Below, piece after piece: positions 1 to 64,000 of a DNA stretch of 64,000 bases (position 1 is its first letter; each line of letters opens with the position of its first letter). The notes beneath the pieces are model-generated. The model saw only the letters and a list, made by a program, of their open reading frames with translations, was not told the origin of the DNA and made no database searches. The translations under genes were made by a program, and so were the position numbers. The stretch spans positions 124,001-188,000 of the forward strand of contig BCKZ01000004.1 of assembly GCA_001600815.1 (NCBI GenBank). Reading direction: 5' to 3'. The DNA comes from Alloascoidea hylecoeti (taxonomy: Eukaryota).

Positions 1-1610
1 ACCTTAAAATCTCTTGGAATAGCCACCAAAGCACTCTTAATCAAGTTATAGTCAACATAATCTGTATTTGGAGGCATTGTCTCACTAGCAATAATCTTAT
101 AGGAAGTAATCAGTCTTATCAACGCAATATATAATAATCTTTGTGCAATGAACTGGCCTGAGCATGCTCTTGCCCCAGCGCCAAAACTGTGATGTGGAAC
201 TCCTCGAATTTGTCTTTCAGTTATACCGTCTTCTTCCATCCATCGGTCTGGATTATAAATATGTGCATCTAGTCCATAATGACTTTTATCATGATTAGCT
301 GCTTGTGCATTGAGTAATATCATAGTCTTTGCTGGTATTTTGGCTTGATTTTTCCAAATAACATCTTTAACAGTTCGTCTAGGTAGAGACAATGGAGAAA
401 CAGCATAAAATCTAGCTGATTCTCTAACGATAGCTCTGACATATGGAACCGATTCTTCTTTATACGATGCTTGCCAAGCATCTTGCATTGTGGGATAATG
501 TCTCATAATTTCAGCATAGGCCTTTTCTTGGAATACTTGCCCTTCTTTTGTACACAAAGAGCCAATAGCTGATGTCAAAGTACCAGGAATAGTTTCAAAT
601 CCACCAGATACGAGTGATAAACAAATAGAACCAACTTCAACACCATTCAATTTTGTTTCTTCGTCTTTCAGTATAGCTGCAGCAATGCATGGTTTATCAG
701 TACCTGCTTTAATCATATCTCTTACTTTATTGAGTAAAGTATCTAGATAAGCGTCTCTTCTTTCTCTTAACTCTTTAGAGCGTTTATTTTTCTTATTATT
801 GGGGGTATATCTCAGCAAAGGAACATAATCCTGGAAATTTTCAGAAGCGGATCTTAATAAAGATATAGCAGATCCAACATATAAAATCTCTCTCAATAGT
901 GTATCATAAACGTCATCCATTCTAATACCATAGCAAAGAGTCAAGGTAGTATTTAAAGCATATCTTTGAATATAAGGTCTAACCATAATTTCAATTGGTT
1001 CACCAGTTTCTTTGTTAAACGCGTCTTTCTGTAGATCTCTAATGATACAGTAAGATTCCAAATCAAACATTGGGTGATAATTTTTTAGGGCAACGCGACC
1101 TAAAGCTTGGCCAACTGCAGTTCTTTTCCTTTTACAAGATTCATCCCAAGGAGATGAACCAATGGTGAAACCTTGAGTTGATGAAATTAAACCATGGAAT
1201 GTAAATAACTTAGGTCTATCTATAACTTCCTTCTGATGACCTATTACCATTTCTTTAACATCATCAAAAGAATTGATAACAACAGCGCGGGTGTTTCCTA
1301 ATTTTATTTGAAAGACAGAATAATTGTATTGTTTCCACCATTTTTCACAAACGGTCGCATGATCTTCTCCAAGAGCAAGCAAATGGCCAAACAAGGGTAG
1401 GGCACCAGGGATTTCTGGAATTCCAGCAATCTTAGGGATATCTGTTTTGTATAATGAGTGAATAAAATAAATCAGGGAAGCAGTAGCTAAAAATATGTAA
1501 ATGTAATGCTTAAGAGCATATTCAGATTTCGAAAAGTAATCTTGGAAGAAGTTGATAAAACCTGAGTTGTCCTGGTTAAGCAGAGAATCTATAGTAGTAG
1601 AATTGGGCAT
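1..1610 (-). CDS. Cytochrome P450, CYP504 family (phenylacetate/3-hydroxyphenylacetate hydroxylase, PhacB-like); 3' end runs off the window
   Basis: Not in the ORF track because no stop lies inside the window. Manual translation from ATG 1610 gives an N-terminal TM anchor, then TDIPKIAGIPEIPGALPLFGHLLALGEDHATVCEKWW, FTFHGLISSTQGFTIGSSPWDESCKRKR, an ExxR motif (VRESARFY) and the heme motif HSFGAGARACSG near 160-195. Confidence 0.88.
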   Translation of the reverse strand, partial: MPNSTTIDSLLNQDNSGFINFFQDYFSKSEYALKHYIYIFLATASLIYFIHSLYKTDIPKIAGIPEIPGALPLFGHLLALGEDHATVCEKWWKQYNYSVFQIKLGNTRAVVINSFDDVKEMVIGHQKEVIDRPKLFTFHGLISSTQGFTIGSSPWDESCKRKRTAVGQALGRVALKNYHPMFDLESYCIIRDLQKDAFNKETGEPIEIMVRPYIQRYALNTTLTLCYGIRMDDVYDTLLREILYVGSAISLLRSASENFQDYVPLLRYTPNNKKNKRSKELRERRDAYLDTLLNKVRDMIKAGTDKPCIAAAILKDEETKLNGVEVGSICLSLVSGGFETIPGTLTSAIGSLCTKEGQVFQEKAYAEIMRHYPTMQDAWQASYKEESVPYVRAIVRESARFYAVSPLSLPRRTVKDVIWKNQAKIPAKTMILLNAQAANHDKSHYGLDAHIYNPDRWMEEDGITERQIRGVPHHSFGAGARACSGQFIAQRLLYIALIRLITSYKIIASETMPPNTDYVDYNLIKSALVAIPRDFK

Positions 1611-1699
1611 AATTAATATGATATATGGAAAATTATGAGAAACTAAAACTAGTGATAAATTGTGATAGTATACAGATTATTTATATGTGTAAGGAATAT

Positions 1700-1710
1700 C
1701 GGATAGGCCG
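1700..1710. promoter_or_regulatory. Possible Zn2Cys6 factor site (CGG-N5-CCG) upstream of the P450
   Basis: CGGATAGGCCG lies just upstream of a minus-strand TATAAA at ~1680-1685. The motif is short and could be chance. Confidence 0.25.
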
Positions 1711-3244
1711 ACATTATAGGCAAGGCCACTTATCGGTCGTTTATTGTTAAGCATTATAACCGTTGATCATCGTAGTGCTCCGATCTTTAAAACCTCAAAA
1801 ATAATACCAAATCTTTAAAAATACCACGTTATTTTATTGAACTTTTCAAAAGTAAATATGAATGTTGAAAAATTGATATTATTGTATTAGAATTATATTC
1901 TTTTATCAGTTTGAAACACGTGATACAGCTCTGCACTCTTATTTAGCCATATCCGTGTATGTACTTTCGTCATTTGGAAAATTAATAATTAGATTTCTGG
2001 GTGACCACGTTTTCAATATTTGACCTTAATTTAGTGCACCATATTCTCAATAAATATTGCGTCACCCTATTCAACATATGTGTTGGTTCCCCATTTCGAA
2101 AACGATTAACTCGCCATTCTACGGTTGTCTCAACTAATTAATGAATTTTTAAAAGCCGAAAATACACATACGAAAGTGACCAAACAGGATCTCGGATACG
2201 GCGAAATAAGAGTGGAAAAATAATTAATTATTATTAACTGAAATTAATTTCCCTTTTTGGCAAAAGATTGTGTTAATTAAGATTCACGCAATTATACGCC
2301 AGATCCAATAAAGTAACAAACAAACTCAATTATGTAGAAACGAAGATATTCAGATTCTCCTTAGGTCTTTACTTCCTCAAACCCCAGATTTGTAACTGTT
2401 TTAACGGGTGAAAGAATATTGCTATTCTTAGGGGTTTCCTTAGAAGGTTTAACAGGTTCTGAAGAGTCGTAAGATTCATGCATCTGGAGAGTGTAACAAA
2501 GAGTTGATCATGCGAGAGGCATTGAAGTCAATACCTAATACCTATAAGATGAAACATTAATATTTGACCTTGGGATTTGTTGATGGTCATACTAGCCTTA
2601 AGGCAAGACCTGGCACCATTTCTAGACAGTGTAGTACATAGACACCTGGATAACATGCATGTAACTTGTATGACAACAACTACAACGTGGGAATTCATTG
2701 GTAGCTATTTATATGAATATTAATAAGATACTTGATGGAAAAAACATTCAAATTCAGCAGCTGTAATCTCAAGCATATTAATAATATTTATTTACGAATG
2801 ATTTGAACGTTGAACGTTGAACGTTAACAATCTACTTAATGATCAAGCAAATGGCTGATTTCGTCTGCAGGAACCGCCATGGAAATTTCCCGTCTTAAGA
2901 TCTGAGGCAACCTCATTCCAAAGGCAGTTTAAGAGACATCAATAAGGATTGCTCGAGATATAAGACTTCATAATTAATTATAAGCTTCTGCATCTGGGTT
3001 CACATTAAATGCGATCCATATGGAGCGAATTTAATTGTCAGGCCTACAAGTTGAAACTCTATTTTTATCCAGAATGCATTAATAAATAAAACATTAAATA
3101 GCATCCTCTACTTCTGCTTCAACACTCATCATTCCTTTGATTTCGATATTCACAAAACACTCGTCTAATTCCATCCAACTTGGTTTCCGTCGCTCATTCA
3201 TTCATCACTATAACTACTCACGCTCATTATTATCTAATTACAAC

Positions 3245-3469
3245 ATGGAAAAACTCGGTGAATTCATTATTCTGGCAGTCCGGGACGACTGCGACAGTAG
3301 CAAAAATTCCTGTGCAAAGCCGACGACAGCCAAGGGATGGCAGATAGCTCTTTCCGTCTTAATACCGGTTCTGGTACTTGGGGGAGGATTAATGTTTATG
3401 TTCTACAAAAGTTATAAGAAGAATAAGGTAGAGGAGCGGAGCTTCCAAGACAAAGAAGAATACTTTTAG
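3245..3469 (+). CDS. 74-aa single-pass membrane microprotein resembling the Skg6/Tos2 N-terminus
   Basis: ATG at 3245 (caacATGG). MEKLGEFIILAVRDDCDSSKNSCAKPTT, then hydrophobic WQIALSVLIPVLVLGGGLMFMFY, then basic KSYKKNKVEE. Confidence 0.6.
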   Translation: MEKLGEFIILAVRDDCDSSKNSCAKPTTAKGWQIALSVLIPVLVLGGGLMFMFYKSYKKNKVEERSFQDKEEYF

Positions 3470-3847
3470 CTTTAGATTTAGTCACCCACCGTGCGGATTC
3501 TCGGATTGTTATTAAAATGCCTTCGTGTTGTTTGTTTCGTTAACTTCTAATAGATATATTTTTTTTATCAATCATTTCCATAAATCCATAGACATGTATT
3601 GTAAAGAGATGGCTTTTTTCGGTCAAGGCGGCTGTCAATCTGAAAGTGACCCGTGCCATTCCCTGCTGGCTTTCTGTAAAACACGCCAGAACCCTGTAAT
3701 TTTAACCCCGATACAGTTTCAGATGCAACAAGAGACCCGGTGCGCGAAAAGGAGCTCTTCTTTTACTTCGTCTCACCCATTTTTCACTTCCAACTTCATT
3801 TCTTTCTCTCGGAGTCTCGATTTCCAACTATATACACTCTTTCAAAT

Positions 3848-5638
3848 ATGTACCTCTCAGACAACGACCTGGACACCCCTCGAGCCCACCTTTTACAGCT
3901 CTTCACAAGAAGCACAAACTGCTCGTTAAAAGCCAATAAGGCCTTGTCGGAATGCGAAACAGGGAAAAGTGTGTCCACATGGGTAATGGTGGTAGCTGTT
4001 GCGATACCAGTCACATTCCTCCTCGCCGTCATAGGAGTGGCTTGGTGGAAAAGTGGCCAACGGAACAAAATGGAAGAAAAGAACTACACTGATTTTGATA
4101 ACGATGAAGCCATTGTGCCGGCCTATAACCCTGAAAAGAGGAGATTAAACCAACTGCAGCAGTTAAATGCCACTGGACCCAGCAATGACACATTGGACGT
4201 AAAGGACTTTGATGATCCCTATTATTCCTCCCCTTACTTCTTACCTCCGAGCGTGGCTGCCTCCCGTTCTTCTTTGGACTCCTACTCTCGTTCTTTGGTG
4301 CCCGATAAGGCTGAAATCATGTCTCAGTACTCACATCAGAACAATTATCCCTTTGGTTCTCCGGTTATAACGCCTTTAGGAACACCAACTGCCTCTTCAT
4401 TCCGAGACAGGCTCTCAAATATCTCACAACTACCTCCCGCAGCAACAAGATCAAATTCAAATCTAGGTGATGCTTCAATTATACCACCACCACTATCTGC
4501 TCGTTCCGAATCTTTCTCATCTTCAGGTTCAAATGTCCCTGTTCCAAAACCAGCGTTAACAAAAACTTCCATTTTATCTTCATCTAATAATTCTTTTGAA
4601 TCACCTTTTGAAAATGAAGTCACTTCTCCATTATCAATTAATCCCAAGAAGAGTAATAACAATGTTCAAAGGAAAAGTAATTTAGATAAAGTTTCTAAAG
4701 CTGAAAGTGATTCTGATGATGACGATGATGATGATGATATTGATATAACTAGAGCTCGTGCTTATTCTCCACCACCGCAACATCGTTTAAATCCTCATGA
4801 AAATTCAGCTTCTGAATCTGAATCTGAAGATGAAAATGAATATAGAAAAAGTGTATTCCAAGTGAAATCTCATCCACAGTTAAGTCCTTATCAACAAGCT
4901 GCTTCTCAAAATGATGGTGGTGTTCGATTTACCGATAATGTAATTCAAAAAGATATTAATGATGAAGATGTTAATAGAATGAGATCTGTTTATAAAGTTT
5001 ATTTGGGCAGAGATTTCTCAACTATTAAAAAACCTAATGGATATACAAGAGGCGGTGAAAATGAACATGAACAGGATATAGGAGAAGCTAATGAGGAAGA
5101 AGAAGAACAACAACAACAGCAATATCAACAGTACCAGCAACAACAACATCATGATCAACAACCACAACATTATGATCAACAACATCATGATCAGCAACAA
5201 CAACAACATCATGATCAACAACAACAAAATTATGATCAACAACATCAACAACAAGCACCAGTTGAAGAAGAATTCTTACAACCAGCGATGAATTTACCAC
5301 CAACGACTGCATTATCATCTCCATCAATGATTCAGCAGCAAGATGCAACTTTCATGGACTTTTCATCTCGTGAGAAACATCCACATTCAAATTTAGTAAG
5401 TACACCTACAGGACAACCATCATTTAATCCAATGGATCAATTGGAATCAGTACCAGGTGCAGGCACAGGATTAGGTATAAGAACTTCAAAGTCACCACAT
5501 ATAAATAACCATCCTGTAAAAGGTAACGCTGCTATGGATAATATGGCAAATTTCGTATCAGCGCCTACCGGTTCTAAGAAACCAGGTAAAGGAAAAAGTA
5601 ATAAAAATTTAAGGAATCAACTTATGAATGATTTTTAA
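3848..5638 (+). CDS. Skg6/Tos2-like single-pass membrane protein with a long disordered cytoplasmic tail
   Basis: First ATG is 3848; the track starts at a GTG at 3740. Short Cys-pair ectodomain, TM segment VMVVAVAIPVTFLLAVIGVAWW, SPYFLPP...SRSSLDSYSR motif, RMRSVYKVY motif, Q/H/D-rich tract. Confidence 0.65.
   Translation: MYLSDNDLDTPRAHLLQLFTRSTNCSLKANKALSECETGKSVSTWVMVVAVAIPVTFLLAVIGVAWWKSGQRNKMEEKNYTDFDNDEAIVPAYNPEKRRLNQLQQLNATGPSNDTLDVKDFDDPYYSSPYFLPPSVAASRSSLDSYSRSLVPDKAEIMSQYSHQNNYPFGSPVITPLGTPTASSFRDRLSNISQLPPAATRSNSNLGDASIIPPPLSARSESFSSSGSNVPVPKPALTKTSILSSSNNSFESPFENEVTSPLSINPKKSNNNVQRKSNLDKVSKAESDSDDDDDDDDIDITRARAYSPPPQHRLNPHENSASESESEDENEYRKSVFQVKSHPQLSPYQQAASQNDGGVRFTDNVIQKDINDEDVNRMRSVYKVYLGRDFSTIKKPNGYTRGGENEHEQDIGEANEEEEEQQQQQYQQYQQQQHHDQQPQHYDQQHHDQQQQQHHDQQQQNYDQQHQQQAPVEEEFLQPAMNLPPTTALSSPSMIQQQDATFMDFSSREKHPHSNLVSTPTGQPSFNPMDQLESVPGAGTGLGIRTSKSPHINNHPVKGNAAMDNMANFVSAPTGSKKPGKGKSNKNLRNQLMNDF
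5095..5255 (+). repeat. Coding low-complexity repeat (CAA)n with (CAT/TAT)GATCAA units
   Basis: Encodes EEEEE QQQQQY...HHDQQ repeats. Confidence 0.85.
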
Positions 5639-6500
5639 AAATTTACAATAAGTTATGGTTAATAAAATAAAGGCTTGAGGCGAAAAAAAAAAAAAAAAAC
5701 TAAAAATTCAACATGAACTCTTTCTATGTTATCTTTAAATGAATGATGATGAAACTTTACCTATAAAATTTGGGAAAAAGAAGTTTTCATATACATTTGT
5801 GTTTGTTTATACTTTTTTTTTCTCTATCTATCTATATATTTTATTTTTATTTGATTTTATTTTTTTGGTGTTTCTTTATATTTATACCCATATTAATTTG
5901 CTTTTCGGTTACTTTTCACATTTTCATTACATTCAAAATCAATTCATATCCCATGGTCAGTTTAAAGCTATTTTTTTATCTTTCTTTTTAACTTTAACAT
6001 TATTATATTCTAGATATCAAAACCAATTACCCTTTTAGTTTTCAATTTTTATTTTTTATTTTTTATATAAATTTTTTTATTATGATAAATAAATCAGGTC
6101 AGTTTAAAAATCAATTAAGAATAAAGATTATAAAATATTAACTCGCCCCTTCTCTAAGATATATAGACCAAGAATTCAAATATAGTCATTCCACTTACTT
6201 TCGGCCATTATCACACATAAAATATCTAACTAATAATAGATACTGAAAAATGGCGTTGAAGTATAGGTTCCGCTAATTATAAAATAAATACACTACATCG
6301 GAGAAGATATTTCACTCAACAACAGATATTACAACAGTTATATATTTAAAAATTATTATCAGAATCAAGAGTTTAGGCAGATTTTAGTATTAGTATTTAA
6401 TTTGATATATGTAATCCGTTATTAATTTAGAAAATCGGGGTTGAACTTAACAATTATTTCTGCCGAGTACTCACATAATAGTATACCTCTCCAATTACAA

Positions 6501-9500
6501 CTATATGTAAGATCGCTTTTGCTTTCTGCGACCACTGCCTTTAACTGATATTGTTGGCAAGTTGTAATCACTAGTCGATGTAGAGATCGTAGGTTTTGAT
6601 GGAACTCGATGTGGCGAGCCTGAGATTGGGGTGCTTCTACCCATGGGAGCCCGTGGAGGAGCAGTGCTGTAGCTAGAACTCATACTTGTCGTTGAACGTT
6701 GGCTTCTCATTGGAGGAGGTGGAGGCTTGGCTGGTAACTGATCTTCCATGGGAATACCTTTATTGATCCATCTTTTCAGATTCTCATCGTAAACAAAAGC
6801 GTTCTTTTCACCCAATTTTGCTCTAATTGCTTTTGGTTCTTCGGGGCTCTTTTTAAGCCATCCAAACCAGCTTGGGTTTCCTGCACCATTTCCTATATTA
6901 TTATCATTAACATTACCTTTTGGCTGGTAATCTATTTTCTCCGTAACTGGCTGTGGATGGTTGTGTTCTTGTTGAATTTGGATTTGTTTAGGCGATTCAT
7001 ATTTCCTAGGCATCTCATCAGGATCGATTGCACTTTCCTCTTCATCTAAACGTTCATTTTCTGGGGCAAATTGAGCGTATGGGGAAATTGGATGATCCCC
7101 ATATATCATATCTGTAGATGCTGTGTAATCATATCTATTAAGGGAATTCGCTGATCCTGAATACACCTCATGTCTTCCCGTTGGTATATTTTCAGGAACA
7201 TCTTCTTCATACCTGTAAGGTGATCCAGATGCCAAGTTATTAGAAACAGGATTATATTTTGAAGTTGATTGCCTTCGGACTTGTGATTGATATTGATTAT
7301 GTGGGTTTGGTGGGCTAGACATAAAGTTGCTAGCAGGTGCTGTATATTGAGCAACGGGTGATCCTCCCATGGAACTTGATGGTCTTGAATTGGTCATTAT
7401 CGGATTATATATGCTTACGGATGTGTCACCAATTTCCAGAATCGGTTGATAAGTTGGTTGAGCCCTTGAAATCATAGCATTACTTCTTTTAGATTGCAAT
7501 TGTTCAGCAATCACGGGGAGATTGGTATTACTAACAGAATGACCTTTGGAAAACTTACTGAAAAGCTCTTCTTTGTCTGTTGATTGTACAATATCTTCAC
7601 CAGCTATAAATTTACTGAGGCTTTTATCAAGATGATTCCATACTTTATCAAGCGATGGTGGTGCAAGTTTCGTACTCATCCATCCACTTGAAGCAGCTGT
7701 TGCAGTGACTCTTTGTTCAAGATCAAGTAATACGTTCAAAAACGATGGATTTAATGAACTTTTTTGCGGTTTTGATAACATTTTTATTAAGCTGTTGATA
7801 TTGTCAATGTATTTTTGACATCCTGTTAATGCACCGTAGTCAAAGAGATGCAAAGCATGACTTAACTTAGCATCTAATAAATAAAAGAATGGTTGAAATA
7901 AACCAGTTGTAGAACTTAAAGAAGCTGCAAATTCATAGACTTCGACAATCAATATTGTATCAATATCAACACCACTGGCCATACCTTCTACTGAAAGTCC
8001 CATTAACATAGCGACTGTTATGGCTGCTTCTACTAAATTATATTCGAGCAACATGTCAGAAAATCCAGCAACAAATTCTGGAGTTTTTGGACAAGGATTC
8101 ATGACCACCAATTCAAGAATGCTCTCCCAGTTATTTAAGGACCAAGTAAGAGTCTTTTCCGAACTACAAAGTTCTTCAATAGCCTTAAGACCATTTCCTA
8201 TAAATATTTCCAATAATAAAATGAACATATTTACATTTTCACCTAAAGGATTGATATTCTCACCAATAAACTCAGATGCTGTATTTTTCCATTTTTCAGG
8301 GCCCATTATGCTTGATAAAATCATTGCTAGACTCCATTGTTTCCCATCTAGTGCATATTTCAGAGCCTTTTCCTGATCTCCAGATTGTAACAAGCTCAAA
8401 AAATCTCCCAATTCTTCAACACCAAATGGGGTTTCGAAGGGTCCATTACTTTTAACATAACTATGTTGGTGTGAAGTTAAATTAGAAATAGTTGTGAAGT
8501 TCTGAGAATCATCATTATTCGAAACTTCAACACCTGGAGTTAAAATGGAAACAACATCCTTTACAAATGAATCAATTTTGATAGACTCATTTCTTAACAT
8601 TAATTGTAAAATCTTGTAGGCATTTACGAATTTTATTTTACCGAGACTTTCTAATTGTAAAATTCTTTCACCAATCCATTTTTCAAGTTCTTTTTTTTTC
8701 GTTTTATTGAGTTTTGAAGAAGAAATGAAAGGGCCTGGAAAGGTTTTTATTGTACTATCAAGATTTAAAATGCTATCAATAGGTCGTATCTCAACATCTA
8801 TTTCAATCCTTTGAGGTTGTAGACCATAAGCAGTATCCGTGAACTTTGGAATAACAGTGACTATATCCTTTCCTGTTCCCCAAGAAAATAATGGGAATTG
8901 CGTCTGTAATAAGCGGTTATTTTGTTCTGGTAACAATGGCCGAGCAGGAGATAATTGAGGGGCGCGTTGATAACCTGAATCATATCTCTCATTTATCACA
9001 GTAGTCTGTGGATTAAATGTGTGGACGTTTCCTAGTACATGTTGATTGGGGGCATATTTAGACTGATATGTAGAACCTATAGCAGGATCTGAAACTTTCG
9101 CATGTGCACTCTGTGTAAATTGGGGAGGTCCAATTACTCTTGGAGATAATTTTGGACCGTTTCCTACAGACGGAGAATAACGAGATGATACACTATGGGT
9201 TGATGAAAGTCTTTGTGATCTATTGACATATGGACTTTTAGGCGGGGCACTCGGTGGTTGAATTGATGGATCATATGGGCTTCTAGGTATTGTTGAATCA
9301 TATTGGGGTTTAGCTTCCGCATTTGGTGCATAAGGATTTGGAGGAATAACCATCGGAGTTGGGTGTGCCCTTTGAAATGGTTGTTGAGAAATAGGAGGCT
9401 GACGAAACTTGTTGGAGTTACTTCTAAATCTATTTTGAGCTGCTGCATATACACTAGGGGCGGCAGGAACCAATTTCTGATGAGAGGAAGGGGTCATAGG

Positions 9501-12500
9501 AAAGTCCTCAAAAAATGAGCCTTTAGAAGGCTGCTTGGGAACTGTATGAGGCTGAGTAGATGTGTTAGACAAGATAAACGGAGCCCTTGATTGTTGAGGT
9601 ATTGTGGGAGCTCTGGACCTATTGCCGGAACTGTGTATAGCCTTCTCGGAGCTTATTCCACCTGGGTATGGGCTTTCGAGTTGATTCGTTTTTTGTGAAT
9701 AGTTCAAACTACTCTTCTTTCGTGAAACATCACTATACAGCCAATTAGTATTAACATTAAAGTAAAATAAAATAAAATTCTTACCTCGTTGGATTAATCA
9801 CTGGTACTTTTTCTTCAAATTCATCGGGTAATAAATCATCATCACTTTCAAGGAAAGCGAATGATTGACTCATTTTATCATTATTATGTTGATTATATGG
9901 ATGATTTTCATTTAAATCATCATCTAATAAATCATCATCTAATATATCATCGTCGGCATCTAGAAAGGAAAAATTATCACCTTTGTTTTTTGTTATACTG
10001 TCTTCGATGTCTGAGAATNCATCATCATTAGCAAATATTTCACTGAATGGGTCATTAACCACTGCTCCACTTTCTTTTGGTTGATTAGATTTAACGTGAA
10101 TGGAATCACCATTATTTGAATCATTTATGGTTGGGTTATTATCAACTTTTGTAAAGGAATCGGGAATAGATTGATTCAAAACTGATAGGAAAAAATCACT
10201 ATCATTATTAGAAGTTCCAAAAGGTGCAGATAAAGATGTTTCTTTTGATGGAATATTCTTTATTTCATCTTTTTGATTTGATAAACTTTCAAAAAAGTCT
10301 CCATTATTTGTTGTCACAACTGGATTTTTTTCTTCAAACAGATCTTCTTTCTTAATATTTTGTTTTTCTGCTTTCGTTGGTGCTTTTATAAAATTTACGT
10401 TTGAATCATGGTGATCATTATTTGAAACGGAATTAAAAAAATCTTCTTCATTTCCAGTGTTTCCAAATGGATCATTTCCAACCTTGGATTCAGTCTGTGA
10501 AAAACTTAGTTGAGAAAAGAAATCATGACTCCCTACAACAGAATCTGGATTGTTTTCAAAAAATGGATCGAGTTTCTCAACAATTTTGGAACTCTGGGCT
10601 GTTTCAAATTGATTAGGGTTATTATTATTTTCCACATGCCTCTCAGTAATTTTATCACTTGTTGCATTAATATCAATGAGGGATGCAAAAAAGTCTGTAT
10701 TGCTATCTTCCTTGAAGATATCACTTGTATTAGGTTGGGTTGAATGTGACACTGATTGATTCCGAAATAAAGTAGATCTATCTTCAGTAGACGTTTCTTG
10801 TGCAGATGTGTCTTGAGTTTGTGTAATGACTTCAGTCTCAGCTGTTTTTGGAGAATTAAATCCATCAGTATCTTTAGCGCCATTACTATCCTTATCACCA
10901 ATGAGAGAGGCAAAAATGTCTGTATTGTTATCTTCCTTGAAGATATTATAGCTTGTAGCAGGTTGGGTTGAACACGGATCTGACTGATTCCAAAATGGAG
11001 TAGATTCATCTTCGCAGAAAGTTTCTTGTGCGGCCTGGGTTTGTCTAATGACTTCAATTCCAGTTTCTTTGGGGAAATCTATAACATCAATAATTTTACT
11101 ATCATTAACACCTTTATCACCAATGAGAGATGCAAAAAAGTCTGTGCCGTTATCTTCTTTGAAGGGATCATCACTTGCATCTGACTGTGTTGATGTTAAC
11201 TCTTGTTGGTCATAAAAAGATGATTTATCTTCAGCAGAGATTGACTCTTTTCCAAATATATTCTCCTTTTTCAAGGATTCTTCTATTCCAACAGCTTCAT
11301 TGTCTCCATTTCCATTATTTTTCGTGGGGTAGGAAACAGGGCCTTCAAGATGACTTGTAACTTCATCATTGGTCTTAATATTATTATTACCATTTGGTAG
11401 TTCAATTAATCCGATTGATTCCTTAGATGATTGATCTATTCCAGTTTCTGAAGTTATTTTGGCGATTTCAGGAATTTCTAGACTCTCCGGTTCAATAGTA
11501 GTATTATCTGTTTCCCGCTCTGTGACGGATGAAACATTTCGGGGTGTTGGTGCGTTAATATATTTTATATCACTTTCAGGCAATACTTCAGTTTTTACAA
11601 CATTATCAACCAGTGATGCAAAGAAATCTGTGTTGTTATCTTTTTCAGATTCAGGATCATTCATACTAGGGTGTATATCTGCAGAAAATTGTTCCCCTTC
11701 ACTTAGTTCTTGTGTGTGTGGCTCTAAACACTCATGCTCTTCCTCTATTTCAGGAGTTTCGATATTTTTAGGAAAATTATCATGAACTGTAAAATTGGAG
11801 CTAGAGGAATTTTCTTTCAATGGGGTTTCCGGTGTACTGGGACTTCCGACTTCCGATTTTGAATCTACTACTTTTGATTCTTGGGGATCAAATGATTCAA
11901 TGGATGGGATTACCTCAGTTTCTGAAATTGGATCAAATGAAATTTCATGATCAGAGACAGAACCATTGTTATATTGTGGGGGAAAATATTTCAAATTTAT
12001 GTCCTCACCTATAGTTTCAGTACCCAATTGTACATTCTGAGGGCTCTGAATATCGTGAATCTTCAATTCTGAATCACTCATGTTATTTTCCCTCTGCTCT
12101 TTTACATTTTTATCGCTAGCTGAATCATTTCTATCGGTCAATAATGCCAAAATATCTGTATCACTTTCTGTAGAATCAATATTTCTGGTATTAAATTCAG
12201 CCAGCTGTTGTTCTGATTGATTCCAGGTCGTGTTTGTTTCTCCAATGTGACCTGTCATGTCTTTTATAGGTTTGCCTTTAGAAGTCAAAGTGCTTAGTAC
12301 TTCATCCACTTCAGGAGCTTTAATACAAGTACTTTCGGGTGAGTTCTTGTTGTTTATGACACCAGCAGCGATTGAATTTTGAGAAAAGATATGCGAGGAG
12401 TTTGGTTTAGCTTCCAGAGTTGGTTTAGCTTCCAGAGTTGGTTTAGCTTCCAGAGTTGGTTTAGTGTTTCCATCATTAGTTGATTTTGATGAAAAAACTT

Positions 12501-12846
12501 TATGGGTGTCACTGATGCTCTCGTTACCTAGTACTACGGTTTCTTCATTTTCTGTAGTATTAGAATTAGTGGTAGGAACCTTTATACTTTCTAAAAATGA
12601 TTCTTCATCGTGAATATTATTATCTTCTTCATTAGTATCTTTAAGAAGTAGAGAAGAATTGTGTAAGCTGATATTCAACCCATCTTTTGTTTTCATTAGT
12701 TCTTCGTATTCATTAACAAGCAGTGATACTTTAGAATTTGTCATACTCTCTGTTTCTTGGACTTTTTCATTTTCGGCATCAACCTTCTCCTCCGTCGTTT
12801 CAGTTTCCTCTTCTGATGTATTTTTCAATGGTTGCCGAATATCCAT
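6501..12846 (-). CDS. SEC16: COPII coat assembly protein Sec16; two exons (12846-9785, 9732-6501)
   Basis: A 52-nt intron at 9784-9733 (GTAAGA...TACTAAT...TATAG) joins the two track ORFs in frame (PT-S-DVSRKKSSLNYSQ). Acidic disordered N-terminus with DFF motifs, central FPLFSWG/FPGP/ALKYALDGKQWSLAMIL domain, C-terminal RAKLGEKNAFVYDENLKRWINK. Start placed at MDIRQ; an upstream ATG exists at 12954. Confidence 0.9.
9647..10316. repeat. Left arm of a 670-bp inverted repeat (inside SEC16, including the intron)
   Basis: Its reverse complement matches 19718-20387. I saw one mismatch near the end, and both arms have an N at the equivalent position (10019 and 20015). Confidence 0.95.
12399..12463 (-). 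repeat. 18-bp coding tandem repeat x3 in SEC16 (KPTLEA)
   Basis: GGTTTAGCTTCCAGAGTT repeated; protein reads KPTLEAKPTLEAKPTLEAKP. Confidence 0.85.
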
Positions 12847-13189
12847 TATATTTATATTAAATACAGTTCGGATGAAATAATGAATATGGGTCTTAATTGA
12901 AATAGCGTGGCAGAAATAGATTACATCCTTACAACTATCTTCAGAAGAAAGCATAATTATTTATACAAAAAGTTAGTTAATTCTACAACAAAGCTCAATA
13001 ACTTGAAGAACATATTCATTACAACTGAGATCATTTTATTTTAAATTGGGCCATGGATAGAATTTACAGTAGTGCAATTTTGTTAGAATTATGGAGACAG
13101 AAAAGTGACAGAATAGTCTCACGTGGATCAGGAGCATCCCTGCATAAGATCTCACCTCTTGTTGATCTTAAGCTTCTCAAATATTCTCC

Positions 13190-13948
13190 ATGATATTTTT
13201 CACACCGATTGAACCCCTGAAATTCATTGGAACTTACCTAATACTATGTAATACAATGGTGAATTTTACCTTAGCAATCATGAACAATGTTAACTGTAAT
13301 CATGCTGGAATTGAAGCTTTTCCAGCTAATACCACAAAAGCAGAAAACACAATGTTTCAAGAAATCTTCAAAAAATACAACAATGTCGTTGTTTCTACAA
13401 AATACATCCAATGTTCAATTAATCGAATGAGTTATGATGAATATGGTTTTCATTTCTATTTTAATATATACAGCATTATTAATGGTTCTAAAACTACCGC
13501 TGCTGCTACCGATCACACTCATGAGAATGTCTTGTTCGATGATATGATATCAATTAATGAACTTCCAGAAGTGACTATACCCATTTCAAATGCAACGGTT
13601 GATAAAATCAACCTAGAAAGAAAAATAAATACTCTAAGAAATTTAACAAGACATTTTTACAACAAATTAAGTCAAAATCAGAAAGAAGAAACGAGTTCTA
13701 TTTTTGAAACGCAATTTAATTTTCCTACTGGTTTCGTCGATACCCTTATTAATCATAATGATCATAACATTAATATTAATGATACCTTAAAGCCTGGTTG
13801 CTTAAAGGATCTTTGTGCTATAATTTCCTTGATTATTTTAATGATTCACTATTCGTTTGATGCTTATTATTCTCTGTCTCCGTTACAATTATCCATTTCA
13901 CTAATGTTAACAATTATTAAAATGATCATTAAAATTCTTCTATCATAA
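13190..13948 (+). CDS. Orphan protein of up to 252 aa, divergently transcribed from SEC16
   Basis: Long ORF in AT-rich DNA with a hydrophobic C-terminus. No family recognised and the true start is uncertain. Confidence 0.5.
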   Translation: MIFFTPIEPLKFIGTYLILCNTMVNFTLAIMNNVNCNHAGIEAFPANTTKAENTMFQEIFKKYNNVVVSTKYIQCSINRMSYDEYGFHFYFNIYSIINGSKTTAAATDHTHENVLFDDMISINELPEVTIPISNATVDKINLERKINTLRNLTRHFYNKLSQNQKEETSSIFETQFNFPTGFVDTLINHNDHNININDTLKPGCLKDLCAIISLIILMIHYSFDAYYSLSPLQLSISLMLTIIKMIIKILLS

Positions 13949-14870
13949 TATTGACAATTGGTAATCAACTTAAGTATTTTAGATATATGATATAGATATC
14001 AATACATGTATACGTTATAATTACTTCGTTAATTCAGACGATTAAATACTATGGCTATCCTTAGTCTCAAACTACATAGCAAAAGTCTAATTACGAGTTT
14101 AAGCAAACTTAAACCTAATCCTAAAGCTGAAGCGCGTTTAAAAACTTCAATCGGATCTTTCAATACTCGTTCACTAGATTTAATTATTTCTCTTAATAAT
14201 TAACTTATTATGATTATCAGCTATACAATTAAATAACCGTTAATTCAGATTCAGTTAATATTGACACAAAGAAATACATGAACTACCGGTTCAACAAACT
14301 ATGTTGTAGACACATTCAAAAACCTACTATAACTACAGGTTACATATTAGGTAAAATGTTGAAAATTTGGGTAAGCAAAAAATGAATACCTACAATAAGT
14401 TTGTTAGATATCTACGAGTTCTTTGTTATCTTAAATTTATGATTTTATTCAGCTTATCTTCTTTTTTTAATTTTTGAATTCAAATGACTAAATTACTATG
14501 ATACATTATAGAATATTAATTATGTCAAACCTTATAAGCTTAATCAATAGGAATACAAAACTACGATAAGAACTTCTCTAAATATTAAGAACATAAATGG
14601 TAAAGAACTTCCGAAAGGATAAAACTCTGCGATTCACAAGATATTAAATATTTTAAATTAATCATACGGAAATTCAAACTGAACTAATCTAATAGGTGAA
14701 TTTGAAATGTAACAAATCTGAAAGGTATACGTATAGCCTATATTTAAAGTCGATCTATTAATTACGAAGTATTTCTGTTTATATGATATCTATCCCAGAT
14801 CTATAATTTCTATAATTTCAATTTTGATTGCAAATCAATAGTCCCAAGCAACTTCTCTCATACATATCAA

Positions 14871-16382
14871 TCAACGAAGAGTAGTGATACCTAATTGAAT
14901 ATCGTTAACGATATTATTCTCTTTCTTTTTCATAAACAATTTCTTATTTAATTGATTTTTTTTATTATTCCTTTTACTTAATCTTATTAGTTCCTTAACA
15001 AATGTTTCACCCCAATAAGCACTTGTGTATTTTGAAACATATTTGAATAATTTGTCATGATTGCCTATTTTCTTTTCTTCTGGTAATGTAATAGACTCAT
15101 AAAATGCTTCACTTAATTCTTCTGTATTCCATGGATTAACAATAATACTACCATTTAATGATTGAGCTGCACCAGTAAACTCACTTAATATTAGTGATCC
15201 ATTATTATCGTTTTGGCATGCAATATACTCATATGATACTAAATTCATACCATCTCTTGTTGACGAAACACAGCAAACATCACTGATATAATATAGTGCT
15301 ACCAATTCCTCAAAAGTGACGGATTTATGTAGAAAATGTATTGGGACAAATTCAACGGTACCAAACTTACCATTGATTCTACCAACCAATTCGTTAACAA
15401 CCGCTCTTAAGTTTTGATACTCTTCAACATCTCCACGACTTGGAACAGCAACTTGTACCAAAACCACTTTACCAATATATTCTGGATGATCATCAAGAAA
15501 AGTTTCAAAAGCATGTAATTTTTGCGGCACACCTTTAATATAGTCCAATCTATCAACACCAACAATAACTTTGAAACCTTTAAATGTGTCTTGTAAAACA
15601 CTAATTCTTTTTTTAACAATTGGAGTCTTCAAAGCATCAACGAATTTATCAACGTCGATGCCAATTGGATATGCACTAACAACGACATCTCTGCCTTCAT
15701 ATTCAACGCCATTGGGTAATGTATTAACATCCAGAATCCTTGAAACACTAGACAAGAAATGTCTTGCATAGTCATAAGTATGAAAACCAAGTAGATCACA
15801 ACTTAAAACACCTTGTAATATTTCTTTCCTAACAGGTAGAATTCTATAAATCTCAGAAGATGGGAAAGGAGTATGCAAGAACCAACCAAGTTGAACATTC
15901 GATTTAGTTTTACCAATTAAATTTCTTAACATTCTTGGCATCAGCATTAAGTGATAATCATGAATCCAAACCATATCATTATCATCTACAACTTTGAAAA
16001 CTTTTTTGGCAAACTCTTCATTTGCTTTTATGTAAGCCTCCCAAGCTTCTTCATCGAAATCAATTTCACCGGGATGATAATGAAATAAAGGCCATAATAT
16101 AGAGTTACTGAAACCATTATAATGTAGATCAGCAATTGAATCTGACAAGAAAACGGGAATACAGCTAAATTTTTCTAGCAAGTCATTTGATACTTTTTCT
16201 TGTTCATCTTCAGGTATTTCTAATCCTGGCCAGCCAAACCATTTAAAAGATGTTGATTTTTTAAGCCCTTGTAAGGCAGTCACCAACCCACCAGATGACA
16301 TTGAATAAGTGTATTCACCTTTGTCATTACGCTTAATTGTTACTGGAAGACGATTGGAAATTACTAAGACGTTAGCACCCAT
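14871..16382 (-). CDS. TPS1: Trehalose-6-phosphate synthase
   Basis: VISNRLP, SSGGLVTAL, WIHDYHLM, FLHTPFPSSEIYR, GVDRLDYIKG and RDGMNLVSYEY (GT20 motifs). Confidence 0.97.
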   Translation of the reverse strand: MGANVLVISNRLPVTIKRNDKGEYTYSMSSGGLVTALQGLKKSTSFKWFGWPGLEIPEDEQEKVSNDLLEKFSCIPVFLSDSIADLHYNGFSNSILWPLFHYHPGEIDFDEEAWEAYIKANEEFAKKVFKVVDDNDMVWIHDYHLMLMPRMLRNLIGKTKSNVQLGWFLHTPFPSSEIYRILPVRKEILQGVLSCDLLGFHTYDYARHFLSSVSRILDVNTLPNGVEYEGRDVVVSAYPIGIDVDKFVDALKTPIVKKRISVLQDTFKGFKVIVGVDRLDYIKGVPQKLHAFETFLDDHPEYIGKVVLVQVAVPSRGDVEEYQNLRAVVNELVGRINGKFGTVEFVPIHFLHKSVTFEELVALYYISDVCCVSSTRDGMNLVSYEYIACQNDNNGSLILSEFTGAAQSLNGSIIVNPWNTEELSEAFYESITLPEEKKIGNHDKLFKYVSKYTSAYWGETFVKELIRLSKRNNKKNQLNKKLFMKKKENNIVNDIQLGITTLR

Positions 16383-16660
16383 TTTATTTTATAGTTATTA
16401 TGAGAATAAACAACGGAATGTTTTATTTATTTAAGTGAGGTTAGAACAATGGAAGACAATTAAAAAGAAAACAACTGAAAAGGATAAAAAAAAGGATGAA
16501 AGGATCAATTTTTAATTAATAATGACCGAAAATCATTGAAACTAATCTTGTCAATCATTTGTATACCATTATTATAATTGGGGATATTCAACAACATATC
16601 ATCCTTTTTTTCGTTTAACCTTCACCATTTACCAAATAAATGGAATAAATAATAGAATAT

Positions 16661-16692
16661 AATACAATACAATACAATACAATACAATACAA
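16661..16692 (+). repeat. (AATAC)n microsatellite in the TPS1/TFC1 divergent promoter
   Basis: About six perfect AATAC units ending ~20 bp before the TFC1 ATG. Confidence 0.85.
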
Positions 16693-16711
16693 ATAAATAA
16701 CATAAAAAAAG

Positions 16712-18343
16712 ATGAAAGACAAGGCCAAAATATATGATCTTGACCTTCCTTCCCTCTCATCCATTGAGTTTCCATTCATCGTCAAAAATCCTGAAAAGGC
16801 TCTGTTATTAGTTGGAGGATCAACTGCAGTATCAAAAGTATGTTTATATTGAGATGACTATCGTATACATATAACGTCTAACTAACATAACTAATAATAT
16901 CAGAGCATTGCAACACGTGTTCTAGACCAAATAGAGGAACATGGTAAAGATATTGAACTTCGATTTCGTCCAGATGATCCCTTTGAACATCCATTATCTT
17001 CAAGATGTATAGCAAAACAAAATTTATTAATGAAATTAACAATTTCTAAAAAATTATTAAAAGAGGCAAATGGTGATCCACAAAAAGCAATTCAATTATC
17101 AATAAGTAAAAATAAAAATAAAAACAACTATAAAATTCAACCTATTGGTAAAATTGAACGAATTTATAAATTTAGAGAAATTGTCGATTTTCAGTATAAT
17201 GTAAAAAATTCAAAATTTATCAATTCCTCCTTTTTAGGATCAATAACAACTGGAGATTTAGAAAGAATTAAACAAATAGATTTAATGAATCCTCAACAAG
17301 TTAATCAAAATGAACTGGATTTAATTCCACCACCAAAGTTTTCATCATTTGTTCACCCATTTCAGTATAATTATAAACAAACAGGCATGACTATATATGA
17401 AGATGAGCTTGGTATAACGAGGGTACATCGTAGATCACTTGATCATATTAAATCTTATGGTATACTAATTGGGTTCGACGCTTCAAAAGATAGTATTCCA
17501 TCATCTCCATCAAAAGAGTTATTAAAAGAAAATAGAAAACCTAATGGTTTATTAAAAGAATGTATTGAAATAATCAAAGAGTTATTTGAAATTGAACCGA
17601 TTTGGCAAAGAAGGGGAATTATTTTAAAATTAGATTCAAAATATCATCAACATTTAAGATATGCTCTACCATATGTTTCTTATTCATTTAGAAGCGGACC
17701 ATGGCGGGCTAACTTAATAAAATTTGGTATTGATCCAAGATCATCGCCAACTTATGCCAAATATCAATGCGAACATTTCCGTCTTTCAAATGAAGCTGAA
17801 GCTAATTTTGATAAAAGAGTTGCCTCACTAAATATTCATCTATCTAACAATTTATATTTCGATGGTGTTAATCCAACTAAATTACGCTCTTTTATACTAA
17901 AGAATATAACCGATGCAGATGTTACTAAAGTACTAAAGACTTCAAAATTTAATGATGAACCGGATTTAAGAGATGGTTGGTATGATGCCGTTTCACTTAC
18001 AAAAGCTAGGAAAATCATTCAAGCTAAACTGAAAGGTTTTGTTACTGGTATACCTCCTGATCCCATCTACATTAATGATATTATAAATGGCACACGAACA
18101 AGGATATCTAAAGGATCAACAATACATCCAAATACACAATTGTCTTCAGATGAGGATGATAATGGTGATGATGACGACGTTGATGATGATGATGAGTTAG
18201 ATGATGAGCTTGAGTATGACAGCGATGATGATAATAATTTGGAAGAAGACCCCGAGGCAGCAGAACTGGGATCTAATAACGATGATGAAACTGTTGAAGA
18301 TATGGCGATTGATCCAGAACTATTTTTTTATACCAAAAGTTGA
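16712..18343 (+). CDS. TFC1: TFIIIC tau95 subunit; two exons (16712-16837, 16904-18343)
   Basis: Exon 1 reads MKDKAKIYDLDLPSLSSIEFPFIVKNPEKALLLVGG. Intron GTATGT...ACTAAC...CAG is phase 0. Then ELRFRPDDPFEHP, YKFREIVDFQY, YSFRSGPWR..IKFGIDPR, DGWY and an acidic tail. Confidence 0.9.
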
Positions 18344-19479
18344 ATATTTTAATTTTGTTGTAAAAAAACGTGATTATCATCTGTCCTGATCGACATGCTA
18401 GATAATAGACACTATATATTTATCTTTCATGATTGTCTATTGACTTAATGTAAACTAAGATAGCTAGTATAAGCTAACACATATACTCAGTGAATTATAC
18501 ATTGTGTAGTAAGTGTATACATATAGCTTTAACTATAATTTCCCGATATAGTGATTACCGATCAGGACTGATTATCTGATATCTGCATATGCATACATAC
18601 CATCAGTGATTTTAGACACATTCATATGACTTATAATTCATGATTAAATATAAATGAACTTGCAATAGAAATTTGAAATGATAAGCAGATGAAATTAGAA
18701 AAATATACATGTATATGACATTATAGTCGCAAAAAGATAAAAAAGGAGATGAATAGATGAATAGATAAATAGATGAAACATGAAATGAAATATTACCAAA
18801 AGAAAAGAAGTAGAAAAACAACCAACTATAGATCAGCTAGCCATAGCTACATAGTACATGGTACATACACATGTACATTACTATACTGCAAATAAAAAGT
18901 GCTACTTCTTTCAGTCACCATCGAACCATCACTAGTAATTCAAATGGCACATATGATGATACTGACGAATGAGAAAAAGCATGAGAAAAAGCTCATATTC
19001 TCAACTTTTGAATATAACTAACAAATCAAAACGAAATCATATATGAAAAATCCCGGTATTTCAACATCTACTCTAAACCATCATTTCCACCGTAGATTAT
19101 CCAAACAAGACTCTTGCCGAAAACAAATATTTCCATACATTCTTGTGGAGCAGAATCTTATCTAAAAAGGGTTTGTGTAGCTAATCTAAAACGTTTTCTC
19201 TAACAAGAATCTTGGGAATAGAAAACATGATAATCATTAACTTAATCAAAAAATGAAGAAAATCCCTAAAAGTTCCAGAAGAACTTGACCATTATATTTC
19301 TTTGCTAGAATGATAACTTGTTTTTTCTTGTATAAATCGAAACTTGGTATATCTAAAATCTTGATTAAAAGTACACTAATTAATTAAATATAAGTTCAAA
19401 TCTATAAACGGTATGTTCCGTAAGTTTTGTATATTTTCTGCCGGGTTTGGATGGATGTCCCATATAAGTTATACGACAT

Positions 19480-20387
19480 GCAACCAACACCCCGAAATAC
19501 ATATTTCATCCGTCATAGAGCGGGAACAGATAATATTATAATGGACCCCAGAGACTAGAAATTCCTAATTATAAAATGCATGAAGTAACTTCAGAAGTTG
19601 TAATAGATCAATTATTTAGGAATTAATTGGTTTAATTGAGCCACCAATAGGTAACGAAAATATCGAGAGGTGAAGAAGCTATAAAAGCACTAACGAAAAC
19701 AGAAAAAATTACAACTTTGACAACAAATAATGGAGACGTTTTTGAAAGTTTATCAAATCAAAAAGATGAAATAAAGAATATTCCATCAAAAGAAACATCT
19801 TTATCTGCACCTTTTGGAACTTCTAATAATGATAGTGATTTTTTCCTATCAGTTTTGAATCAATCTATTCCCGATTCCTTTACAAAAGTTGATAATAACC
19901 CAACCATAAATGATTCAAATAATGGTGATTCCATTCACGTTAAATCTAATCAACCAAAAGAAAGTGGAGCAGTGGTTAATGACCCATTCAGTGAAATATT
20001 TGCTAATGATGATGNATTCTCAGACATCGAAGACAGTATAACAAAAAACAAAGGTGATAATTTTTCCTTTCTAGATGCCGACGATGATATATTAGATGAT
20101 GATTTATTAGATGATGATTTAAATGAAAATCATCCATATAATCAACATAATAATGATAAAATGAGTCAATCATTCGCTTTCCTTGAAAGTGATGATGATT
20201 TATTACCCGATGAATTTGAAGAAAAAGTACCAGTGATTAATCCAACGAGGTAAGAATTTTATTTTATTTTACTTTAATGTTAATACTAATTGGCTGTATA
20301 GTGATGTTTCACGAAAGAAGAGTAGTTTGAACTATTCACAAAAAACGAATCAACTCGAAAGCCCATACCCAGGTGGAATAAGCTCCG
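19480..20387 (+). pseudogene. Partial inverted SEC16 duplicate: decayed part (~19480-19717) plus near-identical 670-bp arm (19718-20387)
   Basis: 19480-19655 aligns by eye, with many indels and substitutions, to the reverse complement of ~11390-11555 (ccaacaccccgaaat, ttcatccgtca.agagcgggaa, ctagaaattcct, aacttcagaa, aatagatcaat). 19681-19707 matches ~10364-10390. The remainder matches 9647-10316. Confidence 0.9.
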
Positions 20388-21089
20388 GGAAAGCAAACGC
20401 TGATATAAAATCGCAATTAATGGACTAATTATGACTAAATAAATTTAAGCGCTAGACCGTAGCTTTAACTAACACAAAACAAATATAATGGGTATTTACA
20501 GAATGAAAATGAATTGTGGTTTGATATTTTTGTATATTAACATCGTTTGTTTTATGTTCCATTAGTAAACTGACTACAATTAATGTATAATGTTTGAATC
20601 AATAATATGTCTCTATGTGAAAGAAACATTTTGATCCAGATGCTAGACATAATCGTAAATGTTATATATCAGGAAATTTACAAGCATCATAATTGAAATT
20701 AGAAGGAATCCGTTGCAACCTCCAGAAATGGCAAAATTAGTACAAGATAAGATTGAACAGATCCACGCGCTTCCTTGATTTTTCTTAATAATCCTTTGAA
20801 AAAGAAGTGGCAAAACGTCTAGTCGGTTCAAAATAACTACTAATAATATACCAATTACTAAAATTAGTTTGAACTCGAAGATATCAACCTCATATACAAG
20901 ATGTCAACATGTTCAACTCTCCTAATTAAGCTTTACGTTTATAAATGATAACTACGAGCACTATGCTAGGTTGAAAATAATAATTAAGCCTTGGTTTAGT
21001 TAAGAATCTACGACGACTACTATGAAGTTACTGTTTACAATTGGCCAATAGATGGAGTAAAACATTTTATATGCATATAGCTGAAGTAA

Positions 21090-21400
21090 GTAAGAGATGA
21101 TCAGGAATCCTCATAACATAATATAACTGTATGTGGCTGATGATGTAGAAGTGAAAGTTCATTAAATGATATACAGATATAGTTATAGTATATCCACAAT
21201 AAATACAGTTCATAGTATGGCAGAGATCATGTACAGCTAAAAAGTTCAGAATATTTTTCAATTTGATTGTACAAAATCTAACTTTTATATTGTGATGATA
21301 CATCAAAATTGCATAGCCATTCTCTTTTGAATGTTTGCCATGATTCTAATTGGTTGAAAAACTTTCCAATTGAGTTGTAATTGAAATAAATTCAAATTTA
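21090..21400 (-). mobile_element. Possible degenerate Ty3/gypsy gag relic
   Basis: A stop-interrupted frame reads ESWQTFKREWLCNF...IEKYSELF...HHQPHTV, loosely like retrotransposon capsid motifs. Weak. Confidence 0.25.
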
Positions 21401-22039
21401 TCATTGTCTTAATTACCGGTATAAGCTTTGTCGTTAAAGATAAATCATTAAGAATAACTGCATTTAGTAATAGTCAAAATAAAAATAAAGATAATTCAAA
21501 TGATTGGTTACAATGGAAATTTAAAAAGCACAAAATTTAGTATTTGAATAGGATGATTCGTGAAAACAATTAGATAATAATAGATCTATATATATAAAAC
21601 ATAATATGAGGCAATTCTTTTATAATCAACACTAAATATTAATTTATATTATATTAGCTTACAATTTGGCATTTTAATAGCAGATTTAAATAACATGTAA
21701 TATCTTTTTTAAAGATATAAAGCTAAATTTATTGTGAAGACTATTTAATTACTATGAAACTATCTAAAACTTAAACTAAAGGGAAATCTGAAGGGTATTT
21801 ATATATATATATCGATCGGACATGCAAATATTACCATAGACCATTCTAACTAGTAGTTTCTAACTAGTACTTCAACATTACTTCGTTAAAGAAGGTTCTA
21901 ATAATCCAATATTATAATACTCAACTATAATACATAATATAAATAATATCTCTTTTTGTAATGTTGAGAAATCAGTTGCCGTAAAATATCAAAAGTTTAA
22001 AAGTTAGTTATAATTTATAATATAAGATTTAATATGAAA

Positions 22040-22624
22040 TAATTACCTTCTTTTTTGAAGTAGTTCCACTATTATATAAACTTAATTGATCATTATTATC
22101 AATTGATGATAAACTTGTTCTTGGATTAACCCTACTAGGAATTGGTGAATAACCATCAACATCATGTGTAACAAATTGACGTCTTGTTTGTGGTGCAAAA
22201 AAATTAATATTTTCTTTATTATTATTACTTTTTTCATCAACTTGTATTGAAACATCTCTATATTGTTTTGAAAGATAAAAAATCTTTCAATTATTAAATG
22301 TTCAAAATAAATTGTTATTGTAACTAATGAAACCATTAATTGAATTGATAAATTTTTTGCCATTGGTATGAATTGGTGAAAAAGTAATTGTTAAATATAA
22401 ACTAAATTATGAGGGATTCCACCCCAAAACTCTTATTTGCCAAATTTGTCTTTGTTTTGGTTTTGTGGTTGAGGTGTTTGTGCTTTTATATTTTCATCAT
22501 TATCATCTTTTTAGATCTTCTTCTAAAAATTGGAGAATTGAGAAATCCTTCTAAATGGAAAATCTGTCGAAGATGGTTGAATTGCTTCTGAATTATCAAG
22601 ATCAACTATTGATGCTGATGGTGA
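22040..22624 (-). pseudogene. NUR1/Mug154-like 3' gene fragment
   Basis: Broken frames read SSPSASIVDLD, GWNPS*FSLYLTITFSPIH, a TM-like segment and QYRDVSIQ, resembling the Nur1/Mug154 WDPxxFxL..FSP and RDVxTQ motifs. No 5' part; it abuts the RFA1 3' fragment. Confidence 0.55.
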
Positions 22625-22826
22625 ACTTTATGAATGTGATGTAATATATACTCGCAGCACCGGTATATTTCAGTATCAACGTTTTCAAATATTCACTCTT
22701 TAGAATAATCAATATTATGGATATCAGTTACTAGATAACCAAATCTATCTTTCCCTCTACAATTTTCTCTTATTCTAAATATTAATTCTTTACCATGTTG
22801 ATCAATACATAATTGTTCAATAATTT
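22625..22826 (-). repeat. Second RFA1-like 3'-end fragment; diverged direct repeat of 24964-25139
   Basis: Translates IIEQLCIDQHGKELIFRIR..RGKDRFGYLVTDIHNIDYSKE and shares long blocks (ctcgcagcac, atttcagtatcaacgttttcaaatattcac, ttctaaatattaattctttaccatgttg) with 24964-25139. Confidence 0.9.
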
Positions 22827-22830
22827 ATTT

Positions 22831-24770
22831 TTATTTTTTCTTTGTGATCTTCCTTTTTTTATTTCGATTTGCTTCTTTTTCTTTCTGTTCTTGTATATCT
22901 TTATAATATTGTAGTTTTTCCAGATCCTTGTCTTGTCTGATATTTTGAGCAGTTAGGAGATTAGTTTTGGTTTTTGATTTATTGTAGGGTCTTCTGGTTG
23001 TACTACTAAAACCGAAATCAAAAAAAAAGATTTCTCCCTTATTTGTTTTTTTCATATTAGCCGGTTTTATATCGCAATGAGCAATCTGCAGTGAATGAAG
23101 ATAGTTTAAATTCTCCTCGGCTATAACATAGTCATTAAATTTTAGATTGTTTCCGTCTATAAATTCCAAAATCATAAACAACCCAGAAGTTAAAATATTT
23201 TTATCTACACCACTGCAGAATCCATAACCGTAAAGATCCGGTGCAATTCTTTTAAAGCTTCTTTTCTTTTTCTCCCTGGTTATTCTGTCATAGCACCTAA
23301 TTTCGGATTCGAAATAACTGCAACATTTTTCTCCCATTGCACTTAATCGATAATTATACCGAGGAACTTGAACGGGGTCTAAGATCTTAATAATAAGATC
23401 CTTTTCAGGAAGATTTTGGAATTTTTCATATTTTCCCTCATCAATGAGTTTTAAGAAAACATTTTTCTTTCAAAGAGAAATACGCTGGAATTATATTTTC
23501 CTGGTTTGAACTGTATAATGTGTTTTTTCCATGTTCTATTAGTGGTTATCATAAGATCCATTTCACATAACCCAATTGATTTAGATTTAATAATTTCTGT
23601 GCTTTCAAAGCATTTTTTTAAATTTTCTCGAGTAGTTTTCTCCTCCTCAATTATTTCACCATCAGGTTTCCGAAGATTGGCACCTATTGATTCAAGATTC
23701 TTTTGAACTTTAGTTGAAGCTATTTGGTTTCCTTCATACCGTTGCATGGAATTTTTTAAAAACATGGTATAAAATAATAAAACGTTGGGGTCTTTATATT
23801 GCATTACATGATAGTTTATTTGAATTTTGTTATAAGAACCTTTTTTCCCATCGTGCTTCTTAAGATTTTGTTTTTCGGCTTCTGCAATCTCTATAAAGAA
23901 GATGATATAGTAGTCAGTTATAATTGAAAATGTTGTTTTTAAGTTTAAGCACTGATATATCATTTCTGCTGCCTTTTTACCAAACGTTTCAGCGGGTTTG
24001 AAAGGTTTAATACTATAAAGCATCCCCAACAACATTGGACGCTTAACTTCTATGGACACCAAATTATTGTTGTTATTTACTATCACGTAATCTGAGACCG
24101 TCCTCAAGTTTAATTCTGGACCTTCTTCTTTGTAAAAATAAGCTGGCTTTTGAGTAGCAAGCAGAAGATCTTTGCCAGCTAATAAATTAAACAGATGGAT
24201 ACCAGGGTTGAATAGTTTGGCTGTGAGATACGTTGAAACTACACCTTCGTTCAAATCGAGCCTAACAACACCTTGAAACATTAGTTGATCTATAAAGATT
24301 CTAAGCTTATTCTGAGGGAGTTTACTAAGTGCTGTCTCAATATAGACTCTCTATGCACTCATGTCAAGAGTTGAACCATATACTAATTGAATTTTCGAGA
24401 AATAATCAACCATTCGATTGAGTTTACTACTGGTTGCATTAGAGCTTTTAGTGGTTGTTTCCGCATTGGAAATCGATGCAACTCTGCTCTTTTTTTTCTT
24501 TAACATTGTTGGTCTATTAAGCTGTGGATACTGGAATAGACCAGTTATCGGAATATTCATCATGAACTGCTTCATATGAAGGACGTCTTGCTCAGCACCA
24601 AAGAACCCCAAGAAGAATTCTTGAAAGGATTTTAAATTTGAAGGGTTATCTAAATCGCCGAACATTTTTTCTAAATTAATTAGGTAAATCCTATCATTAC
24701 CATGATATTGCTGTGATTGTTTTGTAACCTCTTTTTTAAACTGGTCGAAATCCTCCTCGAAATCTCTCAT
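22831..24770 (-). pseudogene. Nuclease-like plus protein kinase gene, copy 1 (three track ORFs form one ~646-codon gene with one TAG and one frameshift)
   Basis: ORFs 24770-24351 and 24281-23451 are in one frame separated only by a TAG. The third ORF's frame is open back to the end of the second and contains LIIKILDP. Motifs: SDYVIV..LVSIEVKRP (D...ExK), IITDY, ILEFIDG, LHSLQIAHCDIKPANM, FFDFGFS, basic C-terminus. Confidence 0.8.
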
Positions 24771-24959
24771 TATGGAATGAGTAGAATATTTAAATGATGA
24801 TTTTTAAAGATAAATTTAGGTGCAAATGTATTGCACTTTAAATTATATCGTTTAGGGAAGCGATTTAATAATGATTTTGAGGACAGAATTTTGAAAATGT
24901 ATTTTTATATAAAAAGAAGTTGAATGTATTATTTCTCTACACATTGGATATGTGATTAA

Positions 24960-26628
24960 TTATACTTTACGAATGTGGTGTAATATACTCGCAGCACCGT
25001 ATATTTCAGTATCAACGTTTTCAAATATTCACACTCTTTAGCATAATCAATATTATCCCTCTATAATCTTCTGATTTTGCTCTCATTCTAAATATTAATT
25101 CTTTACCATGTTGGTCAATAAATAACTGTTCAATAATTTTTCTTGTCGATTATCTTCTTTTAACTTCAATAATTCTTATCTAAGAATATTTTTGAAAATT
25201 CATCAAGACAATTTTTCCATAATTCATCAGTTTCATCAATTATATTATAAATTGGTCTATTAAACTCTTTTCTCATTGATTCACAACCCCATTTATTATT
25301 TGAAGTTTTAATTAATTTTTTATTACAATTATATTCAAGACATAAAGGATATGGAAAAGTTTCATTACTAATTAATATGAGCTTTTAAATTAAAATATTC
25401 AGGTTTTTTAATTGATTTTTTTAAATTTTCATATTTTATATTTTCAATAATTTTCCTATCATTAAATTAACCCCACTATTATTACTATAGATTTTTGAAT
25501 ATGATTTTAAATTTTCTAATTTTAATTTATCATTATTTTTATTATTTTATTACTATGATTTAAGCTCTAATGATTATTTTGTTAAAGGATTTAAATACAT
25601 GATCATCATACTATCGAAAGAATATGCATATAAACATTTCTTACCACCATAATAACCTACTTTAGCATTTTTATATTGAATAACATCACCAACATTAGCA
25701 TTAATTAATAATGAATTAAAGTATATATAACTTGCACGGAAATAAATTTTAATTGAATATTTTGATCGTTCAAGTATAGTTATCTCTCATAATTTATATG
25801 GTTTAGCAGAATTTTTAGAATTTTTATCCGCGAAATCAATAATTTCTATGATTATACCTTGTATATCGAGGTTCAATAATTGTATCATTTTTCAAATGAT
25901 AAGGATGGTTTAGTTGTTTAAAATTTTTTTCTGTGGTAATAACTTTACATTATGATATTTTACAAATCTTTCCAAGTATTAAAAAATCATAAAATTTATC
26001 AACATCAGAATCATAACCAATTAATTGAATTTCACCTTTAAATTTATCTACTAAACATGAAACAAATGCCTTTCTAGTGTGTACGCTTTTGGAATGTTTA
26101 TACGCTCTTATAGATAATCTAAAAACAATTCTTGCTTTTATTACTCAGTTGTTTAGATGATGTGGAGATAATGTTGCAATTGGTGTAAAAACTTATTTTG
26201 ATTTTTATGATTTTTGTGGTTTTATGGAATAATCTTTAACAACCACTGTTCTACTCTTGTATTTCTTTTTCAATGGGAAAATAAGAAGGATTTCCAATTC
26301 TTGATTCACATTTTTCAATATTATACGTAGAAATGATTAATAAACCTTGAAAAGAGTGTTTGGGAAATTGGACTATTTCAACAATATCATATTTACACAA
26401 TTTCTTTAATTGTGATGAAAAATCAACACCGTAAATTCCATGTGAAGAAACTATATTGATTGAATCCGATAGAATAAACATTGACGCTATCTCTGTTTCT
26501 TGAGTATAGTCTCCAGGAAAATAACGACTGCTTAAAATCTGGAGACGAAGAATAAGATGAAGAAACGCTTCTTGGAAACTTGAGCTCCAAACGGCACTTA
26601 AAATACCAACCGATAAATAATTCTCCAT
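24960..26628 (-). pseudogene. Full-length degenerate RPA70/RFA1-like gene (DBD-F, A, B, C)
   Basis: Motifs in RPA70 order: MENYLSVGILSAVW..LQIL..FILSDSIN..RIGNP (F); TPIATLSPH..N*VIKARI, LVDKFKGEIQLIGYDSDVDKFYDFL (A); LDIQGII..KPYKL*EITIL..YSIKI..GDVIQYKNAKVGYYGG (B); DRKIIENIKYENL..KPEYFNLKA, FPYPLCLEYNCNKKL..KWGCE, KELIFRMRAKSEDY, IDYAKECEYL (C). Many stops and indels. Confidence 0.85.
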
Positions 26629-26714
26629 TAAATGAAAAAGAAGAAAAGAAAAAAAGTACAACTTTATACATGTTGTAGTCAAAGTAGGGTAACACATTCA
26701 CATTAAATTAGCAA

Positions 26715-28316
26715 TTAACTACTGTCTCTACTTATAATCTTCGCTGCGTATGTCTCAACCAGCGTATATTCAGTACTGTCGGGGTAAATTGCATATCCAT
26801 CGTCAGAAGTTTTGCCAGACGAGAGCGTTGAGCCAGCCTGCCAGTACAACTCCCCACTCAGCCCAGAGTCTATCACAGCCTGGAGCCAGGTCGTATAAAC
26901 CGTGGTCTTATCGCTAGTTACTCCGTATTCTTCAATAATAACTGGCTTATTCGCACTCTTTTGTGACTCAGCATGCTTGGTTATCCATGTCTCACCCCAA
27001 GATTCTGCACTTGATTCACCCCAACTGGTTGGATATAAATGAAAAGTTCCAAAATCAATTGAATCAATTTTCAAGTTCTCATCAAAATCAATTCCTTCTC
27101 CTCCGGTGTATGGATAATCTGATGATGTTGCATTGTTGAAAAATCCTTCGTCTCCAATTGCAACCAAATGATTAGTATCAATTGATTTGATATATTCAGA
27201 CATTTCTGTTGCCCAATCGGTAATTGCTGTTGTATTACAAGTTCCTGAATTTGTACTTGATGTTCCTGTACATCTTGGTTCATTAGCCAATTCCCATGCC
27301 ATAATAGTCGATTCATCTACATATCTACTAACAAATGTCTTAACATAACTCTTAAATGCTTGTTTAACCTCATCATTTGTATAAAAATAATCATGATATG
27401 TAGTACCCGTCAATTGTTTAACATACACATCCATACCACCATAATCTGACCAATTATTAGTTAATGTAACAATGATCTTAATACCTGCTGATTTAGCTAA
27501 TGAAATTAATGTATCAAAATGTTCTAATCCATCATCTCCAGTATTTACCGTTGCTGTTTCACCATCCCATAATTGATAATAAATGCCTGATGCACTTGTG
27601 ACTTCATTAAAACCCCATGTTCTGAAAACTGTCGCTCCAGCATTAACCATATCTGAAAGAGCAGTAGTCATGTCTGTTGTTCCATATCCACCAAGACCAA
27701 CCCAGTATGAATTAGCACCAACAACACTAAATGTAGAACTATCTAGTGTAAATGTTTGACCAGAAACACCAACAAAGCCAGTTGAATTTGAAACCGAAGT
27801 AGTTGAAACATCTGCTACTGCAACTGATGTGTAAGCAACAGAAAAAGTACTGCTTACGCTTGCAGTTTCTTTACTCACTTCAGAATCTGATACACTTGCA
27901 ATTGATGTATAAGTAGCAGACAGAGTACTTGTTCCTGAAGTCATTTTTTCACTCACTTCGTAATCGGATACACCTGTAGTTGATGTGTAAGCAACAGAAA
28001 CAGCAATGTTTGTAGTGGAAGTTGTTTCTTTACTCACTTCGTAATTGGATACACCTGTGGTTGATGTGTAAGCGATAGCAATATTATTGCTTGTGGTAGC
28101 AGCTGTCTCTTTATTTGTTTCAGCTGCTGATACACATTGATAATAATAATCATTCTGAGTAACACAAGAACCGGTTGCACAACAAGTAGGGCCAGTCCAA
28201 TAGCTACCACCACATTGACCATATAATGAAGCACAATCAGCTGCTTCGGCTATTGAACTAGAGAATAGTAATAAAACTGCAGTTGGAATTGAGAGAATTG
28301 GGTGATGAGTAACCAT
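26715..28316 (-). CDS. Secreted endo-beta-1,4-mannanase, CBM1 + S/T linker + GH5 (subfamily 7-like)
   Basis: Signal peptide; CBM1 [32 protein letters not shown]5 motifs [44 protein letters not shown]. First ATG is 28316 (track starts at a TTG). No introns. Confidence 0.93.
27815..28115 (-). repeat. About four imperfect coding repeats in the mannanase linker
   Basis: [17 protein letters not shown] / [17 protein letters not shown] / [17 protein letters not shown] / AYTSVAVAD. Confidence 0.8.
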
Positions 28317-30241
28317 CGTAACCAATATTTATATTTCTAGATCCGAAAGTAGTTTAAACCCTCTTGCAACTGAGGGGTGTGCTACTCTATTTATATTTAA
28401 AAATATGATTCAGTGATGAACTTATATTGCTTATAATAACGAAGTCCCATATTATGCCATTATGTTTCATTATAATACTACTTTCATACAATCGAAGAAG
28501 TTTACACACAATTGTGCATATGCATATAGTATTTTATTTCAAAATTAAGAAATATAAAATACTAAAATACTTATAATTGAAAGAAATCTTAAATAATAAT
28601 AACCCAATTCAATTGTATTACATACTCAACTCACCTATAAGCCTTATAAATATTTTCAGATCCTGATACAATTTATAATACATTTCAATGCTCCTTTCAG
28701 TCCTCACCAACTGCAATACCGCCAATTACATATACGGAATGTGTTATAAACGGCACATAAATAGGAAAGCTTTATTCAATATTATTCACACTCCAACAAT
28801 GATATAATAAGCGTTTAATAGAAATATATATAGAATTATCTTCATTTGTAAACCTCTTCATGTTTAGATGGTTTCATGGGATTAAGTAATGAACAAATTA
28901 CCTTTTCCCTATAAGATCTTATACATTGAAACTTTAAAACCACCAGTAAGAAAGATTAAAAATGTTTGAACTCAGTTTGAAATTTATATATTTTTGATGC
29001 ATTGTACTAAACGGTTCAGTGTCGCAAAGATATTTCTGTTGCAGAACTCTTATAATCGGTAATTTGTTGAAAATTATTCGTTGCGGCTGTTTGTTATGGG
29101 ACTCTTATACTAACTTGAATATATTCTTACTGATTATTTGTCAATCCAGTAAAAAGTTTTCGTATTATTACCGGATACAATGCTTCATTTTACGAAATTA
29201 AGTGTATTCATTATAATCATAAGCATAAGCGCTAACTAGTGCTAGTAGTATAAGCTAAAGCTAAGCAACGTTACCCCTATAACTATAATTATATCACCCT
29301 CATAGGGACACTTATATACCATATTATATATATTTCTTGACTCCAATAAATGATTTATATATTTGTCAGTAGTTCTGTCTCGAATATGCTAACAATGAAG
29401 TAGAAAGAGAACAGTTAACGTTGTAACTGGAGTGGTAGTGTCAATTGTAATATGCACATACCGCTATAGCATTAATTTTAGTATTAGCATGTACAAAATA
29501 AACCCATAGTTAATCATTTTAAAGTTAAACTTGAATAATATCTCTGGCAAGAAAAAAAATAATTAATATTCCGCAGGCCTTTAAAATTCAACATGGCTAC
29601 AGGTTTTTCACCACTGGTTGGTGAAAGAATATTTTAGTATTAGAATCACAAAATTTACGACAGTTGGGTCACTTATTTTCATTACTTGGTGATTATTGGT
29701 GACTGGTAGAGAAAATAGCATTTTGACTTGTTCAACTTCGTGATCAGTATTATAAACGTTTTCTGATCAAATTCATTTTATGGTTATTTGATATATCGAT
29801 GGAGAATTGCAATTTCAAACTTACCAATGATTTTTCTTCACAACAAAGAAATATATCATATCCAATATTATACAGATAAATGCACAAATTGTTCTAACTT
29901 ATTATATATTTATATACATATTTGTAATTGTTTATATGATAGTGCAATAATATATAAGAATCAAACTCGATATTCACAGTGTTTTTCAGTTTTCTTAATA
30001 TATATGTAATTGAAATAATATACTGGGAATGAAAGATGCTTAATTTGGTATAGTTTAGTTTAACTATTCGCTAGTATTTTTTTTTTTTTAATTTCTGTGT
30101 TTAGAAATTTCTTTTGAATTATATTTACTCAAAAAATAAGTTGTATATTTCGTTCCTCGCAATTGGTTTCCATGAGTTTCAAGTAGTCAATAAATACTGC
30201 TGTATACTTATTGTTTTGTTTATTTAGTTCTTAAATAGATT

Positions 30242-32734
30242 TCATATTTTATTATTATCATTATCATTTTTATCATCTTTTGTTTTATGTTTATTTTGGT
30301 CTTCCTTAGATTTGGAGTCAGAAACACGAGATTCAATAATTTCTTTTGTGAATCTTTTAACCCAATCAAATGAAATTTGATTCTTTGTTAATCCTAATTT
30401 ATTTAATTGTTTAGCTGACCATAAAAATATTTCTCGATTTTTTTCACTTAATGCAAAATCACCAATAACTTTAATTGCAAATATTCTTTCACTTGTACTA
30501 ATATTTAAATTATATTTTGAATATTCATAAAATTCAACAGTTTTTGATATTTTCCTCTCAATTGATTTTAGATCTTTCAACTTATGTTGATTTCCTGGTA
30601 TTAATATATAATTATAAAATAATTGCGCTGAAATACAACCTCTTCTTCTCGCCAAGTCGTTTAATAACATCACAGTTATATTATCTCTTTCCTTTCGAAT
30701 TTCAGATTTCGAAATTTTAAGAACCATTTCTCTCATTAGTACTCTTTCATTCATTGGAATTTTAATAAAATATATATCTTTATGTTTTTCAAGAAGATAT
30801 TGAACAATATGGGTTAAACCTGTAATTTCTATAACAGGGTCAACTGATTTTGATAATGCGATAGCTTGTTCCAACTGATCTTTTTGTAGTAATGATCTTG
30901 TTAACATTCCAAATTCCGAAGATTGAAGAGTTGAGCCTTGTCGAAATATCTCACTGAGTACTCTTTCAGCACCCTCTGAATCGTCGAACGACAAGTGTAA
31001 GTATAATAAAGCACCAAGTACATTGCGTGATAACGGTAATGTTAACTGTTGACATACTACAGAAGCAAACTCAACATCTTTTTGTCTTGCTGCATAAATT
31101 AATAGAGCTTCGGACATACCTGGATGTGTATATAATGAAAGTGGTAATTGATCAACAATAGTTTTTGCTGAATCTCTATATGCTTTACTTTTTGATAATT
31201 CTCCAATTAATGCCGAAAGTATACCAGGATCATGAAAACTTATATCTGGATAATACGATTTGATTTTATTCCATTGTAACCACATACCAGAAACATTATG
31301 ATTTCTTTTATTTTGCATCATCAATTTATAAACTTGTTTAACCGGTACTGCTTGAACTTCTCCTTCTCCTAATTTTTTATTTAAGAAATTAAAAATTACA
31401 TTGGCAGTTTTTGGAAAATGTTCATTAACAATATTTAAAGCAATTTCCATTACCTCTTTTCTTTGTATTTTTGAAAGAGTGACTGGAAAATTTTCTTGAT
31501 CCAAGGCCATTAATGCTTCTAAGTGATGTTTATCCATTTTCGGATTACTGACCAATAATGCTGCAATAACAGCCGACAAAGTTGATTGTTGAACCATTCC
31601 TTCTGATCCCAATTTTATACATATTGACGATGCTAATAATGGTAAACCTTCTGATATGCAAATGTGGATTAGTAATTCTGATATTGGTTGGGTATCACGT
31701 TCTGTTAATGCTGCCCCAAGTCCACTTTTCGGGACAATCTTTGATAATAGATTATAAATAGTTGTTTCATATGAATCTATGATCGATTCAGTATCAGAAT
31801 GAATAGCTGTTGTTGTATTTGCTAGATTCTGTCGTTCTTTTATACTTTGTAAAACAATTGATTTAATTAATTTTAAATCAAACATTATTAGAATTGCATA
31901 AATTGTTTCTTTTATAAAGCCATTCGATAATAATTTTGATAGACCATCAATAACTGTTACTTTTATATTTGAATTTTTCTTATAATTGTATAATAGTAAC
32001 CATAATAAAAATATAGCTTCTTTTGAAGTTGTCCCCTGTCCAAATAAAGTTAAAAATATATGGGAATTTGGGTCACCTTGCTCATAATGTTCAATTTCAT
32101 TCATTAATATCATTAGATCTTTGTTATTTACTTGTTTAATGGTGTATAAACTCGGTGCTCTGAATGCTTTCAGTTGTCCTGTTAATTTATTATTGGATAT
32201 CAGTACGGTACCATCTTCATCCGAATGAATAAATTTATCAAGCAAATTCATGATGTTACCTAATGGTTCTAATTGTTTTCTTGTAGGAGCAGAAATTGTC
32301 GATTTTTTATCTGATTGTCTAATTGGTTCTTTCTGAAAATTTGGTAGTACCCACGATCCAAATGCATTTTCATCTCTTTCTATTTCTTCATCATAATCAC
32401 TTTTGTTTAGATTCTTGCTGATTTTTTTGTTTTTGAGTTTGTTTTCATCATTATTATTATCAACTTTGAGATCTTCAAAATTTTGAGTATTCCTTTGTAT
32501 ACTTGTGGTGAAATATTTTGAGCTTGCTGCGCTTGAATTTAGTTCTACACTCCTGGGAAAATTATGATGCAGATTAAATTTTGAAAAACAGTGATAATAC
32601 TTCCTTCGAAAATGCTGTAGCTGTTGTATCTGATTAAAAGCTATTATATTTAGAACAGTGGATCTATGCCATAACTGACCAACTGTCCTAGAATTTACCG
32701 GAAGCTTAGACAAAATAGGATGGACTTGGACCAT
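30242..32734 (-). CDS. 830-aa probable mitochondrial helical-repeat (PPR-like) protein
   Basis: Long ORF with a basic, acid-poor N-terminus like a presequence and PPR-like helices (NVLGALLYLHLSFDDSEGAERVLSEIFRQGSTLQSSEFGMLTR). The function call is tentative. Confidence 0.55.
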   Translation of the reverse strand: MVQVHPILSKLPVNSRTVGQLWHRSTVLNIIAFNQIQQLQHFRRKYYHCFSKFNLHHNFPRSVELNSSAASSKYFTTSIQRNTQNFEDLKVDNNNDENKLKNKKISKNLNKSDYDEEIERDENAFGSWVLPNFQKEPIRQSDKKSTISAPTRKQLEPLGNIMNLLDKFIHSDEDGTVLISNNKLTGQLKAFRAPSLYTIKQVNNKDLMILMNEIEHYEQGDPNSHIFLTLFGQGTTSKEAIFLLWLLLYNYKKNSNIKVTVIDGLSKLLSNGFIKETIYAILIMFDLKLIKSIVLQSIKERQNLANTTTAIHSDTESIIDSYETTIYNLLSKIVPKSGLGAALTERDTQPISELLIHICISEGLPLLASSICIKLGSEGMVQQSTLSAVIAALLVSNPKMDKHHLEALMALDQENFPVTLSKIQRKEVMEIALNIVNEHFPKTANVIFNFLNKKLGEGEVQAVPVKQVYKLMMQNKRNHNVSGMWLQWNKIKSYYPDISFHDPGILSALIGELSKSKAYRDSAKTIVDQLPLSLYTHPGMSEALLIYAARQKDVEFASVVCQQLTLPLSRNVLGALLYLHLSFDDSEGAERVLSEIFRQGSTLQSSEFGMLTRSLLQKDQLEQAIALSKSVDPVIEITGLTHIVQYLLEKHKDIYFIKIPMNERVLMREMVLKISKSEIRKERDNITVMLLNDLARRRGCISAQLFYNYILIPGNQHKLKDLKSIERKISKTVEFYEYSKYNLNISTSERIFAIKVIGDFALSEKNREIFLWSAKQLNKLGLTKNQISFDWVKRFTKEIIESRVSDSKSKEDQNKHKTKDDKNDNDNNKI

Positions 32735-33435
32735 GGACTTTTATTCTTAATGCAATTGGTAGTTTTCCTTTTCTTTTTCCTATGCCTTTTCTATTCTTTT
32801 TGTCCGTCGGTATAAAAATATATTATGATTTTATCAATGCCTTTTGAAAATAGAACCACTCATAGAAGCCTATGCTAGTTTGTACTTTTTCCTTCTATTT
32901 ATTGCTTGTTATGGCACGGTTATTATATAAATTGAAAATTGAAGGGCATCAGTTCTCTTCACTATTCTGATAATTTTGAGCTAGAGAAGGTTTTGAAAAT
33001 TCCTTAATGTAGAGGTGCAAAATCATTACGTAAGCTGTAGTCACCTGACACAGTTTTCATCTAATAATGAATCTGTTTTACAGAAGACATTTGTAAAGAT
33101 AACATATTAGTTTCAATTAATTTATATTTGCATAATGTATAATATATTAAGCGATAAAGTCTTATAATATAATAGTATTAGTGACTATCCAGCTAATAAC
33201 TATGGAAAATTTTAATTAAGAATACTCTTAAGAATAAATAAATAAATATGGGATATGAACAAGCGAAGTTTGCAAATTGAATAAAATATAAATACAAAAG
33301 GATAGAAACAAAATTCAAAAGATAAAAACAAATGAAGAGTAGAGATCAACCAATTAAAATTTCATTATAACCGTTATAATTAGTGCATGTATTCATTAGC
33401 ATTGCAATTTTAAACGTAGATTTGCAATTGAGGTT

Positions 33436-36400
33436 TTAAAATTTAAACATCATTGGTTCGATAAAAGTACTCATTCTCCAAAATTTATCATTATCGTCAT
33501 CAACATGGAATTTCCAAATTTCAAAAACAATCCATTCTTGTAATGGAATAACTGGTATTAAATTTGAGTAATCAGTCTTAACGTTTTCTTGTAATTGTGA
33601 TTTATTATAACTAAGATTCGAAGAATTTGATCTTGATCTATAATGTGTTCGTTTTATTGTAGTATTACTATTATTAGTTGTTGTAGCAGAAGCAATTAAA
33701 TTTATTGAATTTGATTTCACTATTAATTTATTTTGAAGTTGAATTTTTTGAAAATCAGCAATTATTGATGTCATGAGTCTATATCTTTCAAAATTAATCA
33801 ATTGAATTTCTTCAATTTCATTATCATCATCATTATTATTAGTTAAACTTTTCTGATTTCGTTTAACTGGTATATATTTATATTTACTATTACCATCTTT
33901 TGCAAATATTAAATCTGTTATGAAAAGACCAATATATGGTATAATACAACAATTATTATTAATATTATTTTTAATTAAATCTCTATAATTTTTAAAATTT
34001 TTTTCAATTGACACAATTGAACATAATTCTTGAAAATTATTTAAATGCTTTTCAGATAAATTATTCCAAATTTTATTTATTCTTGTTATAATTGATGATT
34101 GTAAAGAAGTTATAATTGACATTAAAGAATTATAATTTTTTAAATGAAATAATTCAAATGATATTTTAATCCAATGTTTTAAAATTTTTGTTCTTAATTT
34201 AATTGATTTATTTTTATTTGATAAAATTGATGATATAACATATGATGATAATTGATTTGTGAAAAGTAAAGAGTTATCAATGTTTTTATATAGATTAGAA
34301 TTGTTTTTATTAAGAGTTTTCCTTCTTTTTGATCGTTGTTGTTTGAAATATAAAAATTCTTCAACTTGGATTTTTTCAAATAATTGCTTTTCAAGGATTG
34401 TTAATTGATGTGCTAGTTCTTTTGGTTCAAAATCAAGAATTTCAACTAAATTATTACCATTATCATCATCCATTTCATCTTCATTATTTTCATTATCACT
34501 ATCATTATCATTTCCATTTGAATTCGAATTTGAATGTGAATTTGAATTTAAATTTTGGAAATTTTCAGGAACAGTAACTTTAGATAACTTTTCCCATATT
34601 AAGATTGGTGATTCATTAATTCCGTTAAAGTTAAATATTTTAGAATTTTCTTTATATATTTTTAATGTTTTCTTTAAAAGATGGTGTTGATTTGATGATA
34701 ATGCATTATTTTTAATTGTATCAAATCTCAATAAAACTGAACTCCTAAATGAGCTTTTTGTTAATGCTTGATTATTATTATTATTATTTTTATTTGAATT
34801 CATATTATTAAAATTAAGATTTTGATATAATTTTCCAATCAAATTTATTTGTTTTGAACTAAATAAACTCATATTTATTAATCTTGGTGAAATTTGAACA
34901 TTTAGACCACTTTTATGACCATAAGCATTTTCTATATCATTTTCATTAAAATTTATAATTATTGTTGATATATGACTTGCTAATAATTCAATTAATGTTA
35001 AACTTTCATCAGGTAATTCTTTAATCATCATTTCATTAACGAAATTAATTATAATTTTTATAGTATTTAAATCATCTTCAATATCATTACTATCATTAAA
35101 CCAATATGATTCTAACCATGTTTTGAAACAATAATAGATGGCTTTTTGAATTTTATTTTGTTTTATTTTATAATTTGATTGATGAGTATTTAAATTTATT
35201 GCATAAAGGAATCTTGTAATCAATGAATCAATTAAATCAATTGAAGTAGAAAAAGTTTTAAGATGCAAGAAAAACACTGATACAAAGAGTTGATTTGGGA
35301 AAGTTTCTGATGATGTTAAAATCGATATTAAATGATTAAATGATGCTGCTGTAATTTTACCATTTTCATATAATACTTCGTTACTGTATTGATCTTGATC
35401 TTTGTTTTGTTGTTGTTCTTCTTCTTCTTGTATTTGATCTTGAGTTGAAAAATTATTGGTTACTGGGGAAGTTGAAGTATTAGGCAATGCGTTTTCCCAA
35501 CTAAAATCATTTGAAAATCTAGCAGAGCATCTTTTCTTTTCATCAGGTTTTAATTGATCAATACCAACAGTTAAAATATCAGTTGTTTCACTTTTCTCAT
35601 TTGATGTTTTATGATCGCCTTTTGATAATGATGACGAGGACGCCAATGAAGATCTAGATCTAGAAGAATTGCCCGATTTAATTGATTCACAGCTACTATT
35701 ATTTGTCATTGAATGTGAACTCAAAATTAAATTGATAAAATCTGACGCGTTAAAACCACATTTTAAAAAATCAACATACTTCTTTTCGTTATTCATTCTA
35801 AAATCTTTTATTACCTCTAATCTTGAACGACATTTGAAAACTAATGAAGCAACGCATTTTATTAATTGAGCCGAGTTTTTAATAAGTTTTAAACTAATTT
35901 TTTTGGAAATTGCCTCATTCTCATCTATTTCAGTATCATTACTAACAATTTCATTATTTTTTGTTGATAATTGTGATGATAGTTGAATACTTAATTGTTT
36001 TGTAATTGTTATAAACTCACTTAATAATAGTAATAGTTTATCTAAACCTTTATCTAAATCTTTGTTATCATAATTAATTTCGTGTTCATTTTCATTTTCA
36101 TTTGAAATTTCATATCCTTTAAACTTAATTTTTAAGGATTTAACAATTTTAATTAAATATTGTGATAGTAACATTATTTGAGTAGTTAATATTTCCATTT
36201 CATAAAAGTTATTCCTATTCTCATAATTAATTATTAAATCAATACGTCCTAAAATTATTGAAAAATAAGATAATAAGTAGCTTTCAATTATTGAAAGATA
36301 ATGTGATGTCATCGGTGGTGAAGATAAATAAACCAATCTGTATATATTATTAACATTTATTTTTGATGATTCCTGATTTTTATCCTGATCTTGAACACGT

Positions 36401-37563
36401 AAATGTAAATGTAATTGTAATGGATTTTTATCGCTATCGTGATGTTTATGTTTATGCTTATAAACGTGTTCATGTTCATGTTCATGTTCGTGTTCGTGTT
36501 TATGTTCATGATTATGTTTAAGATCATGCTTATGCGTATTAGTATTACTATTACTATATCTTGAAACATGTTTTAAATCGTTTTTTATCTGTTTAACATG
36601 ATAATTATAATGTGTGTTATAAAGATGTTCATCATCATGATTGATATAATAAATTTGATCTGAAATTGAAACTGAAGAATTTGGATTTAAAATTTTAGTA
36701 TTAAGATCCAAGTTGGTTATTTTATTCCAACAATCCCAAAAGACAAAACCTTTTTGTAAAATTAAAAAAATTTGATTTTCAAATTCATCGTCTTCAACAG
36801 GTGAATTATTTGAATTTGAAACTGATTTTGACTTTGACTTTAGAGTTGAAGTAGCTAGTATGTACCAATCTGCCAGTAAAGCTTTTCTATATTTGCGTAT
36901 AATTGGGTATGTTTTGACCAAATCATTATCCCTTGATAAAGTTTTCGTTTTTTGTAATAAAAGTCTAACAGAAGATTGAATTAAGGAAACAGATTCATTT
37001 CCATGACCATCTCCATGTTCATTTTCATTTAATAATGAAGATTTGATTAAGATCTGCCCACAAACGATCAATAAAGAGTTCAAATACGAATTCTTAAAGT
37101 GAACGAAATAGTTTTTGGGTACCCATCCACGATGTAAATTTGATATTAAAGTGACTTCTATCCAGCCTGATTGATCAACGTTATGGATAAAAGCTACCTC
37201 CAACGTTTGAAAAGATAGTATAGACGTCGTGGCGGTCTGATTTGACGGTAGAACAAGCGAAGTAGCACTGAATGGGTGTTCGGCTATTATGAATTCACCT
37301 TCGACAAGGATTATTTCTGCCTGGTCTTCCTGGTTTTCCTGGCCTGCCTCCTCCATTTCTTCCTTGGATGTAGTAGTGTCAGGCTTAGATTTTGAATGAA
37401 TTAGGGTGTAGTCATCGCGTGGGCTCAGCGACAGCTGCGGGGTGTGTTTGGGAGAAAACAGTGAAGAAGTCGAGTCTCTCGAGTTTCGAGAACCCTCAGT
37501 TGCCCTTGAGTCTGCAGAGCTGGAAGCTGTGTGCGTTTCCATCTGATAATAAGTGTTGGACAT
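33436..37563 (-). CDS. SH3-REM-CDC25 Ras-family GEF (Bud5/Cdc25-like)
   Basis: SH3-like DQSGWIEVT...RGWVPKNYF; REM FFLHLKTFST..LITRF, FKTWLESYW; GEF ELAHQLTILE, LKNYNSLMSIITSL, IPYIGLFITDL, LINFERY. Contains N-rich and (HE)n tracts. Confidence 0.88.
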   Translation of the reverse strand: MSNTYYQMETHTASSSADSRATEGSRNSRDSTSSLFSPKHTPQLSLSPRDDYTLIHSKSKPDTTTSKEEMEEAGQENQEDQAEIILVEGEFIIAEHPFSATSLVLPSNQTATTSILSFQTLEVAFIHNVDQSGWIEVTLISNLHRGWVPKNYFVHFKNSYLNSLLIVCGQILIKSSLLNENEHGDGHGNESVSLIQSSVRLLLQKTKTLSRDNDLVKTYPIIRKYRKALLADWYILATSTLKSKSKSVSNSNNSPVEDDEFENQIFLILQKGFVFWDCWNKITNLDLNTKILNPNSSVSISDQIYYINHDDEHLYNTHYNYHVKQIKNDLKHVSRYSNSNTNTHKHDLKHNHEHKHEHEHEHEHEHVYKHKHKHHDSDKNPLQLHLHLRVQDQDKNQESSKINVNNIYRLVYLSSPPMTSHYLSIIESYLLSYFSIILGRIDLIINYENRNNFYEMEILTTQIMLLSQYLIKIVKSLKIKFKGYEISNENENEHEINYDNKDLDKGLDKLLLLLSEFITITKQLSIQLSSQLSTKNNEIVSNDTEIDENEAISKKISLKLIKNSAQLIKCVASLVFKCRSRLEVIKDFRMNNEKKYVDFLKCGFNASDFINLILSSHSMTNNSSCESIKSGNSSRSRSSLASSSSLSKGDHKTSNEKSETTDILTVGIDQLKPDEKKRCSARFSNDFSWENALPNTSTSPVTNNFSTQDQIQEEEEQQQNKDQDQYSNEVLYENGKITAASFNHLISILTSSETFPNQLFVSVFFLHLKTFSTSIDLIDSLITRFLYAINLNTHQSNYKIKQNKIQKAIYYCFKTWLESYWFNDSNDIEDDLNTIKIIINFVNEMMIKELPDESLTLIELLASHISTIIINFNENDIENAYGHKSGLNVQISPRLINMSLFSSKQINLIGKLYQNLNFNNMNSNKNNNNNNQALTKSSFRSSVLLRFDTIKNNALSSNQHHLLKKTLKIYKENSKIFNFNGINESPILIWEKLSKVTVPENFQNLNSNSHSNSNSNGNDNDSDNENNEDEMDDDNGNNLVEILDFEPKELAHQLTILEKQLFEKIQVEEFLYFKQQRSKRRKTLNKNNSNLYKNIDNSLLFTNQLSSYVISSILSNKNKSIKLRTKILKHWIKISFELFHLKNYNSLMSIITSLQSSIITRINKIWNNLSEKHLNNFQELCSIVSIEKNFKNYRDLIKNNINNNCCIIPYIGLFITDLIFAKDGNSKYKYIPVKRNQKSLTNNNDDDNEIEEIQLINFERYRLMTSIIADFQKIQLQNKLIVKSNSINLIASATTTNNSNTTIKRTHYRSRSNSSNLSYNKSQLQENVKTDYSNLIPVIPLQEWIVFEIWKFHVDDDNDKFWRMSTFIEPMMFKF

Positions 37564-37912
37564 AAAAAAAGAAGGAGCAGAACAAAATATGTACTTTTGC
37601 CTGAAGATAATATACGCATCCGTGTATTTCTACTTTCGGTGTCACGCATGCAGGATACTGAAAATTGTCGTGTTTCAGGAAATATTTACTAATCGCTGAG
37701 TAATCGTCCTGCGCGTGCCGGAAGGAGTAAAGTTAAAATTTATGCATTCGCATGTTCCGAGGTGAGCTAAATGGCACTCCCCAAGCTAGAACATTGCGCC
37801 CTCTGTCAGAATCCCATTGGCACCTTCCATTTCACTGACGGTTTGGGTGTAATGTTGTGAATATTTTAGACGAAATGGAAGAAGTTCCCCTTAATCCGAG
37901 CAGAATACAGTC

Positions 37913-40900
37913 ATGGATTCGCAAAATGGTGACATTTTATGGTCTGTTCCTGTCCAACCTTCACTAGGTGCCTCGGAGAATGACTTGAACTTTGGGGATT
38001 TCCAGGATGTGCTCAGACCAGAACCAACAATTGATAGCGTAAATCAACTTACGATTGATACTAGTGTCCTGATCCCAAATAAGAATAGAAAGAAAGATGA
38101 TTTTGAACAGTTGGTATCTGTATTTTATGATGTATCGTCGTATCTCTCAATTCAAGATTTATGCCGTCTTGCTCAAGTTTGCAAGGCTGCAAAGGCTGCG
38201 GTTTACGATAAGGGAAGATGGTGTCAATATATGAAAAATATGAATGCTTGGGATACCATTAAGTCCAGAAGAATAGATAAAGAAAAAAGGAAATCAAAAG
38301 AATTACAAATTTCAGAAAATCAGAAAAGACAACAACAACAAATAAAAGAACAAAAACTTAGAGAAGAACAAAAAATTAATGGTATTGAAAAACCTGTAAC
38401 AAATTTATTAGATTTTACCACTACTCCAACCTCTACTTCTGCTCCTAATTTTACTTCAACTACCTCGCCTACAACAATTTTCTCTAAAAGTGATTTAATA
38501 TCCCCATTACAAATATTTGACTCAATTAATTATGATCGTGATTTGGCTCATTCTCAATTCGCTTTAATTTATAAAACTTTACATCATTACTATAAAAATT
38601 TAGTCACTTCTTCTTCCTATTCAGAGCCTTATATTTTTAGAATGTTTCGTGATCCAGAAGATCAAGCAGCCATTTTAAATATTATACAAAGGTTTAGTGA
38701 AGTGGATCCATTAGAATCACATCATGAAGATAACATTGATAGATTAAATTCGATCATTGATGTTTTTGAAAATGCTGCATTAAGAGAAGTTGAATTAGCT
38801 TATGATGATCATGATTTTGCTGGTAAAGCAAGAAGATATGTTAAAGTCTTAATATTGTTAAATGGTGGTGAAAGTTGTAAGCTATTATTTTTACAAAAAC
38901 AACCTATAACTGATGAAATATTGGGTGATTTTGAAGATTGTTTTAGCAATTCTAATATCAATAATTCCAATGGTAATGGTTATAATTATAATGATAGATT
39001 AAATTTAAAAGTATTAAATTCAAACCTAAGTAAAATTGCAATTTTATTAAATGAACAAAGTGAAATTATTGATATAGTTTTCCCACCAACAACTCCAATA
39101 ATGTTCCCATTATGTGAACATATTTTTGAAGATGTTATAATGGAATATATATCTGAAATTATTAAACAAACTCGAATTAGAGATCCTTCATTACAAATGT
39201 ATCTTGATGCTGTGCCAGGAATTTATAAAGAATTCTTAAGATTTATACGACAATTAAAAAAATCTGAAAATATTGGTCCAACATATCATGAAATAATACT
39301 TGATTTAATTGATATGTATTTTGAAGCTTCAATAGAATCTTACTTACATCAAGAAGTTTCAAATTTGAGGTCAAGTATAGAAGGAAGAGTATCACAATGG
39401 GATAAACAAGTTATTGAACAAGAAAAATCAGTAGAAACTACAATTCTAAATAATGTTACAAAACAAGATGATAAAACAGATTTATTAGCTTCTTTTAGAA
39501 AAGCATTCAGGATACCTGTGAATATTGGAATTGGGAATTTATCAATTACAGATAACAACAACAGTGGTAATAATAATAATAATAGTAATAGTACAGTTGA
39601 TTTACAATCTGCATCATCAAATACGACAACACCAGTGTCCCCTCAAACATCCGATACAATAGCAATAAATAAAACAGGCTCATCTTCACCATTCACTAAT
39701 GGTCATGGTCGATTAAGCCATGTTGCAACAGGTTCCATAGCCTCTAGTATATCATTAACAGAGTTTGAAGCTAAAACTGCAATTATGAATAAAAAATTAG
39801 AAGGAATTAAAAATTTATTCAGTTTAGAATTATCATTAACTATAATTAAAATTGCAAAAGAAAGCATTGAAAGATTAAGAACATTTGTTCGTGTTCATGG
39901 AGAAATGTCAAAACTTGCAAAAGAAGAATGTGAAAATGTATTTGTTATTTTGGTTGAAACGGTTGGAGGTCATCACATTAAATATGGATTTGATAAAGCG
40001 CTGGGAAGATTAACAGATTATAATCCCAGAGAATTTAGAAATAATGAAAAAAGTAACGATGATAATAAAGATGATACTCTAAATCTAATTGAACCATCAA
40101 CTCCAACTGCAAATACATCACCACCACCTTTACAACCATCAATTAGTGTTGAACCTCTTGTAACATTTGCAGAGCTTGTCAACATAGGAGATTTAATTCA
40201 GCAAATGTTACATATTTTTTTCCAAGAAGAATTAGTATCTAAAAAATACATTAATGCAAATGATTTCTTAACCCCTTCAGTAAAAGCAAAAAAACGATTT
40301 GAAGTAATGCTTGATGACTGTGTTGCAAATGGACTTAATCGTGGAATTGAAGTTTTAATTGATGAAATTGATTATATTTTCCAAACAACTCAAGTCCCTA
40401 CTGATTATAATCCTGAATTATTAGCAATTATAAATCCAGAATCATCACCAAATGCTGCATTAGATTCAACTGGAGAAACAAATTGTGCAAAAAGAGTTGT
40501 TTATTTATTAGAAAATCACATGTCTATCTTAGATGGTTCAACAGAGAAAAGCGTTGTTGATATATTTCAACAAGAGATTGGTATTCGATTCTTTCAATCA
40601 ATTTGTAAAAATTTAAAAAGACAAACTATTAGTATAATGGGATCAATTAGACTTATATCGGATATTAATTATTATTCTGCATTCATTAGTAAAATCGCAA
40701 CAACTGGAGAAAAAAAGAAAATCCTAACAAATTATTTTGCAGGATTAAGAAATTTATCACAAATTTATCTAATAAGTAAAGATGATTCAAAAGCAATTGC
40801 TGAACTTATGAGTGATATGGTTAGATTTCGTGGTATATTTTCTCAAGATGATATTTATGAATATGTTCAAAGACGAGCTGATTGGCTCTCAATTAAAAAA

Positions 40901-40957
40901 GATGTTGAAAAAGCAATGTATGGTTTTAATTTCAGTGCAGATTGTGTTATTTGTTAA
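37913..40957 (+). CDS. RCY1: F-box protein Rcy1 (recyclin)
   Basis: N-terminal F-box (YLSIQDLCRLAQVCK), Sec10-like body (LFSLEL, ELVNIGDLIQQM, FEVMLDDCVANGLNRGIEVL, RRADW) and C-terminal CAAX-like CVIC. Confidence 0.92.
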   Translation: MDSQNGDILWSVPVQPSLGASENDLNFGDFQDVLRPEPTIDSVNQLTIDTSVLIPNKNRKKDDFEQLVSVFYDVSSYLSIQDLCRLAQVCKAAKAAVYDKGRWCQYMKNMNAWDTIKSRRIDKEKRKSKELQISENQKRQQQQIKEQKLREEQKINGIEKPVTNLLDFTTTPTSTSAPNFTSTTSPTTIFSKSDLISPLQIFDSINYDRDLAHSQFALIYKTLHHYYKNLVTSSSYSEPYIFRMFRDPEDQAAILNIIQRFSEVDPLESHHEDNIDRLNSIIDVFENAALREVELAYDDHDFAGKARRYVKVLILLNGGESCKLLFLQKQPITDEILGDFEDCFSNSNINNSNGNGYNYNDRLNLKVLNSNLSKIAILLNEQSEIIDIVFPPTTPIMFPLCEHIFEDVIMEYISEIIKQTRIRDPSLQMYLDAVPGIYKEFLRFIRQLKKSENIGPTYHEIILDLIDMYFEASIESYLHQEVSNLRSSIEGRVSQWDKQVIEQEKSVETTILNNVTKQDDKTDLLASFRKAFRIPVNIGIGNLSITDNNNSGNNNNNSNSTVDLQSASSNTTTPVSPQTSDTIAINKTGSSSPFTNGHGRLSHVATGSIASSISLTEFEAKTAIMNKKLEGIKNLFSLELSLTIIKIAKESIERLRTFVRVHGEMSKLAKEECENVFVILVETVGGHHIKYGFDKALGRLTDYNPREFRNNEKSNDDNKDDTLNLIEPSTPTANTSPPPLQPSISVEPLVTFAELVNIGDLIQQMLHIFFQEELVSKKYINANDFLTPSVKAKKRFEVMLDDCVANGLNRGIEVLIDEIDYIFQTTQVPTDYNPELLAIINPESSPNAALDSTGETNCAKRVVYLLENHMSILDGSTEKSVVDIFQQEIGIRFFQSICKNLKRQTISIMGSIRLISDINYYSAFISKIATTGEKKKILTNYFAGLRNLSQIYLISKDDSKAIAELMSDMVRFRGIFSQDDIYEYVQRRADWLSIKKDVEKAMYGFNFSADCVIC

Positions 40958-41649
40958 GTATATTTGTTTGAGTTTTGATTTGTTTTTTGCATATATAATA
41001 TATTTAGAGACATATAGGTAATAGGTATATGCTTAGATTAATATTGTAATTGATTTTTATTTTTCTACGTATATCGATATCTCATTTCATTTTAATTAAT
41101 GATAAATTCAAAATTCTTAGTTAAATTTACAATCGTATGACATGCATATGGATTATAGATTATAATTACAATATTTTTCCATTTAGTCATTATTAACCTT
41201 AAAGAGAATAATATAATTCACTTTTTCATAAAATTTATATCAAGCTAAATTTAAAAATTGTGGGGTTGTAAGTTGTAACTTAGGAAGTATAAGGCAATAT
41301 TACATTTTAGATCAATTAATTAATTAATAACAGTCACATATCTGAACAAGTTAATATAGCCCCATTATAATAATATGAGTTATGTATAACGACAATAATA
41401 CAATTACATGTAATTAATAATTAAATCCGGTTTTCTAGCATTAAAAGTCTATCATCTATCTACAAAGAAACACTTGTGGGGTTTACATCCAAACATTTTC
41501 AAGAAATTTAAAATTTAAATAACCTACTTAAAATGTTAGCTACAGACCTCATTTAAAATTAAATATCTGTTAGTAGACTTACAATTGTATTTGAGTGTTG
41601 ACCTATAGCTGATATCTTTATATATTTTTATTGCCGGTCAACTTCTAGA

Positions 41650-42480
41650 ATTCTGTCTTGAGGTCATTCGGTTTCATAACCCGACAGATCCTCTGTAGCA
41701 TACGATCAATGAGAGAGAGTTCATTATTCTCTGTGTAAGATCGACTTTTCCTTCGATCAAAGGTTTCACCATAACTATTTTATCCATGTTCGACTTTATA
41801 TCCCCCTATCTTTTAATATTTACCTCATGATTTGAAATCATGCTATTTTTGGCTTTTATCAGTGAAATGATTCCATGAACAGGTGATTTGTTTTCTTCAA
41901 ATTCTGCACCTTTTATAGAATTGAATTAACCATCGAAATTTACAACTGAATAACAAGGTCCAATAATTGGCTCTAAAACATGTTTTAAATATTCGACATG
42001 AATGAGGGCCTTTCCAGGTTCGCCTTTCAAAATAATGAGCGGAGAATTGTAATTGTATTCAATCGTTCCAAATATTGATACTTCAGTTGATCTCCCAGCT
42101 CAAGGAAAATGAATTCCACACGGTTATAATCGTAGCCCCTCTCAGAGTGCTGTTAAACGATTCACCAGGAAACATGTATTTTTTGTCAATAACCCACTCT
42201 TTTTTGAATGGCTATCATATGCATAGATATTTTTCTCGCTTATAGAAGGTTGGTACAACTTGGGAGGATACCCCCAGCGATTTCATTGAGATGTCGATAA
42301 TTATTAGTTTCAGATCATCTAACACAGTTTATTTGCCTTCAAAATCTTTGGCGAGCTATTCTTCGCAACTTTAAATTTCTAGAAAGCTAGACTTTTACTT
42401 TGCGATTGAGATCGTCTTGAATTTCAAACGGCGTGTCTAAATTTTATTCGATAGTGTAATTCTCTTTTCAAGTGTTCTAG
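41650..42480 (-). mobile_element. Degenerate Tc1/mariner-type DDE transposase relic
   Basis: Minus frame at ~42100-41860 reads EVSIFGTIEYNYNSPLIILKG...EYLKHVLEPIIGP...AEFEENKSPVH, like the Tc1 pattern VMVWGCI..G.GPL / Y..IL.P / FQQDNAPxH. Stops present; boundaries approximate; no TIRs identified. Confidence 0.5.
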
Positions 42481-43256
42481 TAGTAGAAATACAAAGTTTC
42501 AAGACCATATAATATAGAATCCGAACCATGACGATCAGAGCATCACATATTCGTTTTGAAACGGTATGGCTTATTAATAGTAGTATGATAAACATTAAAG
42601 TCTTGATTTATTGAAAGTAAGTAAAATTTGTCATATTTCGGCCTTATATATATAACCTACCTTAGTTAGATGTTCATGATATTCATGATTAATTAACAAT
42701 TGCGAGTAATTAGAGAAATAAATTTTCAAATGTATATTTCATTTGCAAAAGGAGAAAAGAAGAAAATGATGATGAAAAGAACCCCATAAATACAGTAATA
42801 GCACTATTAACAATAATAATAATAAAATAACAATGATTTATTTTTAAAAAAAAAAATGAAGGATAATTATAACAGTTAATTGCAACGAAAGCAGATAAAG
42901 CTATAGGCAGTACATGTTTAAAAAAGAAATAATGAAGTTATCATAATCTAAGACAAAATGGTTCTGAAAACATGAAATATGAAACACAAAATAAACAAAT
43001 AAATAAATGAATGAATGTAAATTTAATGAAGAATATAATAAAGAAAAAAAGAAAAACGATATAATAAAATATAATAAAAATATAGTGAAATATTAACAAA
43101 AAATAAAAACAAAACAAAAACAAAAAGACTTAAGCCTAGCTATATTAGCTAATTCTAGATCTAAGTTTGAGCCAAGCCAAATTATAATTTGTGTTGTGGT
43201 TAACATTCCTCCGATCCATGCCGGGCAGAGACAAAAATATAAAAGAATTTTGAAGA

Positions 43257-44243
43257 TTAACGGATCCTCGGCCTTGAGACATGTTCAATCATTTTTCCAT
43301 CAATTTGCTCAATTATTCTCACCGTAAAGTACTTTAGATTTGAAGGCGGGGATTTAATTAGCACAGAATAACGCTCGGATAAAGTTAACATTTTGTACTT
43401 CTCGCTGTATATCAACTGCAAAGAAGTAATTGGGCCAAAATCACTTACTTCGTTTGGATAAGCCCAGGTACAATTTGTCAGTTTTAGCAAGTCTATCATT
43501 GAATCTTTAGCATGTTGAGGAGATGAATGATGTCTTGTTATTTCAAACCCCTTTAAAGATAAGACCCGTAATCTAGTGAAACCCTCAAGATGAGCAATAT
43601 CAAAATGAGGTAATGAAAAATGGGATTTTGAGTCAAGTTTCATTTTTAACCGTTGTGGATTTTCTTCAAATATTGAAATGAAAGTTAAACTTCTAATATT
43701 CTTAATGGATCCCCCTCCTTGTATTTGTTGTATTTTGGTCAGCCAATTTGAAGTATTTGAGCACGGTATTTTCAAATGGCTAATGGAGGGACATGCTTGA
43801 AGAACTGTAGTCAGATCTTTGATTAGGTGCTCTTCTGCCCATGGGTCATTTTCGGTTATTATTAAAGACCTTGGATATCTTGAAATCCTGGCTAGAAAAC
43901 TAGATCTCGTTCTTAATCCGGCTTTTAATTCAGGGAGTTGGGTCCATTTAATGCTGAGTTGTGAAAATACGTACGGTATCAATAGTCGTCGTAGTTCCTT
44001 ATTTACCTGTGAAAGAGATATCATGTCTGAATGCCTTAGTTTTCCAGCTATTTTGGATAATACTTCACTTGGGAGGGAGGTGAGCTTGAGACGCTGATGG
44101 CGCGAATGATTAGAGCTGTGATGCTGATACGTCTGAGAAGAAGATATAGCTCGGAAAGCTGATTCCTGCTGTTGGTGTTGATGGTGAGCACTTGGTCGAT
44201 GATACTGGTCCACTCGTTGCTTCTTCATAACTACTAAAGGCAT
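43257..44243 (-). CDS. F-box protein with LRR-like C-terminal region
   Basis: LTSLPSEVLSKIAGKLRHSDMISLSQVNKELRRL is a typical F-box, followed by LRR-like strands. Confidence 0.8.
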   Translation of the reverse strand: MPLVVMKKQRVDQYHRPSAHHQHQQQESAFRAISSSQTYQHHSSNHSRHQRLKLTSLPSEVLSKIAGKLRHSDMISLSQVNKELRRLLIPYVFSQLSIKWTQLPELKAGLRTRSSFLARISRYPRSLIITENDPWAEEHLIKDLTTVLQACPSISHLKIPCSNTSNWLTKIQQIQGGGSIKNIRSLTFISIFEENPQRLKMKLDSKSHFSLPHFDIAHLEGFTRLRVLSLKGFEITRHHSSPQHAKDSMIDLLKLTNCTWAYPNEVSDFGPITSLQLIYSEKYKMLTLSERYSVLIKSPPSNLKYFTVRIIEQIDGKMIEHVSRPRIR

Positions 44244-45544
44244 ATTGAAAATTAGAGTGATAATTGTGATTCAAAGAAAGAAAGAAACAGTTGAAGGAAC
44301 CTTTAATATATTTGAAAGAAAAAAAATGTTTCCAGCGAATATGAATCTAAGCTGTTTAATTGCATGTAGACATACACGTTTATAGTCTTTCAATCTTGGG
44401 CTATCCTGGTGAACTGGTTTAATATACGAGGGTTACGACTTATACGAACAAATATTAAAACGACAGGCAATTACAAGCACAATACGACGTCGGTACTGCC
44501 ATTATAATATTGCTCGAAGATGGAGTAAATATTGCAGGTTCCAAACTTATTATAAGCCCTTGAATATTGCCAGGATCAACTGAAATAAAATTATAACGGT
44601 ATGAATATAATAATTAGCATATTTAATGCATTTCTTGATTGTTTCTACAATGTTTTGAAGTGCCAACATATTCTTTACACACCATCAGGTTTTCACCCTT
44701 CGGGTATATGTGATCATGAGTTTTCTGGGAGATCACTTACGTGTAGAAGGAAGCCAATCGGGTAGTAAACCACAACTGAGGTCACCACCAAGCTGTCCTT
44801 TTCACAGAATGTGTAGATATCATAATCAAACTGTTGAGCTATAGACGCATTGCTTCCGTGGTCTAAAAGTTGTATACAATTCCAATAATTAATTATTAAT
44901 GTCATCTCGATTTTCGATTATTTTGCTATACATTTAAAAGCTTAATTTAATTTAATTAATATTTAATTTACGTTGATTTAATTTAATTGAATAATTTTTT
45001 ATAATTTTATAATTATTCTGCTTTGACTTATTTTTAACTTGGTTCTCATTACCGATTTTGTTCTTTTCAGTTGAGTTGCTGGAAAATGTCCGCGATTTTG
45101 ACCAACTGGTAAAAAATGATGTTGCAACTCGTGATTTGCTTTGCAGAGATTCCCGATCCGGATCTCCTAGAAATGGTATTTAATTATTAAAGTCGTTACT
45201 TTATCTAATCTATTCTATTACATTACGGGCTTAAGCTTAAGGTTTATCCTAGTTTTAAATTATTAATATATTTCTATATTATTAGAATAGTTATCTATTT
45301 TTTGAGCTTGAGGACAGCCTTTTTTCATGGAGAAAATATTTTATAATTATAAAATTTAAATTCGACATTTATCGAGATTTCTTTTACTTCATTCTAATTA
45401 ATATTATGAAAGTTAAAGACATCTTTCTTCTTTTTTAGACACTTTTGTTTTTTTGTTTTTTGTCCTTATCGTATTCTCTTAAATAATGGATCATGTTTAT
45501 ACGTATGATCATTGTATAACTACACAGCTAATTATATTTTCGTC

Positions 45545-47173
45545 CTAAAAATCGTCGTATTCAAACCCTCCTCCAACGTCATCATCACTATAGTCTAGTG
45601 CATCTTCTGAATCAGACCTTGAAGAAAAGCTTGAGACTGAATGTGCATCTTCCTCGAGATCTTCATCATTTTCTTCTTCTCTGGATGATAATCCCCCGGC
45701 TACTGCTGCTTCCGTTGCTCCTATCGAACCTGGAGACACTCCATCTCTAAATGTACCTTTATGCTCCTGGGTATACATAAACGCTTCATTTGCCTTACCC
45801 ACTGGTTGTATTCCCTCTTGCGGCCTGTTATCAACCTTACAAACAATAGCATGACTATTGATATCAATATAAGGTCTTGCGCTCTTAACACCACGACCAC
45901 ATCTTAAACATGTCCATCCATCTTCATCATCTTTAGAATCCTCAAGCTTAGCAGCGATTGAAACATAACTATAAATATGTCCACAATCAGTAATATATGG
46001 ATTTGTGACATCTGTATTAGCAAAACTTGAAGAATGCCCTCCTTGCTCTGATCTCCCAGCGCTAGCTAATTCAGCAGCTTCATAAGCAATAGCACAAGTT
46101 TTCAATGGTAAGTAAGAAAATGGACCTTTATTTGCTTCTTGATTATTCTGTAATACATCCATTGGTTTAATTAATTGCATACCTTTTTTAAAATTTTTAA
46201 CTATTCTCTTTTGTAATTTACCAATATTTAAAATTGGTAATATAAAAACTAAAAATTCTGTAAATGTATTCCAAACCAATTGTCTATTTTGAAATTCAAA
46301 ATTAATATTCATATTTCTTGTTGTTTGTGAATTAATGGTACTTGGTACAATTCTAATATGTAATAAACGTAATAATAAAGTTGAATATTTTCCTGTATAT
46401 AAAAATATAACAAAATTAAATAATGATGAAAGTGTATAAATTTTAGTTGCAATTTTAGAGAATGCTTTTAAAATTGGAATTAATTTTTTAATTATTTTAT
46501 TTTTAACTGTATTTTCTTCGTAATCGGATTCATCAAATGAATCTATTAAATTATCAAGTTTATTGAAAGCATATTCACCACCAATTACCCAAAATCCATA
46601 CAAAAGTTTTTGTAATTTTGTTATTGGGGAATACATATCTGGATTGTGATTTATATCTGTTGAAAGTATTTGAAGATTTTTTTTAACATCATTGATACCT
46701 TTTGAACTTGTACTTGCACTTGATTGACTTCCGTTCACAAGTTTTAGATTCTGTAGCTTTAAACCATATGTTGCTGAATGGTCCCATACGGTGAATTTAA
46801 ATAAGATGAGTTTCAGTAAGATTTGAAGTTCTTCAGAATATGAAGATTTAAACTCAGGCTATATTCCTTGTTAGAGATTAACTGAAGGGAGAATATTAAA
46901 AAACATTTATATACACACCTTGAAACTAGTAAAAGCATCGTACAGTTTATCTCTCAGCAAAGTTGTAAGTTCACCATCTAATAAAGAAGCATCTAGTTGA
47001 CCTACTCTTGGAAATGGATTTGGGTTTACTAATTGTGAGAAAAAGTCTTTATTTAATGCGGTTTGAATATCAAGTCCTGACTTTGAGGGTCCAGCACTTG
47101 AGGAAGTAAGACCCCGTTCTAAATGATGTGGAGGAGGACCTGGTGGAGGGCTGCTTCTTGGAAATCCAGACAT
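45545..47173 (-). CDS. PEX2: Peroxin Pex2; two exons (47173-46919, 46858-45545)
   Basis: RVGQLDASLLDGEL in exon 1. 60-nt intron GTGTGT...CTCTAAC...TATAG, phase 0. Then KFTVWDHSATYGLKLQNL, NFEFQNRQLVWNTFTEFL and a degenerate RING. Confidence 0.93.
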
Positions 47174-47510
47174 TGCTTGGTAGTTTGTGTCTTGACAAGC
47201 TTAATTGTAAGCCTAATAAAAAGGCGGCTGGTTGAAGTCAATACACGTGATGTCTCTTTTATTTTCATATTTCATATTTTAACATTTAATTTCATATATT
47301 ATCATATTTCATTCTATTTGTATCACCTATTAAATTATTTATATCATATTATCGGTGATAGTGTTTTAAAAAACGAAAGCCACGAAAAACGCGAAAAGAC
47401 AAAAATACGCGTCGAAAATTTCAATCTCTAAAAAAATTGTGTCGCGTTCTAAATCTTGCGTTCTAAATCTTTAGTAACACATATTATATTCATAATTTTT
47501 TTCAACAATA

Positions 47511-48264
47511 ATGTCTACTATAATACTTGATCTCTCTACTAAAAGCTCATCTGCTACGAGTTCCAAATCAAATTATACATGTCATGTTCTACCATGTCGA
47601 ATACGATATACTGGTCCTGCAAATGTGAAGAGATATTTTGAAGTAGAATATGAAAATATATCATCGGAAAATGAAAATGGAAATTTACAGGAATCAAACA
47701 GCTCAATCACACATGATTCTTCGATTGAAAACTCAACTAATAATAATAATAATATAAATCTTGGATTTAAACAAACCCCGATACCAAAAACATATTTCAG
47801 GGGAAGACTATTAAGAGGTAAAGAGGCTAATATGGAAAATCATAAAGGTATGTTTATAATAGCTAGCTATTATTTATATTATGTATATTTTGATGTTTTA
47901 TGATTGTGGCGTTTTAGTTTTTAACGCCCTTATTATATCCGTATTATATTAACTGTAATATTCTTTCAATTGATGCTTAGGATATGTTTTTAACCCAACA
48001 GGCACACAATCATTAACGGCGGAGTGGTTGTTAAATCCAGGTGATGTCGACAACGCAATAAATCACAATAAATCATCGCTCTCCGAAGCGAACGGCAGTG
48101 ATAATGAGACAGAACTACAGGCCCAAATTTGGGAACCTACTTCGTCATTCAATAATATGGTAGTATGGGGACATGAGGAGGTTCCTGATTCCCATGATCC
48201 TTGGATTGCTGGAACAGAAGAGTGGACAAGTTTGGCTAGCATAATACATAGCCCTATGGAATAA
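47511..48264 (+). CDS. RNH203: RNase H2 subunit C; two exons (47511-47847, 47981-48264)
   Basis: HVLPCRIRYTGPANVKRYF and YFRGRLLRG in exon 1. Intron GTATGT...TATTAAC...TTAG joins in frame (G-YVF). Then FNNMVVWGHE..P..DPW...EWTSLASIIH. Confidence 0.88.
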
Positions 48265-51200
48265 ATACATATTTTCAGTCGATCTGTTGCCTATATTATA
48301 GAATTTACACTGATTATTGATGTATAAGAATCATGAGATGACAATACCTCGGCGTCTTTCCTGTTGTCACAATACCTATTACAAATATTAATGGTGTGCT
48401 CTCATTGTTCAGCTAGCATATTGTCAGCTGTCAAAACATGTTATATATTACCATTTTTACATGGTATATTTCTATAGCTAATAGCTATTTAAATTTTCAT
48501 GCATCCTATTCAAGTTGCAATAGCTATTATTAAAATGTTGTAAGCTTTATAGCAGTGTATACTAACATAATTAGTGTAATCAAGTGATATTCGCTAAAAA
48601 GGTGGGAAGTTGTAGCATAATCGTGTTATATAATTGGTGCCAAGTTGCCAATATATTTTATGCCTCTTCAAACTTTTTGCCAACTGTGAATATTATTAAA
48701 ACATACCATTTCTTTCGATATAAGTTATGTAATGCTCAACAAAGTTATTGAACGGATCATAATTTTCATGCAGATCTTCTTTTAATGAAGAATCATGAAT
48801 CATAATTTTCAGCTATAAATTTGTTAATTTTGAGGAAGATCAACTGATTAGGATATCTTGGGATTACTTTGAACTTCTTTTGGAAATACAAACGAACACA
48901 ATATATAGACACGTTCACTTATAAGCTTATATCGTACAAAATCAAAATCAAAATTGTTTTTTAAAGTATTATATACAGCACTTAATTAACTTATACATTA
49001 TAATTTATAACCAAGGCACTACTTATAGATATAAATTGCTTATAACGGTTATTTAATAATATTGTGATGAAATTCATCCATATTTAATGTTAATTGGTCA
49101 TGGTTCTTAATGTGTACCACGGTCACTAATACTCACTATAGTACTACTAAATAGTAAATACCACTAATATAAATATGGCTATAATTGAGACCATAACTAT
49201 ATATCCACATTGGTGTATAATTAATGCTGAAACTAATGATAAAATAATAGCATTTGTATATATACAACAATAGATACATATTATAAGTTAATTATAATTG
49301 AATTATCTTAAAGCTCCAGACCCTATAATTAATATTGCAAAAGTTTTGCAACCTAAAACATTGTCTAGAACTTTTATATAACTCTATATCAGGAAATATA
49401 TAAAACAAATTTAGTCATATGAAACTTAATATTGATAATACCTGTGGTTCTGAGAAATATTAATAGCGCTTAGCGCTCTAACCACGTTCATATATTGTAA
49501 ATAATTAATTATAAGTTGGGTATAAGGTTTTCAATATTAAGCATAAAGATTTATAAGTGCTTTACGTTTTCATAATAGTCAAGTGTCGTAAATTCACCTA
49601 TATATAAACGATGTTTCTATTCCTACAAAGGTTAGAGTATAAAAATTATAATCATCTATATGCTATGAGTTAGATCAAAAATTACAACGGCCGATTGGTA
49701 TAAAATATATAGCTTGATATTGATAACATTAATGATTATTGCACATGGAAAATTATTAATTTCTTTGTTCTCTTTCTTTTTGCATGAATTCAATATAAGA
49801 AATTTATTTTTTATTTAAAGAGTTAAAGTTTGACGATTTTAATATAATTATTTTATGATACTATAGCACTATGGTGTAGTATGGTCTGACTCTGCGCTGA
49901 ACACAAATGAAAATGGACCACTTTGAACACAAAACAAACGCTTAAATTGGCTCATTATAATACGAAATAGCATTTCACATGCAATTGGATGTAAATCCAA
50001 GGCTAATTATTAGCAATTGTACTCCAGCAAAATACTTTTTACAAAATTAAAAGAAACATAGGTAAATTATCAATTGAGTCCCAGTTGTAAATAATAATCA
50101 TACAGCTGCAAGAAATTCAACTTATTATTTTATTATTCAAGTACGTGTATTCATAACTAGCTATATAAGTTGAAGATCACCATTAATATTGTTGTAAATA
50201 TCAATAGTCTTCTTTTACCTTAAAAATAGTGTAAGTATAAGTGAGCTGCATAATTTCTACACAGGAAATACCTTTATTAAGTTCTATAGCTTGAGCGGTT
50301 AAATTTAACGATATGCAACTACAAAAGTCGACTACTATATGTGGGTATATTGATCTATTATGGTACCTTTTACCATTTTATTTAAGTTAATGTTCAAAAT
50401 TTCCAATATGATGACTTTTTGAAAGGCTGAACTTGTTTTATAACTAATTTATCAGTTTCCTATACGGTCCAAAAACTTCCAGAAATAGAATCCCTTCAAA
50501 AGATATATGTATACCTTTATAGCTGATATATCAACTTTTTTGTAAAATCATCCCTTTTGATTATGTTGTAATTAAGTGATTTTGCAGTATAATAATCGCT
50601 TATCTCTTGAATCAAAGCTATTCATTACAATATTAAACATCCTAAATTGGTATCCTCCTGCAAGCTGCATCTGCAGTAATAAATTAATTTACCCATAAAA
50701 GAATATATACATGCCTCATACATCATATAACATTGCTTATTATTATTTATTAGAAGGCTCTAGAAAGCGAGAACTGAGAGTTTATATTCCATTAATATTG
50801 ATTGTTGGGGAAATCTAATTGTTCAGATAGTACAGGACCACGGGTGTTTGGCTCTTTTAAATTTATTGTCTTCAGTGTTTCCAAGAAATTATATTCTTTG
50901 GCTTAATAATAATTACCAGATTGTTATTTTCTAGATCCTTCCGATCATCTTCCTGATGTCCAATTGATTATATATTAACATCGTGCTGAGTCTAAACTAG
51001 CTACAAAGTACTACAATAACCATGACATATGCCCGTTATATAATACAAAGAACTACAGAATTTTACATACAGCTTTAAATATATCGGTGAAAAATCAGAG
51101 TTTAAACTTTGAATACTTACAATTATTTTCATTTTACGGAGTATTACATCGGGACTGAAAATATTATATTTTAATTGTTGTAATGCATTTGTACATCTAA

Positions 51201-52740
51201 TATATGAAAAACTAACAGGATAAAAATCCCGCCATACAGTAGAATACTTTATAATTAGCTACTTACTCTACAGCTAGCTATATTTATATGGATCTAATAA
51301 TGAAATAATTATACCGTCCAGATGTATAGCTATATATTGCTATATTTATCATGATAATGGCATATATATAGGCTATATAACTCTCATAGACTTCTTGTCT
51401 TGTGAGGGTGATTTACATAATAATAATCGACGATAATGTGAGTTTCTATATATAATTTAGGGTATACCATACCCAAGAGTCATCCGATGATTTGGTAGTT
51501 AATATAAATTCCAATTTGGGTGCGTGATATCGCGCATTGATGGGGTAAAATGGGGTTATATCAAGATCCATACAAATTTGGTTTAGCGGGTATAGTATAC
51601 TTATAGTTAATATTAATATTATTCATCGCTGTTTGATATCACCACAACTTTTACTGTTAGATAGGCCACAATTTCTATTGAAATCTTGTTATATGAAATT
51701 TAGAGTGACTCACGTTACATAGATATATCCAACAAATTCAAACAACTATATTAGCATATACACATATACACCGATAGTTGAATTTGCAACTACAGCGCTG
51801 TCATATCCTGTGACGAATCTGACAATAAAAAAAGGTTTAAATGTGGAGTATGATTCTGATATGAGTTACTGATCCTATGGGTGCATATAGAGTTAGGTTT
51901 ATAGCTATTAATAAAACTGATGGCTACGGATATATTTATAGCGTAGCTATAGTCTTTGGTTCACTTACAAGTTGTAATTATTCTGATTACATTATCGATT
52001 CTAAGTTAAAATTTTAACCACTATACTATAAATTGGTGGTAATAGCACCACTTTTGTTGTATAAGATTGTATTGAATGTTTGGGAAATAACGCAAGTCTG
52101 GCATTGATATAATATTACCCAAAATATCTAAAAATAAAATAATAGCTTTCACTATATAATTATATCTGATCTACATATACTGTTATGTTTTATGTAAATA
52201 TCTTATCATCGAGCTGGGGCTAAAGTTATATGTCTTGCACATCCTTTAATTTTGCAATTGAAATGTTATTTCTAAGTTTAAGCTTAAATCCGTCATATGC
52301 ATATAAAGTCAATTCGAGTATGCTTTATTAAAATTATTATTATTAGTTTTATTATTTATTATTATTCTATTAAGCTTGGGCAATCAATCCCGGTGATGGA
52401 ACTTTAGTGGGATTATTTTGAATGGTTGAATCCTAGAAAAACAGTTTTTTCCTCTTTAGAGGTTATTCCTAGGTTATTAATGCACCGTATTTTCTATTGC
52501 TAATTATAGTAATATATAAAGCTTTATATTATATATAGATTTTAATTAAAAAGACTTGTATGGTAAAATTCCAAAAAGTTCGGGGTGAGATGTAAACTTC
52601 TACTTTTACCTCCATATGCATATATTCTACATCTTTAATATTATACGATAAAATGTAAGGATAAACCCCATGATAAATGTGATTTTTAGTTAATTTAAAC
52701 TTATCATGATATGCTAATTAATAATTAAATACATGTATCT

Positions 52741-55700
52741 TCAATCTTCCATCATCATATCAGACGGTTTCATCAATCCTGCAATCTTTTTTGCTCTTTC
52801 TATTCTCGACTCCTTTTCTCTTGCAAGTTCCTGTTCATGTTCTTCAGCAAACAAATAATCTGTTGGATCACCACCATATTCTCTAATTTGAACTAAAAAG
52901 TCACGTAATGTACTTTTAAACTTTGTACTACTTTGATGATAAGAAAATAATGCTTGAATGAAGTTTTCAACTTGTTGTTGTTGTAATTGATCAAAAGCTG
53001 ATAATAACATATTTCCAAGACTTTGTTTAACAAAGTCAGAATTTGTATAATTCTGTGCTCCATTTTGATCTTGTTGTGAATATAAAGGTATTTTAATTCT
53101 ATTTAATTGTACTAATTGAATTAATTTTTGTAATAATAATGATTGTAGCCTAAATTGTGCTTTATGATCCATTTCTGTTAAAACATAAAAAGTATCTTTT
53201 AAAATTGGGAAATAATAACTTTGATAAAATTGAGTAATAAATTGTTCTTCTTGTTGATTATGATTATTTGTATCAAGTCTATAAATATTTGCTAATAATT
53301 CAATTGATATACTTAAACCAATTGATTCAATTTCTGAATTATTATGTTTAAAAGCCCATAATATTGAATTAATAAATAAATCAAAAATTTCTGCTTTAAT
53401 TGTAATAAAAGTTGAAAAACATTTTAAATTTAATTGTTTTAATAATTTATAAAATTCAATTCTATGATCAGGATATTCAATAAAATCCTTGTTAATCATA
53501 TCCAAAGTACATTCAAATACGTTATCAATAATCATTATTGTTGCTTCATTTGGCAACCAAGGTCCTAATTTTTCAATTATAACTCTCATACATTTTAAAA
53601 CTTCCGAATTTCTAAAAAATTCTGATGTTTGATTATATTCAGGTAAGACCGTGTTAAATATAAATGGTAAAAGATCTTTAATCAATTCTTTTTCACTATC
53701 TTTACTTCCATCGCTTGTTTTATTAATATAAATGATAAATATTTGTAAAATTTCTTTCTTAAGTGATCTTAAACCTCTAATAAAGGGAGTTTTTGATAAA
53801 ACCATTGGATCATTTGTATTATGAGTATTATTTGTAACGAAATCTACAATCATTGATGATGAGGTAATATAAACAGATAAAGAATCTCTAAATATAGAAT
53901 TTGAAGTTAAAATTGTATAGAAAATAGGTTCTGATATTGAAGAACATAATGAACCAAAAGTTTTTAAAACATTAATTAAAATTTTAAGAGGTTCAGGATT
54001 TTGTAATAATTGATTTGGATTTTGCTCAATTCCAGTACATAAAGCTCTCCAAGCAGTTAATGGTAATCTTAAGGCATCATTTAATAATGGTATTTGTTCA
54101 GTTTTTGAATTACTTGCTGAAATTATCATTCCAACTGCTTTATAAAAAAGTTGAGTTTGTTGTGGTGATAAATCACTTGTTATAGTAGGGATTGATTTTA
54201 TAATTTCAACAATAAAGGTTTCATATTCATTAGGTTGTAATATAACAAATAAATTTTTACATGATTGACAAATTGTAATAAATGTATCACAAGCCATATC
54301 TTGAACACCTTCATGAGTTTCATGCATAAATTCAAAAAGCTTATTAACAACAGTTTTTAAAAATTGCCAATTTGCTTTCAAAAATCGAGGATATTGGCTT
54401 ATAATATACATTATATTTGAAGCACAAACTGCTTTATTACTTGTACCTTTCTTTTTTTCAGTTAATGCTAATAAATCACGTAAAACTTGAACAACAAATG
54501 ATCTTTCCATTTGTTCACTCATTGTTCCAGAGATTGAACCAATTGCCCAACATAAAGTATTTATATTATGCCATGACCATTCAGAACCATCCATTTGTTT
54601 AGAAAGTTTATTGAGCATAATTTTTTCAGTGTCAGCAACATCTAGATGGGTTAAGTAAACAAGAATTTCTCTCATTGTTGAATAAAGTAAAAGATTATCT
54701 GTTTCTTGAACGAATTCACGAACAATTTCTCCTTCATCATTTTCAACAATTAAAACTTCCTCAGGTTTGGCCATTTTACTAATAATAACACCACGAACTT
54801 GAGATAAATGCATACTATATATGTGTTTACGTAATGGAAATCGATCAAGAATACCTGGACTTATAGCTTCACCGTTGTTATAAAGAATTGGAATTGAGCT
54901 AGAGTTAGAATTTGAGTTCATATAATCCTGGCCACTTAGCATTGGAGTTGTTTCATCGGTCGATATTGATAACTGTTGAATTTGTTCAGATAAACCTCTT
55001 AATAATTTGGTCCAATAATCTAAACAAATTTTAAAAATTTCTTTATCATCAATTTTTGATAATTCAATAAGAGCAGTATGAGCGGGAAATAAACTTGATT
55101 CTCTTAAATTTGGTTGTTGATTTTCGATAACCAATAAATGTTTTGAGAGAAAAGTACATAAAAATATTGTAAAATCTTGTATATATTCTTTTTCTGAAGT
55201 TGAAGATTTTTCAAACATAGTTTTTAATCCATCATTACTATAGGAGTTAAATAATTGACGATTATATTGAACTATATTTGTGAAGTAATCAGTAATTTGT
55301 TGATTATAAGCAGGAGCATTATTATTAATATCATCCCTTGATGATATTTCAGTTAAACATTTTAAAGCTAATGATTTGATTTCAATGTCATTTATATTTA
55401 AATCTGAAGTTGAATTTACATCTGCAGCCGATAATAAATTTGATGATAAAATTAATAACAGATCTGATTTAAATATATAATCGATTGGTATCCAATTAAC
55501 ATAACATAATAAACATTTCAAAGTAACTAAAGTTAATTTTTTATTATTAATTGTACTTGATTTTAATAAAATTTCATAACATAGATTAAAAATTTGTAAA
55601 AAATCATTTGATAATTTCAATTTCATATTTGAAGCTTTCGCAAAAGTCATTTGATTTTCTGAAAATTCAAAAATTTCTTCACTTAATAATTTTAAAATTA

Positions 55701-56358
55701 TCATATTATTTTCACAAACTGAGATATTATAATGAGAAGAAGATATTAAATCTGGAATGAAATCTGGCCAATTTGTTGGCCATTCTTGTTTGATGATTTG
55801 CACTAAAGTTAAGTCACATTTGTTAACAAAGGATGATTGATTTGTTAAAACTTCTTCATCTTCTTCACATAGAGCAATGATCATATTGACGATAAAATTT
55901 CGAATGCCTTCAGCTTGCTCTTTTGGTAATGCTTTCCATTTTGTTTTGATTAACTTGTCTAAAATTGATAGAGCGAGAACTTAACGATTTAATATTAATT
56001 AGTACTGATCCCCTAAAGAATTATACTTGATGATGTCTTACATTTTGTTTGTGTGTTTGTTGAATATTGTAGGATCTGATCTGCTCTTACCCAAGCATCA
56101 GGGTGATTTTGAAACTAGCAGTCCGTTAAAACCCAAATAGTCTGATCCCAAAAAAGACAAATAAGATTACTTACGTTTGTTATAACATCCTGGGCACGTT
56201 TTTGCTATAGATAAAGGATTATGTCAATATGAAGATAATAAAAGTTGAAGTACAAAACCAGTGCTTACATCATCACCGGATGAGTTATAAAACGTGTCAA
56301 CAACACGGTCGAGTAAGGCCACATCCAACTCCTTGCTAAAGTCTAGAATGCCGTCCAT
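52741..56358 (-). CDS. CRM1: Exportin-1; four exons (56358-56269, 56204-56175, 56114-56042, 55979-52741)
   Basis: Spliced N-terminus [24 protein letters not shown]..|[36 protein letters not shown]. Introns 56268-56205, 56174-56115 and 56041-55980 begin GTAAG and end AG. Conserved [18 protein letters not shown] and [17 protein letters not shown]. Confidence 0.93.
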
Positions 56359-56887
56359 AGCAAAACGAAATTGAGCCTTGTAAATGAATAAATTATAGTC
56401 GGTTGTAGAAGTCAAAGTGGCTGAAAAGTTTAAAACTTAATTATCGTGTTTCTGATCTTGAAAAGTCTAATGCAAAAACCGAAAGCGGGATATCTGGGGC
56501 CGGCCTGATATGTACACACACTGGATCACGTTCCTCCACACCATAAATGGTACATCTCGTATATTTACGTGAGATGCCATGCATATTGTAACAATAACGG
56601 ATAACAGTAATGGATAACAATGATAAATAGAATGAAAATAGCAAAAAAACTAATACACGTATATCCATGTATATAGTTATGAAACTTCTCAACCCCAAAT
56701 CCTCAAATATGCGTAAGGGCACATGATATATCTAGACCCGCAAAATCCGTCATGTCACAGAACCTAAATGATGAAAGGAAGGTGAAAGAAGTCGACACTC
56801 TGAGGCCATAGTACTCCTATATAAGACCCAATTCCTCTTCGATTTCTGTAAGCGATTAATCCCAATTATACAAAACTACTATCCACA

Positions 56888-58000
56888 ATGTCTATTCCAT
56901 CTACTCAATTAGCTGCCATTACTGGTACCGACTCTCTTATCATCAAGGAAGTTCCAGTCCAAAAGCCAGGTGCTGATGAAGTTCTCATTAAGGTTGAAGC
57001 TGCTGCTGTCAACCCAACTGACTGGAAACATCTCCTCTATGGTCTTACTGGCCCAGGTGCTGTATCCGGTTGTGATTTGGCTGGTGAAATTGTTGAAGTT
57101 GGTTCTGCTGTTACCAACCTCGCTGTTGGTGATTTTGGTGTTGGCTTAATTCATGGTTCTAACAAAGTCGAGCCAAAGAACGGTGCTTTCACTTACTACG
57201 CCGTTGGTAAAGCCCACTTATTCTACAAGATCAACAAACTTGTTAAATCTGATTCTTCTGAAATTCCAAGAGGTGTCCCAACCACTTTTGAAGGTGCTTC
57301 ATCTTTGGGTGTTTCTTTAGTTACCATCGCTATCAGTTTATTCCTTACTTTCGGTGGTTCTTTCGGTTTGACCAAGACTAAACCAGAAGAAGCTGAAAAA
57401 GTTATCTTAATCTGGGGTGGTGCTTCATCAACCGGTCAAATTGCTATCCAATTTGCTAAAAACATTGGATGGAAGATCGTCACAACTGCTTCAAAGAAGA
57501 ACGAAGCTGAACTAAAGGCATTAGGTGCTGATGCCGTTTTTGACTACAATGACGCTGATGTTGTTGAAAAGATCAAAGCTTTCGGTGGTGAGAATATTGT
57601 CTACGCTTTAGATACAATCTCTCTTGAGACTACCATTGTCTCAGTCCATGCCGCTACCTCCACAACTAAACCAGTTATTATTGATAACTTATTAGGAATT
57701 ACAGGTGACAAGATTCCAGGCCTTAGATCAAACGTTACCGTTACTCAAACCGTTGGTTATCTTGCTACTGGAGTACCATTCAAATTTGGAGATAACGAAA
57801 TTGTTGTTCCAGGTATTGCTGAATTCGTTAAAGCCCAACAACCAGCTATCGTTGATGCTCTTAACAAAGGTTTAATTCAACATATCCCAATCAAGGTTCT
57901 CCCAGGTGGATTAAACGCTGTTAATGAAGCATTTACCTTGTCAAAAGAAAATAAGGTTTCTAACCAAAAGTTGGTTTTCAGACCATTTGAAACTAAATAA
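56888..58000 (+). CDS. Zinc-independent MDR oxidoreductase (enoyl-reductase-like, ToxD/YNL134C family)
   Basis: AVNPTDWKH, GCDLAGEIVEVG, ILIWGGASSTGQIAIQFAK, LGADAVFDYND. Strongly biased codons; TATATAA at ~56818. Confidence 0.9.
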   Translation: MSIPSTQLAAITGTDSLIIKEVPVQKPGADEVLIKVEAAAVNPTDWKHLLYGLTGPGAVSGCDLAGEIVEVGSAVTNLAVGDFGVGLIHGSNKVEPKNGAFTYYAVGKAHLFYKINKLVKSDSSEIPRGVPTTFEGASSLGVSLVTIAISLFLTFGGSFGLTKTKPEEAEKVILIWGGASSTGQIAIQFAKNIGWKIVTTASKKNEAELKALGADAVFDYNDADVVEKIKAFGGENIVYALDTISLETTIVSVHAATSTTKPVIIDNLLGITGDKIPGLRSNVTVTQTVGYLATGVPFKFGDNEIVVPGIAEFVKAQQPAIVDALNKGLIQHIPIKVLPGGLNAVNEAFTLSKENKVSNQKLVFRPFETK

Positions 58001-58329
58001 TTTTCATAGACATAGTCTAGATAAGATATATATTGATTTGCAGTAAGTAGAAATAAAATATGAGTTTTGGTATACCTCTATAGTAGTATGCATACGTGCA
58101 TTTCTACAGTACTAAGCTTACACAAGGTCTTGTGGGGATTCAATGGCATTCATCGAATCTTGCGATTAAAGTAATAGGGATTGATTCCCTGTCAGCCTAA
58201 GCATAAAAAACATAGTATGATTAGAAAATTCAAAATATGAATTGCGATCACAATGACATTGAACATCTTCAAAAGTTAGCGCTGGAGTTATGCACGATTC
58301 TTCTCTATGAGCACTAGACGTCAGTCGTA

Positions 58330-58945
58330 TAAAACCTAATTTCTTCCACACTGCCACTCCACCATGCCAAGAAAACCCCCAATTAAGAGCAGGAAAAGGA
58401 CAATCAATGTTTTAGATTACAATGAGCCATTGTCTACGCCCAGCTGAAGGTGAGATATTAGAGCATACTCGGGAAATTCCAAAACGTGGCTGTTGATAGA
58501 TCACTAAATATTTATGATTGTTGAAAAGCACACTATATCCAGACGCGAGTTAATGCAACTTATGCAGTTCCAAACGTCTATCAATAACAAATGAACAATA
58601 TGTGAACAATCAAGGGACCACAGCCTTTTTAGTTAGATATGAAAAGGGTGTTTGCAAACTACTTCATTTCCTCGATCCATGCCAAAGGATAAAATTAACA
58701 TGCAATGCTGGTTCAAATGACTGAAATAACCATGTGGCAAATATAAACGCAAGCCGCCCAACAACATTTACAATGCAAATGAGTATTCTGGGGGATGCTG
58801 AAAAGTCCAGCAAGGTGCTGGATCCAGTGGAATGTTTTTTAATTAATCCCTATTTGAGAGGAATTTGCCACTTGTGTTGAATATGTCAATGCCATGGGCA
58901 ATTCTGTTTGCCCTATGACTTCTTATAAATCAAGAAAACAAATCT
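58330..58945 (+). mobile_element. Degenerate pogo/Fot1-type transposase relic
   Basis: Broken frames read LRPAEGEILE, MQCWFK*LK*PCGKYKRKPPNNIYNANE (cf. WF..KYGI..DIYNxDETG) and EFATCVEYVNAMGNSVCPMTSYK (cf. EWVTVIECISAxG..LPPxxIFK). Boundaries approximate. Confidence 0.5.
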
Positions 58946-59568
58946 CAAACTTCGTATAACGTAGTCTAAAGATCCCACAGTTGAGAAGAGAAAATAGTGG
59001 TTCGTTATATCAATGTTCTGGAGAAATATCAGAGCTCTTTAAATAAAAATCATAATTAAGAAAAATTCCTGATGGTGTCTAATTACTGATATCGATTTTG
59101 AAATGATTCATCTTTTATTATTATCTATAAGTATTAATGGGAAAGCCAAATGGAAAAATATTTCTGTCCTAATTAAAGTAACTAACTATAGATAGGTCCG
59201 ATAAATTTTATTTGAATTAATAGCTTAAGGGACTCCATAACTTTTGAAACAAATAACCTCTACAAATATGTGTAAGCAATAAAGATGTGCCTTTTTTTTC
59301 TATCTTTTGGATACCACTCCAAAATAAAAATGGCATTTTATAACCACCCATCAAATACTCTACGAGGTTTTAAACTATTCTTAAAATAGTGCATAGTGCT
59401 CTTTAAATTCTAGGTATTATATTAATCTATATAAAATAAGATTTCAAAACTAGTATTCAGTGCTGTCCCCTTAACGTTATAGATGGCTCTCACCCTACTC
59501 ACAATTAGTTATATCTTCTATACAAGTTAAAATATGCACATGATGTAAATGAGTTAAGACGAACTTTT

Positions 59569-60750
59569 TTATCGGAAGGCAACCTCTTTTGGTAATTTAA
59601 AAGATACACAAAAACAAACAATACATAGTGTTTGGTTGGTGCAACATCTCGAACATGATGAAATTCATCAACAATTCTTTCCCAAATTCGTTTTTGTATT
59701 TCTTCTTTTGATGTTTTTGAAAACAATGAACATGAATAAATGGTAAAGTAAAATCTGATAAATTTGAATCTCTTATTGAACGAACATATGAGTTATCGTA
59801 AATTTCAATAAAGTGGTGTAAAAACGTAATTGCACTATCGGGAAGATTCATAACGAAATGTTCGAATAGTTTTGGGCCTTATGTTGCTATTCTTTCAACG
59901 GCTACTGGTACTATACTAGCACCTTTTGAATTTAGTTCCAATTTTTGTCTATGTTTTGGTGGTTTTGGTTCATCAATGAAAAGTTTTGGATTGTTTTCAA
60001 CCACTTCCTTCATGGTTGATACAGAATTCTTAATAAATTCAGCACTATCTTGATTAAAAGGAGACACAAACTTTCCAACTTTGTTTAATTTAATATTATT
60101 CTTTAGTGATTCATAACTATGAGGATTTAAATCATTAGCCAAAACAACTACTTTCTTTTTACCACCAGGTACTGCAAATGGACCAACACCTGCAAAAACA
60201 TCACCAACAATCCAAATGGTTTAAATTTCTTAACTAATCTTTCATGTTCTGTATGAAGTTTTGAATTCCAATAAACTTATGAATAATTGAATTGAAATAT
60301 ACAATCTGATTCTCTTTTTTCAACATCAAGATTTGTATCACCAACTAAAACTTCCATTTTAAAAGTTCTAAATTTCGTTGCAATGTTATCAGCTTTATTA
60401 ACAACCGTTTTTATTGTTTGGATTTATCTAAAATAACTTGACCAATTAATTTTTTGTATGGTAAATATTCATCTCTTAAATTTATATGAGCCACATGTCT
60501 AGTCATTGCAAAAGTAGCAGGTGCACCATCTAATGAATCAATTGGTAAAACACTGTGTAAAATATCTTCTGTTTTCCAACATGAATAATCTAATGTTATA
60601 ATATGTGATTGTAATTCAACATTGAATTCATTCAATACTGATAAGGTTTCAAGACTTGCTGATTTTTTAGCATCCTCAATTGTTGGATAATCTAATAAAA
60701 CAACTTTTGTAGGTTTATTATCTTTTTGAATTGTTACAATATGAAAAGCT
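59569..60750 (-). pseudogene. TRM5: TRM5 (tRNA m1G37 methyltransferase) pseudogene lacking its 5' end
   Basis: HINLRDEYLPYKKLIGQVILDK, [frameshift] KTVVNK..KFRTFKMEVLVG, FNYS*VYWNSKLHTEHERL, [frameshift] GDVFAGVGPFAVP, LANDLNPHSYESL, HFVMNLPDSAITFL, VRDVAPTK, SFKLPKEVAFR*. Confidence 0.9.
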
Positions 60751-60789
60751 GAGTAACCATTTGCAAGTGGAGTATAATATATTTGACCG

Positions 60790-61389
60790 TTTTGTTTCCA
60801 TTTTGATTTTAGGAATCTTAGAAATTTCAAATATTCAACAGAAAATAATTTTTTATGGAATTTAAATCCAATTAATCAAAATTTTATAAATAAATCATAT
60901 CTTTTAAATGAACCACAATTTATAATATCAAATTTTGAAAATTATGAAATAAATTGTAGGATTTTATTAAATAGACATCAAATTTCTAATGATAAAGGAT
61001 TAGGAAGTTCAAATTTTATTAGTTTTAATATTTATGATACTAACAAATTAATTATTATACAACATGAATTTAGAACTGTTTTTAAAAGAATTGAAGTAAA
61101 TACACCACATTATTTAGTTAAATTAAAAATTCCAGCAAAAACTTCTTATAATATGGTTGTTGTTGCGTCATTTAATAATGAAGAAAAAATATCAGTTAGA
61201 TCTTTTACATTATTAACTTATTCATCACCACCCTTAATAGTTACAAAAATTAAAAGTAATACTTCAATATCAAATTTAATTAAATTTGATTCAAAATGGG
61301 ATTTAAATTCAACTGGTGGTAATTGGATAGATTATTCATATTTAAAAAATCCTCAATTTTTAATAAATTGTAAAAATCAATTTCATTAA
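60790..61389 (+). pseudogene. Internal fragment of a calpain-like protease (Rim13/PalB, C2-like domains)
   Basis: Frame open for ~200 codons: EPQFII..ILLNRH..VNTPHYLVKL..FTLLTYS..KWDLNSTGGNW..SYLKNPQF. No catalytic domain and no plausible native start; ends abruptly. Confidence 0.7.
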
Positions 61390-61707
61390 TTTGTTGTCAT
61401 TTTGCATATCAAAGAATAAATGATAAAGATTATGATGATGGAATGAATATGAATCTTTAATAAATGGTTCGGATATATTTGAAGATGTTAAAGAATTATT
61501 TATTAGTTGGTTGGTATGATAATAATAATAAACATTTAAAAATTATTGAAAATTATTATTGAAAATTATTAACCATTTATATTTATTCATGATTTAGTTT
61601 GGTACTCTAACTTATATTGTCACTGGTATTTCTTTTTTTAATGCAATTATTTGTTCCAATCAAAGAAAAGTTTATTCATTATTGGGACGTTCACTTGATG
61701 ATGATCT

Positions 61708-61895
61708 AGATAATCAACAAGAAATTATTGAACAGTTATTTATTGACCAACATGGTCAAGAATTAATATTTAGAATAAGAGCAAAATCAGAAGATTATAG
61801 AGGGATAATATTGATTATGCTAAAGAGTGTGAATATTTGAAAACGTTGATACTGAAATACGGTGCTGCGAGTATATTACATCACATTCGTAAAGT
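61708..61895 (+). repeat. RFA1-like 3'-end fragment heading copy 2 of the nuclease-kinase unit
   Basis: Close match to the reverse complement of 24964-25155, with the same internal deletion. Reads IIEQLFIDQHGQELIFRIRAKSEDYRG..IDYAKECEYLKTLILKY. Confidence 0.9.
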
Positions 61896-62038
61896 ATAAT
61901 AAATCACATATCCAATGTAGAGAAATAATACATTCAACTTCTTTTTATATAACAATACATTTTCAAAATTCTGTCCTCAAAATCATTATTAAATCGTTTC
62001 TCTAAACGATATAATTTAAATATTCTACTCATTCCATA

Positions 62039-63978
62039 ATGAGAGATTTCGAGGAGGATTTCGACCAGTTTAAAAAAGAGGTTACAAAACAATCACAGCA
62101 ATATCATGGTAATGATAGGATTTACCTAATTAATTTAGAAAAAATGTTCGGCGATTTAGATAACCCTTCAAATTTAAAATCCTTTCAAGAATTCTTCTTG
62201 GGGTTCTTTGGTGCTGAGCAAGACGTCCTTCATATGAAGCAGTTCATGATGAATATTCCGATAACTGGTCTATTCCAGTATCCACAGCTTAATAGACCAA
62301 CAATGTTAAAGAAAAAAAAGAGCAGAGTTGCATCGATTTCCAATGCGGAAACAACCACTAAAAGCTCTAATGCAACCAGTAGTAAACTCAATCGAATGGT
62401 TGATTATTTCTCGAAAATTCAATTAGTATATGGTTCAACTCTTGACATGAGTGCATAGAGAGTCTATATTGAGACAGCACTTAGTAAACTCCCTCAGAAT
62501 AAGCTTAGAATCTTTATAGATCAACTAATGTTTCAAGGTGTTGTTAGGCTCGATTTGAACGAAGGTGTAGTTTCAACGTATCTCACAGCCAAACTATTCA
62601 ACCCTGGTATCCATCTGTTTAATTTATTAGCTGGCAAAGATCTTCTGCTTGCTAATCAAAAGCCAGCTTATTTTTACAAAGAAGAAGGTCCAGAATTAAA
62701 CTTGAGGACGGTCTCAGATTACGTGATAGTAAATAACAACAATAATTTGGTGTCCATAGAAGTTAAGCGTCCAATGTTGTTGGGGATGCTTTATAGTATT
62801 AAACCTTTCAAACCCGCTGAAAAGTTTGGTAAAAAGGCAGCAGAAACGATATATCAGTGCTTAAACTTAAAAACAACATTTTCAATTATAACTGACTACT
62901 ATATCATCTTCTTTATAGAGATTGCAGAAGCCGAAAAACAAAATCTTAAGAAGCACGATGGGAAAAAAGGTTCTTATAACAAAATTCAAATAAACTATCA
63001 TGTAATGCAATATAAAGACCCCAACGTTTTATTATTTTATACCATGTTTTTAAAAAAATCCATGCAACGGTATGAAGGAAACCAAATAGCTTCAACTAAA
63101 GTTCAAAAGAATCTTGAATCAATAGGTGCCAATCTTCGGAAACCTGATGGTGAAATAATTGAGGAGGAGAAAACTACTCGAGAAAATTTAAAAAAATGCT
63201 TTGAAAGCACAGAAATTATTAAATCTAAATCAATTGGGTTATGTGAAATGGATCTTATGATAACCACTAATAGAACATGGAAAAAACACATTATACAGTT
63301 CAAACCAGGAAAATATAATTCCAGCGTATTTCTCTTTGAAAGAAAAATGTTTTCTTAAAACTCATTGATGAGGGAAAATATGAAAAATTCCAAAATCTTC
63401 CTGAAAAGGATCTTATTATTAAGATCTTAGACCCCGTTCAAGTTCCTCGGTATAATTATCGATTAAGTGCAATGGGAGAAAAATGTTGCAGTTATTTCGA
63501 ATCCGAAATTAGGTGCTATGACAGAATAACCAGGGAGAAAAAGAAAAGAAGCTTTAAAAGAATTGCACCGGATCTTTACGGTTATGGATTCTGCAGTGGT
63601 GTAGATAAAAATATTTTAACTTCTGGGTTGTTTATGATTTTGGAATTTATAGACGGAAACAATCTAAAATTTAATGACTATGTTATAGCCGAGGAGAATT
63701 TAAACTATCTTCATTCACTGCAGATTGCTCATTGCGATATAAAACCGACTAATATGAAAAAAACAAATAAGGGAGAAATCTTTTTTTTTGATTTCGGTTT
63801 TAGTAGTACAACCAGAAGACCCTACAATAAATCAAAAACCAAAACTAATCTCCTAACTGCTCAAAATATCAGACAAGACAAGGATCTGGAAAAACTACAA
63901 TATTATAAAGATATACAAGGACAGAAAGAAAAAGAAGCAAATCGAAATAAAAAAAGGAAGATCACAAAGAAAAAATAA
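62039..63978 (+). pseudogene. Nuclease-like plus protein kinase gene, copy 2 (same TAG and frameshift as copy 1)
   Basis: ORF lengths and spacings are identical to 22831-24770. TAG at 62456-62458; frame change at ~63340-63358. Six amino-acid differences from copy 1 in the track translations. Confidence 0.8.
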
Positions 63979-64000
63979 AAATAAAAATAAAAATAAATTA

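Follow-up and report, generated by a model that had tools for sequence, protein, structure and literature searches.

A nuclease–kinase gene bracketed by two copies of the 3′ end of an RFA1/RPA70-like pseudogene lies on the minus strand of the 64-kb stretch of Alloascoidea hylecoeti DNA analysed here (the window), in an arrangement like that of the WHO homing genetic elements of Torulaspora and Lachancea, where the host gene receives a replacement 3′ part together with a nuclease gene, and its displaced fragment remains behind (Coughlan et al. 2020; PMC7282813). We propose, with a probability of about 0.4, that the locus is a degenerating SPOK-like selfish gene within a cassette that is mobile by recombination. 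The selfishness of the gene, its homology with SPOK, the order of events and the way in which the cassette moved are what we infer from the layout, boundaries, folds, motifs, copy number and lesions described below.

The gene lies between RFA1-like 3′ ends in a duplicated unit

On the minus strand, the decayed RFA1/RPA70-like pseudogene (26628–24960) is followed by the ~650-codon nuclease–kinase gene and then by a second RFA1-like 3′ copy corresponding to the last ~200 nt, which begins 4 nt past the nuclease–kinase stop. The original prediction had described just this order, and repeat alignments bear out both the WHO-like layout of host gene, nuclease gene and displaced 3′ fragment and the position of the second 3′ copy; its description of the RFA1-like gene as full-length could be verified only in part, because the N-terminal 125-aa ORF (26251–26628) gave no hit. 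Self-BLASTN and a repeat search further identified 22824–25155 as an inverted match of 63985–61708 (97% identity over 2332 gapped columns, with a 1987-nt arm at 99%), so that the unit duplicated at 61708 does start with the RFA1 3′ end, as had been claimed, the match beginning at ~25155/61708. The resulting cassette core of ~2.55 kb, from 25155 down to ~22602, comprises in order the last ~60 RFA1 codons, a 190-nt spacer, the ~650-codon gene and the second RFA1 3′ piece (Table 1).

Table 1. Features of the locus and of its second copy, in window positions
Feature	Position	Strand	Remarks
RFA1/RPA70-like pseudogene body, 5′ part, upstream of the cassette boundary	25156–26628	−	Rep_fac-A_C, 6i52_C, weak REPA_OB_2
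R3′-a, last ~60 RFA1-like codons, head of the duplicated cassette	24960–25155	−	Ends with TAA 24960–24962
Spacer, RFA1-like stop to nuclease–kinase start	24771–24959	−	Cassette-specific; no counterpart after R3′-b
Nuclease–kinase gene, copy 1	22831–24770	−	ATG at 24770; in-frame TAG 24351–24353; frame break near 23462–23478; TAA stop 22831–22833
PD-(D/E)xK nuclease domain	23787–24281	−	AlphaFold, VIA-align, Foldseek
Minimal kinase domain	22975–23390	−	Pfam Pkinase and ABC1; Foldseek kinases
R3′-b, displaced RFA1-like 3′ end	22606–22826	−	Ends with TAG 22606–22608
R3′-a′, RFA1-like 3′ end heading copy 2	61708–61900	+	Homology with copy 1
Nuclease–kinase gene, copy 2	62039–63978	+	TAG 62456–62458; window ends 22 nt past the stop

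The two 3′ pieces on either side of the first gene copy, R3′-a and R3′-b, align at 78% over 204 columns (24964–25139 against 22625–22826), the resolved alignment having 156 matches, 9 mismatches (94.5% identity) and indels of 9, 34, 2, 1 and 2 nt. A 34-nt deletion is private to R3′-a, and deletions of 9 and 2 nt to R3′-b; because none of the lesions in these pieces is found in both, the reading frame of the RFA1 3′ end was still open at the time of the duplication. Copy 2 has its left end at 61708, which corresponds to 25155, 16 nt away from 25139, where the R3′ repeat starts; this coincidence falls in an A-rich tract where the alignment is ambiguous (p ~0.03 for any extension). Extension of R3′-b into the tail of the nuclease–kinase gene is marginal (p ~0.03). 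The right end of copy 2 is situated beyond the window. At the other side, a single contig from the metagenome run X1 tracks R3′-b to 22602, 4 nt past the RFA1 stop codon, where this second, displaced fragment probably ends, and then diverges into sequence absent from the window.

Both genes are broken and the unit is present twice

The original prediction that neither gene is intact was confirmed. The ORF piece at 25166–25384 matches Pfam Rep_fac-A_C (E 1.4e-11; HMM positions 9–82 of 146), and among solved structures it comes closest to S. cerevisiae Rfa1 (6i52_C, E 5e-8, compared with 1e-3 for the human and Ustilago proteins); in the alignment to 6i52_C the fourth zinc ligand is missing and six residues are deleted. 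Further upstream in the gene, 25574–25786 matches REPA_OB_2 weakly (E 0.063), and a word-based protein search with the 72-aa RFA1-like piece found no close RPA70, which is weak evidence. The RFA1-homologous pieces are spread over three frames with stops between them, and the RFA1-like gene is therefore a pseudogene. Searched alone, the R3′ peptides matched neither Rep_fac-A_C nor Rfa1; their position directly after the matched ORF, and a resemblance that we take them to bear to the Rfa1 C-terminus, suggest that they represent the C-terminal end of RFA1.

The in-frame TAG and the frame break of the nuclease–kinase gene are shared by both copies in the window, and the nonsense codon is also found in the one Logan-derived protein (P0002, 482 aa, 99% identical). 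That protein lacks the frame break: an allele without it exists, and the break is seen in the window's strain only. The two gene copies differ by six substitutions in ~1940 nt, all of them amino-acid changing and none synonymous, a pattern that would fit decay as well as any other reading. The corresponding figure for R3′-a plus spacer is nine in ~385 nt, the spacer accounting for four of these and for a 48-nt indel (24796–24843); because the gene has diverged so much less than the adjoining segment, gene conversion between its copies may have taken place. No further nuclease–kinase remnants were found in the 64-kb window.

In Logan contigs from three runs (X1, X2 and X4), the depth over the unit is twice that of its single-copy flanks, and the copy-2 variants are present. 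Since short-read contigs reproduce both the twofold depth and the variants, the duplication is not an assembly artefact, and the same three runs indicate only two copies of the unit per genome. Over 25506–28012, a 2507-nt contig of run X4 matches the window without a single difference; in this segment, runs X1 and X2 have depth holes (25573–27975). No RFA1 likeness was detected upstream of copy 2 (61390–61707) by tblastx/blastn or in PDB or Pfam searches, and in the run contigs depth over the R3′ pieces was not raised at a likeness of at least 88%. Neither an empty allele nor a cluster of elements was seen in X1, X2 and X4, where contigs are short and none joins across the unit, making this a weak test. 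A joint between 21499 and 25533 in run X5 was treated as spurious, having only 21 nt on one side.

Elsewhere in the window, 9640–10333 and 19701–20394 form another recent inverted fragment duplication and there are further pseudogenes, for example of TRM12, and on these grounds we regard the region as one that duplicates and decays. The window has no tRNA genes, which could have served as markers for Ty-like insertion, and GC content was uninformative as a decay clock, intact genes here ranging from 26 to 38%.

The product has a nuclease domain and a minimal kinase domain

In the gene product, an N-terminal region is followed by a nuclease domain of PD-(D/E)xK type and then by a minimal kinase domain of Kdo/RIO-like type. 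A model of the whole protein (pLDDT 60) yielded matches to kinases only, and because of this the nuclease domain was folded alone. The resulting AlphaFold model (165 aa, pLDDT 74.9) had as its top VIA-align matches BpuSI (Z 9.6), DrdV (9.2), HsdR 3h1t (8.4) and two restriction-endonuclease-like proteins (8.3 and 8.2), and the Foldseek list was made up mostly of PD-(D/E)xK nucleases, with HsdR 3h1t at rank 14 and a best E-value of only 6e-3. The catalytic residues D64 (24090–24092), E78 (24048–24050) and K80 (24042–24044) are intact. The N-terminal half has a PD-(D/E)xK fold, and the fold matches together with the three residues agree with the type of nuclease originally proposed. Strand 3 is succeeded by a conserved helix that contains Q and Y/H residues, with a spacing that differs from the QxxxY of SPOK. 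Pfam gave nothing for the N-terminal and nuclease parts, the copy used probably predating the SPOK models.

In the kinase domain, the β3 lysine codon (23386–23388), an HCDIK catalytic loop (23065–23079) and a DFG motif (23011–23019) can be recognized. The domain ends soon after DFG and the substrate-binding lobe is absent. Pfam matches of the product were confined to kinase families (Pkinase, E 7e-8, and also ABC1), its relatives match RIO1 and APH, and Atlas neighbours carry Kdo, APH, RIO1 and FTA2. A weak lead towards SPOK comes from an Atlas neighbour cluster in which 11% of the members have SPOK2_N (score 0.91).

The family is small. Among 1.84 billion representative proteins we identified about eight true relatives, six full-length and two short fragments that may be pseudogene pieces; P0003 and P0005, the closest of them, are short fragments. 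Relatives of 624–727 aa align across both domains, and in the family alignment the C-terminal tail of the product is ~20 aa longer than theirs. The original prediction had turned in part on whether intact members with nuclease catalytic residues exist: there are full-length ones, and D, E and K are all present in five of the nine aligned family sequences, with the HxD catalytic loop in six of the seven members that have the kinase part and DF in all seven. Of two word-based protein searches, one yielded nothing beyond the same protein, encoded on a Logan contig, and the other added P0025 and generic kinases, and metagenome-contig searches for the loci of the relatives found none.

The gene product has the domain plan of SPOK, not that of WHO/HO, and it may be homologous to SPOK, although a match at the level of sequence was not obtained. 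Our literature search found no report of a nuclease-plus-kinase gene of SPOK plan in a budding yeast.

Origin of the cassette

According to the explanation that we prefer, a selfish gene of toxin–antidote type, belonging to a rare and patchy yeast family and bracketed by RFA1 3′-end repeats, would have inserted as a cassette into a redundant RFA1 paralogue, at its 3′ end, which was thereby duplicated. A further copy of the cassette may later have arisen 37 kb away, when recombination or the repair of a break made use of the repeat ends or cut there, after which the gene copies would have been homogenised by gene conversion. The system would now be decaying, with a nonsense codon shared by both window copies and the Logan-derived protein and a frame break confined to the window's strain. 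By analogy, spore killing or drive would be a candidate role for what is now a decaying relic. The locus would then be of value as a lead toward intact members in related yeasts, and intact relatives would provide a tractable yeast system for SPOK-type action on DNA and protection by the kinase.

It is possible, if unlikely, that neither mobility nor selfishness is involved, and that an ordinary yeast gene lay downstream of an RFA1 paralogue, the extra 3′ fragment and the second copy having arisen by chance from tandem or segmental duplications with deletions at microhomologies in A-rich tracts. The junctions do lie in A-rich sequence, in a region that has another recent inverted duplication and pseudogenes, but chance would have to place the two ends of the shared unit no more than ~20 nt from where an older 200-nt repeat has its outer ends. 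The stop codon abutting R3′-b is expected if the ORF simply reads into that fragment, in keeping with the ~20 extra residues of its tail, and the stop of R3′-a likewise arises just beyond its junction; against chance duplication of an ordinary gene stand the extreme rarity and patchiness of the family and the fact that the closest relatives are short fragments.

We judge it less likely again that the locus holds a true homing element of WHO type. The nuclease would in that case cut RFA1-type genes ~60–67 codons before the stop, and repair from a template bearing the cassette would copy in the replacement 3′ end and the nuclease gene, leaving the old 3′ end behind; the intact nuclease triad and the open frame of the RFA1 3′ end at the time of duplication are both as expected, but this host gene is dead, nor is it the essential RFA1. 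Since this RFA1-like 'host' is a long-dead pseudogene, no host function is being preserved. The PD-(D/E)xK superfamily can serve homing, as in I-Ssp6803I, although homing endonucleases of that type are small, intron-encoded and bacterial; we know of none fused to a kinase, and site-specific cleavage is not known for the nuclease-plus-kinase plan. SPOK1 has been reported to act on DNA (Urquhart & Gardiner 2022; PMC9972908).

The repeat boundaries bear on the same question. The unit common to the two loci ends where the RFA1 pieces have their outer ends, and the layout is that of WHO elements; the fragment downstream of the nuclease gene would serve as the homology arm (PMC7282813; Osborne et al. 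2026 preprint). Copy 2 would then be an ectopic insertion that retained RFA1 fragments, just as ectopic insertions of WHO10 keep fragments of FBA1 (PMC7282813; Osborne et al. 2026 preprint); however, the body of RFA1 is not detectable there. Extra depth on the R3′ pieces, expected if the functional RFA1 had a near-identical end, is likewise missing at a likeness of at least 88%, and in the short contigs of the three runs we saw two copies only, with neither a cluster nor presence/absence polymorphism. The layout and the nuclease fold put forward in the original prediction of an independent element with WHO logic stand, whereas the dead host, the two copies and a protein with the plan of SPOK spore killers, a group that drives without homing, speak against the rest. 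Still a shade less probable is the fuller claim that this is a second independent '3′-end-replacing' homing element, with a SPOK-like nuclease–kinase that cuts RFA1-type genes ~65 codons before the stop and RFA1 end-pieces as homology arms. Were it true, an unrelated nuclease would have the WHO design, the 3′-end swap would be a general evolutionary solution that arose more than once, and toxin–antidote spore killers would be linked with homing endonucleases.

A Helitron-like or other transposon with its own RPA70 gene, or an assembly artefact, is highly improbable, and we reject the Helitron alternative raised originally: RPA70-like genes do occur in Helitrons of plants and animals, and both inverted repeat pairs include ambiguous bases or near-identical arms, but a scan of 19 window ORFs turned up no Rep or helicase family, budding-yeast Rfa1 is the closest match of the RFA1-like piece (by the E-values given above), and short-read contigs of three runs show both copies, their variants and the twofold depth.

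Comparison with known elements

As a formal analogy, the locus resembles the outcome of Campbell-type integration of circular DNA, which leaves the shared segment, in this case the RFA1 3′ end, directly repeated to the left and right of the insert; here, however, no circle was seen, and a copy at a site without detectable RFA1 homology would be left unexplained.

To our knowledge, no homing elements other than WHO elements have so far been found to restore their host gene through exchange of its 3′ end, and the known cases involve one nuclease family and one host gene. With them the locus shares the order of host gene, replacement 3′ part, nuclease gene and, immediately after it, displaced 3′ fragment, as well as a second, ectopic copy that still holds a host-gene fragment, like the WHO10 insertions. 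It differs from them in its protein, which has a PD-(D/E)xK domain and a kinase where WHO/HO have an intein-derived LAGLIDADG domain and a zinc finger, in its host, a dead RFA1 paralogue instead of an intact essential gene, and in the lack of a cluster or allelic diversity in the short contigs of the three runs.

In the SPOK spore-killer proteins of Podospora and other filamentous ascomycetes, which drive without homing, killing is due to the nuclease domain and protection to the kinase domain (PMC6660238), and the homologues described in the two SPOK studies cited here are from filamentous fungi only (PMC6660238, PMC9972908), whereas the present host is a budding yeast. The family alignment also lacks the Cys/His cluster (C-x3-C-x13-C-x5-H-x7-H) that precedes the kinase in SPOK, the linker is ~100 aa shorter, and SPOK genes have not been reported between host-gene 3′ repeats. 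Against these differences stand the shared plan of a single protein (650–750 aa) in which an N-terminal region precedes a PD-(D/E)xK nuclease domain and a Kdo/ELK-like kinase lies at the C-terminus, the patchiness of a family prone to pseudogenes, and the structural matches of the nuclease domain, which include V. vulnificus HsdR (3h1t), the best HHpred match of SPOK3 (Vogan et al. 2019; PMC6660238).

Layout and copy number of the duplicated unit

Self-comparison of the window recovered both repeats of the original prediction, bearing out its layout and duplicated unit: 22824–25155 is repeated inverted at 63985–61708 (97% with gaps over 2332 columns; 99% over a 1987-nt arm), and 24964–25139, within the RFA1-like 3' end still joined to the pseudogene body (R3'-a), is repeated directly at 22625–22826 (78% over 204 columns), within a displaced second piece (R3'-b). 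Careful pairwise alignment of the direct repeat gave 156 matches and 9 mismatches (94.5%), with indels of 9, 34, 2, 1 and 2 nt. In three Logan sequencing runs carrying DNA of this organism, the unit had about twice the depth of single-copy flanks (17.9 vs 9.5, 106 vs 55 and 14.8 vs 7.1–7.7), so the genome holds just the two copies seen in the window, where no further remnants of the nuclease–kinase gene were found.

Features of the RFA1-like and nuclease–kinase region
Feature	Position	Strand
Decayed RFA1-like gene	26628 to TAA 24960–24962	minus
Spacer, 190 nt	between RFA1-like stop and nuclease–kinase ATG	minus
Nuclease–kinase gene, copy 1	ATG 24770 to TAA 22831–22833	minus
R3'-b	begins 4 nt past nuclease–kinase stop, runs to TAG 22606–22608	minus
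Nuclease–kinase gene, copy 2	62039–63978	plus

The surroundings are AT-rich (window GC ~30%) and densely packed with genes, a chromosome arm of a budding-yeast-like fungus, and are not subtelomeric, since homologues of SEC16, TPS1, TFC1, RasGEF, SEC10, PEX2/12 and CRM1 form unbroken ORFs of 363–1375 aa. A second recent inverted duplication (9640–10333 vs 19701–20394; 694 nt, 99% complementary) has its source at the 3' end of a 1057-aa ORF adjoining SEC16 and its duplicate in the gap lying upstream of the cassette region; the only two N bases of the window (10019, 20015) occupy equivalent places in its arms. No tRNA genes lie within the window.

The RFA1-like gene

Pieces homologous to RFA1 are spread over all three frames with stops between them. 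The ORF piece at 25166–25384 matches Rep_fac-A_C (E 1.4e-11, HMM positions 9–82 of 146), and the remaining 64 positions approximate the length of the next 200 nt, the repeated piece; short peptides from the latter searched alone gave no match, and the searches run gave no support for an N-terminal 125-aa ORF. The best structural-database relative of 25166–25384 is S. cerevisiae Rfa1 (6i52_C, E 5e-8; human and Ustilago proteins, 1e-3); the gene therefore derives from budding-yeast RFA1, which argues against a transposon with a foreign RPA gene, and its lesions are real, not artefacts, since a run X4 contig built from short reads matches the window exactly across 25506–28012, leaving either explanation very improbable. 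Because RFA1 itself is an essential gene, the decayed copy is a paralogue that has become a pseudogene. Upstream, 26715–28316 (minus) encodes an intact secreted GH5 glycoside hydrolase that bears a CBM1 (fungal cellulose-binding) module at its N terminus and three Ser/Thr-rich repeats of 27 aa (encoded by 81-nt repeats at 27859–28098), unusual for a budding yeast and fitting the wood-decay metagenome where the same DNA was found.

Boundaries of the unit

Homology between the two loci begins at ~25155/61708, 16 nt from the clear start of the direct repeat (25139 matching 22826), and no RFA1 likeness was found upstream of copy 2. The copy 2 stop lies 22 nt before the window end, and past an AAAATA tract that has expanded the last bases fit the R3'-b start. 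In run X1, one contig tracks R3'-b to 22602, 4 nt beyond the RFA1 stop, before passing into sequence absent from the window, and R3'-b bin depth is likewise ~twofold in runs X2 and X4. Should the X1 contig represent the right end of copy 2, the unit common to both loci would open with the start of one RFA1 piece and close with the end of the other. Moreover, every lesion in R3'-a or R3'-b is private to one piece, so the RFA1 piece was an open frame when duplicated. These end positions, depths and private lesions, and the lack of RFA1 likeness ahead of copy 2, suggest that the unit is a cassette; with a probability of roughly 0.4, the reading we prefer is a cassette that moves by recombination and carries a SPOK-like gene. 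That the layout arose incidentally through duplications is somewhat less likely, as random breakpoints would rarely produce such ends (given the same placement of the X1 contig), even though the tidy junctions need no design: the nuclease–kinase stop abuts R3'-b because its ORF reads into R3'-b (the C-terminal tail is ~20 aa longer than in relatives), and the R3'-a stop falls one codon beyond the junction, R3'-b continuing for seven codons more.

Directly past R3'-b, Logan contigs over 21568–22635 have 3–8x single-copy depth, numerous loose ends (21695, 21757, 21934, 22276/22280) and joints skipping 239 or 286 nt (21692 to 21932; 21695 to 21982); the segment looks like a multi-copy repeat, possibly a solo LTR starting TGTTG near 21877. 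A second, single-copy version of 20589–21201 (~7% diverged, with indels), present in all three runs, could be sited beyond copy 2 and would then bear on the extent of the duplication. Adjoining copy 2, a TRM12/TYW2 homologue (wybutosine synthesis; 59597–60875, minus) is a pseudogene, disrupted at a minimum by two frame shifts and two TAA stops in frame, and is overlapped on the opposite strand by a 200-aa open frame immediately upstream of copy 2 (60787–61389, plus), whose C-terminal end resembles the start of calpain domain III (Pfam E no better than 0.32) and which may have come from a RIM13-like gene as a fragment; in that case, pieces of two genes precede copy 2, as with WHO10 insertions.

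The nuclease–kinase gene and its family

The gene product reaches ~650 aa once one in-frame TAG and one frame break are read through. A Logan-derived protein, P0002 (482 aa, 99% identical), spans the first Met past the TAG to the protein end without the frame break; in aligned contigs, position 23461 is substituted and gapped in run X4 and in part of run X1, whereas X2 equals the window, so the break is strain-specific. The TAG is present in both window copies, and the start of P0002 just downstream of it suggests its presence in the underlying Logan contig as well. Between the two gene copies there are 6 substitutions in ~1940 nt, every one of which alters an amino acid and none of which is synonymous, compared with 9 in ~385 nt of R3'-a and spacer plus a 48-nt indel; gene conversion has therefore homogenised the gene since the duplication, and the differences gathered afterwards fit relaxed constraint. 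The 48 nt (24796–24843), just upstream of the copy 1 start codon, are missing from copy 2, and the copies may thus differ in promoter.

Run exhaustively against 1.84 billion representatives (E up to 1e-3), phmmer gave 48 matches, eight of which, beyond the query's own cluster, align outside the kinase catalytic loop (six of 624–727 aa covering both halves, two short fragments); the 14 others scanned were all generic kinases. Conserved in the nuclease half are D...ExK, a helix bearing Q and Y/H, and further on G-[IV]-[LI]-T-D and [IV]-E, and, past a variable linker, the kinase half has the beta-3 Lys (K-[VI]-Y-D-P), alpha-C Glu, HxDIKxxN and DF, shortly after which the protein terminates. The complete nuclease D/E/K set occurs in 5/9 aligned sequences and the HxD Asp in 6/7 with a kinase part. 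The whole-protein model was mediocre (pLDDT 60) and matched kinases only. Modelled alone, the nuclease half (165 aa, pLDDT 74.9) has an alpha-beta-beta-beta-alpha-beta core in which D64 opens a strand and E78-x-K80 belongs to the following one; VIA-align (48,161 chains) ranked BpuSI (Z 9.6), DrdV (9.2), V. vulnificus HsdR (3h1t, 8.4) and two restriction-endonuclease-like proteins (8.3, 8.2) highest, and Foldseek listed mostly PD-(D/E)xK nucleases with weak E-values (best 6e-3).

Comparison with WHO and SPOK elements

The likeness to WHO elements originally proposed is apt for the layout, going by passages on WHO elements, but membership of that family fails on protein type and host-gene integrity. 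Nuclease-driven homing of the WHO type is unlikely. SPOK proteins, as excerpts of Vogan et al. (2019; PMC6660238) describe them, comprise an N-terminal domain, a PD-(D/E)xK domain needed for killing (with a QxxxY motif; best HHpred match V. vulnificus HsdR), a Cys/His cluster and an ELK/Kdo-like kinase needed for resistance. Set against that description, the yeast family has the nuclease and a kinase of the same type (backed by RIO1/APH/ABC1 matches and Kdo/APH/RIO1 Atlas neighbours), in the same order, but its alignment lacks the Cys/His cluster. A direct link to SPOK comes solely, and weakly, from an Atlas neighbour cluster with SPOK2_N in 11% of members (score 0.91). We found no report in the literature of Spok homologues in budding yeasts; according to a 2025 preprint, such homologues span filamentous lineages. 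Homology of the yeast family to SPOK is plausible, and the domain plan of the protein suggests a toxin–antidote gene of the SPOK kind, which would need no homing to be selfish.
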